From contig CAXXLF010000001.1 of the NCBI GenBank assembly GCA_963664015.2, positions 64,001 through 128,000 of the forward strand: a DNA stretch of 64,000 nucleotides, written 5' to 3'. Both the position numbers and the translations under genes were made by a program. Origin of the DNA: Candidatus Binatia bacterium (GTDB lineage: Bacteria > Desulfobacterota > Binatia > UBA9968 > CAXXLF01). The notes below the pieces were generated by a model. The model saw only the letters and a list, made by a program, of their open reading frames with translations. It was not told the DNA's origin and searched no databases. Positions 1-64,000 of this stretch are shown here, piece after piece (the stretch's first letter is position 1; every line of letters starts with the position of its first letter).

Positions 1-135
1 ATTGATGTGAGCAAGGCAGAGCTCCCCAAAGAAGGCTTAAAAATTACCGGGAGGCCGTATTTCGACGGCGACGATCCCAAGTATGTGGACGAACGGCTAG
101 CGGATAAATTATTGAACAAGGTCTTCAGGAAGTAA
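1..135 (+). CDS. 3' end of a gene truncated by the window edge, function unknown
   Basis: Frame 1 is open from base 1 (IDVSKAELPKEGLKITGRPYFDGDDPKYVDERLADKLLNKVFRK) to TAA at 133-135, just before the RBS of the next gene. Confidence 0.55.
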   Translation: MDVSKAELPKEGLKITGRPYFDGDDPKYVDERLADKLLNKVFRK

Positions 136-154
136 CGAGAATAAGGAGAACACC

Positions 155-910
155 ATGGCGAACGTACAAGAGACTAAAGAGCTGGTAGCCGAGTCGTGCC
201 GGATTCTCGGCAAACTAAATCTAACCAAAGAGGCAACCGGCCACGTCAGCGCCCGTGTGCCCGATTCAGACAAAGTTCTGATTCGTGCCCGGGGATCCGA
301 GGAAGAAGGCGTCCGTTTTACCACCTCTCACGAAATCATCACGGTCGACCTGGACGGCAACAAGCTCGATGGTGACGAGGGATTGGCCCGCCCTCAGGAG
401 GTCTTCATCCACACGTGGATTTACAAAACCAGGCCCGACGTCAATAGCGTAGTCCATATCCATCCTCCGACGGTTGTCTTGTTCACCATTTGCAACAAGC
501 CGTTGCTACCGCTCTACGGCGCCTACGACCCTAGCGGATTAAGACTCTACACCGATGGCATCGCCAAATACCCCAGGAGTATCCTGATATCTAACGATGA
601 ACGGGGCAAGGAATTCGCCGCAGCCATAGGGGACAAGCGGGTTTGTTTGATGCGCGGTCACGGAATCACGGCCGTAGGGAGCAGCGTGCCCGACGCCACG
701 GTCACCGCGATCAAGCTCAACCAGCTGGCGGAAATGAATTATCAGGCGACGCTTCTGGGCAATCCGGAGCCAATATCGGATGAGGATATCCAGTCATTCT
801 CCAACCTGGGACATATGACCGTCGAATCGGGGCGCGGTACGACGGGACATCTAACCTCTACGTGGCGCTTTTACTCACGGCTGCTTGGGCAGGAGGAACC
901 GAAGAGATAG
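155..910 (+). CDS. Class II aldolase/adducin family protein
   Basis: GHVSAR, E-x-x-IH, VVHIHPP and MRGHG metal-binding motifs; RBS AAGGAG upstream. Confidence 0.9.
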   Translation: MANVQETKELVAESCRILGKLNLTKEATGHVSARVPDSDKVLIRARGSEEEGVRFTTSHEIITVDLDGNKLDGDEGLARPQEVFIHTWIYKTRPDVNSVVHIHPPTVVLFTICNKPLLPLYGAYDPSGLRLYTDGIAKYPRSILISNDERGKEFAAAIGDKRVCLMRGHGITAVGSSVPDATVTAIKLNQLAEMNYQATLLGNPEPISDEDIQSFSNLGHMTVESGRGTTGHLTSTWRFYSRLLGQEEPKR

Positions 911-928
911 GGCGAGAATCTGGGCGAC

Positions 929-963
929 GACGGCCCCAGCATGTCGTGCAAGCAGGGGCCGTC
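929..963. terminator. Hairpin between convergent genes, possible bidirectional terminator
   Basis: GACGGCCCC (929-937) and GGGGCCGTC (955-963) form an inverted repeat. Confidence 0.5.
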
Positions 964-994
964 TCCGTTAAAATAAATTCGCGTAAATCTAATT

Positions 995-1384
995 TTATTT
1001 CTTTTTCTTCTTTCGGGCCTTCTTGAGTTCCCCTTTACCAATCACCTTGACGGAGAGGGCGGGAAAATAAGGGTCATCCGGATCTTTATAGAGAGTCACA
1101 ACCACTTTATCGGTCTTCTCCAGATCTTTAAGTGAAATCTCTTTCCCGTTTTTGGTTATTCGGGTGACACCGGTAATCCCGATATATTTGTTCCTCAGCC
1201 GGCCCCGGCTTTCGGTCTGGTAAGAGATGGTAGCATCATCAACCCGGCTAAGAACGATGGTCATCTCTTGAATCCTCTTACCAGACTGCCCCCCGAGTCC
1301 CTTGCCACGCCGTTGGGCCGAGACGCTGCCCAGGAAGAATACCAGCATCAAAGCAGTCATAAAAACAATTTTGGTCGCTTTCAT
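995..1384 (-). CDS. Small secreted basic hypothetical protein (possible OB-like beta fold)
   Basis: Signal peptide MKATKIVFMTALMLVFFLGSVSA; T-x-I-x-K-x-GKEISLKDL motif; Lys-rich C-terminus. Confidence 0.65.
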   Translation of the reverse strand: MKATKIVFMTALMLVFFLGSVSAQRRGKGLGGQSGKRIQEMTIVLSRVDDATISYQTESRGRLRNKYIGITGVTRITKNGKEISLKDLEKTDKVVVTLYKDPDDPYFPALSVKVIGKGELKKARKKKKK

Positions 1385-1861
1385 ATAGAACCCCCTTTAA
1401 TCTGTTAAACTGTTTTCCCTTTAAGGCAGCTACTTCCTATGATTAGATAATCCTCACTCTTGAAACTTTAAGGGTAGAAATTCTTGACCATTGAGTCAAT
1501 CCCTAAAACTCCCAGCTTGAGAATAACAGGTATTTTTCTTAGGTAGGCAGCGAAGGAAGCCTTGTTTTCGGGAGGGGGGGGGTTAAAAGCGGGAACAACA
1601 GAGGACGGGAAAACCCAGTGGGAAAGGTCTTTAAGCGAAGTACCTGGATCTTCGAACGGCATTGAAGGTGATCAGAGACGCCCTGAGGAGTGTCGGAAAA
1701 CGGTAAACGCCCAATCCCGGATTCGTGATTTATCGACCCGTACACCAGGGAAGTTACACCAACGGGTAAGATATCCGGCCCCCATAAATCGCGTTTCATG
1801 AAAAGATCTCGGCATGAGCAATAGCGGTCTCGGACCGAACGGACTAACCTAGGAAAAAATA

Positions 1862-3035
1862 ATGCAAAAGGAACAACCGATTATTCAGGAAACGACTGAC
1901 AATGCGGCGGGCGCCTTCTGGAGCCGGGTCTCTGCGTACGACCAATGGACTGAGTCTCTGGGTATTCCCATCCATAAAGGGTATTACATCGAGGATTTGA
2001 GAACGCTGGAACTTGGAGAGTGGGCAGAGCGTGAATGCCAAGCAGCCTTTTTAAAGCTCGCCGGCCAGGAAGGAGTCGGCGAGGCCCGAGTTACCGAGAT
2101 CGCTCCTGGAAAACCGCTGCCTCCCTTAAAGTTTACTCTGATGAGATCGTTTATATCGTCGAACGGCGTGCTTTGACCACCCTGTGGGGAGGGGAAGGTA
2201 AAGCAAAGAAAACCTTCGAATGGCAGAAGCACAGCATGTTTTTGATCTCCCGAAATTACAGCCATCAGTTAAGCAATATGCAGGGCGATAAGCCGGTCAG
2301 GCTGCTGCATTACAATTACCTTCCCATTGCCATGTCCATCGTGCCCGACGTGAGGTTGTATTTCGATAACCCCTACGTCGATCTGGACGTTGTGTACGGT
2401 CAGGATGGTGAATCCTATTCTCAGGCAAAGATTTTGAGACAATCAAAAGGATGCCGTTCGGGCCGGAGCACGTCGCTCCCCGGGAGGAAGCGGTGCCTTC
2501 TGGTTCGGTAATTTTTCCCCCGATATGAAGGCCTGGGATCAACTGGTTCCCTTCATAAGGCAGGGGAGCCGGAGGCCATGCCGTCTGGATTCGATTCCCG
2601 AGCTCGCCCCTGTGGAGCCATATATCGGTTCTCCCTTCCCGAACCTACAAAAAGGCCCACAGGCACGGCCCCGGAGTGGTGATCGTTATTCCTGATGGTG
2701 AGGGCTTCTCTGTAATGTGGCCGGAAAGTAAGGAAAGGGTAGTCATTCCGTGGCATGAAGCTAGTATCTTTGTACCTCCCGCCCGGTGGGATTACCAACA
2801 CTTCAATGTTAGTGGCCTTCCTTCAAGATACCTTGCCTTTCACTCACCAAGAGGGTGGAATGCCTACAGTGAAAAAGTGGAAGACAGGGCAAGAGACCAA
2901 ATTGAATATCCGGATGAAGATCCTTGGATCAGAGAAAAATTTGAGAGTGGACTGGCTCAGAGGAGCCTAAAGTCTCTCATGCCTGGGGAGGCTTATCAGG
3001 ACCTAAACTTCGAATGGACCTACGAAGAGGACTAA
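1862..3035 (+). pseudogene. Bicupin (cupin-domain) protein disrupted by about three frameshifts
   Basis: Fragments join across frames: PPLKF-/DEIVYIVE (shift near 2139), AFWFGNF..DMKAWDQLVPF-/GRGAGG..TYKKAHRHGPG..WDYQHFN (shifts near 2450-2480 and 2555). Confidence 0.8.
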
Positions 3036-3233
3036 CCGCCTCAGCGGTGAAAATAGATATTTATTCACCGCAAGGGTGCAATGCACCCTGGAGCATTAGA
3101 AATTGGAGAAGGGGAGCAGTGGAGAGGCCAATGTGGTCCACTGATCAATTGTCCATTTTCTTTCCAGAACAATGACAACACTGGTACTCCGGTCTACTTC
3201 TCTACTATCCACGGCTCCAAGGCGCATTGCGCC

Positions 3234-4028
3234 TTAGGGGTATGGATTTTCCATGGCCGCCCGTTTCATCTGGGCGTGGAGATCGACCATGGCACGGGCA
3301 CAGTATTCCAGAGAGTAACCGGTCCTGAACTCCACATGGCCGCTTTCCAATGCTTGCTGAAGAACGGCGCGGTTAAAGGAGCCATGGCCCATAGCCTCTT
3401 GCCCGCTCTCGCCCAGCGCGTGGGACTCGAGATCGGCCTCCTCGTGAGTCGAAAAGTAGACCGCCTGCTCCTTGGTGAAGTTGTAATGAGTCGTGAGCGC
3501 CTTGAACCATGCCCCGGACCAGTGAGATAGGGATTCCTCGAAAACATGCATTCCCCACAGCTCAATGAGGGAGCCATCAATAAAAATCTTATGGGTAAAA
3601 TCATTGAGGGCTCGAGCCTCGGGCAGGTAGGGGTCTTCCAAAACCTCCTCTTTTGTCAGCCCCATAGCTTCCGCAGTCTGGACGAGCACGAGGACGTGTC
3701 CGGGGGCCCTGGGGGAGATCAATTCATCGGCGATCTTGGCACAAAACGGGCCCAGCAGCTCGTAGTGGCGGACAAAAAAGTTTAAATGGGTGTGATAGGA
3801 GAGGGCATTGAGAGCATTGACGTCCAAAGCGAAGTGTCCCCAGTTCTTGAAAAACTGCCGGATGACGGGCATGGGCAGTTTTCCCTCCCTTAGTTGGGTC
3901 ATGAATGGACTCCCCGGGATCTTGGTCTTCCAGTACTCGTACATCTGGCTGTACAGATAGTCCACATAGGCCTTGGCCTCGTCGGGGCTCATCTTCACAC
4001 CAGGGCGGAGCTCAGGGGTTTTTGACAT
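3234..4028 (-). CDS. Heme-oxygenase-like diiron oxidase superfamily protein (TenA/PqqC/CADD-like)
   Basis: SPFMTQLREGKL N-terminus; candidate metal ligands in DELISPRAPGH, FEES and YFSTHEEAD...H; RBS GGAGG. Confidence 0.8.
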   Translation of the reverse strand: MSKTPELRPGVKMSPDEAKAYVDYLYSQMYEYWKTKIPGSPFMTQLREGKLPMPVIRQFFKNWGHFALDVNALNALSYHTHLNFFVRHYELLGPFCAKIADELISPRAPGHVLVLVQTAEAMGLTKEEVLEDPYLPEARALNDFTHKIFIDGSLIELWGMHVFEESLSHWSGAWFKALTTHYNFTKEQAVYFSTHEEADLESHALGESGQEAMGHGSFNRAVLQQALESGHVEFRTGYSLEYCARAMVDLHAQMKRAAMENPYP

Positions 4029-4080
4029 TTATCTTCCTCCTTGAATGGCCGGTGATTTTTCGCAATCAGAATATCTGGCG

Positions 4081-4109
4081 TGCTTACCATCGGTCACGCA
4101 GCTTGTCAA
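4081..4109 (-). promoter_or_regulatory. Putative sigma70 promoter for the diiron enzyme gene
   Basis: Minus strand TTGACA, 17 nt spacer, TAAGCA with TG extension. Confidence 0.4.
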
Positions 4110-4162
4110 GAAACCCTTGTTGTGCTTTAAAACACTTGAACAAACGGGAAGGAGACACGAAC

Positions 4163-4828
4163 ATGGCTCAAGATAGTCTCGTCGCACGCCTGGCAAAACT
4201 CGATACTTGCGGAGTTTCCGATGCCCTGGACCGTCTGGCTCTCAGGGGAGCGACCATTGGGATTCGTCCCGTATGGCCCTGCCCGAGAATCGTGGGACGG
4301 GCAGTCACGGTCAAAATCAAACCCGCCGGCCTCGATAAATCGACCCAACACATCGGCACTCCGGCAATCGAAGCCGCTCAACCGGGGGACATCATTGTTA
4401 TTGATAACGCCGGCCGGCCGGATGTCTCCGTTTGGGGCGGGCTCCTGTCTTTGGCCTCCAAGACCAAAGGGCTCAGCGGTGTCGTCATTGACGGCGCGTG
4501 TCGGGACGTTGACGATTCTCGAGATGCGGGATTCCCGGTCTTTGCTCGAGCCGCTGTCTGTGTCACAGCAAGGGGGCGAGTGATGCAAAAATCGTTCAAT
4601 GAAGAGATCCAGTTCAGCGGCGTACAGGTGCACCCAGGGGATCTCGTTATTGCCGATCACAGTGGTGTAGTCATCGTGCCACAGGACAAACAAGAAGAGG
4701 TTATTACTCAGGCGGAGGAACTGGTGGCTACCGAGTCCCGAATGGCCGAGGGAATCCGCGCGGGTCGGCCCGTGGTTGAAGTCATGACAAACCTTGGATA
4801 CGAATCCATGTTAAAAAAGGAGGGGTAA
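4163..4828 (+). CDS. RraA family / HMG-CHA aldolase-like protein, copy 1
   Basis: VSDALD, GRAVT, IDNAG, WGG, DGACRD, PGDLVIAD motifs; start placed at ATG 4163 after RBS AAGGAG. Confidence 0.9.
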   Translation: MAQDSLVARLAKLDTCGVSDALDRLALRGATIGIRPVWPCPRIVGRAVTVKIKPAGLDKSTQHIGTPAIEAAQPGDIIVIDNAGRPDVSVWGGLLSLASKTKGLSGVVIDGACRDVDDSRDAGFPVFARAAVCVTARGRVMQKSFNEEIQFSGVQVHPGDLVIADHSGVVIVPQDKQEEVITQAEELVATESRMAEGIRAGRPVVEVMTNLGYESMLKKEG

Positions 4829-4832
4829 GAGG

Positions 4833-5477
4833 ATGGATGCTCGAGTTGAGGCCTTCAAAGAACTTTCCGTCGCCGCGGTTTCCGATGCGATGGATCGACT
4901 GGGAATGCACGGGACCTGCCTAGGGGTCGCTCCACTGGCCAACGGGTACAGGATGGCTGGACGGGCATATACCTTAAAATATATTCCCGTAGGAGTCATC
5001 AAGGGAACAGTCGGGGATTATATCGACGATGTACCCCCGGGAGACGTGGTTGTTTTGGACAACGCTGGGCGTATCGATTGCACCGTCTGGGGTGACATCC
5101 TGACTTCCGTAGCCCACAAACGCGGCGTCGGTGGCACAGTCATCAACGGGGTATGCCGTGACGTGGCCCGCAGCCTGGGCCTGGTATACCCGATCTTCAG
5201 CCGGGGCAAGTTCATGCGCACGGGAAAGGACCGCGTACAGGTCGACGGCATGAACATCCCCGTCTCTCTAGGCGATGTCCAGGTCGCACCTGGCGATATC
5301 CTGGTTGGTAGCGACGACGGGATCGTTGTCGTCCCCAAGGAAAAAGAAGAAGAGATATTGAATGTGGCACTGTCCATCTCGGAGGCCGAGGGAAAACTAC
5401 TAGCTGAGGCCATGAAGGGGACACGCCTCGACGAAGCGAGAAAGAAGTATCGCTACCACGAACTGCAACGGCATTAA
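4833..5477 (+). CDS. RraA family / HMG-CHA aldolase-like protein, copy 2
   Basis: VSDAMD, LDNAG, WGD, NGVCRD, PGDILVGSDDG motifs. Confidence 0.9.
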   Translation: MDARVEAFKELSVAAVSDAMDRLGMHGTCLGVAPLANGYRMAGRAYTLKYIPVGVIKGTVGDYIDDVPPGDVVVLDNAGRIDCTVWGDILTSVAHKRGVGGTVINGVCRDVARSLGLVYPIFSRGKFMRTGKDRVQVDGMNIPVSLGDVQVAPGDILVGSDDGIVVVPKEKEEEILNVALSISEAEGKLLAEAMKGTRLDEARKKYRYHELQRH

Positions 5478-5496
5478 GTTTCACTAAGGATCCCTC

Positions 5497-6138
5497 ATGC
5501 CTGATACAAAAGCTCCCAACATTTCTCCGCCGGACGCGGTACTTGTACAGCGGGCTGCCACTTACCCCTCGGCAACGTTACACGAGGCCATAGGGAGAAG
5601 GGGTGCGCTGCCCCATGACATCAAACCGATTGCTTCCAAAATGAAAGTCTGTGGGCCTGCTATAACAGTAAACTGTCCACCAATGGAAAACCTTGCGATC
5701 CATCGGGCCATTTATATGGCGCAACCCGGGGATGTACTGGTGGTCACTGTGGGTGGGGCGTACGGAGGCGGTTACTGGGGCGAGATCATGACCTTTGCAG
5801 CCCAGCAGCGAAAAATTGCCGGACTGGTTATCGACGGCTGTATTCGCGATAAGACTCTGATCGAAGAGATGGGCTTTCCCGTATTTTCCCGTGGGTTGTC
5901 GATTTGGGGCACGGTCAAAAACCAGGAGGGAACGGTCAACGCTCCCATCTCCATTGGAGACGTAGTAATCACCTCCGGCGACCTTATCGTTGGGGATGAC
6001 GATGGCCTCGTTGTGGTCCCCCGTCAGGAAATCGCGACCGCAATCGAAGCCTCGGAACAGAGAGAACAAAAAGAGGAGCAGTTCATGAAGGAGCTGGCCA
6101 AAGGTAAATCAACCCTGGAGCTCTTGGGTCTCAAATAG
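5497..6138 (+). CDS. RraA family 4-carboxy-4-hydroxy-2-oxoadipate aldolase-like protein (LigK/GalC-like), copy 3
   Basis: SATLHEA, GYWGEIM, DGCIRD, GDLIVGDDDG motifs. Confidence 0.88.
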   Translation: MPDTKAPNISPPDAVLVQRAATYPSATLHEAIGRRGALPHDIKPIASKMKVCGPAITVNCPPMENLAIHRAIYMAQPGDVLVVTVGGAYGGGYWGEIMTFAAQQRKIAGLVIDGCIRDKTLIEEMGFPVFSRGLSIWGTVKNQEGTVNAPISIGDVVITSGDLIVGDDDGLVVVPRQEIATAIEASEQREQKEEQFMKELAKGKSTLELLGLK

Positions 6139-6237
6139 CAACCGCTAGTAAGCGACTCGCTGACAGCTTTCATTCCCACCGACAACTACCACGAACAAAA
6201 TCACGTTCTGCCACGCTCTACCCCTTACTCTAAGCGC

Positions 6238-7089
6238 CTAGTCGTCGTCGGAGTCGATCACAACTTCCCAGTCTTGCTCGGAAAATACTCGATGTGCCGC
6301 TTCGGCGCCTTGCAAGGTAATTCCCAACTGTTTCGCCAGCTCGATAGCCCGCCCCGTCCTCCCCGAACGGAGCCTGAGCCGGAACTTATGCTCGCCGTGA
6401 GTCAGCATCCCTTCAACCAGTTCGTTCAGGCGCCACGATTGGGCACACCCTCCGGTAACCGCACGCGCAAACAGCTTCGGATCCAGACCGGCCTTTTTGG
6501 CCAGGGAAAGGCCCTCATAGATCCCTAGTTCACACAGGGCCTGCATCATCTGATTGACCAGCTTGCCCATCTGGCCATTCCCGTTCTTTCCCAAATAGGT
6601 GACTGTGCTACCAATATACTGGAGCACGGGCAGGGCACGCTGGTAGGCCGAGTAACTTCCCCCGACAAAAACCGTGAGATGACCGTCGATGGCACCGGCA
6701 TCCGCTCCACTGACCGGCGCATCCAGCATCTCGACACCTTGTTCCCGTAGGGAAGTCGAAACTCGGATAGCCTGTTCCGGAGGCGTGCTGCTCAGATCCA
6801 CGAAGACCAGATCTTTCTTTCCACTGGTCACTAGCCCGTCTTTCCCCAGGGCAACTACTTCGGACGCCGATGCCTGAAGCGATGCCAGGACGATGCTCGA
6901 GCGACGGGCAACCTCGGCAGGGGAGGCAGCCATAGTGGCCCCTTCCGCCAGGTGGCGTTTCATCGCTTTTCCGTCGATATCGAACACGGTCACGGGAAAC
7001 GAGGCCCGCAATAACCGGAGCGCCATAGAGCCCCCCATGCTACCCAATCCGATAAAACCCACGCTGTCCCTTTGAGGTATTTCGGCCAC
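6238..7089 (-). CDS. NAD(P)-dependent beta-hydroxyacid dehydrogenase (3-hydroxyisobutyrate DH family)
   Basis: GFIGLGSMG Rossmann motif; DAPVSG; GQMGKLVNQ carrying the catalytic Lys. Confidence 0.9.
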   Translation of the reverse strand: MAEIPQRDSVGFIGLGSMGGSMALRLLRASFPVTVFDIDGKAMKRHLAEGATMAASPAEVARRSSIVLASLQASASEVVALGKDGLVTSGKKDLVFVDLSSTPPEQAIRVSTSLREQGVEMLDAPVSGADAGAIDGHLTVFVGGSYSAYQRALPVLQYIGSTVTYLGKNGNGQMGKLVNQMMQALCELGIYEGLSLAKKAGLDPKLFARAVTGGCAQSWRLNELVEGMLTHGEHKFRLRLRSGRTGRAIELAKQLGITLQGAEAAHRVFSEQDWEVVIDSDDD

Positions 7090-7647
7090 TCAAGACCTCC
7101 CATCGAAATCTGGGGCATTCTCCAGTTGCTCCACACGAGAATATCCAATCATCTTATAGAGCCGATTGGTTGCCACGATCAATTGTACCGGTGACGATGG
7201 ATCCCCATTGAAGTGCTGGTGAATGGTGTTATGGGGGATATAGACCAGGTCCCCTGCCTTCCACCCCCACCGGCTGGGCTCTTTTGCCGGGCGCGCATGG
7301 TACCTGTCCGTGATCTCGACTTCCACTTCCCAGTGCATATCGAACCCACGCCCCTTGAGTATGTAAACAAACTCCTCGTTCTGGTGGCCGTGGCCCTTGT
7401 CCCTGGCGCCGGGGGCCAGAGTCACGTAGTGGGCGTGAAGACTCTGGGTGACAAAGGGCTCGGCCTGCGGGCTGAGGATGTTCTTCTCTTCCGCACTGCC
7501 GACCTTGTCCGAGCTTACCTCACGCCGGATCACACGTGGCACGGTCGCCAGCCGGTGCCGTCTGGCTTCGGTCAAAGAGTAGGTTTGACTCTCTACACCC
7601 TTTACGAAGATGCGCGATTTCGAATATCTCGCAGGAGGATTTGCCAT
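7090..7647 (-). CDS. Cupin domain protein
   Basis: HGHQNEEFVYILKGRG and GDLVYIPHNTIHQHFN cupin motifs; abuts the downstream gene. Confidence 0.9.
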   Translation of the reverse strand: MANPPARYSKSRIFVKGVESQTYSLTEARRHRLATVPRVIRREVSSDKVGSAEEKNILSPQAEPFVTQSLHAHYVTLAPGARDKGHGHQNEEFVYILKGRGFDMHWEVEVEITDRYHARPAKEPSRWGWKAGDLVYIPHNTIHQHFNGDPSSPVQLIVATNRLYKMIGYSRVEQLENAPDFDGRS

Positions 7648-7984
7648 ACCTTAGTTCCTTTCCTCATTACCTAATAGTGACGAGGGGTAGCGCAGCAATT
7701 AATGCTTCGGACTCCCGGTAGGCAGACCGCCCTAACGCCACAGTCGTAACCCCATGGTAAACGGTTTACATTTTTAATTCATTAATCTTGGAATTCGCTT
7801 ATCGGTATCTGATTTCGGTAACGTAAGGCATTGCGGTTGTCAAGGGACCAACGGATCAGGCATCCGAGAAAACGTTCTTGAGATACGATTCATTCTCGGC
7901 TAGTGTCAAAATCCATTACAGGTCAAGAATGGACAGTGCAGTAGACCTAAATAGTATAGTCCAGCAGCAACTAAGGAGCAGCAA

Positions 7985-8102
7985 ATAATCAGCAAAATAA
8001 GGAAACGAGATACTGACCCGTATTGGCTCCGGCACCCCGGCGGATAAATTCCTACGACGCTACTGGCAGCCGGTAGCTGTTGCCGCCGAGCTGGACGGAT
8101 AA
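7985..8102 (+). pseudogene. N-terminal remnant of a Rieske non-heme iron oxygenase (phthalate 4,5-dioxygenase-like)
   Basis: Translates to NEILTRIGSGTPADKFLRRYWQPVAVAAELDG*; start appears mutated (ATA) after RBS AAGGAG; too short for the ORF track. Confidence 0.7.
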
Positions 8103-8498
8103 CCCGATCAGGAGGGTGCGCATCCTGAGTGAGGACCTGGTCCTTTACCGAGGGAAAGCGGAGCTTGCAACAGAAACGCGATACCGATCGTAATACCGCA
8201 GAACATCATTGCCTTGTTTACCTTGTCCGGATCATCGGTAATCAGCCTCCAGATGCTACGCTTGGGCGTGGTGACGACAGACACCAACACGGGTACATAC
8301 CCAGCAGGCCCTTCAGAATAAATACTATTAGATCCTTCATCGAAATAAATTGTCCTAAAGAATAGACCGCACCCTATGGTAGTCTAATCGAACGGTAGGA
8401 TTACCAGGAAGGGGGTTATGATGCTACTTCTAGCTTCGCAGCGGCTGTTCCGTCAACAAAAGACTCCCGACTCCTTTTCTTTCACATATATCAAAGCG

Positions 8499-8810
8499 CT
8501 ATTGCCGCCCCAACACCTTTAAATGTTGCATCACCTTTATATTGAGATCCTTAACGATATAATAAGACCAGATACTGAAGGCGACAATACCGATCGTCAG
8601 AACGATTTTGGTAATGGGTTTGTACTCTGGATGTATCCATGCCAAAGGCAGGGCAAATGGGCCGACAGAAAGCAGAGAGAAAGCAACGACAGAAGTTGAG
8701 AAATACCAGTTTCTTTTTGGCGGATGAGACTGGTTAATAAATTCATTGCCAGAACGACACTTTATGGCCGCATCTTGTATCTCTTCTGCGCAGAAAGGGC
8801 ATAAGGTCAC
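8499..8810 (-). CDS. Zinc-ribbon plus two-TM membrane protein, possibly decaying
   Basis: CPFCAEEIQDAAIKCR with the fourth Cys lost; two hydrophobic segments. Confidence 0.7.
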   Translation of the reverse strand: MTLCPFCAEEIQDAAIKCRSGNEFINQSHPPKRNWYFSTSVVAFSLLSVGPFALPLAWIHPEYKPITKIVLTIGIVAFSIWSYYIVKDLNIKVMQHLKVLGRQ

Positions 8811-9060
8811 AACTTGATTGTACTGCGGGTCCGGTATCTTAACAAGGGAAGATTAACGTGGGAAAATTGGATAAACACTGCACTCCCGGTCAGTGTATTT
8901 TGAGTAAGGAATTGATGTAGTGTCCTTTGAAATAAATGGGAGGAAGCTCGGATCCGGATAATTCACGTCCTCCTCGCTACGTGCCGGTTCAGGTCTATGG
9001 CGAAGCCTCGAGATACGATTCCCGAGATGATGAAAAATGGGTTTGGATATCCTGCCAATC

Positions 9061-9090
9061 TTGACAAGGCGAGCGGGAGTCCGATATAAG
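9061..9090 (+). promoter_or_regulatory. Putative sigma70 promoter of the dioxygenase operon
   Basis: TTGACA, 18 nt spacer, TATAAG; 35 nt upstream of the ATG. Confidence 0.5.
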
Positions 9091-9124
9091 AAGGGCCGGT
9101 CAATTCCCACCCGGAGGTTAATTC

Positions 9125-9982
9125 ATGGCAAAACTCGTTGAGATTATCGGCATTACCCACAACCCCTTTCTCCCTACACTAATGAAAGCACCCGCCCCGG
9201 ATCCGGTCATCGTGCAGACTGCCAAGGACTATGATTGGATGCGGCAAAAAATGACCAAGGCCAGACCCGATGTCTTGATCGTTGTTGCCAGCGACCACCT
9301 GAACCAGTGGTTCACGGACAACATGCCCGCATTTATGGTGGGCAAGGCACCCTCCATCGAGGGGCCCGCACCAATAGAGATTCGCGCCTTCGGCCTGGCC
9401 CCTTATAAAGCCAAGATAGACACGGACATTGCCAAGGGTATCATCACGGAAGGCTCCCGTCTGGGCGTGGACTTCGCATTCTCCGACGAGTGCATGATTG
9501 ACCATGCCTTCACGGTACCGTTAAATTTTATACGCCCCGAGATGGACCTTCCCATTGTACCCATCTGGACCAACGTCATGGCTCAACCACTACCCAAAGC
9601 GCAGCGTTTTTACGACGTTGGCCAGCGCATCCGGGAAGCCGTCGAGGCGCTGCCCAACGGCACCCGGGTCGGTGTCGTCTCCAGCGGCCACCTGGCGGTG
9701 GAGGTCGGCGGTCCCAAGTCCTCTGACTACTCCGGGGATACAGAGTTTGATCGGCGCATGATGGAGTTGATCACTACCGGAGACGCACAAACGTTGATTC
9801 GGGAGGCGACCTTCGAGCGCATGGTGAAAGCGGGCAATGTGACCCCCGGATTTTTGAACTATGTTCTCCTCATGGGGATCGCCGGCGGGGCCAAACCCAC
9901 CGCCACGGGGTTGGAATTTCCCGAGGTCACCGCGGCCATGCACTATATGGACTGGGAGATAGATGGAGGAGGAGCTGCATGA
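9125..9982 (+). CDS. Class III extradiol ring-cleavage dioxygenase, LigB-like catalytic subunit
   Basis: THNP, ASDHLNQWF, IDHAFTVPL and SSGHLA motifs. Confidence 0.88.
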   Translation: MAKLVEIIGITHNPFLPTLMKAPAPDPVIVQTAKDYDWMRQKMTKARPDVLIVVASDHLNQWFTDNMPAFMVGKAPSIEGPAPIEIRAFGLAPYKAKIDTDIAKGIITEGSRLGVDFAFSDECMIDHAFTVPLNFIRPEMDLPIVPIWTNVMAQPLPKAQRFYDVGQRIREAVEALPNGTRVGVVSSGHLAVEVGGPKSSDYSGDTEFDRRMMELITTGDAQTLIREATFERMVKAGNVTPGFLNYVLLMGIAGGAKPTATGLEFPEVTAAMHYMDWEIDGGGAA

Positions 9983-10266
9983 ACAGGTATCAAGTGAATA
10001 AAGTTATGAGGCGAGTTATCCAGGAGCCGGATTGCTTTCAAGCCTTCAAGGAGGACGCTGCTGCCTTCCTCGAAAAACAGAATCTAACCCAGCAGGAACG
10101 GGAGGCACTGATCAAGGTTGACTATCCGACCCTCTATGCCGCCGGGGTTCACCCCTTTCTTCTCAACGGCTTTGTCAATCGGGTCTGGACCGGGGATCGC
10201 GGGAAGCTAAGGACCGAGTATCGTGAAAAGATCGCACCCTTTGGGTACCCGGATTTTTCCACCTGA
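9979..10266 (+). CDS. LigA-like small (alpha) subunit of an extradiol dioxygenase
   Basis: YQVNK...LTQQEREAL...LYAAGVHPFLL; ATGA overlap with the LigB-like gene. Confidence 0.75.
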   Translation: MNRYQVNKVMRRVIQEPDCFQAFKEDAAAFLEKQNLTQQEREALIKVDYPTLYAAGVHPFLLNGFVNRVWTGDRGKLRTEYREKIAPFGYPDFST

Positions 10267-10379
10267 GCCGGTTACAAGTCCATTCTTCAATCCAGGCAAC
10301 GGTTGAATCCAAGCTCCCCATTGAGTAGGTATTTTTAGCTTCTCTAATAGTTTATTTTACAGCAAAAGGAGAACGCCTT

Positions 10380-11333
10380 ATGGAGTACCGACGGCTCGGC
10401 ACCTCGGGGCTCAAGGTTTCCGCCCTGGGTCTCGGCACCAACAGCATGGGACGCCGCGTGGACGAGCAGGGAGCCAAACGGATCATCGATCAAGCCCTGG
10501 GCTTGGGAATCAACTTTATTGATACGGCCAATATTTACGGGGGGGGCCTATCCGAGGAGTATATCGGCAAGGCCCTCAAGGGGAAGCGCCAGCAGGCCAT
10601 TCTCGCAACCAAGTTCGGCCGCGTCATGGACGACACCCCAAATGGCAGGGGTGCATCGTGCTCGCATATCGCGGATCAGGTGGAGGGCAGTCTAAAACGG
10701 CTTGGCACCGATTTCATCGACCTCTATCAACTTCACATTCATGACCCGGATACGCCCATCGAGGAAACCCTTCGCGCCCTCGACAACTGTGTGCGGCAAG
10801 GCAAGGTGCGCTACATCGGCTGCTCCCAGGTCTCTGCATGGCAGGCGTGTGAAGCCGTCTGGACCTCCATACACTTGAATCTGAATGCCTTCGTATCCGT
10901 ACAATCCCATTACAACCTACTGCAGAGGGAAATAGAAAAAGAAATGGTGCCGTTCTGCCGCGCCTATGGTCTCGGTATCATCCCTTACTTTCCCCTGGAA
11001 GGAGGGGTATTGACAGGAAAGTATCGCCTCGGGGAACCCGCACCCAAGGGGTCCCGCTTTGCTGGAAATCAAGCGGACAATAAACGCATGTCCAAAAGGA
11101 ACCTCTCCATTGTTGCCGGTCTTCAGAAATTCACGGAGCAACGCGGTAAGACGGTTGCCGAGCTCGCCGTCGCCTGGCTCCTTGCCGATCCACTGGTTAG
11201 TACCGTCATTGCCGGAGCCACCCGACCGGAACAGGTGCTGGCCAACGAGCGATCCGTAGGCTGGGATTTAACTCCCGAGGAATTGAAAGAAATCGATGCT
11301 ATTGTTCAAAGTGAAGGCATGACCGCCAACTAG
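10380..11333 (+). CDS. Aldo/keto reductase
   Basis: LGLGT, IDTANIYG, LATKFG, DLYQLH, GKVRYIGCS motifs. Confidence 0.95.
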   Translation: MEYRRLGTSGLKVSALGLGTNSMGRRVDEQGAKRIIDQALGLGINFIDTANIYGGGLSEEYIGKALKGKRQQAILATKFGRVMDDTPNGRGASCSHIADQVEGSLKRLGTDFIDLYQLHIHDPDTPIEETLRALDNCVRQGKVRYIGCSQVSAWQACEAVWTSIHLNLNAFVSVQSHYNLLQREIEKEMVPFCRAYGLGIIPYFPLEGGVLTGKYRLGEPAPKGSRFAGNQADNKRMSKRNLSIVAGLQKFTEQRGKTVAELAVAWLLADPLVSTVIAGATRPEQVLANERSVGWDLTPEELKEIDAIVQSEGMTAN

Positions 11334-11353
11334 ACCAACTATAAAGGATTGAT

Positions 11354-11959
11354 ATGACCATCAAGCTATATGACTTTCCGAGTTCACCAAATTGCAAAAG
11401 AGTTAAGGTCGTCCTAGAGGAAAAGAAACTCGCCTACGACAAGGTGTTTATTGATCTTCCAAAAAGGGAGCAGAAACGACCGGAATATCTCAAGCTCAAC
11501 CCGTACGGGAAGGTACCAGTCATTGCCGACGGTGATAGGGTCCTTTACGAGTCGTGTATCATCAACGAATACCTGGAAGAGACCTATCCGGACCCACCCC
11601 TTATGCCTAAAAATCCTCACAAGAGGGGAAGGATTCGCATCCTGATCGATTACGGCATCAACCACTTCGGCGAGCCTTATCAAAAGGTTCGCAAGGAGAT
11701 GGGGAAGGATATCAAGGATCAAGATCAATCCGTTATCGAGGAAGGCAAAAAGACCTTGAAAGAGTTAATCCAACCTTTCGAGGATGAAATTAGAGACCAG
11801 GAGTATCTGGCCGGGGCTTTTTCTCTCCTGGACGCGGATTTGATCCCGCGCTTTGTTCGTTACGAGGAATGGGGTCTCATCCCCGATCCCTCGTTTCCCA
11901 AGCTGGGTCAGTGGTTGAAACGAATGAAAGAGCGCCCCTCGGTACGCGTAATACTGTAA
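11354..11959 (+). CDS. Glutathione S-transferase family protein
   Basis: SSPNCKRV, LNPYGKVP, LYESCIINEYLEE, FSLLD motifs. Confidence 0.92.
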   Translation: MTIKLYDFPSSPNCKRVKVVLEEKKLAYDKVFIDLPKREQKRPEYLKLNPYGKVPVIADGDRVLYESCIINEYLEETYPDPPLMPKNPHKRGRIRILIDYGINHFGEPYQKVRKEMGKDIKDQDQSVIEEGKKTLKELIQPFEDEIRDQEYLAGAFSLLDADLIPRFVRYEEWGLIPDPSFPKLGQWLKRMKERPSVRVIL

Positions 11960-12001
11960 TGGATAGCAAAGTATCAGACCGTCTTGATGAGGAGATTAAC
12001 T

Positions 12002-12550
12002 ATGAGCCAGGCTTCAGGAAAAATCGACCTCGCCAAGTTCAGAGAGGCCAATAAGGACCAGCGGGAGCGGGCCAAGAGGGGCCCCGGGGGGCACACGATT
12101 CAAACCCGCGCCGTGATCCGCCTGATCGAAAATCAACTAAAAGAGGCCAGGGTCGGAGATTATACCCTGCGGTGCGACGAGGCCAAGTCGCGAAAGGGAG
12201 GGGGAGAGGGGCCGTCGCCCCTGGCCTATTTCGTCGCTGCGACCGGATTTTGAATGTTCAGCCAACTGACGCGGTACGCGTCGGAACTGGACATTCAGAT
12301 CGATGATGCGGAAATGGATATCCGCATGAGCTACGACACACGGGGGAAGCAACACATTGCCGACGTCTCACCGGCCTGCCAGGAGGTGAATTACGTCTTC
12401 AAGATCAAGAGCCCCGCACCAACGTCCAAGATCACGGAGCTGGTAGAGATGATTGAGAAAGGGTGCCACACCATCAACACCCTGAAAGAGCCGATTCCTG
12501 TAAATGGTAAGCTGGCGCACAATGGGGAGACGATCGAAATAAAGGTCTGA
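12002..12550 (+). CDS. OsmC/Ohr-like peroxiredoxin family selenoprotein, 182 aa with predicted Sec84 at TGA 12251-12253
   Basis: ORFs 11984-12253 and 12254-12550 are one frame: CDE..GGGEGPSPLAYFVAATGF-U-MFSQ...EKGCHTINTL; the TGA falls at the OsmC catalytic Cys position; SECIS-like hairpin follows; RBS GAGGAG before ATG 12002. Confidence 0.85.
12251..12297 (+). promoter_or_regulatory. Bacterial SECIS-like element
   Basis: TGAATGTTCAG pairs with CTGGACATTCA (11 bp, one GU); CTGACGCG pairs with CGCGTCGG (8 bp, one GU); apical loop GTA/GGTAC about 20 nt after the UGA. Confidence 0.8.
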
Positions 12551-12551
12551 A

Positions 12552-12814
12552 GGCGCTTCGCGCCCTGAGCCAGTTGTCAGATGTCGGAGATCCGACGTCA
12601 GAGAAGAGACATAAGAGGTCGGAGAACCAAGATCAGAGTTCGGCTAAAAGGCAGGTAGCGTCAAGGTGCCAAGCTCGCAAAGAAAATTATTGTCCGATTC
12701 CTCCGACCTTGGCGTACTTTGTGTCTTTGCGCTCGCCCCATGGAGTATTGATCTCAAGGTAGGCCGAGTAAGCCCCAAAGGCTTTACTCCACGGGGCGAG
12801 CCCTCTTATTTCCG
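12552..12814. repeat. Cluster of REP-like palindromes
   Basis: GGCGCTTCGCGCC; GTCGGAGATCCGAC; CTTGGCGTACTTT 12708-12720; 16/17 inverted repeat GCTCGCCCCATGGAGTA (12731-12747) and TACTCCACGGGGCGAGC (12785-12801). Confidence 0.7.
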
Positions 12815-12838
12815 GTTCTTTAACCAATAATTCTTTGA

Positions 12839-14413
12839 CTAAAATTTGATAAATATTTCTTTAGCCTCTTCGCCGGTCAACTGGCCGATGGTGGTGATCT
12901 TGTCGCTGAATTCCTTCAGCGTCCCCAGAGAGTTGGGACCGACATCGATGAGGATCGAAAATAGCGAGAAGCCCAGCTTATTCTTTTCCTTGCAAAAAGC
13001 CTCTGCCCATTCACCGTTGACCTGACACTCCCCGTCGGTAATAAACACGATGTCTCCCTTTCGGGAACGCGACTTTTTAAGGCAATCAAGGGCTGCATCC
13101 AGTGGTTTCTGAAAATCCGTTCCGCCGCCGGGGAAGTACTCGGCCAGATCCATGACCTTATCCATCTCGACCTCGTAGCGCTCCTTGGGATTCATGTCGA
13201 GGATCTGGAGGGGTGACTCATCCGAAGAAAAGCAAATGGATTGAAAAGGGCGACGCTGGCGTCTTGCCATCTCGAGCAACGTTAGGGTAACCGCCTTGGA
13301 CCAGATCTCCTTGTCTCCTGCCATAGAGGAGCTGCCGTCCAGGCAGACCACCATGGGCCCCTTACCCTTCTCATCGGTACCCCTGAGGGAGTACTGGAGC
13401 AACTCCTGATCGAGGAAACGGCGATAGAAGTCCTTTCTAAGCCCCGGATGATGCAGCACCATCAGCTCGTTGGGAAGCAAGTGGTGAATCGAATCGCCCC
13501 GTTCAATCTCCAGGATCTCTTCGCTGGAGCGCTCGAAGACCTTTTTGCGTAGCGCCAGGGCGGAAACCTTCATGCGCCCCACCATTCGAACCAGTTTTTT
13601 TAGCTTCTCGTTACCCGCAAGGCGTCGGCCGAGTTCCAGCTTTCGCCCGGCAGGTGAACGATAACCGGTTCCCAACGTCAAGCTCCATTGCTCAGCCTCA
13701 TCGGCGGCATCTTCGAGCAGTTGGGCGACCCGGATGGCCTCCACCTGGAAACGGGCGGTAGTTTCCTTCTCCAACCGTTCGAGTTCCTCTTTGAACCTGC
13801 CCGCCTTTTGCCTGAGCTGGGCCCCAGCCCCGTCGTACTCCCCCTCGATTTTTTTCTTTCCCTGTTGCAGGTTTTTCTTGGCTTCCTGACTTAGATCCTC
13901 CTGCGATAGCCTCTCTGCTTCATCCAGTTCCTCTCCCTTTTCTTCGATAATCTCCTCTTGTCTTTTCAAGTCCCACAGGTCCAGCATCCCATGCCGTGAA
14001 AGTGCCTTTTCCGACTTGAGCAGCGCGATCACGCTTTCGCCCAGTAGGAAGGTGCACAGACCGGCCTTGGCCTCGTCGAGCAGGGTCAATTCGCGCAACG
14101 AGTGGTAGAGCTGGCCCGTCTGAAGCGCCTGAATTAACGTGCGATTATACAGCGCACTGGGAAGAACATCAGACTCTTTTAAAAATATAATGTTATACTT
14201 GAAGAGTAAGCAGAAAAGATCCTGTAGTAACATCGGAAAGTATGGCAGCAACTTATTACCAATCAATTCCAATTGGCCAAAGGCAGGGGACTCTCTACGA
14301 ATGGTATCGTAGCTGTGCCGGTCGTAAGCATCGCTTTCGATCCAACTGGAGTTCCGGGGCAGGGAACGCAGGACCGGTTTGTGGGGTAGGGTTTTCTTCC
14401 GCTTCGGCGGCAT
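12839..14413 (-). CDS. VWA domain protein (ViaA-like partner of a MoxR AAA+ ATPase)
   Basis: MIDAS motif CLDGSSSM, GGGTDF and VFITDG; central coiled coil. Confidence 0.88.
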   Translation of the reverse strand: MPPKRKKTLPHKPVLRSLPRNSSWIESDAYDRHSYDTIRRESPAFGQLELIGNKLLPYFPMLLQDLFCLLFKYNIIFLKESDVLPSALYNRTLIQALQTGQLYHSLRELTLLDEAKAGLCTFLLGESVIALLKSEKALSRHGMLDLWDLKRQEEIIEEKGEELDEAERLSQEDLSQEAKKNLQQGKKKIEGEYDGAGAQLRQKAGRFKEELERLEKETTARFQVEAIRVAQLLEDAADEAEQWSLTLGTGYRSPAGRKLELGRRLAGNEKLKKLVRMVGRMKVSALALRKKVFERSSEEILEIERGDSIHHLLPNELMVLHHPGLRKDFYRRFLDQELLQYSLRGTDEKGKGPMVVCLDGSSSMAGDKEIWSKAVTLTLLEMARRQRRPFQSICFSSDESPLQILDMNPKERYEVEMDKVMDLAEYFPGGGTDFQKPLDAALDCLKKSRSRKGDIVFITDGECQVNGEWAEAFCKEKNKLGFSLFSILIDVGPNSLGTLKEFSDKITTIGQLTGEEAKEIFIKF

Positions 14414-14485
14414 TTGATATTTACCTATCCATCCCTCAACAGAACAATTTCAACCATGTGTATCGGGCCAAGCCGGCCCCGAGTT

Positions 14486-14726
14486 AAAGTCCGAATTCCG
14501 AAGCTCGGAATCTCAAACAAACCGAGACACTCAAATCCAAAATTCAAAATCCAAAACCAGACTATTTGGAGTTTTATGTTTATTGATCAATTGGCTTTGT
14601 TTCGAATTTCGGATTTCGAGTTTCGAATTTGTAATCTTCTTTATACTTGGCGTACTTTACGTCTTTCCCTCGACTATGCTCGGGACCCTGAGCCTGTCGA
14701 ATGGTGCACGGATCATCTTATTTCCG
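14486..14726. repeat. Heptamer-periodic imperfect palindrome plus REP-like elements
   Basis: AAGTCCGAATTCCGAAGCTCGGAATCTCAAACAAA versus TTTGTTTCGAATTTCGGATTTCGAGTTTCGAATTT; CTTGGCGTACTTT 14646-14658; CCCTCGACTATGCTCGGGACCCTGAGCCTGTCGAATGG 14667-14704. Confidence 0.7.
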
Positions 14727-14764
14727 AATTGTAATCCAAAACGGAAACCTTTTTATTTCATTGC

Positions 14765-15883
14765 CTAGAACTTTTCCAACATCTCCTTTTGGACCTCTTC
14801 GATATCTCCTTTAACGGCCTCGACCTTGTTCAGAGGTCGACCGAGTCTCTCGGCCTTGGCCAGGATCTGCTCCACCTTGGCCAGGATGTTACGGAGCTTG
14901 GTGTGGACCTCGATCAGGGCCTGAGCGCGGGCCTCATTGGACTCCCATGTACGCATGGCGTATTCACGCTGTTCTCGGGATTGGTAAAGTAACTCCTGGA
15001 GTTCTTCCTCATAGCCCAGCAGAAGATCGTGGATAGTCGATCGGACTTCGGGCAGCTCCCCCGGGTTGCGCCACAGGGAGTGCTCGAGAAAGAAGAGATC
15101 TCTTTCGCTGACTTCTTTACCACCGGTTAGATAGCAATGGGCCTGGAGCAGAGACAGGCATTGACGATAGCGCCGGTCCGAAGCGATGATGTTCTTTTTG
15201 CCAAGCTCTCTGCGGATATCCGCCATGGTCCGGTAGATGGACTCTGGGACCGGGATCTCACGGACCTCGGCCTGCATGCTGCGAAGCCCCTCCAGATCGA
15301 GGGTCGTGCGCTCCCCTTGGGCTGGTGCTTCCAGCATTCGGATAAATCGGGAATCCTCAACAATATAGTCGACCACGAAGCGCAGTAGGAATCGATCGTA
15401 AAGGGCAACCAGTTCGTCATCTTCTGGTAGCTCGTTGCTCGCACCGAACAGGGTCAATAGGGGAACCGGAACGACGGCCCTGCCGTTGTGAAAGATCCGT
15501 TCGTTAATAATCGTGAGTATGGCGTTGAGAATGGAAGAATTGGCTTTGAAGATCTCGTCCAGAAAGGCAATATGGCATTCGGGAAGTTTGTATGACGTCA
15601 CCCGGCGATAGTCGTCCTGCTCAAGCGCCTTGAGGCTTACCGCACCGAAAACCTCTTCCGGCGTGGTAAACCGGGTCAACAGCCACTGAAAATACTCGGC
15701 CCCAACCAACCGCCGGCAGATCTCGTCAGCCAGCATGGACTTCGCCGTCCCTGGAGGACCAACTATCATCACGTGTTGGGAGCAAAGCAGGGCGCAGAGG
15801 GAACCATCGATCAATTCGCTTCGTTCCAAAAAGCCCTGCTGGAGCTCGGTGCGGATTTTGATGAGAATTTCCTGAGGTGTCAT
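14765..15883 (-). CDS. MoxR-family AAA+ ATPase (RavA-like)
   Basis: Walker A GPPGTAKS, LLTRFTTPEEVFG, Walker B FLDEIFKANSSILN, GASNELP, LYDRF; start placed at MTPQEIL. Confidence 0.92.
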   Translation of the reverse strand: MTPQEILIKIRTELQQGFLERSELIDGSLCALLCSQHVMIVGPPGTAKSMLADEICRRLVGAEYFQWLLTRFTTPEEVFGAVSLKALEQDDYRRVTSYKLPECHIAFLDEIFKANSSILNAILTIINERIFHNGRAVVPVPLLTLFGASNELPEDDELVALYDRFLLRFVVDYIVEDSRFIRMLEAPAQGERTTLDLEGLRSMQAEVREIPVPESIYRTMADIRRELGKKNIIASDRRYRQCLSLLQAHCYLTGGKEVSERDLFFLEHSLWRNPGELPEVRSTIHDLLLGYEEELQELLYQSREQREYAMRTWESNEARAQALIEVHTKLRNILAKVEQILAKAERLGRPLNKVEAVKGDIEEVQKEMLEKF

Positions 15884-16049
15884 GGGACTTGACCTGAGCC
15901 AACCGGTCCTTATAAAGGTAGCAAATGACCCGGGATGAGACAACAAAAACCCTCGACCTGGGAGTGACAATTGCACCGGATGGAGGTATAAGTAAACTTA
16001 TAGCAAGGCGAACCTGGTTAGAAAAAAGTCGTAGTAGGAGGGAAACACT

Positions 16050-16868
16050 ATGCCTATTATCACCATATACCGCGGCGCCTCCAGTGGGGGAGCCGACCTG
16101 GCCGAACGAGTGGGCGCCGAGTTAGGCTACCGGTGCGTGAGCCGCGAGGTTCTACTCGAAGCGAGCCGGCGTTACGGTATCCCTGAAACCAAATTCACCG
16201 AAATCTTGGAATCCGAGCCCCACTGGTGGGAGCGTTGGCGCGAGAGTCTAAAGCTATATCGGGTCACGCTTCAGGCGGCTATGTGCGAAATGGCCCTGGA
16301 GGGGAATATCGTCTACCACGGTCACGTGGGGCATGAACTCCTCCGCGGCGTCAGCCATGTCCTCAAAGTCCACCTGACCGCAACATTGGAATATCAGATC
16401 GAGCAGGTGCGCAGCCGTGACGGGATGGACGAGGAGAGCGCTCGCCGTTACATCGAAAATACCAACAAGGCCCGCTCACGCCGGCTGCAAGACCTCTTTG
16501 GCGCTGACTGGATGGATTCTAGCCGTTTCGACATGGTCCTCAATCTCGCCCACATGAAACCGGAGACCGCCTGCCAACTGATCGTCGCTGCCGTTAAGGC
16601 AGAGGAGTTTCAACCATCGGCCGAGTCACAACAGGTCTTCGAGAATCTGGCCCTGGCCTCAAAAGTAGAAGCCGCCCTGATGAGCACCCCGAGCATGCGC
16701 CATCTCAACATCTTTATCCGGGCCGATGGTGGGGTGGTCCAAGTCAGTGGGGTGTTGACCCAACCAGCCCTACAGGATGTGATCGTCCATGAGGTCGAGC
16801 AGGTCCCGGGCGTCACCCAGGTCGTTGCCGAGCTGGAAACGGCACCGATGGAGTATATATTCCCTTAG
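16050..16868 (+). CDS. Cytidylate kinase-like family protein with C-terminal BON domain
   Basis: IITIYRGASSGG...GNIVYHG; C-terminal ADGGVVQVSG...VPGVTQV. Confidence 0.8.
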   Translation: MPIITIYRGASSGGADLAERVGAELGYRCVSREVLLEASRRYGIPETKFTEILESEPHWWERWRESLKLYRVTLQAAMCEMALEGNIVYHGHVGHELLRGVSHVLKVHLTATLEYQIEQVRSRDGMDEESARRYIENTNKARSRRLQDLFGADWMDSSRFDMVLNLAHMKPETACQLIVAAVKAEEFQPSAESQQVFENLALASKVEAALMSTPSMRHLNIFIRADGGVVQVSGVLTQPALQDVIVHEVEQVPGVTQVVAELETAPMEYIFP

Positions 16869-16889
16869 CCCCCTCGGCCTGTCTCTTTT

Positions 16890-17492
16890 ATGATTGCAGC
16901 GGTTATTTTATCCGGGGGTGAATCCAGCCGGATGGGTTCTCCCAAGGCCCTTCTCCCCGTGGATGGGCAGTCCTTTATCGAACGGATCGTTGGCGCCCTC
17001 CAGGCCAGCCGGGTGGGAAGGATCCTGGTGGTACTCGGCCATCACGCGAGCGAGATCGGACCCAGAATTCAACACCTATCGGTTACGGTGGTAGTCAATC
17101 AGGACTACCGAAAGGGGCAGCTCTCCTCGCTCGTCGCTGCCATCCAGTTCCTAGAAGCGGAAGAGGGTACAGAACCCATAGACGGCCTGATGGTCCACCT
17201 GGTGGACCACCCGTTTCTGAGCCCGGCGTTGGTTGACAAGATGATCGAACGTTTTTATCAGTCGGGAAAGTGGGTCGTGGTGCCCACGTATAAGGGCAAG
17301 CGCGGGCATCCGGTCCTATTTTCAAAAGAGCTTTTTTCCGAGCTCCTCGATGCGCCGCTGGAACAGGGCGCCAAGCGCGTCGTTCACGGCCACCGAAACG
17401 AGACCCTGGAGATTGCGACAGATGAGAAAGGGGTTGTGGTTGATATCGACACGCCGGAAGAGTATCGGGCCCACCTCGACCGGTCACCATGA
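16890..17492 (+). CDS. Nucleotidyltransferase, MocA-like molybdenum cofactor cytidylyltransferase
   Basis: ILSGGESSRMGSPKALL, GQLSSL, LVDHP, RGHPVLF, DIDTPEEY; near an XDH-family gene. Confidence 0.85.
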   Translation: MIAAVILSGGESSRMGSPKALLPVDGQSFIERIVGALQASRVGRILVVLGHHASEIGPRIQHLSVTVVVNQDYRKGQLSSLVAAIQFLEAEEGTEPIDGLMVHLVDHPFLSPALVDKMIERFYQSGKWVVVPTYKGKRGHPVLFSKELFSELLDAPLEQGAKRVVHGHRNETLEIATDEKGVVVDIDTPEEYRAHLDRSP

Positions 17493-17517
17493 ACCGCCCG
17501 AGACCATGAAACTCTAA

Positions 17518-18255
17518 ATGGTACTGGCCCTGCTCCTTGGATCATCCATGCTCATGTCCTTCTGGGGAAATTTCAACCTGGCCAAGGATCATCGTACCGC
17601 AGACCGTTCTAGCGCCGAGATCGCCCCGGACCCAGCAGAAACCAAAGAAGCGATAGTCCAAGTCTACACGGCGCGTGCCTTTAACTGGCGTGGCATCTTC
17701 TCGCTGCACAGCTGGATCGCCACCAAGGAGACCGGGGCTTCATACTATACGATCTACCAGGTCATCGGCTGGCGCGTACGGCGAAATCTCCCCGCGCTTG
17801 TGGCCCTCCAAGACATCCCCGACCGAAACTGGTTTGGCGCCCGACCAAAAATAATATCCGACCTGAGAGGCGAGCCCGCCACAAAAGCCATTACGGGGAT
17901 CAACCAGGCCGTCGAGGAATATCCTTACGCCGGGAAATACACACTTTGGCCGGGACCCAACAGCAACACATTCACCGCCCATGTTGCGCGGAGGGTCCCC
18001 GAACTCGCCGCCGAGATTCCTTCCACGGCCATCGGTAAGGACTTTCTGACCAACGATTCGATCATCGGTCCTGCCCCTAGCGGAACCGGATATCAGCTAT
18101 CCCTATATGGCCTTGTGGGATTGCTCTTGGCCAAAGATGAAGGCTTGGAGATTAATCTGCTGGGGTTGATCTTTGGCATCGATCCCCTCGGACCTGCTAT
18201 AAAGTTGCCATTCATCGGCCGTCTCGGTTTCTCCCTCGACCAACCCAAAACCTGA
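17518..18255 (+). CDS. DUF3750-like protein
   Basis: ADRSSAEIAPDP, VQVYTARAFNWRGIF..HSWI, WPGPNSNTF, AIGKDF motifs. Confidence 0.75.
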   Translation: MVLALLLGSSMLMSFWGNFNLAKDHRTADRSSAEIAPDPAETKEAIVQVYTARAFNWRGIFSLHSWIATKETGASYYTIYQVIGWRVRRNLPALVALQDIPDRNWFGARPKIISDLRGEPATKAITGINQAVEEYPYAGKYTLWPGPNSNTFTAHVARRVPELAAEIPSTAIGKDFLTNDSIIGPAPSGTGYQLSLYGLVGLLLAKDEGLEINLLGLIFGIDPLGPAIKLPFIGRLGFSLDQPKT

Positions 18256-18344
18256 TCGCCGTCGACCTGGGACCGGTAAAAAAAGATTGCAAATCACTGG
18301 AAAATCCGTCATCTTCTCCCTCCAGAACCGAGTCGTCACACCAA

Positions 18345-20576
18345 ATGAAGGAGCCAGCAGTGAAAAGTCAAATCGTTGGAATTTCCACTCCAAGAGTCGA
18401 AGGAGAACTGAAGGTTACGGGCAAAGCGGTCTACACGGTCGACAGGGTCCTACCCGACATGCTCTGGGGTAAGGTTCTAAGGAGCCCCATCCCCTACGGC
18501 TGTATCAAGCGAATTGACGTGAGCCGGGCGCGAAACCTGCCCGGGGTCAAGGCCATCGTTACGGCAGAGGACGCTCCAGGACGCAAGATCGGAAGACGAA
18601 TCTATGACATGCCGATCCTCGCCGAAAATGTCGTACGATTCATTGGAGAAAAGGTCGCCGCCGTTGCCGCAGAGACTGAGGATATAGCCGAACAAGCCGT
18701 CGATCTTATCGAAATCGAATATGAGGAAATGGATCCCGTACTCGACTCGATCCAGGCGATGGATCCTTCGACGCCGCTTATTCACCCGGATGTATTGAAC
18801 TACAAAGGTCGGCCCGGCAAGCTCGACGCCCCGAGCAACGCCTTTATTCAGCTTTCCTGGGGCAAGGGAAGCATTGAAGAGGGCTTCCAGCAGGCAGACA
18901 TCATCGTGGAGAACTCCTTCACGACCCCCATGGTACACCACGCTTACATCGAGCCGCACTCCTGCCTTGTCAAAACGAATACGGCCGGAGGTGCCGAGAT
19001 CTGGGCCTGCTGCAAAGCACCCTACGGCCTGCGCGACCAGATGGCCAATGCCTTTGATATTCCTACCGAGAAGTTCGTGTTGAACCCTTCATACATCGGC
19101 GGCGACTTCGGCGGTAAAGGCGATTTTATGGACGTCCCCGTTTGCTACCTCCTATCCAAGAAGGCGGGCCAGCCGGTCAAGATGGTCATGGACTACGAAG
19201 AGGAGTTAACCGCCGGCAATCCGCGCCACGCATCGATCATCAAGGTCAAGACCGGCGTCAAGCAAGACGGACAGATCGTCGCCCATTATATGGAATTTAT
19301 CTTCAACAGCGGCGCCTATGGTGCCTTCAAGCCCGTGGGTTTTCTAGGCGGCCCCCAGGAATCGGCCGGTCCTTACATGATTCCTCATGTGCTCATCGAA
19401 GAAAAGATGGTCTATACGAACCAGGTCCCCTGCGGGCACATGCGCTCGCCCGGTGACCCCCAGGATTTTTTCGCCAATGAGAGCCAGATGGACCTTATCG
19501 CCAAAAAGCTCGTCCTGGACCCCATTGCATTCAGAAAAAAGAATCTGATGCACGACGGCGACCTGTCCCCCACGGGCAAGGTTGTACCCTTTATCAAGGC
19601 CGAAGCGACCCTGGATAAGGCGCTCGAAGCCTCGGGCTATTACAAAACAAAACCGAAGAACGTCGGTCGAGGACTGGCCCTCACCCAATGGATGACCAAT
19701 GGGGGCAAGGGAACCGTAGCGCTTGATATCGACCAGGAAGGGATGGTGACCCTTTCCTCCGCTTTGGTCGACCAGGGTGGAGGAACCTTCACGGTGCTTT
19801 GTGAGGTCGTGGGGGAGGTGCTCGGCATCCCGGTGGAACAGATCAGGGTGCAGAGCCTGGACACGGGGCGGGGTATTGAAGACACGGGTATCGGCGGGAG
19901 CCGAGGGACCCGGGTCTTCGGCAACGCGGCCTATACGGCAGTTGCCAAGGCCGAAGAAGAGCTGAAAAACACCGCCGCGTCATTAATGGGGTTAAGTCCC
20001 GTGGATTTGCTCCTTGCCAAGGGGGCCGTCCAACATGCCAAAGGTAAGCGGCGTATGACCTACAGTGAGATCGTCAAGGCTAAGGGGGCACCGATCAGCG
20101 TTGTGGGCTCCTATGACGATACTGCCAAGGTCCCCGATGCCTCCATGTGTGTGCAGGTGGCGGAGGTGGAAGTGGACCAGGAGACCGGGGAAATCAAACT
20201 CAGGCGATTTACTTCAGCGCACAACACGGGGACGATTCTCAACCCGCTCATGCATCAGGGCCAGATCGAAGGCGGTATCGTGATGGGGTTGGGTTACTCC
20301 CTCATGGAACACCTCAGAGTCGAGGACGGCAAGGTTGCGACCACCCATTTTGGAGACTACAAAATTCCTACGATCCGCGATGTCCCGAACCTCAAGACCG
20401 CTATCCTTGAGGTACACCGCGGCTCCGGTCCTTATAACAGCATGAGCATCGGCGAGACCTCCAACATCCCGGTGGCCGCTGCCGTCGCCAATGCGGTGAA
20501 TGACGCCGTAGGAGTCAGGGTTAAATCACTCCCCATCGGCCCCGAAGAGGTCCTCGCGGCCATGAAACGATTCTGA
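18345..20576 (+). CDS. Xanthine dehydrogenase/aldehyde oxidase family molybdopterin-binding subunit
   Basis: KVTGKAVY, HAYIEPH, IGGDFGGK, GQIEGG..MGLG, GETSN motifs. Confidence 0.93.
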   Translation: MKEPAVKSQIVGISTPRVEGELKVTGKAVYTVDRVLPDMLWGKVLRSPIPYGCIKRIDVSRARNLPGVKAIVTAEDAPGRKIGRRIYDMPILAENVVRFIGEKVAAVAAETEDIAEQAVDLIEIEYEEMDPVLDSIQAMDPSTPLIHPDVLNYKGRPGKLDAPSNAFIQLSWGKGSIEEGFQQADIIVENSFTTPMVHHAYIEPHSCLVKTNTAGGAEIWACCKAPYGLRDQMANAFDIPTEKFVLNPSYIGGDFGGKGDFMDVPVCYLLSKKAGQPVKMVMDYEEELTAGNPRHASIIKVKTGVKQDGQIVAHYMEFIFNSGAYGAFKPVGFLGGPQESAGPYMIPHVLIEEKMVYTNQVPCGHMRSPGDPQDFFANESQMDLIAKKLVLDPIAFRKKNLMHDGDLSPTGKVVPFIKAEATLDKALEASGYYKTKPKNVGRGLALTQWMTNGGKGTVALDIDQEGMVTLSSALVDQGGGTFTVLCEVVGEVLGIPVEQIRVQSLDTGRGIEDTGIGGSRGTRVFGNAAYTAVAKAEEELKNTAASLMGLSPVDLLLAKGAVQHAKGKRRMTYSEIVKAKGAPISVVGSYDDTAKVPDASMCVQVAEVEVDQETGEIKLRRFTSAHNTGTILNPLMHQGQIEGGIVMGLGYSLMEHLRVEDGKVATTHFGDYKIPTIRDVPNLKTAILEVHRGSGPYNSMSIGETSNIPVAAAVANAVNDAVGVRVKSLPIGPEEVLAAMKRF

Positions 20577-20778
20577 GGAAATCGTTTTTACGACTCGCCC
20601 TCGCCCGGGGAATCCGAGTCACTCAAATTGACGGCCCCCTAAAGTCGGCCTTTTGCGTTCGAGCGTTTCGTGAATTGCCCCTTCCCCTACCACTCGATAG
20701 TGCCAGCAAAGCCCACTGGGTGGGTTGGATCGCACTTATTCGCTTATCCTCGCCTCAGATTTATGACAAAATACCAAC

Positions 20779-21288
20779 GTGACAGGCAATCAAGGTTTAT
20801 CCTATATTGACGAAAAGGGCAGGCAGCGCTGGCATGCCAATGATAAGATTGCCAACGATATAAAGCGCCTGGGTGATTACCTGATCATTTGCGGGTACGC
20901 CGAATCCCATGCCAAACGGTACGGAATACTGGCCTACACCATCTCCCGCTATCCCGAATCGGTTGTGCAATTACACAGGGAAAGGCACTTGAGTGATATC
21001 CCGGGTGTAGGCGCGACGATTGCAGGGATCATCGACGAGTTTCTTAAGACCGGAACCTGCGCCAAGATGGAAGAATGGGCCGTACGGGTTCCGAAAAGCG
21101 TCCTGGAGATTACCGCTATTCCAGGACTCGGGGCGAAAACCATTCGTACCCTTAGCCGGAAGTATCACATCAGGAGTCTTAGCGACCTGCAAAGGGCCTT
21201 GGACGAAGGCAAACTCGATGGGGTCAAGGGAATCGGCGTCAAGACCATCGACCGCATGCGCCAGCATATAGCCGAACATGAGAAATAA
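20779..21288 (+). CDS. Helix-hairpin-helix protein resembling only the N-terminal 8-kDa and fingers domains of family X DNA polymerase
   Basis: Three HhH motifs: IPGVGATIA, IPGLGAKT, VKGIGVKT; IDEFLKTG; no polymerase palm. Confidence 0.8.
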   Translation: MTGNQGLSYIDEKGRQRWHANDKIANDIKRLGDYLIICGYAESHAKRYGILAYTISRYPESVVQLHRERHLSDIPGVGATIAGIIDEFLKTGTCAKMEEWAVRVPKSVLEITAIPGLGAKTIRTLSRKYHIRSLSDLQRALDEGKLDGVKGIGVKTIDRMRQHIAEHEK

Positions 21289-21362
21289 ACGATCACGGCG
21301 ACTCTTGTAAACGAGCCGCCTCTGAGAATCGAGTACCTTTTCATCGATTTCAAACACACTGG

Positions 21363-21686
21363 ATGTGGACCATGCTCAATTATCCCATGCTCTTCAAGCT
21401 TACGGATCATGGGGTACAATTGAGGAGGGAGTTTCCGGACAAGATTGACTCGCTTAAAAAGATTTATCGCGACGCGGGTGTAGAGATGAAATCGGCTTAC
21501 CATTCGACGGGTCCTTTTGAAAGGTTGCAGATCGTTGAAGTTCCTGAGGACTCCGCCATCGCCAAGCTCGTCCTGATTCTAGAGTCCGATGGCTTTATCC
21601 GGGTCCAGACCCGCCGTCTCTACACTGTTGAGGAATATAGGGAAATGGTCGCCGAATTACCTAGAGCCAATATCGAGCCATTCTGA
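21363..21686 (+). CDS. GYD-domain-like small protein (signature degenerate)
   Basis: Y-x-MLFKLTD-x-G, TGPFE in place of GxYD, VQTRRLYTVEEY; likely start ATG 21372. Confidence 0.65.
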   Translation: MWTMLNYPMLFKLTDHGVQLRREFPDKIDSLKKIYRDAGVEMKSAYHSTGPFERLQIVEVPEDSAIAKLVLILESDGFIRVQTRRLYTVEEYREMVAELPRANIEPF

Positions 21687-21748
21687 TTAGAAACAAGGCG
21701 GATGTTGGACCCCAAAGGGGTAAGCTTATGACGTAGACGGCAGACGGT

Positions 21749-22345
21749 TTAACCAACTGTTTTAAAGAGTGCCATCAGAAGCCGGTGGGTCGGAAAACAG
21801 ATCAGTATCGGATAAATGATCATGAGGGTGACCAGATAGAGTGAGGCCGGCATCCACTGCTGGGGTACGTCGATCACCCCAAAAACCCAATTGATATTTT
21901 GTCTGGGCTGGGTCACCGCATAAGTGAGCGGGACCAGGATCCAGCCCAAAAGGACCTGATACTTCCAGGCTCGAGGATCATAGCCAAGCTTGCCGAGAGC
22001 CCAGAGCTGAACCACCGGCAGAGCAACGTGAAAGAGAGACAAGGCCCGAATAAAAACAGAAATCTCGGGATTGAACATATAGCCTACCAACCCAACCGAT
22101 CCGGTTTGCCGAATCAGCTTGGTAAAAAAGATCAGGCTCCAGATGATATCAGTGATCAAGACACCGGTCGTCATCATGCCGACGAGGAAGGGGCTTTCGA
22201 GCCAGAGGGCCGCCAGGGTCACGATAAGCGCTATATCAGATATCCAGAGAAGATTCGTCGGGCCGTATCGTATCCAATAGACTGGTACGAATACTATCAC
22301 AAAGAGCGTATAGGGGAGCTTGATCCAGAGAGAAATGGACTCCAT
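21749..22345 (-). CDS. Integral membrane protein
   Basis: About six TM segments; YGPTNLLWISDIAL, RALSLFHV, NINWVFG, PTH motifs. Confidence 0.8.
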   Translation of the reverse strand: MESISLWIKLPYTLFVIVFVPVYWIRYGPTNLLWISDIALIVTLAALWLESPFLVGMMTTGVLITDIIWSLIFFTKLIRQTGSVGLVGYMFNPEISVFIRALSLFHVALPVVQLWALGKLGYDPRAWKYQVLLGWILVPLTYAVTQPRQNINWVFGVIDVPQQWMPASLYLVTLMIIYPILICFPTHRLLMALFKTVG

Positions 22346-22688
22346 GTTACATACCGCTAATCACGAAGTTATTAGAGTATACTTCCACTGGTCCTCCCTG
22401 GCGTCAAGGAGATTTTTGACTTGCCAAGAAGAGCAGAGCCCAGTCGGTAGCAAAAACCGCCCCTAACTGTCAGCTATCAGGGGATATTTAAAGGGAAGCA
22501 CCGAGAACCCAAGGCAACCTTCCGGTGCGTGGGCTTGACACCTTCCCGTGATAAGCGGTAAGCGAAAGCAAGAAACTCTAACCTAAATTCAACCGGAGGG
22601 AACCGATGAGCCTAGGGAAACCCGAATCCTGTCCTTTGCTAAAGACATTTATACAAAGGCCGAGCTGGCAGAGGCACCATGAGGGCAC

Positions 22689-23414
22689 ATGCAATTCCGG
22701 CTGATGACATACAATATCCATAAGGGAATTGGGGGAGTGGACCGGCGATATCATCTAAAGCGGATCATCGAAACCGTGGCCCAATGCGAACCGGATATCG
22801 TTCTGTTGCAAGAAGTGGCAGCCGCAGTCCCCCGATGGCGCCATCACGAGCAGGTTCATTTAATCGGAGACGCGCTGGACTTCCCCCATCGGGCCTTCCA
22901 GCCCAATGCCCAGCTACGCAAAGGACATTACGGAAATGCCATCCTCAGCCGCTTTCCGTTATCCGAAATTCAGGATATCGAGCTCACTGTGCCGCTCAAG
23001 AAAAGGCGTCGCGCCCTGGCTGCACGCTGTCATCTCCGAGTTGGCTCCCGCACGCAGACATTGGCCATTTTCAATTTTCATCTAGGGCTTGCCGCCTATG
23101 AACGAACCATTCAGATCCGGCGGTTCCTCTCCAGCCAGGCGTTGACCCACACTCGCACCACCACTCCGGTGGTAGCGGCTGGGGATTTCAACGATATGTG
23201 GGAAACCCTAGGGAAGCGCCTTTTGGAAACCGCAGGGTTTACCCTCGCATCGGGACGATTGAAAACTTTTCCCGCGTTCCGACCCATTCGCCGCTTGGAC
23301 CAGATTTATTTTAGAGGCAATCTGCAGGTACTGAACTCTTTTCACCCGCAGAGTCTGGTCGCAAGGAGGGCATCGGATCATCTACCCATGGTTTCCGACT
23401 TCCAGATCCTTTAA
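22689..23414 (+). CDS. Endonuclease/exonuclease/phosphatase family protein
   Basis: MTYNIHKG, LLQEV, GNAILSRFP, AGDFN, LDQIY, SDHLP motifs. Confidence 0.93.
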   Translation: MQFRLMTYNIHKGIGGVDRRYHLKRIIETVAQCEPDIVLLQEVAAAVPRWRHHEQVHLIGDALDFPHRAFQPNAQLRKGHYGNAILSRFPLSEIQDIELTVPLKKRRRALAARCHLRVGSRTQTLAIFNFHLGLAAYERTIQIRRFLSSQALTHTRTTTPVVAAGDFNDMWETLGKRLLETAGFTLASGRLKTFPAFRPIRRLDQIYFRGNLQVLNSFHPQSLVARRASDHLPMVSDFQIL

Positions 23415-23475
23415 TTGATCCGGGTAACGAGAAGGGGAAATAGCGTAGCTCCGATTGTCCCGCTGGACAAGGGCC

Positions 23476-25395
23476 TCACTGACGCCGGGGCTCGGACTCT
23501 TGTTGCAGGGATTCAAGCTCGGACCAACGCTCAATGGCCTGATCGAGTTCGCCCTTTTTTGCCAACAATTGGTTGAGGATGGGTTGGACCTTCTCGTAAG
23601 GTTGAGAGTAGAAGTCCGGGTGGGCGCTCTGTTCTTCCAGGCCTGCGACCTCTTTCTCGAAAACGTCAATCCGTTCCGGGAGCTGTTCAAGCTCCCGTTT
23701 CAGCTTATAACTGAGCTTTTTCACCTGGGACACCATCTCATCCGGGGAATCCACTTGGGTGCTTTTGGCTCGGCGCCGGGTGTGCCCGGAATCGTCCCTT
23801 TCAGTGAGCGATATGCCCTGTCTCAGCCAGTCGCTGTATCCACCCACATAGGGTTGAACCTTTCCTGAATCTTCAAAAACGAGTGTGCTTGTCACCGTAT
23901 TGTCGAGAAACCTACGATCGTGGCTGACAACAATTAGCGTACCTTTGTATTCGGACAAGCGTTCTTCGAAAACCTCCAGGGTCTCAATGTCCAGGTCGTT
24001 GGTTGGTTCGTCCAGTACCAGTAAATTGGTAGGCCGCGTAAAGAGTTTTGCCAGAAGGATCCGATTGCACTCACCGCCGGAGAGGGCTCCAACCGGAGTT
24101 ATGGCCCGTTTGTAACTGAATAAAAAGCCTCTCAAATAGCCAATAACGTGTTGATCCTTACCGTTTACCGTAATGAATTCCCGTCCTTCACCAACGGTCT
24201 GAGCAACGGTCTTGTGGGGCTCCAGTTGTCCGCGCAGCTGGTCAAAATACCCGATCTCTAAATGGGTGCCCCATTCGACGGTCCCTTTATCGGGCACCAA
24301 CTCTCCCAATATGATACGAAGCAATGTGCTCTTGCCGATACCGTTGTTTCCGAGTAGCCCGATACGATCGCCCCGCGTAATTTTAAACGATAGACCCTGG
24401 ATCAAGGGCTGATCATTGTAGCTGTGACTGATCTTGCGAAGCTCTATCACTTTGCGCTCAGACCGTTCCGCTTCTCCCACTTGGATGCGCGGTTTGCTCT
24501 CCGGCTTGACCCGCTGGGCGTATTCCTCGCGCATGGCCACCAGGGCGCGAACGCGGCCCTCGTTGCGAGTCCGGCGTGCCTTGATTCCCCGCCGTATCCA
24601 GGCCTCCTCCTGTGCGAGTTTCTTATCGAACAGCGCTTCATGACGGGCCTCGTCCTCCAGAGCCTTCTCCTTACGTTCCAAGAAGTTTGCATAGTCTCCC
24701 GGCCAACTTGTTAGCCGACCCCGATCCAGCTCGACAATGCGGGTAGCGAGTCTCTGTAGAAACGCCCGATCATGGGTGATGAACAAAACACTTCCCGAAA
24801 ACTCACTGACCTTGTTCTCCAACCACTGAATGGTACTCAGATCGAGGTGGTTGGTGGGCTCGTCGAGGAGTAATAGGTCCGGGCTGCAAACCAGCGCCTT
24901 GGCCAGAGCCACTCGACGACGCCACCCACCGGATAGTTCCCTGATCTTGCGTTCCGCCGGAAGGCTAAGCTCTGCCATTGTGGTCCTCACGCGATGATCG
25001 AGATCCCACCCTCCCTCCGCTTCGATTCGCTGGTGTAGGCGTTGCAACTCCAGCAGACCGGGTTTATCCAGTTTCTCATTGGAACGACCCTGATAGAGAT
25101 CGATCAGCTTCTGAAGCCCGGCTAGACCGGTGGCTACAAGCTCTTCCACGGTCTCATCAAGCTCACGGGGCAGGGTTTGTTCCAGCTGGCTGATACGAAT
25201 GCCTGTCTCACACCGCACCTCGCCTCGATCGGGCTGATACTCACCGCTTATCAATCGCAGCATCGAGGTCTTTCCCGTACCGTTACGGCCGATCAGACAA
25301 ACCCGCTCACCCCCCTCGATGACGAATTGGGCCCGGGTCAGTAGTTTTTGATCGCCAAACTCCAGCGATACATCTTCAAAGCGTACTAGGGACAT
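23476..25395 (-). CDS. uup: ABC-F family ATPase, Uup-like
   Basis: Two NBDs (GRNGTGKT, LSGGW, LDEPTN; GNNGIGKS, LSGGE); EEAWIRRGIKARRTRNEGRVRAL linker; KLSYK coiled-coil tail. Confidence 0.9.
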   Translation of the reverse strand: MSLVRFEDVSLEFGDQKLLTRAQFVIEGGERVCLIGRNGTGKTSMLRLISGEYQPDRGEVRCETGIRISQLEQTLPRELDETVEELVATGLAGLQKLIDLYQGRSNEKLDKPGLLELQRLHQRIEAEGGWDLDHRVRTTMAELSLPAERKIRELSGGWRRRVALAKALVCSPDLLLLDEPTNHLDLSTIQWLENKVSEFSGSVLFITHDRAFLQRLATRIVELDRGRLTSWPGDYANFLERKEKALEDEARHEALFDKKLAQEEAWIRRGIKARRTRNEGRVRALVAMREEYAQRVKPESKPRIQVGEAERSERKVIELRKISHSYNDQPLIQGLSFKITRGDRIGLLGNNGIGKSTLLRIILGELVPDKGTVEWGTHLEIGYFDQLRGQLEPHKTVAQTVGEGREFITVNGKDQHVIGYLRGFLFSYKRAITPVGALSGGECNRILLAKLFTRPTNLLVLDEPTNDLDIETLEVFEERLSEYKGTLIVVSHDRRFLDNTVTSTLVFEDSGKVQPYVGGYSDWLRQGISLTERDDSGHTRRRAKSTQVDSPDEMVSQVKKLSYKLKRELEQLPERIDVFEKEVAGLEEQSAHPDFYSQPYEKVQPILNQLLAKKGELDQAIERWSELESLQQESEPRRQ

Positions 25396-25489
25396 ATGTT
25401 ACGGGAGAACCCTCGGTAAAGATTCCTATTGGAGATTACAGGTTAGCGAAACTACAGGCAACAGGCGAAAATTCGCTGGTAAGCTAGAC

Positions 25490-25800
25490 CTATCGACGGC
25501 CATCGTACCAAAAGGTACAAAAACGCCAATCTCGAATGGACCGGCGCGGATACCTGAGTATCCCCAGCAAGACCCTGAAAAGTTCGCCACGAGTATATGG
25601 CTTTACCTTCCAACCCGAGGTGAGGAGCGGGTGGCGGTCTAATAAGACTAAGTCGCAACCCTTTTTTCGAGTCCAGCGTTTCAGGCACCCGCTGAAGTCG
25701 ATTTCCTCAGCGGCAAAATCTTCCAGGCTAAAACTTCCGAAGAAGCCACGAAAGGCTGTTTGCATTCATCACCGCAAGTTTTCGCCGGTCACCCGAAGCT
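25490..25800 (-). pseudogene. Decayed C-terminal fragment of a glycosyltransferase family 2 gene
   Basis: FS..FAAEEIDFS..LKRW...HPLLTSG-x-K...FWYDGRR; upstream sequence is broken. Confidence 0.55.
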
Positions 25801-26306
25801 CCCGTGATTAAACTGGGATAGGGGATCTACGGGAAGAGTGCCTTCTACCACGCATAGGGGCCCTTACACGCCTTCAATACCTGCAATACCTGGGTTGCCA
25901 GAGTGGTTCACTCGACGGGATATCCAATCTCAACCGCCACAATCAGCGTCAGGGGTATCATGTCTCAGCTGGAGCCGAGCACTAAGGAAGAGATACCCTG
26001 CTACTCAGTCCGTTAGCCTTGTGCCGTTTTTATTCAGACATCGCTCCGATCCTACTACCCATGCTCCCCGATCAACTGTACTAGGTTAAGCAGCCAGTGA
26101 AAAGAAGAGGGTTCACCATCTTCCTCACAAGTGGTAGAATGATCGATACTAAAGATTAAGGACTAACCGGGAGGATCCATGCATCACGGTAAAGTAAGCA
26201 AAGAAATCGCTACCGGCACCGAAGTTGAGAAACTGGATCAGATCCTGAAACGTTAAAACCGGCATTATCAGCCGAATGGAGAATAAACACTTGGGGAGGT
26301 TATTGG

Positions 26307-26840
26307 ATGATTCTTAATGAGCAACTTGCAAAATCAATGTCCAGCCAATTCGTAACCCTGATCCTGGATAACGAGGTGACCGTCGGATATTTTGTGGCTG
26401 AGCCGCCGTTCCCGTGGACCCGTGTCGTCCAGCTGGGCGGACCCTACCAGGCCGTCGCAGACGCTCCAGTTCCATTAACCGCCGGGCAAACCAAGATCGA
26501 GATGAAAATCTGGGACGAGGTTTTACTCCAGGGAATCATGGATACATTGAAGGATCTAAATGGCTCCGTGGACTATGCACTGATCGGAAACAATGCAGGG
26601 CAGGGGATTCCACTCGCACGATGTCTGGATCAGAGCATCAAATCCGATCGGGCCGCCGTCATCTACGGAACGAATCTGCCGGAACAAAGAGAATACGAGC
26701 AGATGGGTTATCGAACCTTTTTCCCCAGGGCAGAGTCCGTGCCGCGCCTGCTCCAACTGGCGCAAGGGGCCGGCCGACCGTTGGCGCTATACTTCATCAA
26801 TACCATACAACACAACGAGTCCAACTATCACGATCCTTAA
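26307..26840 (+). CDS. Hypothetical protein
   Basis: 177 aa ORF with RBS GGAGG and coding-like composition; no recognised family. Confidence 0.7.
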   Translation: MILNEQLAKSMSSQFVTLILDNEVTVGYFVAEPPFPWTRVVQLGGPYQAVADAPVPLTAGQTKIEMKIWDEVLLQGIMDTLKDLNGSVDYALIGNNAGQGIPLARCLDQSIKSDRAAVIYGTNLPEQREYEQMGYRTFFPRAESVPRLLQLAQGAGRPLALYFINTIQHNESNYHDP

Positions 26841-26898
26841 ACCAACGGAAGACACCTGCGGCAAAGGGGTAACGCAAATAGGATTGTCTACAAGGGAA

Positions 26899-27251
26899 CT
26901 AGCGGTTTACCGGTAGCTTGCGATCGTTACACTCAACCATTCCCCCTTTGAGGTTCGAGACCCGCCCGAAACCCAGACCCGTGAGAATTGCCGGCCCCGT
27001 CGTGCTGCGTGCACCCGCACGACAGACAACGACAAACTGCCTATCCCTGTGGGGGGCCAGTTCACCGGCGCGGCTAGGAAGTTCCTTCAGAGGTAGGAGC
27101 AGGCTGTTGCTGATATGCCCGAGCTCTCCCGAATACTCCTCTGATTCACGCACGTCGACAACCAGAGGGGTCGGCCCCCTTCAGTGCGAGACGTTTCACA
27201 TCCGATTAGGTAGATTTTACATTGGGAACGATTGATCTCGTGGAAAAACAT
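26899..27251 (-). pseudogene. MBL-fold (persulfide dioxygenase-like)-rhodanese fusion with a large internal deletion
   Basis: N-terminus MFFHEINRSQCKIYLIGCETSR joined out of frame to a rhodanese C-terminus VVDVRE..E..GHI...VCRAGARS...NLKGGM. Confidence 0.7.
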
Positions 27252-27369
27252 ACCCCTACACCAAAGGTTGATGTGCGAAGTTAATGGGGCACTTGATTTT
27301 ATCCACGGAGGCCATGAACGTCAAATCATTTTCATGAGTTCACGTCAGATGCACTCACGGGCGTTTTTT

Positions 27370-28161
27370 CTAATCCCCACCAACGTCATCCGGCAGGCCG
27401 ATATTGTTGGCCTGGAGCAGCTTCACGTAATGATTCCAACCGAAGTTCTCGACTCCCTCCAGCTTTGCCCTCCAACCGCCCCGCTGTCCTTCGGATCTGC
27501 CTTTGCGATCATACCGGGCCATGTCTTCATCGGAAATATTCAGCGCTTTCCGTCCCGATAGGGCGATCTCCCACATGATCCTGGAAACCCGGTCAAAGCG
27601 AATGGCCAATTGTGTTGCTTGCTGCACCGAAGGACCGGTGACGGTGATGCCGTGCCCGCGCATCAACAAGACGTCACGTTGGCCCATGGACTCGAGCATG
27701 TCGGCCGCCAGTTCCTTATTTATAACGGTCACGGCTCGTGGAAAAATCGGAACTCCCTTTTGGATGATATCGAGAGACGACGGGTCGTAAGCCGCGAACA
27801 CAGGCTTGAACTCCATGTGGGTTACACCGCACAAGAGGGCGTAATAGGGGTGAGCATGGACGACCGCCTGGACTTCCGGGTGGGCCCGGTAAATCTCGCC
27901 GTGTATCGGGGTCTCGTTAGGCGAGGCGTGTTTGTCCCCTACGCCAGCTCCCTTACCATCGAAATCCGTGCGCCGGATATTGTGCAAGCCGGTGAACGTA
28001 AGGCCGCACTCGTCCCCACCGCGGCACCGCATCCACATCTCGTCGGTACCCGGTATCCGTGCGCTCACGTGTCCCGTGGACTCGTTTACAAGCCCGAGCA
28101 TCCCCAGGATCCGGCAAGATATCGCTACATTCTTCCTAATCTCTTCGATTCCGCTGCTCAT
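27370..28161 (-). CDS. Class II aldolase/adducin family protein (paralog of 155-910)
   Basis: ISCRILG, TGHVSARIP, ETPIHGEIY, VVHAHP, MRGHG; start MSSGIEE after RBS AAGGAG. Confidence 0.9.
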   Translation of the reverse strand: MSSGIEEIRKNVAISCRILGMLGLVNESTGHVSARIPGTDEMWMRCRGGDECGLTFTGLHNIRRTDFDGKGAGVGDKHASPNETPIHGEIYRAHPEVQAVVHAHPYYALLCGVTHMEFKPVFAAYDPSSLDIIQKGVPIFPRAVTVINKELAADMLESMGQRDVLLMRGHGITVTGPSVQQATQLAIRFDRVSRIMWEIALSGRKALNISDEDMARYDRKGRSEGQRGGWRAKLEGVENFGWNHYVKLLQANNIGLPDDVGGD

Positions 28162-28285
28162 GGTTTCTCCTTCGTCCATATCAACAATATGAGGTATCCC
28201 AATGACTATCCCACCAAAAAGGGCTTGTCCATGGCTTCCTAAGGGGGGGGGGACTATTTCGACCATTTCATCTTGCGAATGTGTA

Positions 28286-28315
28286 TTGACAAGCAGACAG
28301 GTCCCGAACTATAAA
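28286..28315 (+). promoter_or_regulatory. Putative sigma70 promoter
   Basis: TTGACA, 18 nt spacer, TATAAA upstream of the amidohydrolase. Confidence 0.5.
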
Positions 28316-28382
28316 TCGTCAAATCGGGAGAAACAGTTTAAATCGGATCTGCCTCGGCCGTGAGGGTAGGGAAGGATAACTT

Positions 28383-29405
28383 ATGTCAAAAGGTTACATT
28401 GATGCTGACGGACATGTCATGGAGAACGAAGACGATCTGCTATCATTCGTAGCAGCGCCATTCAATAACCGGGGAGCGCGCAATATGGTACCGAGTTTAG
28501 ACCACTTTCACACGCCCTCCGACGGCACGCCACGAACACCTGGAACCTTCGATAGGAACACCGGGCCGGATCAATGGCTCAATTTCCTACAGAAATCGGA
28601 AACCGAGTATACGGTGCTCTATCCGACTACCGGATTGGCCTACGGCAATATGGCCTATCCGCAGTGGGCCCTGGCCTACGCCCAAGGCTACAACGACTAC
28701 ATCCACGCCCGGTACCTCAAACGGAGCCCCCGCTTTCAAGCGGTTTCTCTCATTCCGATGCAAAATGTCCCCGATGCGGTGACCGAACTGCGCCGTTCGG
28801 TTAAAGAACTGGGGTTTGTCGGAGCCATGATACCTTCCAACGGACTGACCCGCCACGTGAGCCACCCCGAGTTCTGGCCGATCTACGAGGAAGCGGAAAA
28901 ACTGGGTTGTGTCCTGGCCGTCCATGGAGGCAGCTATATCAATCTCGGCTTCAACACCTATATGGAATTTCCCGCAACCCGCGCCCTTGGGATGCCGTTC
29001 CCACTGGCTATCGCCCTCACGGGGATGATCGTTGACGGGGTATTGGATCGGTTCCCAAAGTTGCATTTAGGATTTATGGAGGGGGGGACGGCCTGGATTC
29101 CCTTGGTACTCGACCGACTCGAACGCGAGTTGGAATACGGCGGCCTCAAACTCAAACGGCACCCTGAGGACTACTTCACGGAGGACCGAATCTTCGTCGG
29201 ATGCGAGGGTAATGAGAAGGCCCTAGCGTACGCCATCGAGCGAGTGGGGCCACAGCCTTTCATGTTCGCTTCCGATTTTCCCCACGAAATCTCCATCAGC
29301 AATTGCATGGAAGAGATCGACGAGATTCTGGAACGGGAGGATATCAAAAAGGAACACAAGGCCGCTATTCTGGGTGAGAACGCACGCCGGTTCTACCGTC
29401 ACTAA
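28383..29405 (+). CDS. Amidohydrolase_2 family protein (LigI/LigJ/ACMSD-like superfamily)
   Basis: IDADGHVME, AVHGG, FMEGG, FASDFPH, ILGENA motifs. Confidence 0.92.
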   Translation: MSKGYIDADGHVMENEDDLLSFVAAPFNNRGARNMVPSLDHFHTPSDGTPRTPGTFDRNTGPDQWLNFLQKSETEYTVLYPTTGLAYGNMAYPQWALAYAQGYNDYIHARYLKRSPRFQAVSLIPMQNVPDAVTELRRSVKELGFVGAMIPSNGLTRHVSHPEFWPIYEEAEKLGCVLAVHGGSYINLGFNTYMEFPATRALGMPFPLAIALTGMIVDGVLDRFPKLHLGFMEGGTAWIPLVLDRLERELEYGGLKLKRHPEDYFTEDRIFVGCEGNEKALAYAIERVGPQPFMFASDFPHEISISNCMEEIDEILEREDIKKEHKAAILGENARRFYRH

Positions 29406-29813
29406 ATCCATTAGCCGTGTGAACGGCTGCTCCACGCTTCGATGGTGCCAGTTTACATGTGCAGGCTCTGGGAGAGATGACGTCCTGACAAGGGGTCTGT
29501 CAGATAATTCCCCTTGATATTGAAAGGGAACCAGACCAGGGTCGCGCCGGCCACGGCAAGTTCATCCTGCTGAAGAGATTAAAAAGGAAGGGGAGTGCCA
29601 GATACTAAGCCTCTGATATTTAAAGATTTTGCCCGAATAGGAGAGGGTAGCCGATACCCTATTATGGAACAACTTGGTAAAAAACGTCCTGTTTCGGCAT
29701 TCACCGGATTTGCTAAAACCGGTGGGAAATGGATCGACACTATTAAATCGACCGCCGGCAATAGAGAGGCGCAACGGATTAGGAGTGGAGAAAGGCGGAA
29801 AAACTCGCCGCGG

Positions 29814-30902
29814 CTACAACTGATAGAGCCGCTGCGGATTCACTGAGAGGATCTTTTCCATCGTATTATCGCTGAGATCGCCCCGGGCTTTAAGTCCAAT
29901 GGCCAACTGATCCTGGCGAAAATTATCGCCGTGTGGAAAGTCCGTCGCCGTAACCAGGAAGTCTTTGCCTACCTTACTCATAATATAAGGGATATCGTCA
30001 TCCAACGCGCACGAGACAAAGACCCTCTCGCCCAGCACCTCGTCGATGATAGCCCCTCTGCGCGCCCGCAAGCCTTTAACGAGACGGACAGTCCACTCGG
30101 ATCCGGCCTCCAGAAAACTGAACCGGAGTTTGGGAAAGTCTTCGAGGATGCTCGAGCTGAGAATCTGCTGAAAGGCGTATAGAACGTAAGGCCCGCTGAC
30201 CAACCCGTTGCCCAGCGGGTGAATATGCGGCCGCGAGTCGTCGTAGGCGGGACGGGGCACACCCTGAAACATCTCACGGATCATGGGGCTCGACCCGTTA
30301 CCTACATGAACGGTAATCGGGAGATTCTGCCGCTCGGCTTCTTCATAGATAGGCCAGTGATCTGGATGGGTCAGGGGCCGGTCCCACTCAATGCCGCGGG
30401 CGTATATCCCGGCTACGGAACCAAGGGACTTGACCCGTTTGATCTCCTTAACCGCCAACTCGGGTCGGCGCCAGGGAACGATCGCCACGTACCATAGGCG
30501 CCCACCCGATTGGCTGCACTGCGTTGCCATGAACTGATTGTAGCTCCGCGCTAGCGCCGCCTCGAGATCGACGTTTTCCGCAAGGCACCCGAGCCATATG
30601 GATGGGAAGACGACCTGCTTATCGATACCGAGCTCGTCCAGACACGATAGCCGTGCCCTGACGTCGCGCATCTCCTGTACCGGTATCGGCACGTCCTTCT
30701 CATGGGCGCGCTTCATCAAAGTCGGATTGGCAGCAAAGAAGCGCAGCTTGTAATCGATAATCCAAGCCGCATTGTGCGAGCCGAAGCAGGTGTCCTCTGG
30801 TAAAACGACCGGAATGGGTCGAAGCAGATAGAACTCAGGGTCGAGGTGATGCCACGTTTCAAGGCACTCTTCGACGTGCGCGTCGCAATCGATCACTCCC
30901 AT
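29814..30902 (-). CDS. Amidohydrolase_2 family protein
   Basis: IDCDAHVEE, TVHVG, FLEAG, ATDFPHGD motifs. Confidence 0.9.
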   Translation of the reverse strand: MGVIDCDAHVEECLETWHHLDPEFYLLRPIPVVLPEDTCFGSHNAAWIIDYKLRFFAANPTLMKRAHEKDVPIPVQEMRDVRARLSCLDELGIDKQVVFPSIWLGCLAENVDLEAALARSYNQFMATQCSQSGGRLWYVAIVPWRRPELAVKEIKRVKSLGSVAGIYARGIEWDRPLTHPDHWPIYEEAERQNLPITVHVGNGSSPMIREMFQGVPRPAYDDSRPHIHPLGNGLVSGPYVLYAFQQILSSSILEDFPKLRFSFLEAGSEWTVRLVKGLRARRGAIIDEVLGERVFVSCALDDDIPYIMSKVGKDFLVTATDFPHGDNFRQDQLAIGLKARGDLSDNTMEKILSVNPQRLYQL

Positions 30903-30991
30903 AAACTGAATCCTCCAGGGTAAATAACCTTACCTACCGATGGGAACGCGGAATGTCAATATTTCGGATTCCGCAATTAAAGCCGTGACCT

Positions 30992-32152
30992 CTAGGGGAA
31001 TTTGAAATCTTTGACTTCGATATTTTCTAGTCCGAGTTTTAGAAAGGTCTCGATGTCTAGGCTGTCTTCCTCCCGTTCCACGTCGATGAGGCTTGCCTTG
31101 GTCGCAGGGTGCTTGGGCACGAACAGGGTGCAGCAGTCTTCGTCGGGAACCGCCGAAAAGTTAAAGGTCCCGATGGCCCTGGCCTGATCCACTATCTCCT
31201 GCTTATCCATACCAACCAGTGGGCGGAGGATCGGCAGATGGGCCGCATTCTCGATCACGGTTAGATTCTGCAGTGTCTGGGAAGCCACCTGGGCGAGGCT
31301 CTCGCCCGTAACCAGGGCCTTCGCCTTTTCCTTGCGGGCAATGGCTTCGGCCAGTCGGACCATCATTCTGCGGTAGAGGACGACCCGGAGTGGTCTTGAG
31401 ACACCGGCAACAATCTGGCGCTGGATTTCCCCAAAGGGGACCAGGTAGAGACGGGATGTGAACTGGTGCCGCGTCAGTATGCCGACAAGCTGCTGCACCT
31501 TTTCCTGTGAGGATCGGTCCAGATAGGGCACACTATGAAAATGAACGAATATCAGACGGCACCCGCGCTTCATCATCCGATAGGAAGCTACCGGCGAATC
31601 GAATCCTCCCGAGATGAGTGAAACGACTCTGCCGCTGGCTCCGACCGGCAGGCCACCAGGCCCGGGAATCTTGTCCAGGCTGAAAAAAGCCTCACGGGAG
31701 AGGAGCTCGATGGATACCGTGAACTCGGCGTCTTTGAGGTCTACCCGCGCGCCTGACTGGGCCTTAACGGCTCCGCCCACTTCACGGTTAACCTCCGGCG
31801 AAGTGAGGGGATACCTCTTGTCGGCCCGCTTGGTCTGGACACGGAAGGAATCGAAGTGTTTATCTTTGACGCCTTCGAGGATACGCGCTTTCAGGGTCTC
31901 CAGATCGAGCGGAGACTTTTCGGCAAAAGAAAAGTTCGCCACACCGAAGACCGTCGCCACCCTACGGCGAACCTCCTCATGATCCACCTCACCTTTGAAA
32001 TTCATCAGCAGGCGACCGGGCAGCGCCTTAACCTCGCGAATGCCCAGACCACCCACCACCGAGGCTAGATTTTTCCGCAGCAGCTCGACGAAGTAGGAAC
32101 GGTTACCGCGCTTCAGTGCCACCTCATGATAACGGACCAGCACCGCATTCAT
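30992..32152 (-). CDS. thiI: tRNA 4-thiouridine synthase ThiI (THUMP plus PP-loop, no C-terminal rhodanese)
   Basis: RYHEVALKRGNR, GPGGLPVG, SGGFDSPVA, TGESLAQVASQT, DCC motifs. Confidence 0.95.
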   Translation of the reverse strand: MNAVLVRYHEVALKRGNRSYFVELLRKNLASVVGGLGIREVKALPGRLLMNFKGEVDHEEVRRRVATVFGVANFSFAEKSPLDLETLKARILEGVKDKHFDSFRVQTKRADKRYPLTSPEVNREVGGAVKAQSGARVDLKDAEFTVSIELLSREAFFSLDKIPGPGGLPVGASGRVVSLISGGFDSPVASYRMMKRGCRLIFVHFHSVPYLDRSSQEKVQQLVGILTRHQFTSRLYLVPFGEIQRQIVAGVSRPLRVVLYRRMMVRLAEAIARKEKAKALVTGESLAQVASQTLQNLTVIENAAHLPILRPLVGMDKQEIVDQARAIGTFNFSAVPDEDCCTLFVPKHPATKASLIDVEREEDSLDIETFLKLGLENIEVKDFKFP

Positions 32153-32228
32153 GGATTCAAGCTAGCATAGGCAGTATTCTTTTGCATCGCCCCCGCCTCG
32201 TGCTAGGATTCGGCTTGGAGGACCACTT

Positions 32229-32555
32229 ATGGGAAAGTTCAAAAAGATTTCCGAGGCTAGCCAGTTCGCATCGGAGAAGATGAAAAAGAACGGTCTGTTC
32301 GATACCGACCGGATGTTCTGTGACCTCTATTGCTTAGAGCCGGGACAGGCTCAGTCCGTGCATAGCCACGAGGGATCAGATAAGGTCTATTTCGTCGTGC
32401 AGGGACATGGAATGTTTCAGATTGGTGACGAGGAGCGGGAGCTCGGCAAGGACGAGATCGCCCTGGCGCCATCGGGGCAAAAGCACGGCGTTAAAAATGC
32501 TAGCCAGGACCGACTCGTTCTTCTGGTCTTCATGGCACCCAAACCGCAGCATTAG
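32229..32555 (+). CDS. Cupin domain protein
   Basis: PGQAQSVHSH..SDKVYFVVQG and KHGVKN motifs. Confidence 0.88.
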   Translation: MGKFKKISEASQFASEKMKKNGLFDTDRMFCDLYCLEPGQAQSVHSHEGSDKVYFVVQGHGMFQIGDEERELGKDEIALAPSGQKHGVKNASQDRLVLLVFMAPKPQH

Positions 32556-32597
32556 CTCCGAGCTTGCATGCCGATGGGTTCGGGGTTAGGAGTTTTT

Positions 32598-33017
32598 ATG
32601 ACTCAAGAGCAGGAAGAGGTTGCCCAGGCTAATCTAGAGTTTTACCGGGCTTTCGAGAGTCTCGATATTAACAAGATGGAGAAGGTATGGCTCAATGAGA
32701 GCTACGTTCGCTGCATCCACCCGGGTTGGGCGCTTCTGACCGGTTGGGACAACGTCATCACCAGCTGGCGCAATATTTTCCAGAACACTAAGGAGATGCA
32801 CTTTCGCCTGACCGAGGTAACGGTTCACGTCCGAGGCTCACTGGCCTGGCTCACACTGTATGAAAATATCACCAGCCGTGTCGGCGAGGATAACGCAGCA
32901 GGGGTTATTCTGACCACCAATGTCTTCGAAAAATGGGACGGCAAATGGTGGATTATCCATCATCACGGTGGGCCGACCATGGCAGCGACCACGGAATCCG
33001 AGACCACGCTCCATTGA
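32598..33017 (+). CDS. SnoaL-like/NTF2 family protein
   Basis: ANLEFYRAFE, CIHPGW, TNVFE...W.IIHHH motifs; RBS AGGAG. Confidence 0.88.
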   Translation: MTQEQEEVAQANLEFYRAFESLDINKMEKVWLNESYVRCIHPGWALLTGWDNVITSWRNIFQNTKEMHFRLTEVTVHVRGSLAWLTLYENITSRVGEDNAAGVILTTNVFEKWDGKWWIIHHHGGPTMAATTESETTLH

Positions 33018-33033
33018 AAGGATTGAAGACATC

Positions 33034-33753
33034 TTGAAGTCATTTAACGGAAGGGTTTCTATCGTCACCGGCGCCGGCAGGGGGATCGGCAAGGCTATCG
33101 CCTTACGGCTCGCCCAATCGGGATCGAAGGTCGTTCTGGCCGCTCGCAGCGAAGCCCAGTTGGAAGCCGTTGCTGGAGAGATCAAAGGTCAGCAGGGAGA
33201 AGCCCTCGTCGTCCCCACGGATCTGACCCGGGATGAAGATATCGAGCGCCTTGTTGAGCGAACGGTAAAGGAATGGGGCCCCGCCGACAATCTCATCAAT
33301 AATGCTGGCTGGGGCAAGACGGCCTCCGTGGTCAAATCAAAGGTCTCCGAATGGGATCGAACCTTTCAGGTCAACTTGCGCGCGCCCATGGTGTTGAGCC
33401 GCCTGGTCCTCCCCGCCATGATGGAAAAAGGCGACGGCGCGGTCATAAACATTTCCTCTGTCTCAGGAAAGGCGGGCCACGCCAACGGCTCTGCCTATTC
33501 GGCTTCCAAGTTCGGCCTGATCGGCTTCAGCGAGTCCCTGTACGAAGAGGTCAGGGGATACGGGATTCGGGTAACCACCATTCTACCTGGTTTTGTGGAT
33601 ACCGAGCTCATTCCACCGGTGAAGCACCTGGACCGTAGCAAGATGATTCAGCCCGATGACATTGCCCAGGCAGTACTCTTCGTCCTCGCGTCACCCCCGA
33701 CCAGCTGTCCGGTCGAGTTGACCCTTCGGCCACAAAAGACGCCCTACAAGTAG
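33034..33753 (+). CDS. SDR family oxidoreductase
   Basis: TGAGRGIG, NNAG, YSASK motifs; start uncertain (TTG 33034). Confidence 0.92.
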   Translation: MKSFNGRVSIVTGAGRGIGKAIALRLAQSGSKVVLAARSEAQLEAVAGEIKGQQGEALVVPTDLTRDEDIERLVERTVKEWGPADNLINNAGWGKTASVVKSKVSEWDRTFQVNLRAPMVLSRLVLPAMMEKGDGAVINISSVSGKAGHANGSAYSASKFGLIGFSESLYEEVRGYGIRVTTILPGFVDTELIPPVKHLDRSKMIQPDDIAQAVLFVLASPPTSCPVELTLRPQKTPYK

Positions 33754-33757
33754 TCCT

Positions 33758-34423
33758 TCAGTCGCGCGTTTTTCTCTTTTTAAGCTGATTAGGTTTAAGA
33801 CCCTGGAAGGGTTCCTTACTCATGCGGACCACGTCGGAAAGGTAGTTGATAAACTTTACCTCAGCCCAGGAACCGTCGATCTCTATGGCGCTCAGCGAGC
33901 CGTTATCGATCCGGATACGCCGGAATTCATTGAGGGGCAACTTGAGGTAATAGCAGAGGATGGCGCGGATCACGTCGCCATGGGAGACAAAGAGGAGGCG
34001 ACCATTGGGGTACTCCCGGGAACCACGGCGTAGTGCCTTGAGTCCCCGCTTCTGCACCCCGGGAATGGTCTCACCGCCGGGCACGGCGGCGGTGATCGGA
34101 TCTTTTAGAAATCGATGATACGCCTCGTCCTTGATCAAGTCTTCGAAGGTGCATCCTTCCCACCTCCCAAAGGCGACCTCCGTCAGGTTTACGTCGGTCT
34201 CGACGGTGAGGTTTTGGCTGCCCGCGAGAATGAAGGCGGTGTCCAGAGTACGCTTCAACGGACTTGAATAGATGACCCGGACGTCCAGGTCGGGCAGAAG
34301 TTTGGCGATACGGCGAGCTTGTGCGGTCCCTTGCCGGTTGAGGGGGACCTCCTGCCGTCCCATGACGCGCTTCTGGTTATTCCAGGCGGTCTCGCCATGG
34401 CGCATGAGAAAAAGCGTTTCCAT
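33758..34423 (-). CDS. Histidine phosphatase (phosphoglycerate mutase family)
   Basis: RHGET, SSPLKR, E..FG.WEG, VSHGDVIR motifs. Confidence 0.92.
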   Translation of the reverse strand: METLFLMRHGETAWNNQKRVMGRQEVPLNRQGTAQARRIAKLLPDLDVRVIYSSPLKRTLDTAFILAGSQNLTVETDVNLTEVAFGRWEGCTFEDLIKDEAYHRFLKDPITAAVPGGETIPGVQKRGLKALRRGSREYPNGRLLFVSHGDVIRAILCYYLKLPLNEFRRIRIDNGSLSAIEIDGSWAEVKFINYLSDVVRMSKEPFQGLKPNQLKKRKTRD

Positions 34424-34446
34424 CGGTTGCGTGTTTACAAGAATAC

Positions 34447-34485
34447 AAGAAAAGAGAGGCCGGGGTAAACCCCCAGCCTCTCTTT
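34447..34485 (-). terminator. Intrinsic terminator downstream of moeB
   Basis: AAAGAGAGGC and GCCTCTCTTT arms around GGGG-TAAA-CCCC; U-rich tail on the minus strand. Confidence 0.65.
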
Positions 34486-34507
34486 AGGTTCCGGTCAGTC
34501 AGGATTT

Positions 34508-35686
34508 TTATGCTGCATTCGACTCTGCGAGGCTGCAAAACTCCTCGTAGTCGATAAGCTTGTCAATAATAGGCTTTTCACCGCACACGGGGCATTCGGG
34601 ATCCTTCCTCAGGTTCAGCGTGGTGATCTCCATGGTGAGCGTATTGAAATGGAGGAGTTTACCCACCAGCAAATTCCCCTTGCCGAGAATGTACTTGATA
34701 GTCTCTAGCGCCTGGACGCAACCGATGAGACCCGGCAAGACTCCCAGGACACCGGCTTCGGCGCAGCTAGGCGCCATTCCAGGGGGAGGTGGCTCCGGAT
34801 AAAGGCAGCGGTAGCAAGGGCCGCTGGACGGATCAAAAACGGACGCTTGGCCTTCGAACTGGAAGATGCTGCCATGAACGTTGGGTTTCCCCGCGATCAC
34901 GCAGGCATCATTTATCAGATAACGGGTTGCGAAGTTATCGCAACCATCGACGATGATGTCGTAGTCTTTAATGATCTCCATGATGTTGGCCGAGGTCAAC
35001 TTCTCTTGATAGGTATTTATACGCACGTCCGGGTTGAGGGCCTGAAGCGTCTGCTTCGCAGACTCGACCTTTGGTTGGCCAACACGATCATTGTTGTGGA
35101 GGATCTGCCGTTGCAGGTTGGATATATCCACGAGATCGTGGTCGATGATACCCATCGTGCCGATTCCCGCAGCCGCGAGGTAATAGGCCGATGGCGATCC
35201 GAGACCTCCGGCACCAACCATCAGAACCTTGGCGTCAAGAAGCTTGGCTTGGCCCTCCTCGCCGACCTCAGGAAGCAGGAAGTGGCGGCTGTAGCGCTCT
35301 AGCTGCTCGGTTGTGAACTGGCGGTCCTTTACTTCCTTGAAACCCGCCGCCTTCCAGGCTGAATAGCCGCCCGACATTGAGATGACATCCTCGTAGCCCA
35401 TCTCCTTCATGTCTTTGGCTGCCAGGAGAGAACGTACACCACCTGCGCAGTAAGCGATGATCGGGATCTGTTTATCGGGAACTGTGCCTTCTACCTGGAT
35501 CTCTAAAAAGCCACGGGGTAGGGAAACGGCGCCTTCAAGGTGCCCGGCACGGTACTCTTCCTTCTCACGGACATCCAGCAAGAGGTATTCCGCATTTTTC
35601 GACACCAGGTCGTTAACCTGCTGAACATTGAGCTCCTTGACCTCTTTTCGGGCCTCACTCATGAGCTGGTCAAAGGTTTTAGCCAT
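34508..35686 (-). CDS. moeB: Molybdopterin-synthase adenylyltransferase MoeB/ThiF with N-terminal rhodanese domain
   Basis: Rhodanese YCAGGVRS; RYSRH, GAGGLGSP, SNLQRQ, CYRC, SCAEAGV, CPVC motifs. Confidence 0.93.
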   Translation of the reverse strand: MAKTFDQLMSEARKEVKELNVQQVNDLVSKNAEYLLLDVREKEEYRAGHLEGAVSLPRGFLEIQVEGTVPDKQIPIIAYCAGGVRSLLAAKDMKEMGYEDVISMSGGYSAWKAAGFKEVKDRQFTTEQLERYSRHFLLPEVGEEGQAKLLDAKVLMVGAGGLGSPSAYYLAAAGIGTMGIIDHDLVDISNLQRQILHNNDRVGQPKVESAKQTLQALNPDVRINTYQEKLTSANIMEIIKDYDIIVDGCDNFATRYLINDACVIAGKPNVHGSIFQFEGQASVFDPSSGPCYRCLYPEPPPPGMAPSCAEAGVLGVLPGLIGCVQALETIKYILGKGNLLVGKLLHFNTLTMEITTLNLRKDPECPVCGEKPIIDKLIDYEEFCSLAESNAA

Positions 35687-35889
35687 AGCCCCTCCTTAAT
35701 AAATTATAAGCCTACTAATTAACTAGCTTTTCATAGAAGCTGGACTTAGTAGACCTAAGATAAGGCGGATTGCCTTATATGGCAAGGTTCTAGACATATC
35801 CGCTCGGAATTTACACCTAATATTGACCACTTTAAATTTAACACTTTCGGGTTCCAAAAACCACTTGTTAAATCCAGTTTGTATTCAAT

Positions 35890-36025
35890 CGCCTGCAGGA
35901 TCGCCGGGTTGACCACGATAATGTAGGAAATGGTCATGTAAGGTGGTAACCCCCGCAACGATTTCGCGCCGGGAATTCGCCCCGTTACTCTCGAAGTCGA
36001 AGTACTTCCGAATGCCGTTCAACAT
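35890..36025 (-). pseudogene. N-terminal remnant of an NCS2/AzgA-type nucleobase permease
   Basis: With two frameshifts it reads MLNGIRKYFDF..NSRREIVAGVTT-MTISYIIVVNPAIL. Confidence 0.7.
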
Positions 36026-36146
36026 GGAATAAAACCCCAGGGCAAAAAAATTAGTCAAAGCCCCAACCGGGTGTCAATAATTTATTAATCAGGTAGGAAG
36101 GAAACACCATTGACTATTGCCTTGCCGGAACCCCTGATGCTAAGCC

Positions 36147-36392
36147 TTGAATATTGCCATGACTGTATGCAAACATACCAGCCTCGACTTATTGCCCGGA
36201 CCGAAGGGTAGGCTTCGGTGCCGTCGTTGCTATCTGACGATCGAAAAGCACGAGCTCGGCGAGAGCTATTGCCCCGAGTGCTTCGAGAGCAGCGGCAAGA
36301 AACGGTATGATTTCGAAGACGTTCAGACGACCGGATCAGAACCGACCCGATACCGGTGCGAAGAATGCGGCGTGATCGTTGAATGTGAATAG
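36147..36392 (+). CDS. Small Cys-rich zinc-finger-like protein
   Basis: CKH, CRRC, CPEC and CEEC motifs in 81 aa. Confidence 0.65.
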   Translation: MNIAMTVCKHTSLDLLPGPKGRLRCRRCYLTIEKHELGESYCPECFESSGKKRYDFEDVQTTGSEPTRYRCEECGVIVECE

Positions 36393-36632
36393 GCCGATCC
36401 CCCAAGCGGTTAATCATAATAGGAACAGCACCCTTTTAGCTGCCGGTAGGGGGATTAAGTAAGTTAATAATTCCTTTCAATATTCAGCCCCTATCCCATG
36501 TTTCTTAAGTTTAACTTTTCAATTGTATTTCGAGGGATTAGGCTTAGATTTTTCATTATAGGCCAATCCGACAGAACGTGACATACTGACATAAGACAGC
36601 GCATCGCAATTGAACAGCAACCCACATCCGAT

Positions 36633-37110
36633 ATGAACGAAGACAAGCGCCAGCAGGCGGAAAGGCGGTTGAAGGTAATCTCGGATTGGGGGCAATTTTT
36701 GGAACATAGCCCGGGTGTCGGTGAAATAAGGGATGCTTCAGAATTGCCGCACCCCAAGAAAGAAATCTTGGTTGCTATATGTCTTGAATTGCTTCGAGAT
36801 AACGATGACGACCGCCGAGAAGTACTAAAGGCTGGAGCGATTTTTCTTGTCAATTTTCAGGATGGAGTCGGAACAGAACCGCTGAGTATGTTGGGAATTT
36901 CCGTCGAAGAGATGGCGCACTCCGCTGAATCCGAGGATGCGCTGCTGGCGCTGCTGCCAAGAATAGCAAATAACCCAAACCGAGGAAGATATGAAACCTT
37001 ATAAGGCTTTAGCCGACGAGGAAAGCACATCGATACAAGCAAAGCTGGCAGCAGCGGAACTGTTGGGGCAGCAGATGCGGGAGGACAAGAAGCGGGAAAT
37101 TTTGGGCTAA
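36633..37110 (+). pseudogene. Hypothetical protein with a probable frameshift near 37000
   Basis: IRDASELPHPKKEI...FQDGVG; an alternate frame continues YKALADEESTSIQAKL...KREILG* to 37110. Confidence 0.55.
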
Positions 37111-37336
37111 GAGAAAAGGTTCATATTAGCCCCAATTTCTTCTGTTCCCGCAGCATTGCAAACGCAATGCCAAACTGAACCACCATTTCAACCGCCATTA
37201 TACAAACAAAGACAGCGGCTAAATCCAGCAAGCTGGAGCGGGAAAATACAGCCATCAGGGCAATAACAAGGGTATATGCCGGTCAGCATATAACTTGTCA
37301 GGCGCACACATAGAGTAAATACAATAGGAGCAGCGA

Positions 37337-37545
37337 ATAGTCACACTTGTTCAGGAGTCATGGAAAGAAGTCGCCTCGATTGCACCGATGGTGTTCAGGA
37401 GTCGCACTGCAAAGCAGTTGGCGCTGCACTTCTCAAGACGCGCGAGCAAGGCTTGGGCGAAGATTCTGAGCAATCTGTCAAAGACGCATGGACAAGCGTA
37501 TACAGCGCCACGGCGAACGTCATGTTTGCTGCATCAAAACCCTGA
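37337..37545 (+). pseudogene. Single-domain globin remnant with internal deletion
   Basis: A-helix VTLVQESWKEVASIAP joined out of frame to G/H helices GVQESH.KAVGAALLKT.EQGLGE...VKDAWTSVY. Confidence 0.75.
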
Positions 37546-37617
37546 GCCTAACAATTAAATCGAGCGGAAACTGCCCGCTTATGCCAGACGTTGGATGGCT
37601 TTAACGGAGCATATGAT

Positions 37618-37995
37618 TTGAATGAGGATATCAAAAAGGTAGTGAGGATGTTTCCAAGCATTGAGGCTGCAAATGCTGCAGTGGGCATCCTCATGGCTGA
37701 TGGAATCGAGACGGTGATCAAGTCGAATGATTCCGAAGGTGGGCTCCCACCGTTACAGTCATCCAAGGGGGGACCGATACTGGTCAAGGCAGTCGATGAG
37801 TTCAGAGCCAGAAGAATTCTCGCCATAGCATGGCCAAGCACAGAAACAGATAGCGAGGATGATTGGGCGCCCGAGATGTCAGGACTTCTCAAACGCTCAC
37901 GGAGGCGAGCTCCCGTCATCGCCGGGTGATTGTTCGTCGTGTTTTTTGTAATCCCGCTTAACATTGCCGTAATTATCGCGCTTGCAGTCTCTTGA
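37618..37995 (+). pseudogene. DUF2007-like protein whose C-terminal TM helix is interrupted by TGA
   Basis: F.SIEAA...GILMADGIE...ILVKA.DE.RARRIL; AG*LFVVFFVIPLNIAVII. Confidence 0.6.
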
Positions 37996-38202
37996 GAGAG
38001 AGCGCCCACTCATAATTTCTATCCTAGTTGATTTCCATTCTTAAAACCTTTTTTTGTATCTAACTGAAATTGAAGTAAAATATGATTTAATTGCTAAACA
38101 GGTTCGTATCTGCGGTTCGGCTCCTGCGTGCCGCCAAACTCAATCACTTTGAGAATCAGGAGTTTAATTGGAGATGCCGTCTGACGGCCAGTTTATAAAC
38201 CC

Positions 38203-38613
38203 CATGGCTAAACAAAGCCAAAAGGCAAAAAAACCAAGGCCAGCACCAACGGAAAGAGGGCGAACGTATCCGCGGTCGAATTTATCCTCAAATGGATCGG
38301 TCCATTTCGGATCGACGGGTAATTTTTCACACCTCACAGGGAGAAGTATGAATTGGAAACCGCCTTTATCGGTGCAGGCTTTTTACAGCTGGTAATCGGA
38401 TCTTTGGCTTTTTTTCTGCCGCATAAAAGGATGGTCCGTTGGGCTATCGAGTCCAGAGAGAAGTTGATGGAACGGTATATGACCAGAGGCGACGAGAAAA
38501 TGGTTCTCGGGCTGTCACGAGAGATCGCTGCCGTAGAGGCAACGTCCCCACTTTATTCAAAGATTTGTATCGGGATCGGTGCACTCCTGCTTGCCACAGC
38601 TCTCTTATTCTAA
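38203..38613 (+). pseudogene. Disrupted small membrane protein
   Basis: Frameshift and in-frame TAA (WIGPFRIDG*FF) upstream of a two-TM ORF at 38353-38613. Confidence 0.45.
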
Positions 38614-38701
38614 AAAAGGGCCAGGCCAAGCAGCCCCTCCCACTCCACCAAGGAGTCGATTGTCAAAAGCAAATTCCACAGCCCTTAGGTTTGGAACGGG
38701 T

Positions 38702-39619
38702 CTATGAGGCTCGATCCACCAAGCCCGGATTGGTGAGCAAATTCCCCGTTAGTTCGAACGCGCGTTGGAGCCGCTGGATTCCGAATCCGGTCAGTGCGAG
38801 ACCTAACATATCCAACGCCAGTGGGTGAAATTGAAGCCCGGTCTCGATGGCCGTAAAACCAGGGATTGGGGGTAGAGCGAACATAGCAACCAGTGGTAGC
38901 AGGTTAAAAGAAGCATGCCCAAGTAGACAGGGGAGCAGGGAGCCGGTCTGAGCGTACCACCAACCCAGGATCGAACCGATGAATATGGCACCGGTTATCT
39001 GCCAAGGGTTGACGTGAAACAGCCCGAACAGCACGGCTGACAGGGCGACCGCCTTCATCACGGGTAAGCGTCGAAGAAACCCGCGCAGGATAATACCACG
39101 GAAGAGCAGCTCCTCGGTCACCGGTGCTACAATGATAAGAAGGAAGAAACTGGCCACCGGATTGATCTGGGTACTCAGGTACAACCGGGATAGGTCAAAA
39201 CTCGCTGGAGGGGGCCCCAACAGATACCGGAGCAGGTTATCGGCCTCAGAAGCAAGGATGCTCGAGCCCAAAATCACCGCAGCCATAGGCCCCATAAGAG
39301 CAGAGTCGACCCTCCTGATGCGAAAAACCTGCTTGACCGTGGCGCCAGTCCGCTCGAAACCGAACCAAGTGAGGCTTCCCAGAACGATGATATTGACCAG
39401 TCCAAGCACCCATGGATTGCGCTCGGCTCCGGGTAAGTAGACGGCAATTACAGAGATAGCAAGGATCAGCAGGAAGAACCCGGCGAGCAGCAGCAAAACG
39501 GCCTGTCTCAATCCGGGGTAGGAGGGGATCACGGAAACCTCGGAAGGCCTCTTATCGGTAGGCTGGGTAGGAGCAGCCTGACTGGGATCAACCGTGTCGG
39601 GTTCCTCACTTTTGGGCAT
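38702..39619 (-). CDS. CPBP family (type II CAAX/Abi) intramembrane metalloprotease
   Basis: APVTEELLFRG, FGLFH, GH..FN motifs. Confidence 0.92.
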   Translation of the reverse strand: MPKSEEPDTVDPSQAAPTQPTDKRPSEVSVIPSYPGLRQAVLLLLAGFFLLILAISVIAVYLPGAERNPWVLGLVNIIVLGSLTWFGFERTGATVKQVFRIRRVDSALMGPMAAVILGSSILASEADNLLRYLLGPPPASFDLSRLYLSTQINPVASFFLLIIVAPVTEELLFRGIILRGFLRRLPVMKAVALSAVLFGLFHVNPWQITGAIFIGSILGWWYAQTGSLLPCLLGHASFNLLPLVAMFALPPIPGFTAIETGLQFHPLALDMLGLALTGFGIQRLQRAFELTGNLLTNPGLVDRAS

Positions 39620-39894
39620 AAATATTATTTTTGAATAGTTTCAAATGGTTAGAAAGGGAGATCTAGAGCCTTACCCGGGCCTCATTAGCGTCTAATTTCT
39701 TTGAGTTTTACCATTTGGGCTAGCCAACCGATAAATCGGATAAATGGAATAGGAAAGAGATTAATAGCAAATAGAGGATCCCGTGGACGAGGATTGCCTC
39801 TTCCTTTTGGTGGGGATCTCTCCTCCCAGGCATCACTTCCGGGCGAGCGAATAGACCTTGGATAATACGGCCACAAACTGCACGGGGGTGCTGT

Positions 39895-40956
39895 TCAGTT
39901 CCACATGGTGATACCCATGAGTAGTCGGCCCTTCTCCAGATCCTCCATGGCCTGATTGATCTCAGAGAAATCGTACTTCTTGGAGAGCAGCGACTTCACG
40001 TCGATCCTTCCATCCCCGGCTATTTTTAGCACTTCGTTAACATCGTTCGACCTGCGGCTTTGAATTCCCGTCACCTTGATCTCGTTAAAGGCAAACCGGG
40101 CATTGCTAAAGGTGATGGGTCTCGCTCCTAGCCCGCCGACGATCACAGCGGTACCACCGGGGCAGGTGGCATTGACGATCTGATCAGCGGTCTTTACATT
40201 TCCGATACACTCGAAAGATTTGTCAGCCCCCCCACCGGTGATATCCTTGACCGCCTCCACCGGGTCTTTTACCTTACTGGCGTCGACCGTGTGGGTGGCT
40301 CCGAACCTCTTGGCCGCCTCAAGCTTTTCTGCAATTAGGTCCACGGCAACAATCGGGTAGGCACCGAAGAGTTTGAGGAACTGGATCGTATTTAAACCCA
40401 CACCTCCGCAACCGATAACAAGGCTCGAGTCTCCCGGTTCGAGTTCGGCGCCGTGCTTCACCGCGTTGTAAGCGGTGGTCACGCGGCAGCCTATGAGGCT
40501 CGCCTCTTCCAAACTCACGCCATCGGGAATCTTGTTAACCATGTAGCCAGGGGCAGGGACGTACTGGGAAAAGCCACCCACGTTCCAGGGATAGACCAAC
40601 CCTCCGTCTTTCTTCTTGAGCGGCGCGGGCTTAGGGCGGCTACGGCAGATGTTCTCTCTTCCAGCCATACAGTAACGGCACCGGCCGCATTTGTATCTCA
40701 TCCCCACAATGACCCGGTCGCCTTCCTTAAAGGCCGACCGCTGGTCTTTCCCTACCTGGTCAATGGTCCCGGAGACCTCGTGGCCTAACAATGACGGAGA
40801 CTGAAAGGGAGTACTTCCTTCAACGGCTTTGAGGTCCGTATGACAAACTCCGCAGGCAGCAACCCGGATCAGAACGTCACCATCACCGATGGACGGGGTC
40901 TCCATTTCTTCGATTTGTAACGGTTTGCGCGCTTCGTAGAGTACTGCAGCTTTCAT
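39895..40956 (-). CDS. Zn-dependent alcohol dehydrogenase (MDR family)
   Basis: CGVCHTD, GHE, CGRCRYC...C, GCGGVG motifs. Confidence 0.93.
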   Translation of the reverse strand: MKAAVLYEARKPLQIEEMETPSIGDGDVLIRVAACGVCHTDLKAVEGSTPFQSPSLLGHEVSGTIDQVGKDQRSAFKEGDRVIVGMRYKCGRCRYCMAGRENICRSRPKPAPLKKKDGGLVYPWNVGGFSQYVPAPGYMVNKIPDGVSLEEASLIGCRVTTAYNAVKHGAELEPGDSSLVIGCGGVGLNTIQFLKLFGAYPIVAVDLIAEKLEAAKRFGATHTVDASKVKDPVEAVKDITGGGADKSFECIGNVKTADQIVNATCPGGTAVIVGGLGARPITFSNARFAFNEIKVTGIQSRRSNDVNEVLKIAGDGRIDVKSLLSKKYDFSEINQAMEDLEKGRLLMGITMWN

Positions 40957-40968
40957 AATCCCAACCTC

Positions 40969-41997
40969 CTAGATCTGGTAAAATTTTCTGGCATTATCTC
41001 CCAGGATGGCCGCCTTGTGTTCGTCGGCAATATCCTTTCGTTCCCGTATCTCGTCAATCTCTTCCATACAGTTGCCGAGAGTGATCTCATGGGGGAAGTC
41101 GGATGCGAACATGAAGGGTTCCGGACCGACTCGCTCGATGGCATAGGCCAAAGCCCGTTCATTGCCCTCACAGCCGACAAAGAACTGACCTCCGCGAAAG
41201 TAGTCTTCGATCTTTCGCGGCAAGTCCAGGCCTCCGTACGCGGCCTCCCGCTCGAGCCGATCCAAAACCATGGGGATCCAAGCTGTGCCCCCCTCGAGGA
41301 AACCCACGCGTAATTTGGGAAAGCGGTCCAGCACCCCGTCTACGATCATCCCGGTCATGGCTATGGCCAGGGGAACCGGCATGCCCAGCGCCCGGGTGGC
41401 CGGAAAGACGGTAAAGGTATTGAATCCCAGATCGCTATAGCTTCCCCCATGGACCGCCATGGCGCAACCCAGTTTCTCCGCTTCTGCATAGATGGGCCAG
41501 AACTCTTTGGACGATATATGACGTTTAAGTCCGTTAGAAGGGATCATCGCCGCCACCATCCCCAGCTCCGTAACCGCCCGGCGCAGCTCCTCAACCGCCA
41601 TGCTGGGGTCCTGCATGGGGATGAGCGCAACTCCCTTCAATCGCGGGCTGGCCTTCAGATACTTCTCGTGAAGCCAGTTATTATAGGCTCGGGCAAACCC
41701 CAGGGCCCACTCGGGGTACTGGATATGGCCGTAGGCCAGGGCACCCGTGGTGAAAAGAGCCGCCGATTCGATTCCAGTCTTCTCTAAGAATGCGATCCAT
41801 TCATTAGGACCCACGGACCAGTCAAAGGTCCCCTTCTTCGGAAGGATTTGACTCGGGGTGTGAAACTCATCGAGGCTCGGCATCATCCGGCTCTTGGTCA
41901 TGTAACCCCAGGCTGTAAACGGCTCTTCGATGAACTCGTTCAACTCCCGTTCGTTGATCATCACGTGCCCGTCGGAGTCAACGTACTTCTTTGACAT
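40969..41997 (-). CDS. Amidohydrolase_2 family protein (close paralog of 28383-29405)
   Basis: VDSDGHV, AVHGG, FLEGG, FASDFPH motifs. Confidence 0.92.
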   Translation of the reverse strand: MSKKYVDSDGHVMINERELNEFIEEPFTAWGYMTKSRMMPSLDEFHTPSQILPKKGTFDWSVGPNEWIAFLEKTGIESAALFTTGALAYGHIQYPEWALGFARAYNNWLHEKYLKASPRLKGVALIPMQDPSMAVEELRRAVTELGMVAAMIPSNGLKRHISSKEFWPIYAEAEKLGCAMAVHGGSYSDLGFNTFTVFPATRALGMPVPLAIAMTGMIVDGVLDRFPKLRVGFLEGGTAWIPMVLDRLEREAAYGGLDLPRKIEDYFRGGQFFVGCEGNERALAYAIERVGPEPFMFASDFPHEITLGNCMEEIDEIRERKDIADEHKAAILGDNARKFYQI

Positions 41998-42147
41998 CGG
42001 TACCCCTCCTAATGGGTTTAGCTAAAGGTCTTGTTAAAAAGACTTTTAATCTAATTTTCAAAAAAAGGCTATCCATGCTCATAGCTCTCAGCATCCCTGC
42101 CTGTCAAGGAGGAACCGTTATCCCAATTATCGCTGTAATTTTAATGA

Positions 42148-42603
42148 TTAAAAGTGTCGCAGGAGCTCTTCCATGCCATCGATCTCCGAGGTCGTCAGCA
42201 GCATGATCTCGTTGGACTCGCCCGAATCAGCGGCCGCTGCATAATGGTGCCAAGCGGTGAGTTCCCGATAAAGGAGTATAGCGATCATGGTTCGCTTTAA
42301 GACCCTCTCGTTATTTCCTTTTGGCTTTTTGATGCTTATCTTCGCGACCTTGGCCGGTACGGGTTTGGGATCAGAAATCATTTGATCCGGAACCGATACC
42401 GCCGCGTAAGCATTCGAGTTACTGGACCTAGCTACGATATCATCAAGTGAATTTGGGAGAATCGCATCGATGGATGTCTGGTTTGAGTCTATACAATCTG
42501 AGCTACACTTAGAGGCGTTTCCATAAGGGGATAAAAACAGCAGCACGACGAGGAGAGTACCGATACCTATAGCAATTGTGGACTTTCTAATTCAGTGTTG
42601 CAT
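42148..42603 (-). pseudogene. Secreted hypothetical protein with a nonsense codon at position 4
   Basis: RBS GGAGGA, then ATG CAA CAC TGA, then signal-peptide-like IRKSTIAIGIGTLLVVLLFL in frame with ORF 42148-42546. Confidence 0.55.
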
Positions 42604-42659
42604 TTGAGGCTCCTCCTTCCTTCTTTTTTGTGTTTCACATTGGGTCTGCACTCTTACGT

Positions 42660-42675
42660 AGCAAGATTATTGCCA
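42660..42675 (-). promoter_or_regulatory. Sigma54 -24/-12 promoter
   Basis: Minus strand TGGCAA-TAATC-TTGCT, 57 nt upstream of ATG 42603. Confidence 0.55.
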
Positions 42676-42862
42676 CCAGGAAAAGTACCGTTTTCCAATG
42701 TAAAACTGGAATGTCAAACCGAAATGATGGGAAGGGGACGAGCTTGACAATCAGCACGATCAACGACAACACTAGTAAAATACGATACTTATATATCGTT
42801 ATTTAATGTCTGGAGAAGTTAGTTTCAATTTGAGACGACTCTGCAGCTATGGAGCGTACGGG

Positions 42863-43855
42863 TCAGTACTTATAGCCTATGACCAGCGATGAAGTGAGTG
42901 GATCGGGAAGGGCGATATGATCAGTGGAAACAAAGCCCGCAGCCTGGAGCCAACCCTGCACTTCCTCCGATGAATAACACCGCCCAAGTTCGGTTGTAAG
43001 CAGCATCAGTAAGGCAAATGCGGCACCAACAGGGGGCCCTGTTCGGGCGCTGTCCAGGATGTGATCTTTTATAACGATTCTGCCTCCCGCATCCAGGCAG
43101 GTGTAAAGTTTGGACATCAAGCGACGGTTTTCTTCTTCTCCCTCCGAATGAATGATATTAGACAAAAATATCATTTGATAGGTTCCAGGTATGGGATCGT
43201 GTCGATAGTCACCTTTAATAAGTTGAATCTGATTCCCTACCCCGGCCTCTTTGACAAACTTATCGGTCATCTTTAAGGTTTCCGGAAGATCAAACAAAGT
43301 GGCACGGAGTTGGGCAAATTTCATGCACCATTGAATCGCGTAGGAGGCAGGTCCGGGCCCCAAATCGAGCATCTCCTGGACCCCACTAATGTTCATATTA
43401 TCGGCTACGACCTCGGCGTCCCCACGGGCCTTGACCAGAGAGTCCATCCCCAGAATAAATCGTTCCGTTTCTCGACGATCCCCTTGATACATGTCCGGCG
43501 TTCGGACCGGAGCCCCACGACGAACCGCTTGCTCTAGTTCCCCCCAGCTTCCCCAAAGGGAAGCGTCGAAAAGGATCATATGGCCATAGTATTTGGGGGA
43601 ACTGGTTACTAGATATTCAGTTGAGACGTCGTTCAACGTGAAGAACTGGTCATGCTTATCCAGGAGCCCGAAGGAGACCAACGCGTTGAGGAGGAGCTCC
43701 GTTGCCCGGACATCCGTAGCAAGAGACAAAGCCAGGGATGAGGCGCTGCAGCCACCACCGTCAAGTGCGTCAAACAACTTCATTGCGACAGCCACTTGGA
43801 TAATCCGGGCTTCCACATGCCCCGATGCCAGGCGCGCCAGTAGGGAATAGTCCAA
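42863..43855 (-). CDS. SAM-dependent O-methyltransferase with dimerisation domain (Methyltransf_2)
   Basis: LDLGPGP, LFDLP, GDY, LSNIIH motifs; TTG start 1 nt after the upstream stop. Confidence 0.88.
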   Translation of the reverse strand: MDYSLLARLASGHVEARIIQVAVAMKLFDALDGGGCSASSLALSLATDVRATELLLNALVSFGLLDKHDQFFTLNDVSTEYLVTSSPKYYGHMILFDASLWGSWGELEQAVRRGAPVRTPDMYQGDRRETERFILGMDSLVKARGDAEVVADNMNISGVQEMLDLGPGPASYAIQWCMKFAQLRATLFDLPETLKMTDKFVKEAGVGNQIQLIKGDYRHDPIPGTYQMIFLSNIIHSEGEEENRRLMSKLYTCLDAGGRIVIKDHILDSARTGPPVGAAFALLMLLTTELGRCYSSEEVQGWLQAAGFVSTDHIALPDPLTSSLVIGYKY

Positions 43856-43856
43856 T

Positions 43857-45302
43857 TTAGATTCGCTCGATGATCCGATAGGTACGGCTCTTCGGCTTGA
43901 TGGGGGCAATGATTCCAAGCTTCACCAACGATCGAATTTCCCGGTAGGCTGTATCCCTATCGACCTCACCGATCCGTTGGTAGTCCATTGTGGACATGGC
44001 CTTACCATGGGAATAGGCGTAAACTAGAAGGCGCTTTTGCCGATAGTTCACCTGCAATCGGCGGAACTGGTTCAGCCACTTCAGCGTCGATTCGTCATAG
44101 ATCGGCGTATTGCGTAAAGTGACGGAGAAGAAAAAACCCTCGCTGGTAAACTCTGGCGGCCGCAATCCATACTGCTCCATATCCTGAAACATTCTGGGTA
44201 CACCTTCACCCATCTCCTGCAGGTAGCCGAGATCGGCAAGAACCCGGATGAGCAGTGGATTTCGCGAGAAGTGAACCCTTTTTTGCAATCGCAGCTGCTC
44301 CACCGTTATCGGTGCAGGGAGCATCCCTGGGCTTCGAACCTCGATACGATCATCAAACATCCACACCTCCGTGGAGGCTCCGGTTAAAGAGTAATCCCGA
44401 TGGGCAACAGCGTTGACCAGTGCTTCTTGCCAAGGTAAGGACGGGTATTCGAGTCGTTCACGGAAGAACAGGTCGTGGAGAACCATCCTTTCCCGGATAT
44501 GCTCCTTAATCCGCCCCACGGCCTCATCGATAAGACGCCAGAGGGGAGCCTCGAAACGGATCCGTTTGATAACATTCATGGAGGTTCCATGCTTACGCTC
44601 GGTACCATCGTATTTGACAAAGTCGATCCCGCATCGGGGGTGCCAGCGGGTAGGGTCCTTCGCAAAGAGGAGCAAGCAGGCCATCTTCAGGGTGGGTCTG
44701 GCCGACGATCGGTCCACAAGATGGTAGGCCTGCTCCAACAGCGCCTGGGGTTCCCTGGGATCGGCGATCTTATTACCGATGGACTTAACGGCTTCCAGGT
44801 CCAGATCCTCCCAGGTTGCATCCGAGACCGTGTGCCGTTCGTAAGGAAAGGACCGTTTCGCATCTCGCAGAGACTGAATCTGTTCCGCAGGAATCGATGC
44901 ATTTTCAGCCGCCACCCGGTAATAGGTGCGTCCACCGGATACCCGATGGAGCTCAAGGGAGGACCCTACGGAGATCTTGAGTAAAAGCAGGTTCCCAAGA
45001 TTGAACTTTTCAAATAATGGATAAATCGGAGGGCTAATCATACCCTGGGTAGCCTGGAGCAGGCTCTGGTATTCCTCCGGCGAGTGCGGAATGCCCGTAA
45101 TACTCTTGTCTTTTTCTACCCCGACCAACAAGGTCCCCCCATCAGCATTGGCCATACCGCCGACGAGTCGGGCAATCTCTCGAACGAGTTCATTCAACGC
45201 TCTGGGGGGTGTCCCTTTTTTGTTCAGTTCGTAGGCGCTGACGAATTCGAGGAACTGCCCCCTTTCATGCCTAAGCAGGCTTTCGAGATCTTCCCCTTGC
45301 AT
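43857..45302 (-). CDS. AlbA_2 (Schlafen-like) domain plus HATPase_c_4 (RecG C-terminal-like) plus wHTH protein
   Basis: LEF, MANADGGTLLVGV, EALVNAVAHRDY, DRIEVRSPG, SRNPL, GEGVPRM motifs. Confidence 0.88.
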   Translation of the reverse strand: MQGEDLESLLRHERGQFLEFVSAYELNKKGTPPRALNELVREIARLVGGMANADGGTLLVGVEKDKSITGIPHSPEEYQSLLQATQGMISPPIYPLFEKFNLGNLLLLKISVGSSLELHRVSGGRTYYRVAAENASIPAEQIQSLRDAKRSFPYERHTVSDATWEDLDLEAVKSIGNKIADPREPQALLEQAYHLVDRSSARPTLKMACLLLFAKDPTRWHPRCGIDFVKYDGTERKHGTSMNVIKRIRFEAPLWRLIDEAVGRIKEHIRERMVLHDLFFRERLEYPSLPWQEALVNAVAHRDYSLTGASTEVWMFDDRIEVRSPGMLPAPITVEQLRLQKRVHFSRNPLLIRVLADLGYLQEMGEGVPRMFQDMEQYGLRPPEFTSEGFFFSVTLRNTPIYDESTLKWLNQFRRLQVNYRQKRLLVYAYSHGKAMSTMDYQRIGEVDRDTAYREIRSLVKLGIIAPIKPKSRTYRIIERI

Positions 45303-45306
45303 GACA

Positions 45307-45840
45307 TCAATCCCTCGCAGAAATGTAGAAATCGTTCAGGTCAAGCCATTCATTCACGGTATGAATCTCCCGTATGCCGGTGGACAGATTCGCGACTTCC
45401 AGACCCTTTTTATTGAAAACGTCGGCGTCGCACCCCCCCCCCGGTGGCCATAACCTGCACATGCATTCCCATTCTGGCAGCCGCTGATTGGACAAACGTA
45501 CGTTGGGAGATTCATAAGAAAGATCCATGGTATCGTCCTGTCTTTCAATTGAAGCCTTCACCGTCGGCCGATAGGGCTTATCGTCGACCTCTAAACCAAC
45601 TGTATCCATGTGGGCAGAAAGTAAAATCGGCTTAACCTCCCGGACATTGCCGTCAAAATGCACAATCACATTACCGACTTAGCCCCCCACTTTTCCACCG
45701 GCATCATCGAATCGCACCCGGCACCCCAGCTCTTCCATCTCTCGCTTCAGGCGCTGGAAGATAGCTCCCTCCTTACGGGAAATGCTATCGATTTGAACCA
45801 GCTTGATTAGCAGGTTTTGGAGTCTTTCGCGTTGAATCAA
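45307..45840 (-). pseudogene. M20 peptidase T-like (YqjE-type) pseudogene with a stop and a large internal deletion
   Basis: LVQIDSISRKE...GG*VGNVI...LSAHMDTV joined directly to the C-terminal GGGCDA..N...NLSTGI.EIHTVNE. Confidence 0.8.
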
Positions 45841-45908
45841 AATTCATCCTCCCGCAGGGCTAGGAGTTGGGAGCCGACAAAGCGCGACGGCCTGTGGTCC
45901 CTGGGAAT

Positions 45909-46817
45909 TTACGTTTCGAAACCTTGGGAATCTAATTCTCTGAGCAAGTGAGTGAATTCCAATTGGCTATAGAGCTCCCGTAACTTGTCCATGCTGGGCT
46001 TACGATACCGGAAGTGATCCAACTCCAGAGGAACGGGAACATCGGTCCTCACGGTGGCCAACTCGCGGCTCAACATGGCGTCATCACGGCCTTCAATTAG
46101 GGCCTTACGAACCCGTGCGCGCCCCCTTATTTTAACTTGATCCAAATCATCGAGATGGTCGTAGAGGTTCTCCAACGTATGAAATTGCTGAATCAGCGCG
46201 ATGGCCGTTTTTTCCCCAATCCCTTTAACCCCTCGAATGTTATCGACCGCGTCGCCCATGAGGGCCATAACCTCAACGACTTTGGACGGGTCCACTCCGA
46301 ACTTTTGCCGGACCTCCTCCACCCCGATCCACTTGGCTTTCATGGTATCCAACATGCGGACCGAGCCACCAACCAGTTGCATTAGATCCTTATCCCCCGA
46401 AACAATCACAACTTCTGTATCCGAGGAAGAAAAATGCTTTGCCAGGGTTGCGATTAAATCGTCCGCTTCAAACCCATCGTGCTCCAGCACCGCGATATTC
46501 ATCGCCTGGAGGACCTGCCGGATATATGGGAACTGGGGGATCAGATCGTCGGGAGCCTCGGGCCGGTTGGCCTTGTAATCTCGGTAGATCTCGTCTCTAA
46601 AGGTCTCGCCCCCCGTGTCGAAGACCATAACCAGCCACTGGGGCCTTTGATCCTTAAGAAGTTTCAGGGTCATGGTCGTAAAGCCGTAAATCGCATGGGT
46701 GGCAAGCCCGGAAGAATTCGTGAGCCGCGGCATGCCAAAATACGCACGAAAAATATAGGAGCTTCCGTCGATCAGATAGATCCGTGGAGCATCGCCGCCA
46801 CCGGCAGGATTGCTCAT
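45909..46817 (-). CDS. Stand-alone 5'-3' exonuclease/flap endonuclease (PolA N-terminal-like)
   Basis: LIDGSS, VFD, YKANR, FEADD, SGDKD, GDAVDNIRGVKGIGEKTA; ends at the domain boundary. Confidence 0.92.
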   Translation of the reverse strand: MSNPAGGGDAPRIYLIDGSSYIFRAYFGMPRLTNSSGLATHAIYGFTTMTLKLLKDQRPQWLVMVFDTGGETFRDEIYRDYKANRPEAPDDLIPQFPYIRQVLQAMNIAVLEHDGFEADDLIATLAKHFSSSDTEVVIVSGDKDLMQLVGGSVRMLDTMKAKWIGVEEVRQKFGVDPSKVVEVMALMGDAVDNIRGVKGIGEKTAIALIQQFHTLENLYDHLDDLDQVKIRGRARVRKALIEGRDDAMLSRELATVRTDVPVPLELDHFRYRKPSMDKLRELYSQLEFTHLLRELDSQGFET

Positions 46818-47039
46818 GATTTTACCCGAGTCCTTTTTCGTAACTTTAGATAACCTGGTTGTAATGCCATACGATTGAAGAAAAGGAATGAGGCCGGAAC
46901 TTGACTTCGGCCAACCGACAATTCACAAAGGGTACCTGTTTGCGATTAGCTCAATTCCCCCCAAAGAGCAAGAGTGAAACCCAATTGGCCGGTGACAGGA
47001 CACCCGATGTGTTATTCGTGAGCCCCCCACGCTTCCGTC

Positions 47040-47437
47040 TCAAACAGAATTTCCCCTTTAAATTCAATCCAAGAAATTTTATTTTCTCCCGGTCAGATTT
47101 TTCTCTTGCATTGGAACTGGAAAATGTTTAAAAAATCCTCCTTGAGAATTATTTTGCAACACGATTGCTAACGGCGCTCCTCTAAAGAAATCGGCAAACC
47201 AGAAATGCAACAACTGACCTGTATGTTCCGCAGCCCAATTGTTTTCGCCTTATCCTCTATCGTCCCTTTATTTGCGGCCAGCCGGACCCTGCTCATAGGT
47301 CTGCTTATAAATGCCTTTAAACGATCGAATTATCTTATCCTTCCAATTCTATCCACAGTTGTGGATAGTTGTAAACATAAACGGTCGACCTTTTGGGTCT
47401 ATAAAACGGGCGCCTAACGTCGCTCGTCGAGGGTGGT
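47040..47437. promoter_or_regulatory. dnaA upstream region with DnaA boxes; candidate oriC or autoregulatory site
   Basis: Inverted DnaA-box pair CTATCCACA (47349-47357) and TGTGGATAG (47360-47368); weaker TTATCC hits; AT-rich tract about 47040-47160. Confidence 0.55.
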
Positions 47438-48757
47438 ATGGATTTGTGGCAAGAGGCCTTAAAACTGCTTGAACACCGGTTGGGTCAACACAACTTCGGA
47501 ACCTGGATCAAGCCGATACGAGCCAGAATCGGGGCCGGCGGGGAAATCGTCCTGGAGGTGCCGAGCAAGTTTGTTCGCGACTGGCTGATGGCCCACTTTT
47601 TATTCGAGATCCAGGAATGCCTGGCGGAGGTGAGTCATCCGGGGGTCAGCGTCTCGGTGGAGGTCAACCCAAAGGACGGGCAAACCGGCAAAAGTGCCAA
47701 GAAGGTGGAAGCTCCTAAACAGCAACTGCAACCCATTGGGATTACCGGCCTCATACCTAAGTACACCTTCGAAAATTTCGTCGTGGGATCGAGCAATCAA
47801 TTTGCCCATGCGGCGTGCTTGGCCGTAGCAAACCAATCCGGCGATCACTACAATCCACTGTTCCTTTATGGTGGTGTAGGCTTGGGCAAGACCCACCTGG
47901 TCAATGCCATCGGCCATAAAGTGCTTAGAAACCGGCCAGCCTTGAAGGTTACCTATCTGGCCTCCGAATCCTTTATGAACGAGCTAATTACCTCGTTGCG
48001 TAGGGATCGTGCCGCTGAGTTTAAGGCCCGATTTCGTAATGTCGACATACTGATCCTTGACGACGTCCAGTTCCTGGCGGGCAAGGAGAGGACTCAAGAA
48101 GAGTTTTTCCACACCTTTAACTCTCTTTATGAATCCCATAAGCAGATCGTTCTTACATCTGACAAATTTCCCAAAGAAATCCCCGGGCTCGAAGACCGGC
48201 TCAGAAACCGCTTCGAGTGGGGCCTCATCGCCGACATCCAGGCCCCCGACATGGAAACCCGGGTTGCCATTTTGGAAAAAAAGGCCGAGATGGAAGAGGT
48301 TCCGTTGAGCCACGAGGTGGCACTGTTCCTGGCCTCCCACATCGACTCCAACGTCCGGGAGCTCGAAGGGTCTCTCACTCGACTTGGGGCCTTTGCCTCC
48401 CTCACCAAAACCGAAATAACAATCGAACTCGTCAAACAGGTCCTCAAAAACACTTTGCGTGGCATACATAGAGAAGTCACCATTGAAAATATCCAGAAGG
48501 CCATTTGCGATCATTTCAACCTGAAGCTGGGTGACCTGAAATCCAAGCGACGTACCAAAAACATCGCTCAGCCCAGACAGATGGCCATGTATCTCTGCCG
48601 CAAATACACCTCAACCTCATTCCCTGTCATCGGCGACAAGTTCGGCGGCAGGGATCATTCTACAGTTATCCACGCCTCAAAGGTCATTGAGCAACGGATT
48701 AAAAGCGATTCCTCCGTGCAAATAGCCATTGAGAGTTTAGAAAAGCAGCTCAAATGA
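47438..48757 (+). CDS. dnaA: Chromosomal replication initiator DnaA
   Basis: YTFENFVVG, YNPLFLYGGVGLGKTHL, LDDVQF, TQEEFFHTFN, RELEG, GGRDHSTV motifs. Confidence 0.98.
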   Translation: MDLWQEALKLLEHRLGQHNFGTWIKPIRARIGAGGEIVLEVPSKFVRDWLMAHFLFEIQECLAEVSHPGVSVSVEVNPKDGQTGKSAKKVEAPKQQLQPIGITGLIPKYTFENFVVGSSNQFAHAACLAVANQSGDHYNPLFLYGGVGLGKTHLVNAIGHKVLRNRPALKVTYLASESFMNELITSLRRDRAAEFKARFRNVDILILDDVQFLAGKERTQEEFFHTFNSLYESHKQIVLTSDKFPKEIPGLEDRLRNRFEWGLIADIQAPDMETRVAILEKKAEMEEVPLSHEVALFLASHIDSNVRELEGSLTRLGAFASLTKTEITIELVKQVLKNTLRGIHREVTIENIQKAICDHFNLKLGDLKSKRRTKNIAQPRQMAMYLCRKYTSTSFPVIGDKFGGRDHSTVIHASKVIEQRIKSDSSVQIAIESLEKQLK

Positions 48758-48787
48758 TAAAGTCTACCGGGACCGGAAAGGCAGGGC

Positions 48788-49507
48788 ATGGACGACCGGG
48801 AACGTTCTTATAACACTCCGGATTTTAAAATTAAACTTCCGGAGTCGGATCGGCTCGGGGAGACTATTCCGGTTCGGGTGGGAACCATGGCCCCCGAGTT
48901 TGAAGCACCGATCCTGGAGGGGCCCGTGGTTCGTCTCGGCGATTTGCGAGCCCAGGGGCACGTGGTCCTTATGATGGGCTCCATTACCAGTCCTATGTGC
49001 GCCATCGCCGTGCCCGGAATGAACCGGCTCCACTCGAAGCTAAAGGACAAAGGCGTGTCTATCTACCTCATCTATGTCAAGGAATCGCATCCCGGCGAGC
49101 ATTACCCGCACCATACCTCACTGGAGCAGAAGACCGAACATGCTCGGCAACTCCGGCGGTTGGAAAAGGTCGAGTTTCCGATTCTAGTAGACAGCCTGGA
49201 CGGATCCATTCACCGGAGCTATGGGCCGTGGCCCACCTCGATCTTCGTCATACATCGGGATGGGAGGCTTTTTTTTCGCAGTACCATCACGGACCCCCAT
49301 GAGGTGGAGCTGTACCTCGAGGAGCTCGTGCAGTCGAATGCCATCACCCAAAACCCCGATCGAGTCCCTCACCTCAGTTATTCCGAGCGGTTGATCGAAC
49401 ACGACCCCGACCGGGAGATACACCGCCGGGTATATGATCGAGCCGGACCCAAGGCCTATGAGGACGTTTGGAATGCCTTCCCCACCATGCGCGGCCGTTG
49501 GCCCTAG
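48788..49507 (+). CDS. Deiodinase-like thioredoxin-fold (redoxin) protein
   Basis: APEF, GSITSPMC, IYVKESHPGE, ILVDSLDG.IHRSYG.WP motifs. Confidence 0.8.
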   Translation: MDDRERSYNTPDFKIKLPESDRLGETIPVRVGTMAPEFEAPILEGPVVRLGDLRAQGHVVLMMGSITSPMCAIAVPGMNRLHSKLKDKGVSIYLIYVKESHPGEHYPHHTSLEQKTEHARQLRRLEKVEFPILVDSLDGSIHRSYGPWPTSIFVIHRDGRLFFRSTITDPHEVELYLEELVQSNAITQNPDRVPHLSYSERLIEHDPDREIHRRVYDRAGPKAYEDVWNAFPTMRGRWP

Positions 49508-49519
49508 GGGTTAAGATCA

Positions 49520-50023
49520 AGAACCGGCCGCCATTTCTCGAGTACCTTCTGTCGCAAGGTTTTGGGAGCGGCCGCCGTAGGGATGCCAATCACTCGGATC
49601 GCTGAGAATATGAGCCGAAACCAGATTGACGGCGCCATCATCCCATGGAGAGCCCTCATTCCTTTCCAAATCAACCAGGTCGCAAAATATCACTACAGTG
49701 CTGACCTAGGCGTCCTTCCTGTAGTCGTTGCTATGAACAAAAGGCAGTGCGAAAATCTTTCCCCGAAGGCCAGAGCCGTCGTGGACCAAAGTGGGCCACT
49801 GTTATCAAAAATGAGAGGAAAGACTTACGACGACACTCGAACAGAATACATCAATCGGCACAAGGCAGACCCGAAACACACAGTGATCGAGCCAACTTCA
49901 GCGGAACGAGGTGAGATGATAACCCTGTTCCAACCTCTGCATGATCAGTGGAGAGCCCAAAACGGAACGCAGCGTTATGATGCCCTCGTCAAGATTTTCT
50001 TCGAGATCCGGAAAGGCAATTAA
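49520..50023 (+). pseudogene. TRAP transporter substrate-binding DctP, C-terminal half only
   Basis: LGAAAVGMP...IDG...VAKYH...VAMNK..ENLSP; N-terminal half absent. Confidence 0.75.
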
Positions 50024-50053
50024 AAAATCTGATTCCACACTAAGGCAACGTAG

Positions 50054-50576
50054 ATGCATTGGTTTTACCTTGAAAAGAGGCTCACGGCTTTCGCCCGATG
50101 GTTGGCCTTTCTGGGCTTTTTTTTCTCCTCTTACTCTCCCTAATCATTGTCACTGATATTTTCATGCGTTAGCTGTTTCACGCCCCCTTAGCAGGGACCG
50201 GGGACATATCCAAAGTGCTGTTGCCTGTTATCGTAGCCACCTGCTTTCTCATTGCCGTGCACCAGCGCCAACACGTTACGATCCGGTTCCTGGCACTTCA
50301 TTGGGTCCGCGCAGGGGAACCTATCTGGAATTCTTTGGTTCACTGGTGCTGTTGGTATTTCTTCTCCGTATGTCCTGGCAGTTGATCCTCCACACCGCTG
50401 GAATGCAGGCCGCCAGGGAACATACCTGGGTTATTCAAATCTTAATGGCACCATGGTGGTGGGTGACAACGGCCATCATGGCCTCCTGCCTTCCCTTGCA
50501 AAGTCTTATTGTGCTGTCTTGTCTGATCCGGGTCGTTACCGGGCGGTCTCCGGACGGGGCCCCACAAATCCCTTAG
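50054..50576 (+). pseudogene. TRAP small permease DctQ, frameshifted
   Basis: DIFMR*LF.AP..G..DI, QHVTIRF, EHTWVIQI..APWWW fragments in different frames. Confidence 0.7.
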
Positions 50577-50602
50577 AGTTTTGAGCAATAGGGATATTCG
50601 TC

Positions 50603-51924
50603 GTGAACATTCCCATAGACCCCCTGGTCATCGGCATCCTCGGATTGGCCTGCATATTTGTTCTAATCACCCTTCATGTTCCCATCGGCGTTGCCATGGC
50701 CGTAGCCGGCCTGCTCAGCTTTACGGCCTTGCAGAACCTGGAAACCGGCGTCACCCTCTTTGGCAGCGAACCCGCCAGTGTTATCTCCAATCTCGACATC
50801 GGCGTTATCCCTCTGTTTCTGCTCATGGGCGGGTTTTCGTCTGCGGCCGGTCTATCGGCAGACATCTAGCGCCTGGGCTATGCCCTGGTTGGACACTATC
50901 GAGGCGGCTTGGCCATGGCCACCATTGGCGGGTGTACTGGATTCGGCGCAGTGTATGGCTCATCCGTCGCCACTGTGGCCACCATGACCCGCGTGGCGCT
51001 CCCCGAAATGCTCGAGCGTCGGTACTCGTCCAAGCTTGCCACCGGCTGTATCGCCGCCGGCGGGACCCTGGGGATGCTGATTCCGCCGTCCATCATTATG
51101 GTCCTATACGGATTTCTGACCGAGCAGTTTGTCATTGCCTTGTTTATCGCAGCCATTGTACCCGGGATCATTACCGTGCTGTTTTACGCTGTAGCCATTG
51201 CCCTTTACGTCCGTGTTCATCCGGAAGCCGGGCCCCCCCGGCACCCGGCAATCATGGAACGAAGTATTGGCCGTCACGGGTCAGGCGTGACGAGTTTTCC
51301 TGCTCGCCGTTGTGGTACTGGAAGGACTTTATGGAAGGTTCTTCACGGTCTCCGAGGCCGCCGCTGTGGGTGCAGTAACCGCATTTTTATTCACCGTCTT
51401 CCGGGGCAAATTGACCTGGCCAACGCTTTGGAACGTCCTTTTGGATACGGCTGCAAACACGGGGATGATATATCTGTTTTTGATCGGTGCCTCGATATTC
51501 ACTTTTTCCATATCCCTCTCGTGACTACCAGAGGCCATGATCCAATGGATTGTAGCGATTGATCTACCGCCTCTACTCGTCATCTTTGCTCTACTGGTCG
51601 TGTACCTGGTTCTCGGCAGCGTCTTTGAAACCATTTCCGCTATGATCATTACACTCCCATTCGTATTCCCATTGATCCTGGAGCTTGGATACTATCCTAA
51701 TCTGGTGGGGCATTATCAACGTGATCGTCATCGAAGTGGGGCTCATCACACCTCCTATCGGGCTCAATGCCTTCGTCATTCACGGGATGGCTAAGGACAT
51801 TTCTCTGACATCGATTTTTTCAGGGATCTTACCCTTCTTCTTGGCCGACATCGCCAGGCTGGTCATCCTGGTAGTCTTTCCGACCTTGGTCTAATGGCTG
51901 CCCAAGGCCCTGGGGGTGATTTAA
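50603..51924 (+). pseudogene. TRAP large permease DctM with multiple stops and frameshifts
   Basis: VPIGVAM, IPLFLLMG, GSSVATVATM..VALPEM, GGTLGMLIPPSI, ITPPIGLN; TAG at 50867, TGA at 51522. Confidence 0.85.
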
Positions 51925-52104
51925 CCCGGCTTGAACCCAATAGCGGGTCGGGATCTTGCCCTTCGGGAAGCGGGCAGAGCGTCCCGATTTGCATGTTCCG
52001 CGGAGCCAGTCTATTATTTCTTGGCGGGGGAGAAAACAAACCGCCTACGCTCAACTCCTGTTCGCACCCACCCTGGTGGACAGGAACCCATAGTTTGGAA
52101 AAGT

Positions 52105-52181
52105 GGCGGTGTAGCTCAGATGGTTAGAGCACGCGGCTCATATCCGCGGCGTCGCAGGTTCGATTCCTGCCACCGCCACCA
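52105..52181 (+). tRNA. tRNA-Met (CAT), elongator type
   Basis: GGCGGTG acceptor stem with G1-C72 paired; TAGCTCAG..GG D-arm; CGCGG-CTCATAT-CCGCG anticodon arm; GGTTCGATTCC; encoded CCA. Confidence 0.95.
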
Positions 52182-52413
52182 AAATTTTATTGGCCCATCC
52201 TATTTCAGGAAATCCCCTTTTGTCCCTCAAAAACCACACTTTTCACCATTGCTAACCAAAACTATTCTCGGACAGGATGCCTGCAGAGCGCTCCTACTTA
52301 GCGTGACGGCACGCGTCAATAGAGTTGCCATATCCTAGTGGATAACCTATAAAATATTCTTGTTCGCAAAGCAGTAGAGATGGGCTTCCGATTGCCGCAG
52401 GAGATCGAAAAGC

Positions 52414-53388
52414 ATGTCATTAAAGGGAAAAGTTATTTTGGTCACCGGAGGAACGGGGTCCTTCGGAAACAAATTCACCGAGCTCGTACTGAAGGAACAT
52501 CAACCCAAGGCTATTCGTATCTTCTCACGCGGTGAGCTGCTCCAGTTGCAGATGGCTCAGCGCTTCAAACAGGATCCCAGGCTACGATTTTTCATTGGCG
52601 ACGTGCGCGATCGCGACCGACTGCACCTGGCGATGAATGGGGCTGATATTGTCGTCCATGCGGCCGCACTGAAACAGGTCCCAGCCTGCGAGTACAACCC
52701 ATTCGAAGCCGTTCAGACTAATATCGTGGGCGCCAAGAACGTGATCGATGCAGCCATGGTCCAGGGGGTCAAGAAAGTGATGGCCATCAGTACCGACAAA
52801 GCGGTCAACCCTGTCAACCTCTACGGAGCCACCAAGCTCTGTGCGGAGAAGCTGTTCGTTCAAGGCAACTCTTATACGGGAGACGGCGGGCTACGCTTTA
52901 GCTGTACCCGATACGGAAACGTCATCGAGAGCAGGGGGAGCGTGTTCGACGTCTTCAAGCAACAACGAGATAGCGGAAAGATCACGGTTACTGATAAACG
53001 AATGACCCGCTTTTGGCTCACCCTGGAGCAGGGGGTCCGCTTTGTCCTGCGTTGCATCGATGGGATGAAAGGCGGGGAGGTCTTTGTCCCCAAGATCCCC
53101 AGTATGCGCATCATGGACCTCGTGAAGGGCATCGCCCCAGGGTGTAAGATTGACTTCATTGGCATCCGGCCGGGAGAAAAACTCCATGAAGTTCTTATCT
53201 CCCGGGACGAATCCCGTCACACCTGTGAACTCGCCTACGCCTACATTGTCCAGCCGGAGCACGTCTGGTGGAAGTCAACCTTTTGGAGCAAGGGGAAGGT
53301 CCTCCCCGACGGCTTCCAGTATACCAGCGACGAGAACGATCGCTGGCTCACTATCGAAGACATGAGAAAAAGCGTCCAGAGCCTCTAG
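52414..53388 (+). CDS. pseB: UDP-N-acetylglucosamine 4,6-dehydratase (inverting)
   Basis: TGGTGSFG, HAAALKQVP, STDKAVNPVNLYGATK, RYGNV, MTRFW, GIRPGEKLHE motifs. Confidence 0.93.
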   Translation: MSLKGKVILVTGGTGSFGNKFTELVLKEHQPKAIRIFSRGELLQLQMAQRFKQDPRLRFFIGDVRDRDRLHLAMNGADIVVHAAALKQVPACEYNPFEAVQTNIVGAKNVIDAAMVQGVKKVMAISTDKAVNPVNLYGATKLCAEKLFVQGNSYTGDGGLRFSCTRYGNVIESRGSVFDVFKQQRDSGKITVTDKRMTRFWLTLEQGVRFVLRCIDGMKGGEVFVPKIPSMRIMDLVKGIAPGCKIDFIGIRPGEKLHEVLISRDESRHTCELAYAYIVQPEHVWWKSTFWSKGKVLPDGFQYTSDENDRWLTIEDMRKSVQSL

Positions 53389-53409
53389 CCTCGGCTATTG
53401 AAAGAAACG

Positions 53410-54567
53410 ATGGCAGAGCGGATGATACCCTACGGACGGCAGTGGATAGACAACGATGATACCGAGGCTGTCCTTGAGGTACTTCGTTCCGACTGGCTGA
53501 CCACGGGACCGAAAGTGGAGGGGTTCGAAACGGATTTTGCCCGGTTCGTGGGAGCCCGCGCGGCGGTAGCCGTGAGCAGTGGCACCGCCGCCCTGCACGC
53601 AGCCATGTACGCCATCGGCATCGCACCTGGCGATGAGGTCATCGTGCCTGCGATGACCTTCGTTGCCAGCGCCAACTGCGTGGTCTTCCAGGGTGGCACA
53701 CCGGTCTTCGCCGACGTCAGCCCCCATACTCTTCTCATCGATTCGGCCCGGGTCGAAGCCAGGATCACGGAGCGAACCAAGGCCATTATTGCCGTGGACT
53801 ATGCAGGGCAACCCTGTTCCTATGATGCCTTACGGACCCTCGCAAAGAGTCACAAATTGTCCCTGGTATCGGATGCCTCTCATTCCACGGGTGCTGTGTA
53901 TAAGGGGCGCCCTGTGGGCTCCCTGGCCGATTTGACCACGTTTAGCTTTCATCCCGTCAAGAATATGACCACCGGCGAAGGGGGAATGGTTACAACAGAC
54001 GATCCGGCATTGGAACGACGTTTAAGGAGTTTTCGCAACCACGGCCTCACCAAGGACAGTCATGAAAGGGAGCGGGCAGGTTCCTGGCACTATGAAATGG
54101 ACGATCTCGGGTACAATTACCGGCTTACTGATTTTCAGTGTGCCCTTGGGCAGACCCAACTCGGCAAGCTACCCGGTTGGATCCAACGGCGACGGGAGAT
54201 TGCCGGCCGATACGATACAGCCTTCGGAGCCATGAATGCCCTAACCCCCCTGGCTTTAGAACCTGATGTCCAGCACGCTTATCATCTTTACGTGGTCCAA
54301 CTGGATCTGAAACGGTTAAAGAAAACGCGGGATGAGATGTATTCAGCTCTGCGTTCCCAGGGAATAGGAGTTAACGTCCATTACATGCCCGTGCACCTGC
54401 ACCCCTTCTATGGCCGGCGCTTCGGCACCCACAAAGGGATGTGTCCCGTGGCCGAACGCGCCTATGAACGTATCATTTCCCTTCCCATGTTTCCGAGGAT
54501 GACCGATAATGATGTGAACATTGTGATAGCGACTGTACAGAAGGTGGTCAAACCTCATGACCTCTAG
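53410..54567 (+). CDS. pseC: UDP-4-amino-4,6-dideoxy-N-acetyl-beta-L-altrosamine transaminase (DegT family)
   Basis: IPYGRQWI, WLTTGP, FSFHPVKNMTTGEGG, LGYNYRLTDFQCALG motifs. Confidence 0.9.
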   Translation: MAERMIPYGRQWIDNDDTEAVLEVLRSDWLTTGPKVEGFETDFARFVGARAAVAVSSGTAALHAAMYAIGIAPGDEVIVPAMTFVASANCVVFQGGTPVFADVSPHTLLIDSARVEARITERTKAIIAVDYAGQPCSYDALRTLAKSHKLSLVSDASHSTGAVYKGRPVGSLADLTTFSFHPVKNMTTGEGGMVTTDDPALERRLRSFRNHGLTKDSHERERAGSWHYEMDDLGYNYRLTDFQCALGQTQLGKLPGWIQRRREIAGRYDTAFGAMNALTPLALEPDVQHAYHLYVVQLDLKRLKKTRDEMYSALRSQGIGVNVHYMPVHLHPFYGRRFGTHKGMCPVAERAYERIISLPMFPRMTDNDVNIVIATVQKVVKPHDL

Positions 54568-55237
54568 CCAACACAATACCTTCGCTGACACCGAAGGAGA
54601 TCGTTGGTTTGCTCCTAATAACTCTCAATTAGAAGAGTTTGATCCTCGAGTCGATCCGGTCTGTAAATTGTTCGAACTTTACAGCCTGAAACCGCAAAAA
54701 GCGATTGTGATAGGCGCCGCTAATCGTGGTAGGCTTGAGGCAATCCCTGAGCGATATCCGTCCAATGTGATTGCCGTTCATGTTTCCAATAAAGCCCTCG
54801 CCGACGGTAGAAGTAAGCTTGCCCACATCAGATTTATTCAAGGAGTAGCCCATGCCATTCCCACAAAGGTACTTTTCGATCTCGTTATTATCAACTTTGT
54901 TTTTAATTGGATAGAGCGAAGTAACCTTTTAAGATCCGAAGGGGAGATCGATCGGGTGGTGATGGATGGGGGATCCCTCGTTATTGGAGATTTTTATCCG
55001 TCGAACCTTTCCAAGGTGCGATACAATCATACGCCCGACGACGAACTATATACTTACAAGCAGGATTACGCTGGAATTTCCACGGCCTCTGGCCTCTATC
55101 CTCAGGTCTGCGTGCTAACCGGGGATCACTCTTCAGCAGGTTTTGAGGGCGAGGTCTCTGGGGATAGGCGCACGGGAGCCTGGCTTTTACACAAGACGCT
55201 CGGGGAGCAATATATAGAACGGACATTAAGGCGCTAA
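54557..55237 (+). CDS. Class I SAM-dependent methyltransferase-like protein (motifs degenerate)
   Basis: F..TEGDRWF, VIGAAN.GRL, FDLVI..FV, GG.LVIGDF, YTYKQDY motifs. Confidence 0.7.
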   Translation: MTSSQHNTFADTEGDRWFAPNNSQLEEFDPRVDPVCKLFELYSLKPQKAIVIGAANRGRLEAIPERYPSNVIAVHVSNKALADGRSKLAHIRFIQGVAHAIPTKVLFDLVIINFVFNWIERSNLLRSEGEIDRVVMDGGSLVIGDFYPSNLSKVRYNHTPDDELYTYKQDYAGISTASGLYPQVCVLTGDHSSAGFEGEVSGDRRTGAWLLHKTLGEQYIERTLRR

Positions 55238-55313
55238 CTTCGCAGCCCGAGGGACATTGTTTGCGGGGTATCAAATGGAAACCTGCATGAGCGCCTAGGA
55301 TTCGAATTTGACA

Positions 55314-56309
55314 ATGCGTTTTCTTGTGATTGGCTGTGGCTCCATTGGGAAACGCCACATCGACAACTTACTCGCCCTCCACGCTGGTGAGATTCTAGCA
55401 TTTGATCTTCGGGACGACCGCCGAAGAGAAGTCGCGTCACAATTCGGCGTTCGCGTAGTGGATCATCTGGACGACGCGTGGGACGCTCATCCGGAGGTAG
55501 CCCTGGTGACAGCGCCCACAAGGCAGCATGTTCCGTTGGGATTACAAGCCGCCGAGCACGGATGCCATCTGTTCATTGAGAAGCCCTTATCGGACCAGCG
55601 AGATCGTGTCCATCAACTGCTCAATACTGTGCAAAAGGGGAACCTCATTACACTGGTGGGCTGCAATATGCGCTTCCATCCAGGTCTCATGAAAGTCAAA
55701 AAGCTGGTAGAGGACAATGCAATTGGACGTGTGGTTGCGGCGCGGGTGGAGACAGGACAGTATTTACCCGATTGGCATCCGGGGGAGGATTACCGCCAGA
55801 GTTATAGCGCCGGAACTGAGCTTGGGGGCGGAGTGATTCTCGATGGGATCCATGAGATTGACTATCTTCGTTGGTTACTTGGCGAGGTAACAACGGTTGC
55901 CTGTTTCGCGGGTAAACTTAGTCACCTGGAAATCGATACGGAAGATACAGCGGCCATTCTTCTGCGCTTTGATAATCAGGCGATCGGTGAGGTTCACTTG
56001 GATTATGTCCAGCGAACCTATAGCCGGTCCTGTCATTTAATTGGGGAGGAAGGCACGATCCGCTGGGATTACAATGAAGGGAGTGTAAAGTGGTATTCCG
56101 CCAAGTCAGGCCAATGGAAGTTTTTCTCGAATCCCAAAGGTTGGGAATCTAATCAGATGTACGTCGATGAGTTGAAACATTTTCTTAGATGTCTGGCTCA
56201 GAAAGAACAATCGATTTTGGATGTTTTTGAGGGTGCGCGGGTGCTGGAAGTGACACTTGCTGCCAAAGCTTCGGCAGAGACAGGTCAGGTTGTAGGGCTT
56301 CAAGCGTAA
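55314..56309 (+). CDS. Gfo/Idh/MocA family oxidoreductase
   Basis: GCGSIGKRH, FIEKP, YLPDWHP.EDYR.SYS...GGG...D..HEID motifs. Confidence 0.92.
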   Translation: MRFLVIGCGSIGKRHIDNLLALHAGEILAFDLRDDRRREVASQFGVRVVDHLDDAWDAHPEVALVTAPTRQHVPLGLQAAEHGCHLFIEKPLSDQRDRVHQLLNTVQKGNLITLVGCNMRFHPGLMKVKKLVEDNAIGRVVAARVETGQYLPDWHPGEDYRQSYSAGTELGGGVILDGIHEIDYLRWLLGEVTTVACFAGKLSHLEIDTEDTAAILLRFDNQAIGEVHLDYVQRTYSRSCHLIGEEGTIRWDYNEGSVKWYSAKSGQWKFFSNPKGWESNQMYVDELKHFLRCLAQKEQSILDVFEGARVLEVTLAAKASAETGQVVGLQA

Positions 56310-56312
56310 AGC

Positions 56313-57050
56313 ATGGCGCAGGTATCAAAGGTTATAGCTATCATCCAGGCCCGGATGGGTTCCACCCGACTTCCGGGCAAAGTGCTGGCGCAAATTGCAG
56401 GGCATCCGATGCTCCGGCAAGTGGTGAACCGGGTTCGTATGGCGCGCTCTGTGGAGCACGTCGTAGTGGCTACATCTAACCAGTTGTCCGACCGTCCCAT
56501 CGCTGATTATTGCGCAGACAATCACATCGACTTCTATCGTGGTAGCGAAAAAGATGTCCTTGACCGTTATTATCAGTGCGCTAGCCAGTTTACCGGTTCA
56601 ACCATTATTCGGATCACCGCCGACTGCCCACTTGTGGATTCAGACACGATTGACAAGGTGGTGGGGACATTCAGGGAAGGAAGCTATGATTACGTTTCCA
56701 ACATTTTCCCCCGTACCTACCCAGATGGATTGGACGTGGAATCCTTCTCTTTAAGAGCCTTGGAACGTGGATGGCTTGAAGCTGTTTTGCCCTATGATCG
56801 CGAGCATGTGACACCGTTCTTGCTCAAGCAACCGCAACTCTTTCGAATCGGGAACATCCAGCATCGGGAGAATCTCTCTGACATGCGTTGGACCGTAGAT
56901 CATCCGCAGGATATAGAATTTGTCCGGGCGGTGTATGACCATATGAAGGTTACAGATTTTGGTTTAGCGGAGGTACTAGATCTCCTGAAGAAACACCCAG
57001 AGTTTACACAAATCAACTCGGGGATTGAAGAGACACAGTCCATTGGATAA
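56313..57050 (+). CDS. SpsF-like cytidylyltransferase (CMP-nonulosonate synthetase candidate)
   Basis: IIQARMGSTRLPGKV, RGSE.DVL.RY, RITADCP, REHVT, RWTVD motifs. Confidence 0.88.
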   Translation: MAQVSKVIAIIQARMGSTRLPGKVLAQIAGHPMLRQVVNRVRMARSVEHVVVATSNQLSDRPIADYCADNHIDFYRGSEKDVLDRYYQCASQFTGSTIIRITADCPLVDSDTIDKVVGTFREGSYDYVSNIFPRTYPDGLDVESFSLRALERGWLEAVLPYDREHVTPFLLKQPQLFRIGNIQHRENLSDMRWTVDHPQDIEFVRAVYDHMKVTDFGLAEVLDLLKKHPEFTQINSGIEETQSIG

Positions 57051-57084
57051 TACACCCAATTCCATCAACGGGAGAGGAGGCGCG

Positions 57085-58398
57085 ATGGGTCAGACGGGGC
57101 AAGAGCTATATAAAAAAGCACGCAAAATTATTCCGGGCGGCACACAACTCCTATCCAAGCGTCCAGAGATGATCCTCCCAGACCAATGGCCCGCCTACTA
57201 TGCCAAGGCTTGTGGCGTGGAAACCTGGGGGCTGGATGGCACGAAATATATTGATATGAGCACCTGTGGTATTGGTACCTGTGTATTGGGATTTGCAGAC
57301 CCTGATGTGAACGATGCCGTACGGGCAGTCATCGATTCAGGTTCCATGTCCACCTTGAATTGCCCTGAGGAGGTGGAGCTCGCCGAGCTTCTCTGCGAAC
57401 TGCACCCCTGGGCGGATAGGGTCCGGTATGCACGGGGCGGTGGGGAGGCTATGACCGTCGGCGTACGGATCGCCCGTGCTCAGACCGGCCGTGAGAAAAT
57501 TGCGTTCTGTGGGTACCATGGTTGGTTTGACTGGTACCTCTCGGCTAACTTAGCCGAGACAGATGCCCTGGACGGGCATCTGCTGCCGGGCCTAGAGCCA
57601 TCCGGTGTTCCTCGCGGGTTAGCCGGTACGGCACTGCCGTTTCACTATAACAACCTTCATGAACTCGAGAGCTTGGCCCAAGCCCACGGGAGCGAGCTAG
57701 CAGCGATCGTGATGGAACCCGTAAGTAACCAACAGCCCCAACCCGGGTTCCTGCAGGGAGCCAGAGACATTGCTACAAGAATTGGCGCTGTCTTGATCTT
57801 CGATGAGGTTACATCGGGCTGGCGTCTGAACACAGGTGGAGCTCACCTGTTGTACCATGTAAACCCGGACATAGCAGTCTTTGCCAAGGCTATTAGCAAT
57901 GGCTATCCCATGGCCGCCATTATTGGGATCAAGCAGGTGATGGAGGCGGCTCAATCCAGCTTTATTAGCAGCACCTACTGGACTGAAAGAATAGGGCCCG
58001 CAGCCGCGCTAGCCACCATTCGTAAACATCAACGCTGCGCCGTAGCGGAACGGCTAATCAAGGTGGGAGAACGCATTCAATCGGGGTGGAGTGGAGCTGC
58101 CCGTAGCAATGGGTTGTCCATGAAGATCACGGGCATCCCACCCTTAAGTCATTTTTCGTTTGATTATGAGAATGGGCAGGCGATTCGAAGCCTCTTTACT
58201 CAATGGATGCTCCACAAAGGATTTTTAGCCACCGATTCATTTTATGCCACTTACGCGCACCAGGAAGATCAAATCGACCGATACCTTACAGCGGTTGAGG
58301 AGACTTTTCGGAGTTTATCCGTGGCTATCAAAAATGGAGCCGTGGAAAGGGAACTCCGAGGTCCGGTTGCTCAAAGCAGTTTCCAGCGACTTACATGA
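57085..58398 (+). CDS. Class III PLP aminotransferase (glutamate-semialdehyde aminomutase-like)
   Basis: IPGGTQLLSKRP, CGYHGW, MEP, FDEVTSGWR, FAKAISNGYP, SSTYW motifs; RBS GGAGG. Confidence 0.9.
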   Translation: MGQTGQELYKKARKIIPGGTQLLSKRPEMILPDQWPAYYAKACGVETWGLDGTKYIDMSTCGIGTCVLGFADPDVNDAVRAVIDSGSMSTLNCPEEVELAELLCELHPWADRVRYARGGGEAMTVGVRIARAQTGREKIAFCGYHGWFDWYLSANLAETDALDGHLLPGLEPSGVPRGLAGTALPFHYNNLHELESLAQAHGSELAAIVMEPVSNQQPQPGFLQGARDIATRIGAVLIFDEVTSGWRLNTGGAHLLYHVNPDIAVFAKAISNGYPMAAIIGIKQVMEAAQSSFISSTYWTERIGPAAALATIRKHQRCAVAERLIKVGERIQSGWSGAARSNGLSMKITGIPPLSHFSFDYENGQAIRSLFTQWMLHKGFLATDSFYATYAHQEDQIDRYLTAVEETFRSLSVAIKNGAVERELRGPVAQSSFQRLT

Positions 58399-59942
58399 GA
58401 CCATCGCTTGTCATTCGTGCTGACGCGGGAACCCGACAGGGGACCGGTCACCTGATGCGGTGCCTGGCCTTGGCCGAGCAGTGGCAGTCAGCAGGCGGGA
58501 AGGTAGAGTTCATATCGGCCTGCGAGAGCAAAGTCCTCAGGGAAAAGGTCTTGGCGACGCTCCCTCGGTTCACCACCCTGAATCGGAGTCATCCCAGTCC
58601 AACGGATTGGAAGACGACATCGGCCATCCTGGCTCTTCACCCGAAAGCGTGGGTCCTTTTGGATGGCTACCACTTTGACCCTTCTTATCAATCCAGAATC
58701 AAAGAATCCGGCCACCGTCTCATGGTTGTCGACGATATCGCCCATTGGGACCGCTACTATGCGGATCTCATTGTTAATCCCAATATCAATGGTCCGAAAC
58801 TCAAGTATCGATGTGAACCCTCTGCCCGCATGATGCTCGGATTACCGTACGCCTTACTTCGTTCGGAGTTCCGCCGCTGGCGAAGGCGACGGAGAATAAA
58901 CCGAACCGTGGCCAACAGGATCTTGATAACCATGGGGGGCAGTGACCCGCACAATCAAAGCCTCAGGGTCTTGAGATCGTTGCCGCACCTAGGGATTAAA
59001 AATCTCGAGGTGACGGTAGTCCTTGGCCCCGGCAACCCCCATAAGCCGAGCTTGCAGTCCTTCATCGCCCGCAGCCGGATTTCCGTTCAACTGATTTCAA
59101 ATCCCAGCAACATGCCTGAATTGATGGCCGGAGCCGATCTTGGGATCGGCCCCGGGAGCAGCACGGCCCTAGAGTTCGCATTCATGGGCCTCCCTAGTGT
59201 AATCTTGGTGACGGCGGAAAACCAACGGGATGTTGCCAAAAGAATGGACAAAGCCGGCCTCGTGATAAACCTGGGATGGCATAAAATGATCCGTCAATCC
59301 GTGCTGTGCGAGGCATTGGGAGGCCTCATCGGCAACCCAAGAGCTCGAAGAAGCATGAGCGAACGGGGACAGCGCCTCGTTAATGGGACCGGAGTCCGGC
59401 GCATCGTATCCCATATGATGCAAACGACACGGAAGGGTAGGGACGCACTTTCCGTCCGACCGGCCCGCACCGCCGATGCCCGGCGCCTCTGGCAGTGGGC
59501 CAACGATCCAATCGTACGGGTCAATTCCTTTAACTCGAAGAAAATTCCGTGGGAGGAACATCGGAAGTGGTTCCGTTCCAAACTAGGATCGCCCGACTCC
59601 CGCTTCTGGATCCTGGAACACGACCAAGTCCCTGTAGCTCAGGTCCGTTACGACCGTACGAATACTCGTACGGCTGAGATCGCCCTGTCCGTGGCTCCCC
59701 AATTCCAGGGGCTGGGCATCGGCACCAAAGCCCTGACCCTAACGATCCGAACCGCTTGCAAAGAGCTCCGAGTCCAGCAAATCAAAGCATTTGTCTTGAG
59801 TTCCAACGAGGCTTCGATACGAGCCTTTGGCAAGGCCGGCTTCGAGCCCGCCGGTGAAACCCATATCCGCCGCAAGCGTAGTACAATCTTTCTGTGGCGG
59901 TGCACACAGAAGTCGGGAGGAAATCGTGGCAGCCTTCATTGA
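58395..59942 (+). CDS. pseG: PseG UDP-sugar hydrolase fused to a PseH-like GNAT N-acetyltransferase
   Basis: IRADA....GTGHLMRCLALA, LDGYHF, MGGSDP, AENQ; C-terminal WANDP.VR...EEH..W...QGLGIG...NEAS..F. Confidence 0.88.
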   Translation: MRPSLVIRADAGTRQGTGHLMRCLALAEQWQSAGGKVEFISACESKVLREKVLATLPRFTTLNRSHPSPTDWKTTSAILALHPKAWVLLDGYHFDPSYQSRIKESGHRLMVVDDIAHWDRYYADLIVNPNINGPKLKYRCEPSARMMLGLPYALLRSEFRRWRRRRRINRTVANRILITMGGSDPHNQSLRVLRSLPHLGIKNLEVTVVLGPGNPHKPSLQSFIARSRISVQLISNPSNMPELMAGADLGIGPGSSTALEFAFMGLPSVILVTAENQRDVAKRMDKAGLVINLGWHKMIRQSVLCEALGGLIGNPRARRSMSERGQRLVNGTGVRRIVSHMMQTTRKGRDALSVRPARTADARRLWQWANDPIVRVNSFNSKKIPWEEHRKWFRSKLGSPDSRFWILEHDQVPVAQVRYDRTNTRTAEIALSVAPQFQGLGIGTKALTLTIRTACKELRVQQIKAFVLSSNEASIRAFGKAGFEPAGETHIRRKRSTIFLWRCTQKSGGNRGSLH

Positions 59943-60978
59943 GATCAACGGACGCCCAATCGGTCCCGGTTACAGTACCTACCTTGTTGCCGAGATGTCA
60001 GCCAATCACAACCATGACTTCGATCAGGCGCTGAAAATCATCGAGGCGGCTAAAGACGGGGGGGCCGACGCCGTCAAGATCCAGACCTATACGGCGGATA
60101 CCCTGACCCTCGATTGCGACAATGAGTACTTCCGTATTCAAGGGACCGCATGGGAGGGCCAAAAGCTCTACGACCTTTACAAGGAGGCTTTTACCCCGTG
60201 GGACTGGCAACCCAAATTGAAGGAACATGCCAACCGTATGGGACTGGATCTCTTTTCGTCTCCCTTCGACGAAACGGCCGTGGACTTCCTCGAACGGTTA
60301 CAGGTGCCAGCATATAAAATCGCCTCTTTCGAGATGGTCGACTTGCCCCTACTGCGCAAGGTTGCTCAGAAAGGGAAACCGCTTTTGATATCCACCGGGA
60401 TGGCTACCAAAAGCGAGATCAAAGAAGCCGTTACCGTACTGCGAAAAGCCAAGGCCCCGTTTGCCTTGTTGAAGTGCACCAGCGCCTATCCTGCGTCTCC
60501 CGACGAAATGAATCTCAGAACCATTCCCGACCTAGCAAAGACCTTCAAGGTCCCCGTTGGCCTTTCGGATCACACCTTGAACATTGCGGTCCCGACTGCG
60601 GCCGTGGCTCTGGGGACATGCATCATCGAGAAACACCTGACCCTTTCGCGTACGGCCGGTGGGCCGGACAGTTCGTTTTCACTGGAGCCCCATGAGTTCA
60701 AGCAAATGGTGGGTGCGGTGCGCACAGCAGAACGGGCACTGGGCACCGTTCACTACGGGGTGACCGAACACGAGCCGGAGAGCAAGGCTCTGCGCCGGTC
60801 CCTCTTCATCGTCCGGGACATGAAGAGGGGAGAACCGTTCACTGCAGAAACCGTGCGTTCCATCCGACCGGGACATGGGCTGAGCACCCGACACATGGAG
60901 GAGGTTCTCATTCGCCATGCAAGCCGGGACATTAAGCGCGGAACTCCTCTGACTTGGGAACTGGTATCCGACCAGTGA
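59926..60978 (+). CDS. pseI: Pseudaminic acid synthase (NeuB family with SAF domain)
   Basis: AEMSANHN, KIQTYTADT, YKIASFE, LKCTSAYP, GLSDHT, IEKH, DSSFSLEP, RRSL; GTG start after RBS GGAGG. Confidence 0.93.
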   Translation: MAAFIEINGRPIGPGYSTYLVAEMSANHNHDFDQALKIIEAAKDGGADAVKIQTYTADTLTLDCDNEYFRIQGTAWEGQKLYDLYKEAFTPWDWQPKLKEHANRMGLDLFSSPFDETAVDFLERLQVPAYKIASFEMVDLPLLRKVAQKGKPLLISTGMATKSEIKEAVTVLRKAKAPFALLKCTSAYPASPDEMNLRTIPDLAKTFKVPVGLSDHTLNIAVPTAAVALGTCIIEKHLTLSRTAGGPDSSFSLEPHEFKQMVGAVRTAERALGTVHYGVTEHEPESKALRRSLFIVRDMKRGEPFTAETVRSIRPGHGLSTRHMEEVLIRHASRDIKRGTPLTWELVSDQ

Positions 60979-61000
60979 CAGAAGCGAAGGCAGGTACACT

Positions 61001-62080
61001 TTGGATCCTAAAAACGTATTATTTGTTCAAAGGAGTGCCCACAAAGCAGGAGCCCAGCACTGCTTGGCCAGGGTTCTTAGGCAACTCGAGGAAAGGGGCC
61101 TTGATCCGGTTTTGCTCACCGCCGAGAACGAATGGTTGACTCAGGAATGCCTAAAGCATCAGATTAGGGTTATCCAGATTCCTTTCCCCAGCTCACGGTC
61201 GTTACTCTCATATTTGTACAAGAACTCATCCTTTGCCCGCCGAGTCCAAGCTGAGCTCCGAAAAATAAGATGTCGGCCACCCATCGTTCATGGCAACGAC
61301 CACCCGGAGTCTCTTCTCACCCTTGAACTGACGAGAGTTCTACAAGCCAAGAGCGGTATCACCCTGAGGACTCCCGGGATGACCCGTGAAGACTACTCTA
61401 ACTACGGATGTGGCCGTGCGGACCTACTGATCGCTGTTAGCGACCTGCTGCGCAATTCGGTAAGGGAGTGGCATCATGACAGAGAGGTCGTTGTGATTCC
61501 CGACGGCCTTGCCGACGAGGAGTTTTTACCTCCGAAATCCCCTCTCAAGAGCCCGCCGGAAAGGATTCTGGTACTCGGCGATGCCTCGGCACGAAAAGGC
61601 TGGAAGGACCTGGTGGCCGCGTTGGAAATCTTACTAAAAGAAGGAAAACTCCCGACCGTCAACTTCGACTTTACCGACATACGCCCGCCCTGGTTAAAGA
61701 CATCCAACTTTGGCAACCGTTGTACTTTAAACTTCATAGGACACCGAGATGACTTTCGTGACTTGGTCCGACAATACGAACTCGTCATCAATCCCTCTCG
61801 TAGTGAGAGCTTCGGCATGGCTGCACTCGAGGTGATTGCTGCAGGAATTCCGCTGCTGTCTAGCCGCAGCGGCGTGATCGAAGATATTATCGAAGACCCG
61901 CGCTTCCTCTTTGAGCCGCATAATCCGATGAGCCTGGCGGCCGTGCTTCACGATCTTCTAGTTCATGGTAGTTCTACGGGATATGACCTGGAATCCAACC
62001 AGCATAAGCTGCGCAATCGATTTCCCATTAAGGGGAATGTGGAGCGACTTCTGGACCAATACAAAAAGCTATTCACGTGA
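61001..62080 (+). CDS. Glycosyltransferase family 4
   Basis: GAQHCL, IAVS, RKG, PSRSESFGMAALE motifs. Confidence 0.88.
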   Translation: MDPKNVLFVQRSAHKAGAQHCLARVLRQLEERGLDPVLLTAENEWLTQECLKHQIRVIQIPFPSSRSLLSYLYKNSSFARRVQAELRKIRCRPPIVHGNDHPESLLTLELTRVLQAKSGITLRTPGMTREDYSNYGCGRADLLIAVSDLLRNSVREWHHDREVVVIPDGLADEEFLPPKSPLKSPPERILVLGDASARKGWKDLVAALEILLKEGKLPTVNFDFTDIRPPWLKTSNFGNRCTLNFIGHRDDFRDLVRQYELVINPSRSESFGMAALEVIAAGIPLLSSRSGVIEDIIEDPRFLFEPHNPMSLAAVLHDLLVHGSSTGYDLESNQHKLRNRFPIKGNVERLLDQYKKLFT

Positions 62081-62104
62081 GCCACTTCCGGAAGCCAAAA
62101 CTCT

Positions 62105-62953
62105 CTACCCATAAGGTGGAATGATACGCATCAGCGTTGCAACCAGTTCTCGACGGCGATCCCGGGACAGGGAAGAGAGATCCGCGTAACGTTTGATCAG
62201 ATAAGCCAGTTCCCGATTTGTTAAGTGACTCCCGAAGGTACGCACCAGTTGCTCCAGGTTTTTACTCCTCCTGGACCAGCTCAACCGGTGGCTTTTGGAA
62301 ACACCGATCACGTCGACAAGCAGGCATTGCCATCGGTCTCCCTCCTGTTTGCGCAGCAAAATATTCGCCCCTTTCAAATCCCGATGGAAAATTCCACGGG
62401 AGTGCAAACGATAGAAGAGGTCGGCAATAGCCCGCAGGACATGGCCCCTTTCCCGTAGGCTATCCCGCCGCAATCGCGGAGCGATCCTATACGCCCAGAA
62501 AGCATCAATGGACTGGCTGTCTTCCACCTCCTCGTTAAAATAGTAGCTCTTCCCTAAATCCCGCCATCGCCGATACTCGAAAGCGGCCAGCGGTTTGGCC
62601 GTATCAACCTGTTCATTATTCAGGAGCACGGAGCCGACTAATGATTGGAATGCAGGTGAGGGGAGAAACAGGCACCCAAACCGGCGCCAGAGGGAATCGT
62701 GGCGAGACTGTTTGACTATAATATTCCATTGTGTGCCATTCCCGTCGGTCAAGATCCGTTTGACGACTTTTCCTTTAGGAGACGTCTTGAGCATTTCCGA
62801 CGACAGGTCCTCCAGTAGGCTTTCTGGGTCTGCCACAAATTCGGCAACGAGGTCCTCGGGAAGGTCTTTCCTGATCCAACCGATCAATCCGTTGCGGGCT
62901 GGCATATAGTCGAATTCAGCCTTCACTATCGCTCGCGAGGTCATCCACGGCAT
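62105..62953 (-). CDS. Lipopolysaccharide kinase (Kdo/WaaP/InaA family)
   Basis: IVK, LHSRGIFHRDLKGANIL, LVD motifs; exact start uncertain. Confidence 0.85.
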   Translation of the reverse strand: MPWMTSRAIVKAEFDYMPARNGLIGWIRKDLPEDLVAEFVADPESLLEDLSSEMLKTSPKGKVVKRILTDGNGTQWNIIVKQSRHDSLWRRFGCLFLPSPAFQSLVGSVLLNNEQVDTAKPLAAFEYRRWRDLGKSYYFNEEVEDSQSIDAFWAYRIAPRLRRDSLRERGHVLRAIADLFYRLHSRGIFHRDLKGANILLRKQEGDRWQCLLVDVIGVSKSHRLSWSRRSKNLEQLVRTFGSHLTNRELAYLIKRYADLSSLSRDRRRELVATLMRIIPPYG

Positions 62954-64000
62954 GCCAGGACCCCATTTAGCTGCTCTTCCAATTCAGTGAAATACCTCTC
63001 CCAGGAGTACTTCTCGGCCACCCGCCGAGCCTCTCGTGAAAGTTCGGGCCAGCGCTTTGCGTCCAGCAGGCGCAGCAGCTTCGCTTTGATTTCCTCAGGG
63101 TCGTCCCCATTGACCAGAAGACCCTCCGTCAGTTCCCCGTCGAGCCTGTCCGTTGATCCCAGGCCAGGAACCGTCACAACAGGGAGCCCCGCAGCAAGGG
63201 CCTCGAGGACCACATTGCCGAAAGCCTCCTGAATAGAAGGCAAAACGAAAACGTCGCCTGCCGCATAATAGTCTTCTACACGACTTTGTGGGCCAACAAA
63301 GAAAATTTGCTTTCCCGCCCAACGACGACGATACTGGGGCAACCTGGAATCGTTGCCTACAACCAATAGACAGATACCATTCATTGCCGGGGTGTCCCAA
63401 AGGGGCAGCAATCGGTCCAGCCCCTTGCGCCGGAACCCGGTACCGACAAATAGGACCACCCGCTGGCCAGGTTCGATCCTGAGTTTTTCTCGAATCTGTT
63501 TCCCTTCGAGGGCGCGGCGACCCGGGTGGAACCGCTCATGATCAACCCCATTGTGAATGACAACCACATTTTCCTCGGGAACATGGTAGCTCTCTATCAT
63601 CTCCCGTTTTCCCTCGTTGTAAACGGCAATGATCTTTTTGCATCCCCCGGCCCCCAACTGCCGTTTCTCAATTGCAAGGAGACACCGGTGGTATGGACTC
63701 AACCGATACCACAGTCGGCGCCAGACTCCGCTTTCCCTGCTCATCTTCTCAAGGAAGACCCGGTGGGGACCTCCGCCACTACGGAAAATATCCTGTTTGG
63801 GTATCCGATCAAAACTCATGGTCACATCGCACCGGTATGGGGCAATAACTCGACGGCTGAGCCAGGCAAAACTCAAAAGGCGGGCCGTACGGGGCCAGGT
63901 CAGACACGGAACTCGATGACCCTGGGTCCCGGAAGGAGGAGCAATAGGGAAACGGCCGCAGAATAGATGGACCTCATGACCACGGTCCCTTAACCCTTCA
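62941..64000 (-). CDS. Glycosyltransferase family 4 (WaaG/RfaG-like), 5' end beyond the window
   Basis: Frame open to the window edge (..DRGHEVHLFC..); RSGGGPH, IHNGVD, GTGFRRKG, EAFGNVVLEALAAGLPV motifs. Confidence 0.88.
   Translation of the reverse strand, partial: EGLRDRGHEVHLFCGRFPIAPPSGTQGHRVPCLTWPRTARLLSFAWLSRRVIAPYRCDVTMSFDRIPKQDIFRSGGGPHRVFLEKMSRESGVWRRLWYRLSPYHRCLLAIEKRQLGAGGCKKIIAVYNEGKREMIESYHVPEENVVVIHNGVDHERFHPGRRALEGKQIREKLRIEPGQRVVLFVGTGFRRKGLDRLLPLWDTPAMNGICLLVVGNDSRLPQYRRRWAGKQIFFVGPQSRVEDYYAAGDVFVLPSIQEAFGNVVLEALAAGLPVVTVPGLGSTDRLDGELTEGLLVNGDDPEEIKAKLLRLLDAKRWPELSREARRVAEKYSWERYFTELEEQLNGVLACRG

Follow-up and report, generated by a model that had tools for sequence, protein, structure and literature searches.

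The window analysed here, a continuous stretch of 64,000 nucleotides, contains two short open reading frames (ORFs) on the forward strand, 11984-12253 (89 amino acids, TTG start) and 12254-12550 (98 amino acids), which lie in the same frame and whose sole interruption is a TGA codon at 12251-12253. The locus raises the question whether this TGA is a true stop or is read as selenocysteine (Sec) and, in the latter case, what kind of protein is made. In a preliminary description of the DNA, the two ORFs had been taken for one frame split only by TGA, with coordinates that match the ORF list exactly. Judged from its sequence and that of its relatives, the segment from 12002 to 12550 is a genuine selenoprotein gene and had been accurately described; selenium is presumably incorporated at codon 84 in vivo. 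The best explanation as a whole, and very probably the right one, is that UGA-84 would be decoded as Sec via a SECIS element, giving a Sec84/Cys155 redox protein of the NF041052 family.

The reading frame and its TGA codon

Translation from the ATG at 12002 yields 182 residues, in which the TGA is codon 84 (context ...AATGF-U-MFSQ...) and Cys155 lies within GCHTINTL, as had been predicted for the frame. Alignments with the orthologues begin at residue 1 of this 182-residue protein. The elements of the gene are the following:

11989..11994, forward strand: GAGGAG, putative Shine-Dalgarno-like motif read from the sequence, 7 nt ahead of the ATG at 12002
12002..12550, forward strand: complete selenoprotein gene, 182 codons plus TGA stop (12548-12550), OsmC-like, NCBIfam NF041052
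12173..12175, forward strand: TGC, Cys58, additional Cys found throughout the clade (28/28 sequences) and replaced by a non-Cys residue in 3cje
12250..12298, forward strand: predicted bacterial SECIS hairpin, based on folding, conservation in relatives and published criteria
12251..12253, forward strand: in-frame TGA presumably read as selenocysteine, codon 84; the column is TGA or Cys in relatives and the contigs of 3 DNA runs agree
12377..12379, forward strand: TGC, Cys126, in Sec forms only (Cys in 24/24 Sec sequences, Ala in 4/4 Cys homologues)
12464..12466, forward strand: TGC, Cys155, second conserved Cys of the OsmC family, putative resolving residue (28/28 sequences)

An assembly error had been named as one way in which the Sec reading could fail. 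Runs X1 and X3 have contigs without any difference from the window over positions 11900-12650; the assembly may have been built from them. A contig of the seawater-metagenome run X5 covers positions 11900-12280 and shows five differences in 381 nt, none of them at the TGA. The codon is thus kept in contigs of three DNA runs belonging to three studies, including one that differs elsewhere. From the RNA run X10, a seawater metatranscriptome, a single contig of 239 nt covers positions 12393-12631 only and is uninformative on transcription of the whole gene.

Matches to the family model NF041052 were detected in 61/61 related genomes, in 58 of them over the cut-off. By hand count, 98 of the 105 listed matches over the cut-off have an in-frame TGA and seven are without it. 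With the protein as query, matches at E <= 1e-30 were obtained in 77 of the 123 genomes that represent the order; the tallies of 61 and 123 genomes take in three unpublished genomes (G106, G075 and G090), on which none of the following conclusions depends. The protein query also retrieved 24 near-full-length orthologous loci with identities of 68-78% and one TGA each. The Sec set evaluated here consists of the window gene and 23 orthologues (67-78% identity), leaving out one locus of an unpublished genome (L057, G106) and a broken copy (L079). The latter, located at G004:C5:155866-156228, is a decayed orthologue in which a TAG and a TAA occur besides the Sec TGA and the N-terminal part is shifted.

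In all 24 Sec-type sequences, the TGA occupies the identical column (GF-U-MFSQ). Four homologues with 45-47% identity (L080-L083) have TGC or TGT at this column, and all four PDB chains found (3cje, 2opl, 1lql and 9wo1) align a Cys to codon 84; in 3cje and 1lql, a Cys is also aligned to Cys155. Hence the column, for which an alignment of homologues had been suggested as a check, contains TGA or Cys but never Trp or another residue. Downstream of the TGA, the protein sequence is conserved as well, G154, C155, H156, T157 and N159 being invariant. Since residue 126 is Cys in the Sec forms and Ala in the Cys forms, this extra Cys goes along with selenium use.

Public sequence data mirror the split frame. 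A search of a large protein collection gave 42 homologues at E <= 1e-10, mostly of 100-116 amino acids and covering about half of the query, in line with the claim that standard pipelines would split the gene. The hits of the word-indexed homologue search were almost all half-length and included none of the full-length Cys homologues from the genome search, so that this search gives no measure of how rare full-length forms are.

The SECIS hairpin and the selenocysteine machinery

RNAfold of positions 12240-12320 gave -31.3 kcal/mol (z = -3.96), and none of 200 dinucleotide shuffles was equally stable. The predicted hairpin possesses a lower stem of 12 bp (12250-12261/12287-12298), which takes in the UGA and has a U-G pair at its end, and an upper stem of 8 bp (12266-12273/12277-12284). 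Its apical loop is GUA (12274-12276), 20 nt past the A of UGA. The two tiers, the 8-bp upper stem and the G-initiated loop about 20 nt downstream had all been described before; only the lower stem, formerly given as 11 bp, has to be corrected to 12 bp. According to the legend of Fig. 2 in PMC13188914, the model of bacterial SECIS elements (bSECIS) comprises a loop of 3-9 nt, an upper stem of 4-16 bp, a G in the first two loop positions, a distance of 16-37 nt from the UGA and an MFE <= -7.5 kcal/mol. The comparison with the criteria in this legend was made by hand. With a loop of 3 nt (G first, then U), an upper stem of 8 bp, a spacing of 20 nt and an MFE of -27.7 to -31.3 kcal/mol, the hairpin lies within every one of the published limits, which agrees with the bacterial SECIS geometry ascribed to it. 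A scan of the whole window at Rfam gathering level revealed nothing at the hairpin. The only match of this level in the window is an ordinary tRNA gene at 52105-52178 on the forward strand (RF00005, 68 bits).

The hairpin is retained in the relatives that carry the TGA. Of the 20 pairs, 17-20 are present in every one of the 24 Sec sequences, compared to 7-16 in the four Cys forms, whose own RNA folds differ from the hairpin of the Sec forms. In the alignment, 90% of the cells are paired versus 22-41% after the 3' partners have been slid by one to three columns. Conservation is not uniform along the stems. The pairs of the UGA's G and A are unpaired in 14/24 and 13/24 orthologues, respectively, the bottom pair of the upper stem in 14/24, and in the window's hairpin, the three lower pairs showed no conservation across the 24 Sec sequences. 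With both UGA pairs and the lowest upper-stem pair missing from 13-14 of the 24 sequences, the conserved core amounts to approximately 8 + 7 bp.

Compensatory changes on both sides of a pair were found at none of the 20 pairs in the 24 Sec sequences. In a shuffle control, 423 of 500 shuffles reached the observed pairing, which is therefore not separated from the chance make-up of the columns; this control is uninformative because the hairpin columns are nearly invariant. At the codon level, codons 91-93 (CGG, TAC, GCG) are each represented by a single codon in 24/24 sequences, and wherever residue 90 is Thr (18 sequences), the codon is ACG. Invariant codons among the degenerate conserved ones amount to 3/11 inside the hairpin versus 1/105 elsewhere, and the ten 15-codon windows of highest codon conservation begin at codons 78-87. 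Given the lack of covariation and the uninformative shuffles, the structural support thus consists of conservation, the slid controls and the frozen synonymous sites. Of the conservation and covariation that had been proposed as a check, the former was found, as the hairpin is kept in all Sec orthologues and decays in the Cys forms, but compensatory changes were not (0/20).

The genome (3.51 Mb in two contigs) encodes the complete machinery for Sec insertion. In profile searches, selA, selB and selD reached 606, 409 and 373 bits, respectively, and the tRNA-Sec 74 bits, each over the curated cut-off; ARAGORN called the latter a tRNA-SeC with anticodon TCA. All components for which a search had been advised, including the tRNA-Sec gene (selC), are accordingly present. 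The selD gene is a selenoprotein gene itself, with one TGA in the context AAG-U-AAK. Moreover, one OsmC-like Sec paralogue is situated about 14 kb past the tRNA-Sec. The respective loci are:

C2:1306534-1312057: selA, selB and selD, adjoining
C2:1322535-1322625: tRNA-Sec, about 10 kb downstream of selA/selB/selD
C2:1336549-1336971, C2:687852-688274 and C2:1596931-1597344, reverse strand: three further OsmC-related paralogues

In the genome, all four paralogues agree in three features, namely a single TGA in an identical column, a C-terminal Cys and a hairpin downstream, whose loop is small and G-led in the three further paralogues. The best paralogue scores 162 bits on NF041052, above the window protein, while the fourth remains below the cut-off (81 bits).

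It is highly improbable that the TGA is a true stop and that the locus represents a pseudogene, two small genes or an assembly error. This reading would account for the splitting of the frame under table 11 and for the automated public gene calls, most of which are half-length. It conflicts, however, with the TGA at the same column in 24/24 orthologues of different species, with the Cys in 4/4 homologues lacking the TGA, with the agreement of the contigs from three studies and with the truly broken copy L079, which looks different (TGA + TAG + TAA). The fixed TGA column, the Cys homologues and a downstream half conserved as protein, including the invariant G154-C155-H156-T157, together exclude a pseudogene. 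A genome-wide reassignment of TGA, e.g. to Trp or Gly and without any Sec, is virtually inconceivable. No evidence supporting such a reassignment was found, and it is at odds with the use of TGA as an ordinary stop elsewhere: TGA closes the gene 12002-12550 itself and 10 of the 26 long open frames in the window. It is also opposed by the homologues, which carry Cys at the column and not Trp or Gly, and by the complete Sec machinery with its tRNA-Sec of anticodon TCA. For decoding as Sec, the following course is proposed. UGA codon 84 would not be read as stop, and the hairpin extending from the UGA would act as a bacterial SECIS. This element would recruit SelB with the Sec-tRNA(Sec) made by the SelA and SelD proteins of the genome, whereupon Sec would be inserted.

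Possible reaction of the protein and its genomic neighbourhood

The protein belongs to the OsmC fold. Pfam PF02566 (OsmC) matched residues 66-168 with 52.5 bits (gathering cut-off 27.5; profile positions 1-98 of 100). The match to NCBIfam NF041052, 'OsmC-related (seleno)protein' (OsmC_like_Se), reached 148.4 bits against a cut-off of 95 (E = 1.3e-43, model positions 2-144 of 144); in the six-frame search of the genome, the window gene scored 139.9 bits. By contrast, neither the OsmC model (TIGR03562) nor the Ohr model (TIGR03561) matched the protein at E <= 1, while E. coli OsmC, the positive control, gave 204 bits on TIGR03562. An AlphaFold2 model based on 28 sequences reached a mean pLDDT of 68, with residues 53-69 below 50 and a helix predicted at residues 10-26. 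The Foldseek matches listed for it at E <= 0.001 are all OsmC/Ohr structures (1qwi, 1nye, 1n2f, 1zb9, 6eb4 and others), with TM-scores of 0.4-0.6 and high rmsd, values that suffice for the fold but not for the distance between Sec84 and Cys155.

Passages of PMC5384416 and PMC8945050 describe Ohr and OsmC as Cys-based peroxidases that form dimers, carry a peroxidatic Cys, a resolving Cys, a catalytic Arg and a catalytic Glu, and are reduced by lipoyl proteins. The same passages distinguish a third, YhfA-like group, in which the two Cys are kept and the catalytic Arg and Glu are missing, and which is biochemically uncharacterised. For the family in the broad sense, a redox Cys pair about 60 residues apart is mentioned in PMC5384416, and a table in PMC9312934 files OsmC-like selenoproteins under COG1765/YhfA.

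In the window protein and its relatives, Sec84 and Cys155, 71 residues apart, are invariant (28/28, U counted as C). Ten residues before Sec84, all 28 sequences have Leu74, where E. coli OsmC has Glu49; at position -9, the window protein has Ala and most others Gln, where E. coli OsmC has Glu50. In our reading, the Glu at position -10 is probably the catalytic one, as counted from the spacing in Xylella Ohr, for which we take the Cys to be Cys61. The Glu51 that enters this count is given in the abstract of PMC5962072. Residue 64 is Arg in 25 and Lys in 3 of the 28 sequences and lies 20 residues ahead of Sec84, just as R39 precedes Cys59 in E. coli OsmC; R64 may be the equivalent of R39, a correspondence of spacing in a region where the structure model has low confidence. 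Profile comparison with E. coli OsmC gave E = 0.29 over 23 columns, with Cys155 weakly aligned to Cys125 of OsmC, and with E. coli YhfA E = 0.0026 over 24 columns, single-sequence comparisons that are too weak to place catalytic residues. NF041052 matched E. coli YhfA weakly (21 bits) and E. coli OsmC not at all. Altogether, the window protein looks closest to the YhfA-like third group.

Because neither the OsmC nor the Ohr model matched and Leu74 takes the position of Glu49, peroxidase activity is something that we infer. Of the OsmC-like peroxidase postulated in the preliminary description, the OsmC-like nature stands, whereas the term peroxidase goes beyond the absent TIGR03562 and TIGR03561 matches and the Leu in place of Glu. 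Hydroperoxide reduction would be the most likely reaction of a Sec84/Cys155 cycle, though the chances for and against it are balanced. Sec84 would occupy the first conserved, peroxidatic Cys position of the Ohr/OsmC fold and Cys155 the second, resolving one. The selenolate of Sec84 would attack a hydroperoxide or a similar oxidised substrate, and the resulting selenenic acid would react with Cys155 to form a selenenyl-sulfide. A thiol donor might then regenerate it; the candidates are a lipoyl protein, which serves Ohr/OsmC in this way, and a system linked to glutathione.

The gene directly upstream on the same strand is the following:

11354..11959, forward strand: glutathione S-transferase (GST; Pfam GST_N, GST_C), ending 42 nt before the selenoprotein start

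Going by this spacing, the GST gene and the selenoprotein gene may be co-transcribed. More generally, the segment 9125-11959 on the forward strand, directly upstream of the selenoprotein gene, contains genes for the LigB and LigA subunits of a dioxygenase (4-nt overlap), an aldo/keto reductase (AKR) and the GST. At three of the other loci searched, a GST-like ORF is present near the orthologue, on the opposite side of the gene. Matches to AKR or vWA proteins near orthologues were obtained at none of the other loci searched, many of which are cut by contig ends; because of these ends, no operon link is claimed. On the reverse strand, the segment 12839-15976, convergent to the selenoprotein gene, codes for a vWA-domain protein (524 amino acids) and for an AAA ATPase of the MoxR type (Pfam bpMoxR, 192 bits). 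Presumably, this pairing is that of MoxR-vWA ternary systems.

A tentative alternative, which falls somewhat short of an even chance, is that the product is a Sec protein but not a peroxidase, i.e. a selenol/thiol oxidoreductase with an OsmC fold of the YhfA-like third group. Its substrate might be a protein disulfide, a persulfide or an electrophile passed on by the neighbouring GST or aldo-keto reductase. The failure of TIGR03562 and TIGR03561 at E <= 1 points in this direction, as do the leaning of NF041052 (21 bits) and of the profile comparison (E = 0.0026 against 0.29) towards YhfA rather than OsmC, Leu74 at the Glu position, the extra conserved Cys58 and the Sec-linked Cys126, and the GST and AKR genes upstream on the same strand. 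It is also consistent with the assignment of OsmC-like selenoproteins to COG1765/YhfA in the table of PMC9312934 and with the description of that group as uncharacterised in the passage of PMC8945050. On the other hand, both hallmark redox residues are at the family positions, 71 residues apart, and R64 precedes Sec84 by 20 residues like R39 and Cys59 of OsmC, a likeness of spacing only. The closest structure, 3cje, bears the title hydroperoxide resistance protein, which is a structural-genomics title rather than an assay result, and a passage of PMC5384416 mentions peroxidase activity of an Ohr-like enzyme that lacks conserved residues. Furthermore, the GST adjacency is not conserved, with GST-like matches at three other loci searched. 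It is conceivable, albeit unlikely, that the protein is a distinct selenoenzyme in which Sec works with a multi-Cys relay (N-terminal helix, Cys58 and Cys126) on another substrate or with another reductant, as one of four specialised Sec paralogues.

Significance and comparison with known families

The main value of this gene lies in annotation. Gene callers using table 11 halve it, and such halves abound in public protein collections; since these callers cut the gene in two, it is read-through that yields the correct 182-residue product. General knowledge of selenoproteins is unchanged by the gene. What it contributes is one well-supported example, accompanied by 23 orthologues, by Cys counterparts and by a SECIS that is conserved; this set could be used as a test case for SECIS predictors. 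It could likewise help in asking why selenium is used so often in the YhfA-like branch of the OsmC fold, which is uncharacterised.

The OsmC-like selenoprotein family is already known and the gene is a member of a curated family, because such proteins were reported in 2005 (PMC1088965) and the window protein passes the NF041052 model. The gene is thus not the 'hidden' selenoprotein it had been called, for the existing model accepts it with 148.4 bits against 95, whereas the statement that Sec-containing OsmC-like proteins have been described before is backed by the 2005 report. With NF041052, the window protein shares nearly the full length of the model, which also finds TGA-containing copies in relatives. 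What separates the window clade from the model are about 32 additional N-terminal residues, the invariant Cys58 and, in the Sec forms, Cys126.

According to the Sargasso Sea study by Zhang, Fomenko and Gladyshev (PMC1088965), OsmC-like selenoproteins (COG1765, PF02566, motif UxxT) were among 15 new families; they are listed again in PMC1976440, PMC9312934 and PMC13188914. That family and the window protein have in common the OsmC fold, Sec in place of the first Cys and a SECIS with a G in a small loop. They differ in the motif, which is U-M-F-S (UxxS) in the window protein; the comparison was made with the published motif. UxxT does occur in one paralogue of the same genome.

The same fold, with two redox residues at equivalent positions, is found in E. 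coli OsmC/Ohr. However, Sec replaces Cys at the first site of the window protein, which matches neither subfamily model and whose redox residues are 71 residues apart compared to 66 in E. coli OsmC (Cys59 and Cys125). The YhfA-like third group, represented by E. coli YhfA and by 3cje, 2opl and 1lql, includes the solved structures that match best by sequence (3cje, 4e-10). As in the window protein, the canonical Glu is absent from this group, and both Cys positions are common to 3cje and 1lql. Its members, though, use Cys and not Sec, and E. coli YhfA can be aligned with the window protein over only 24 columns.
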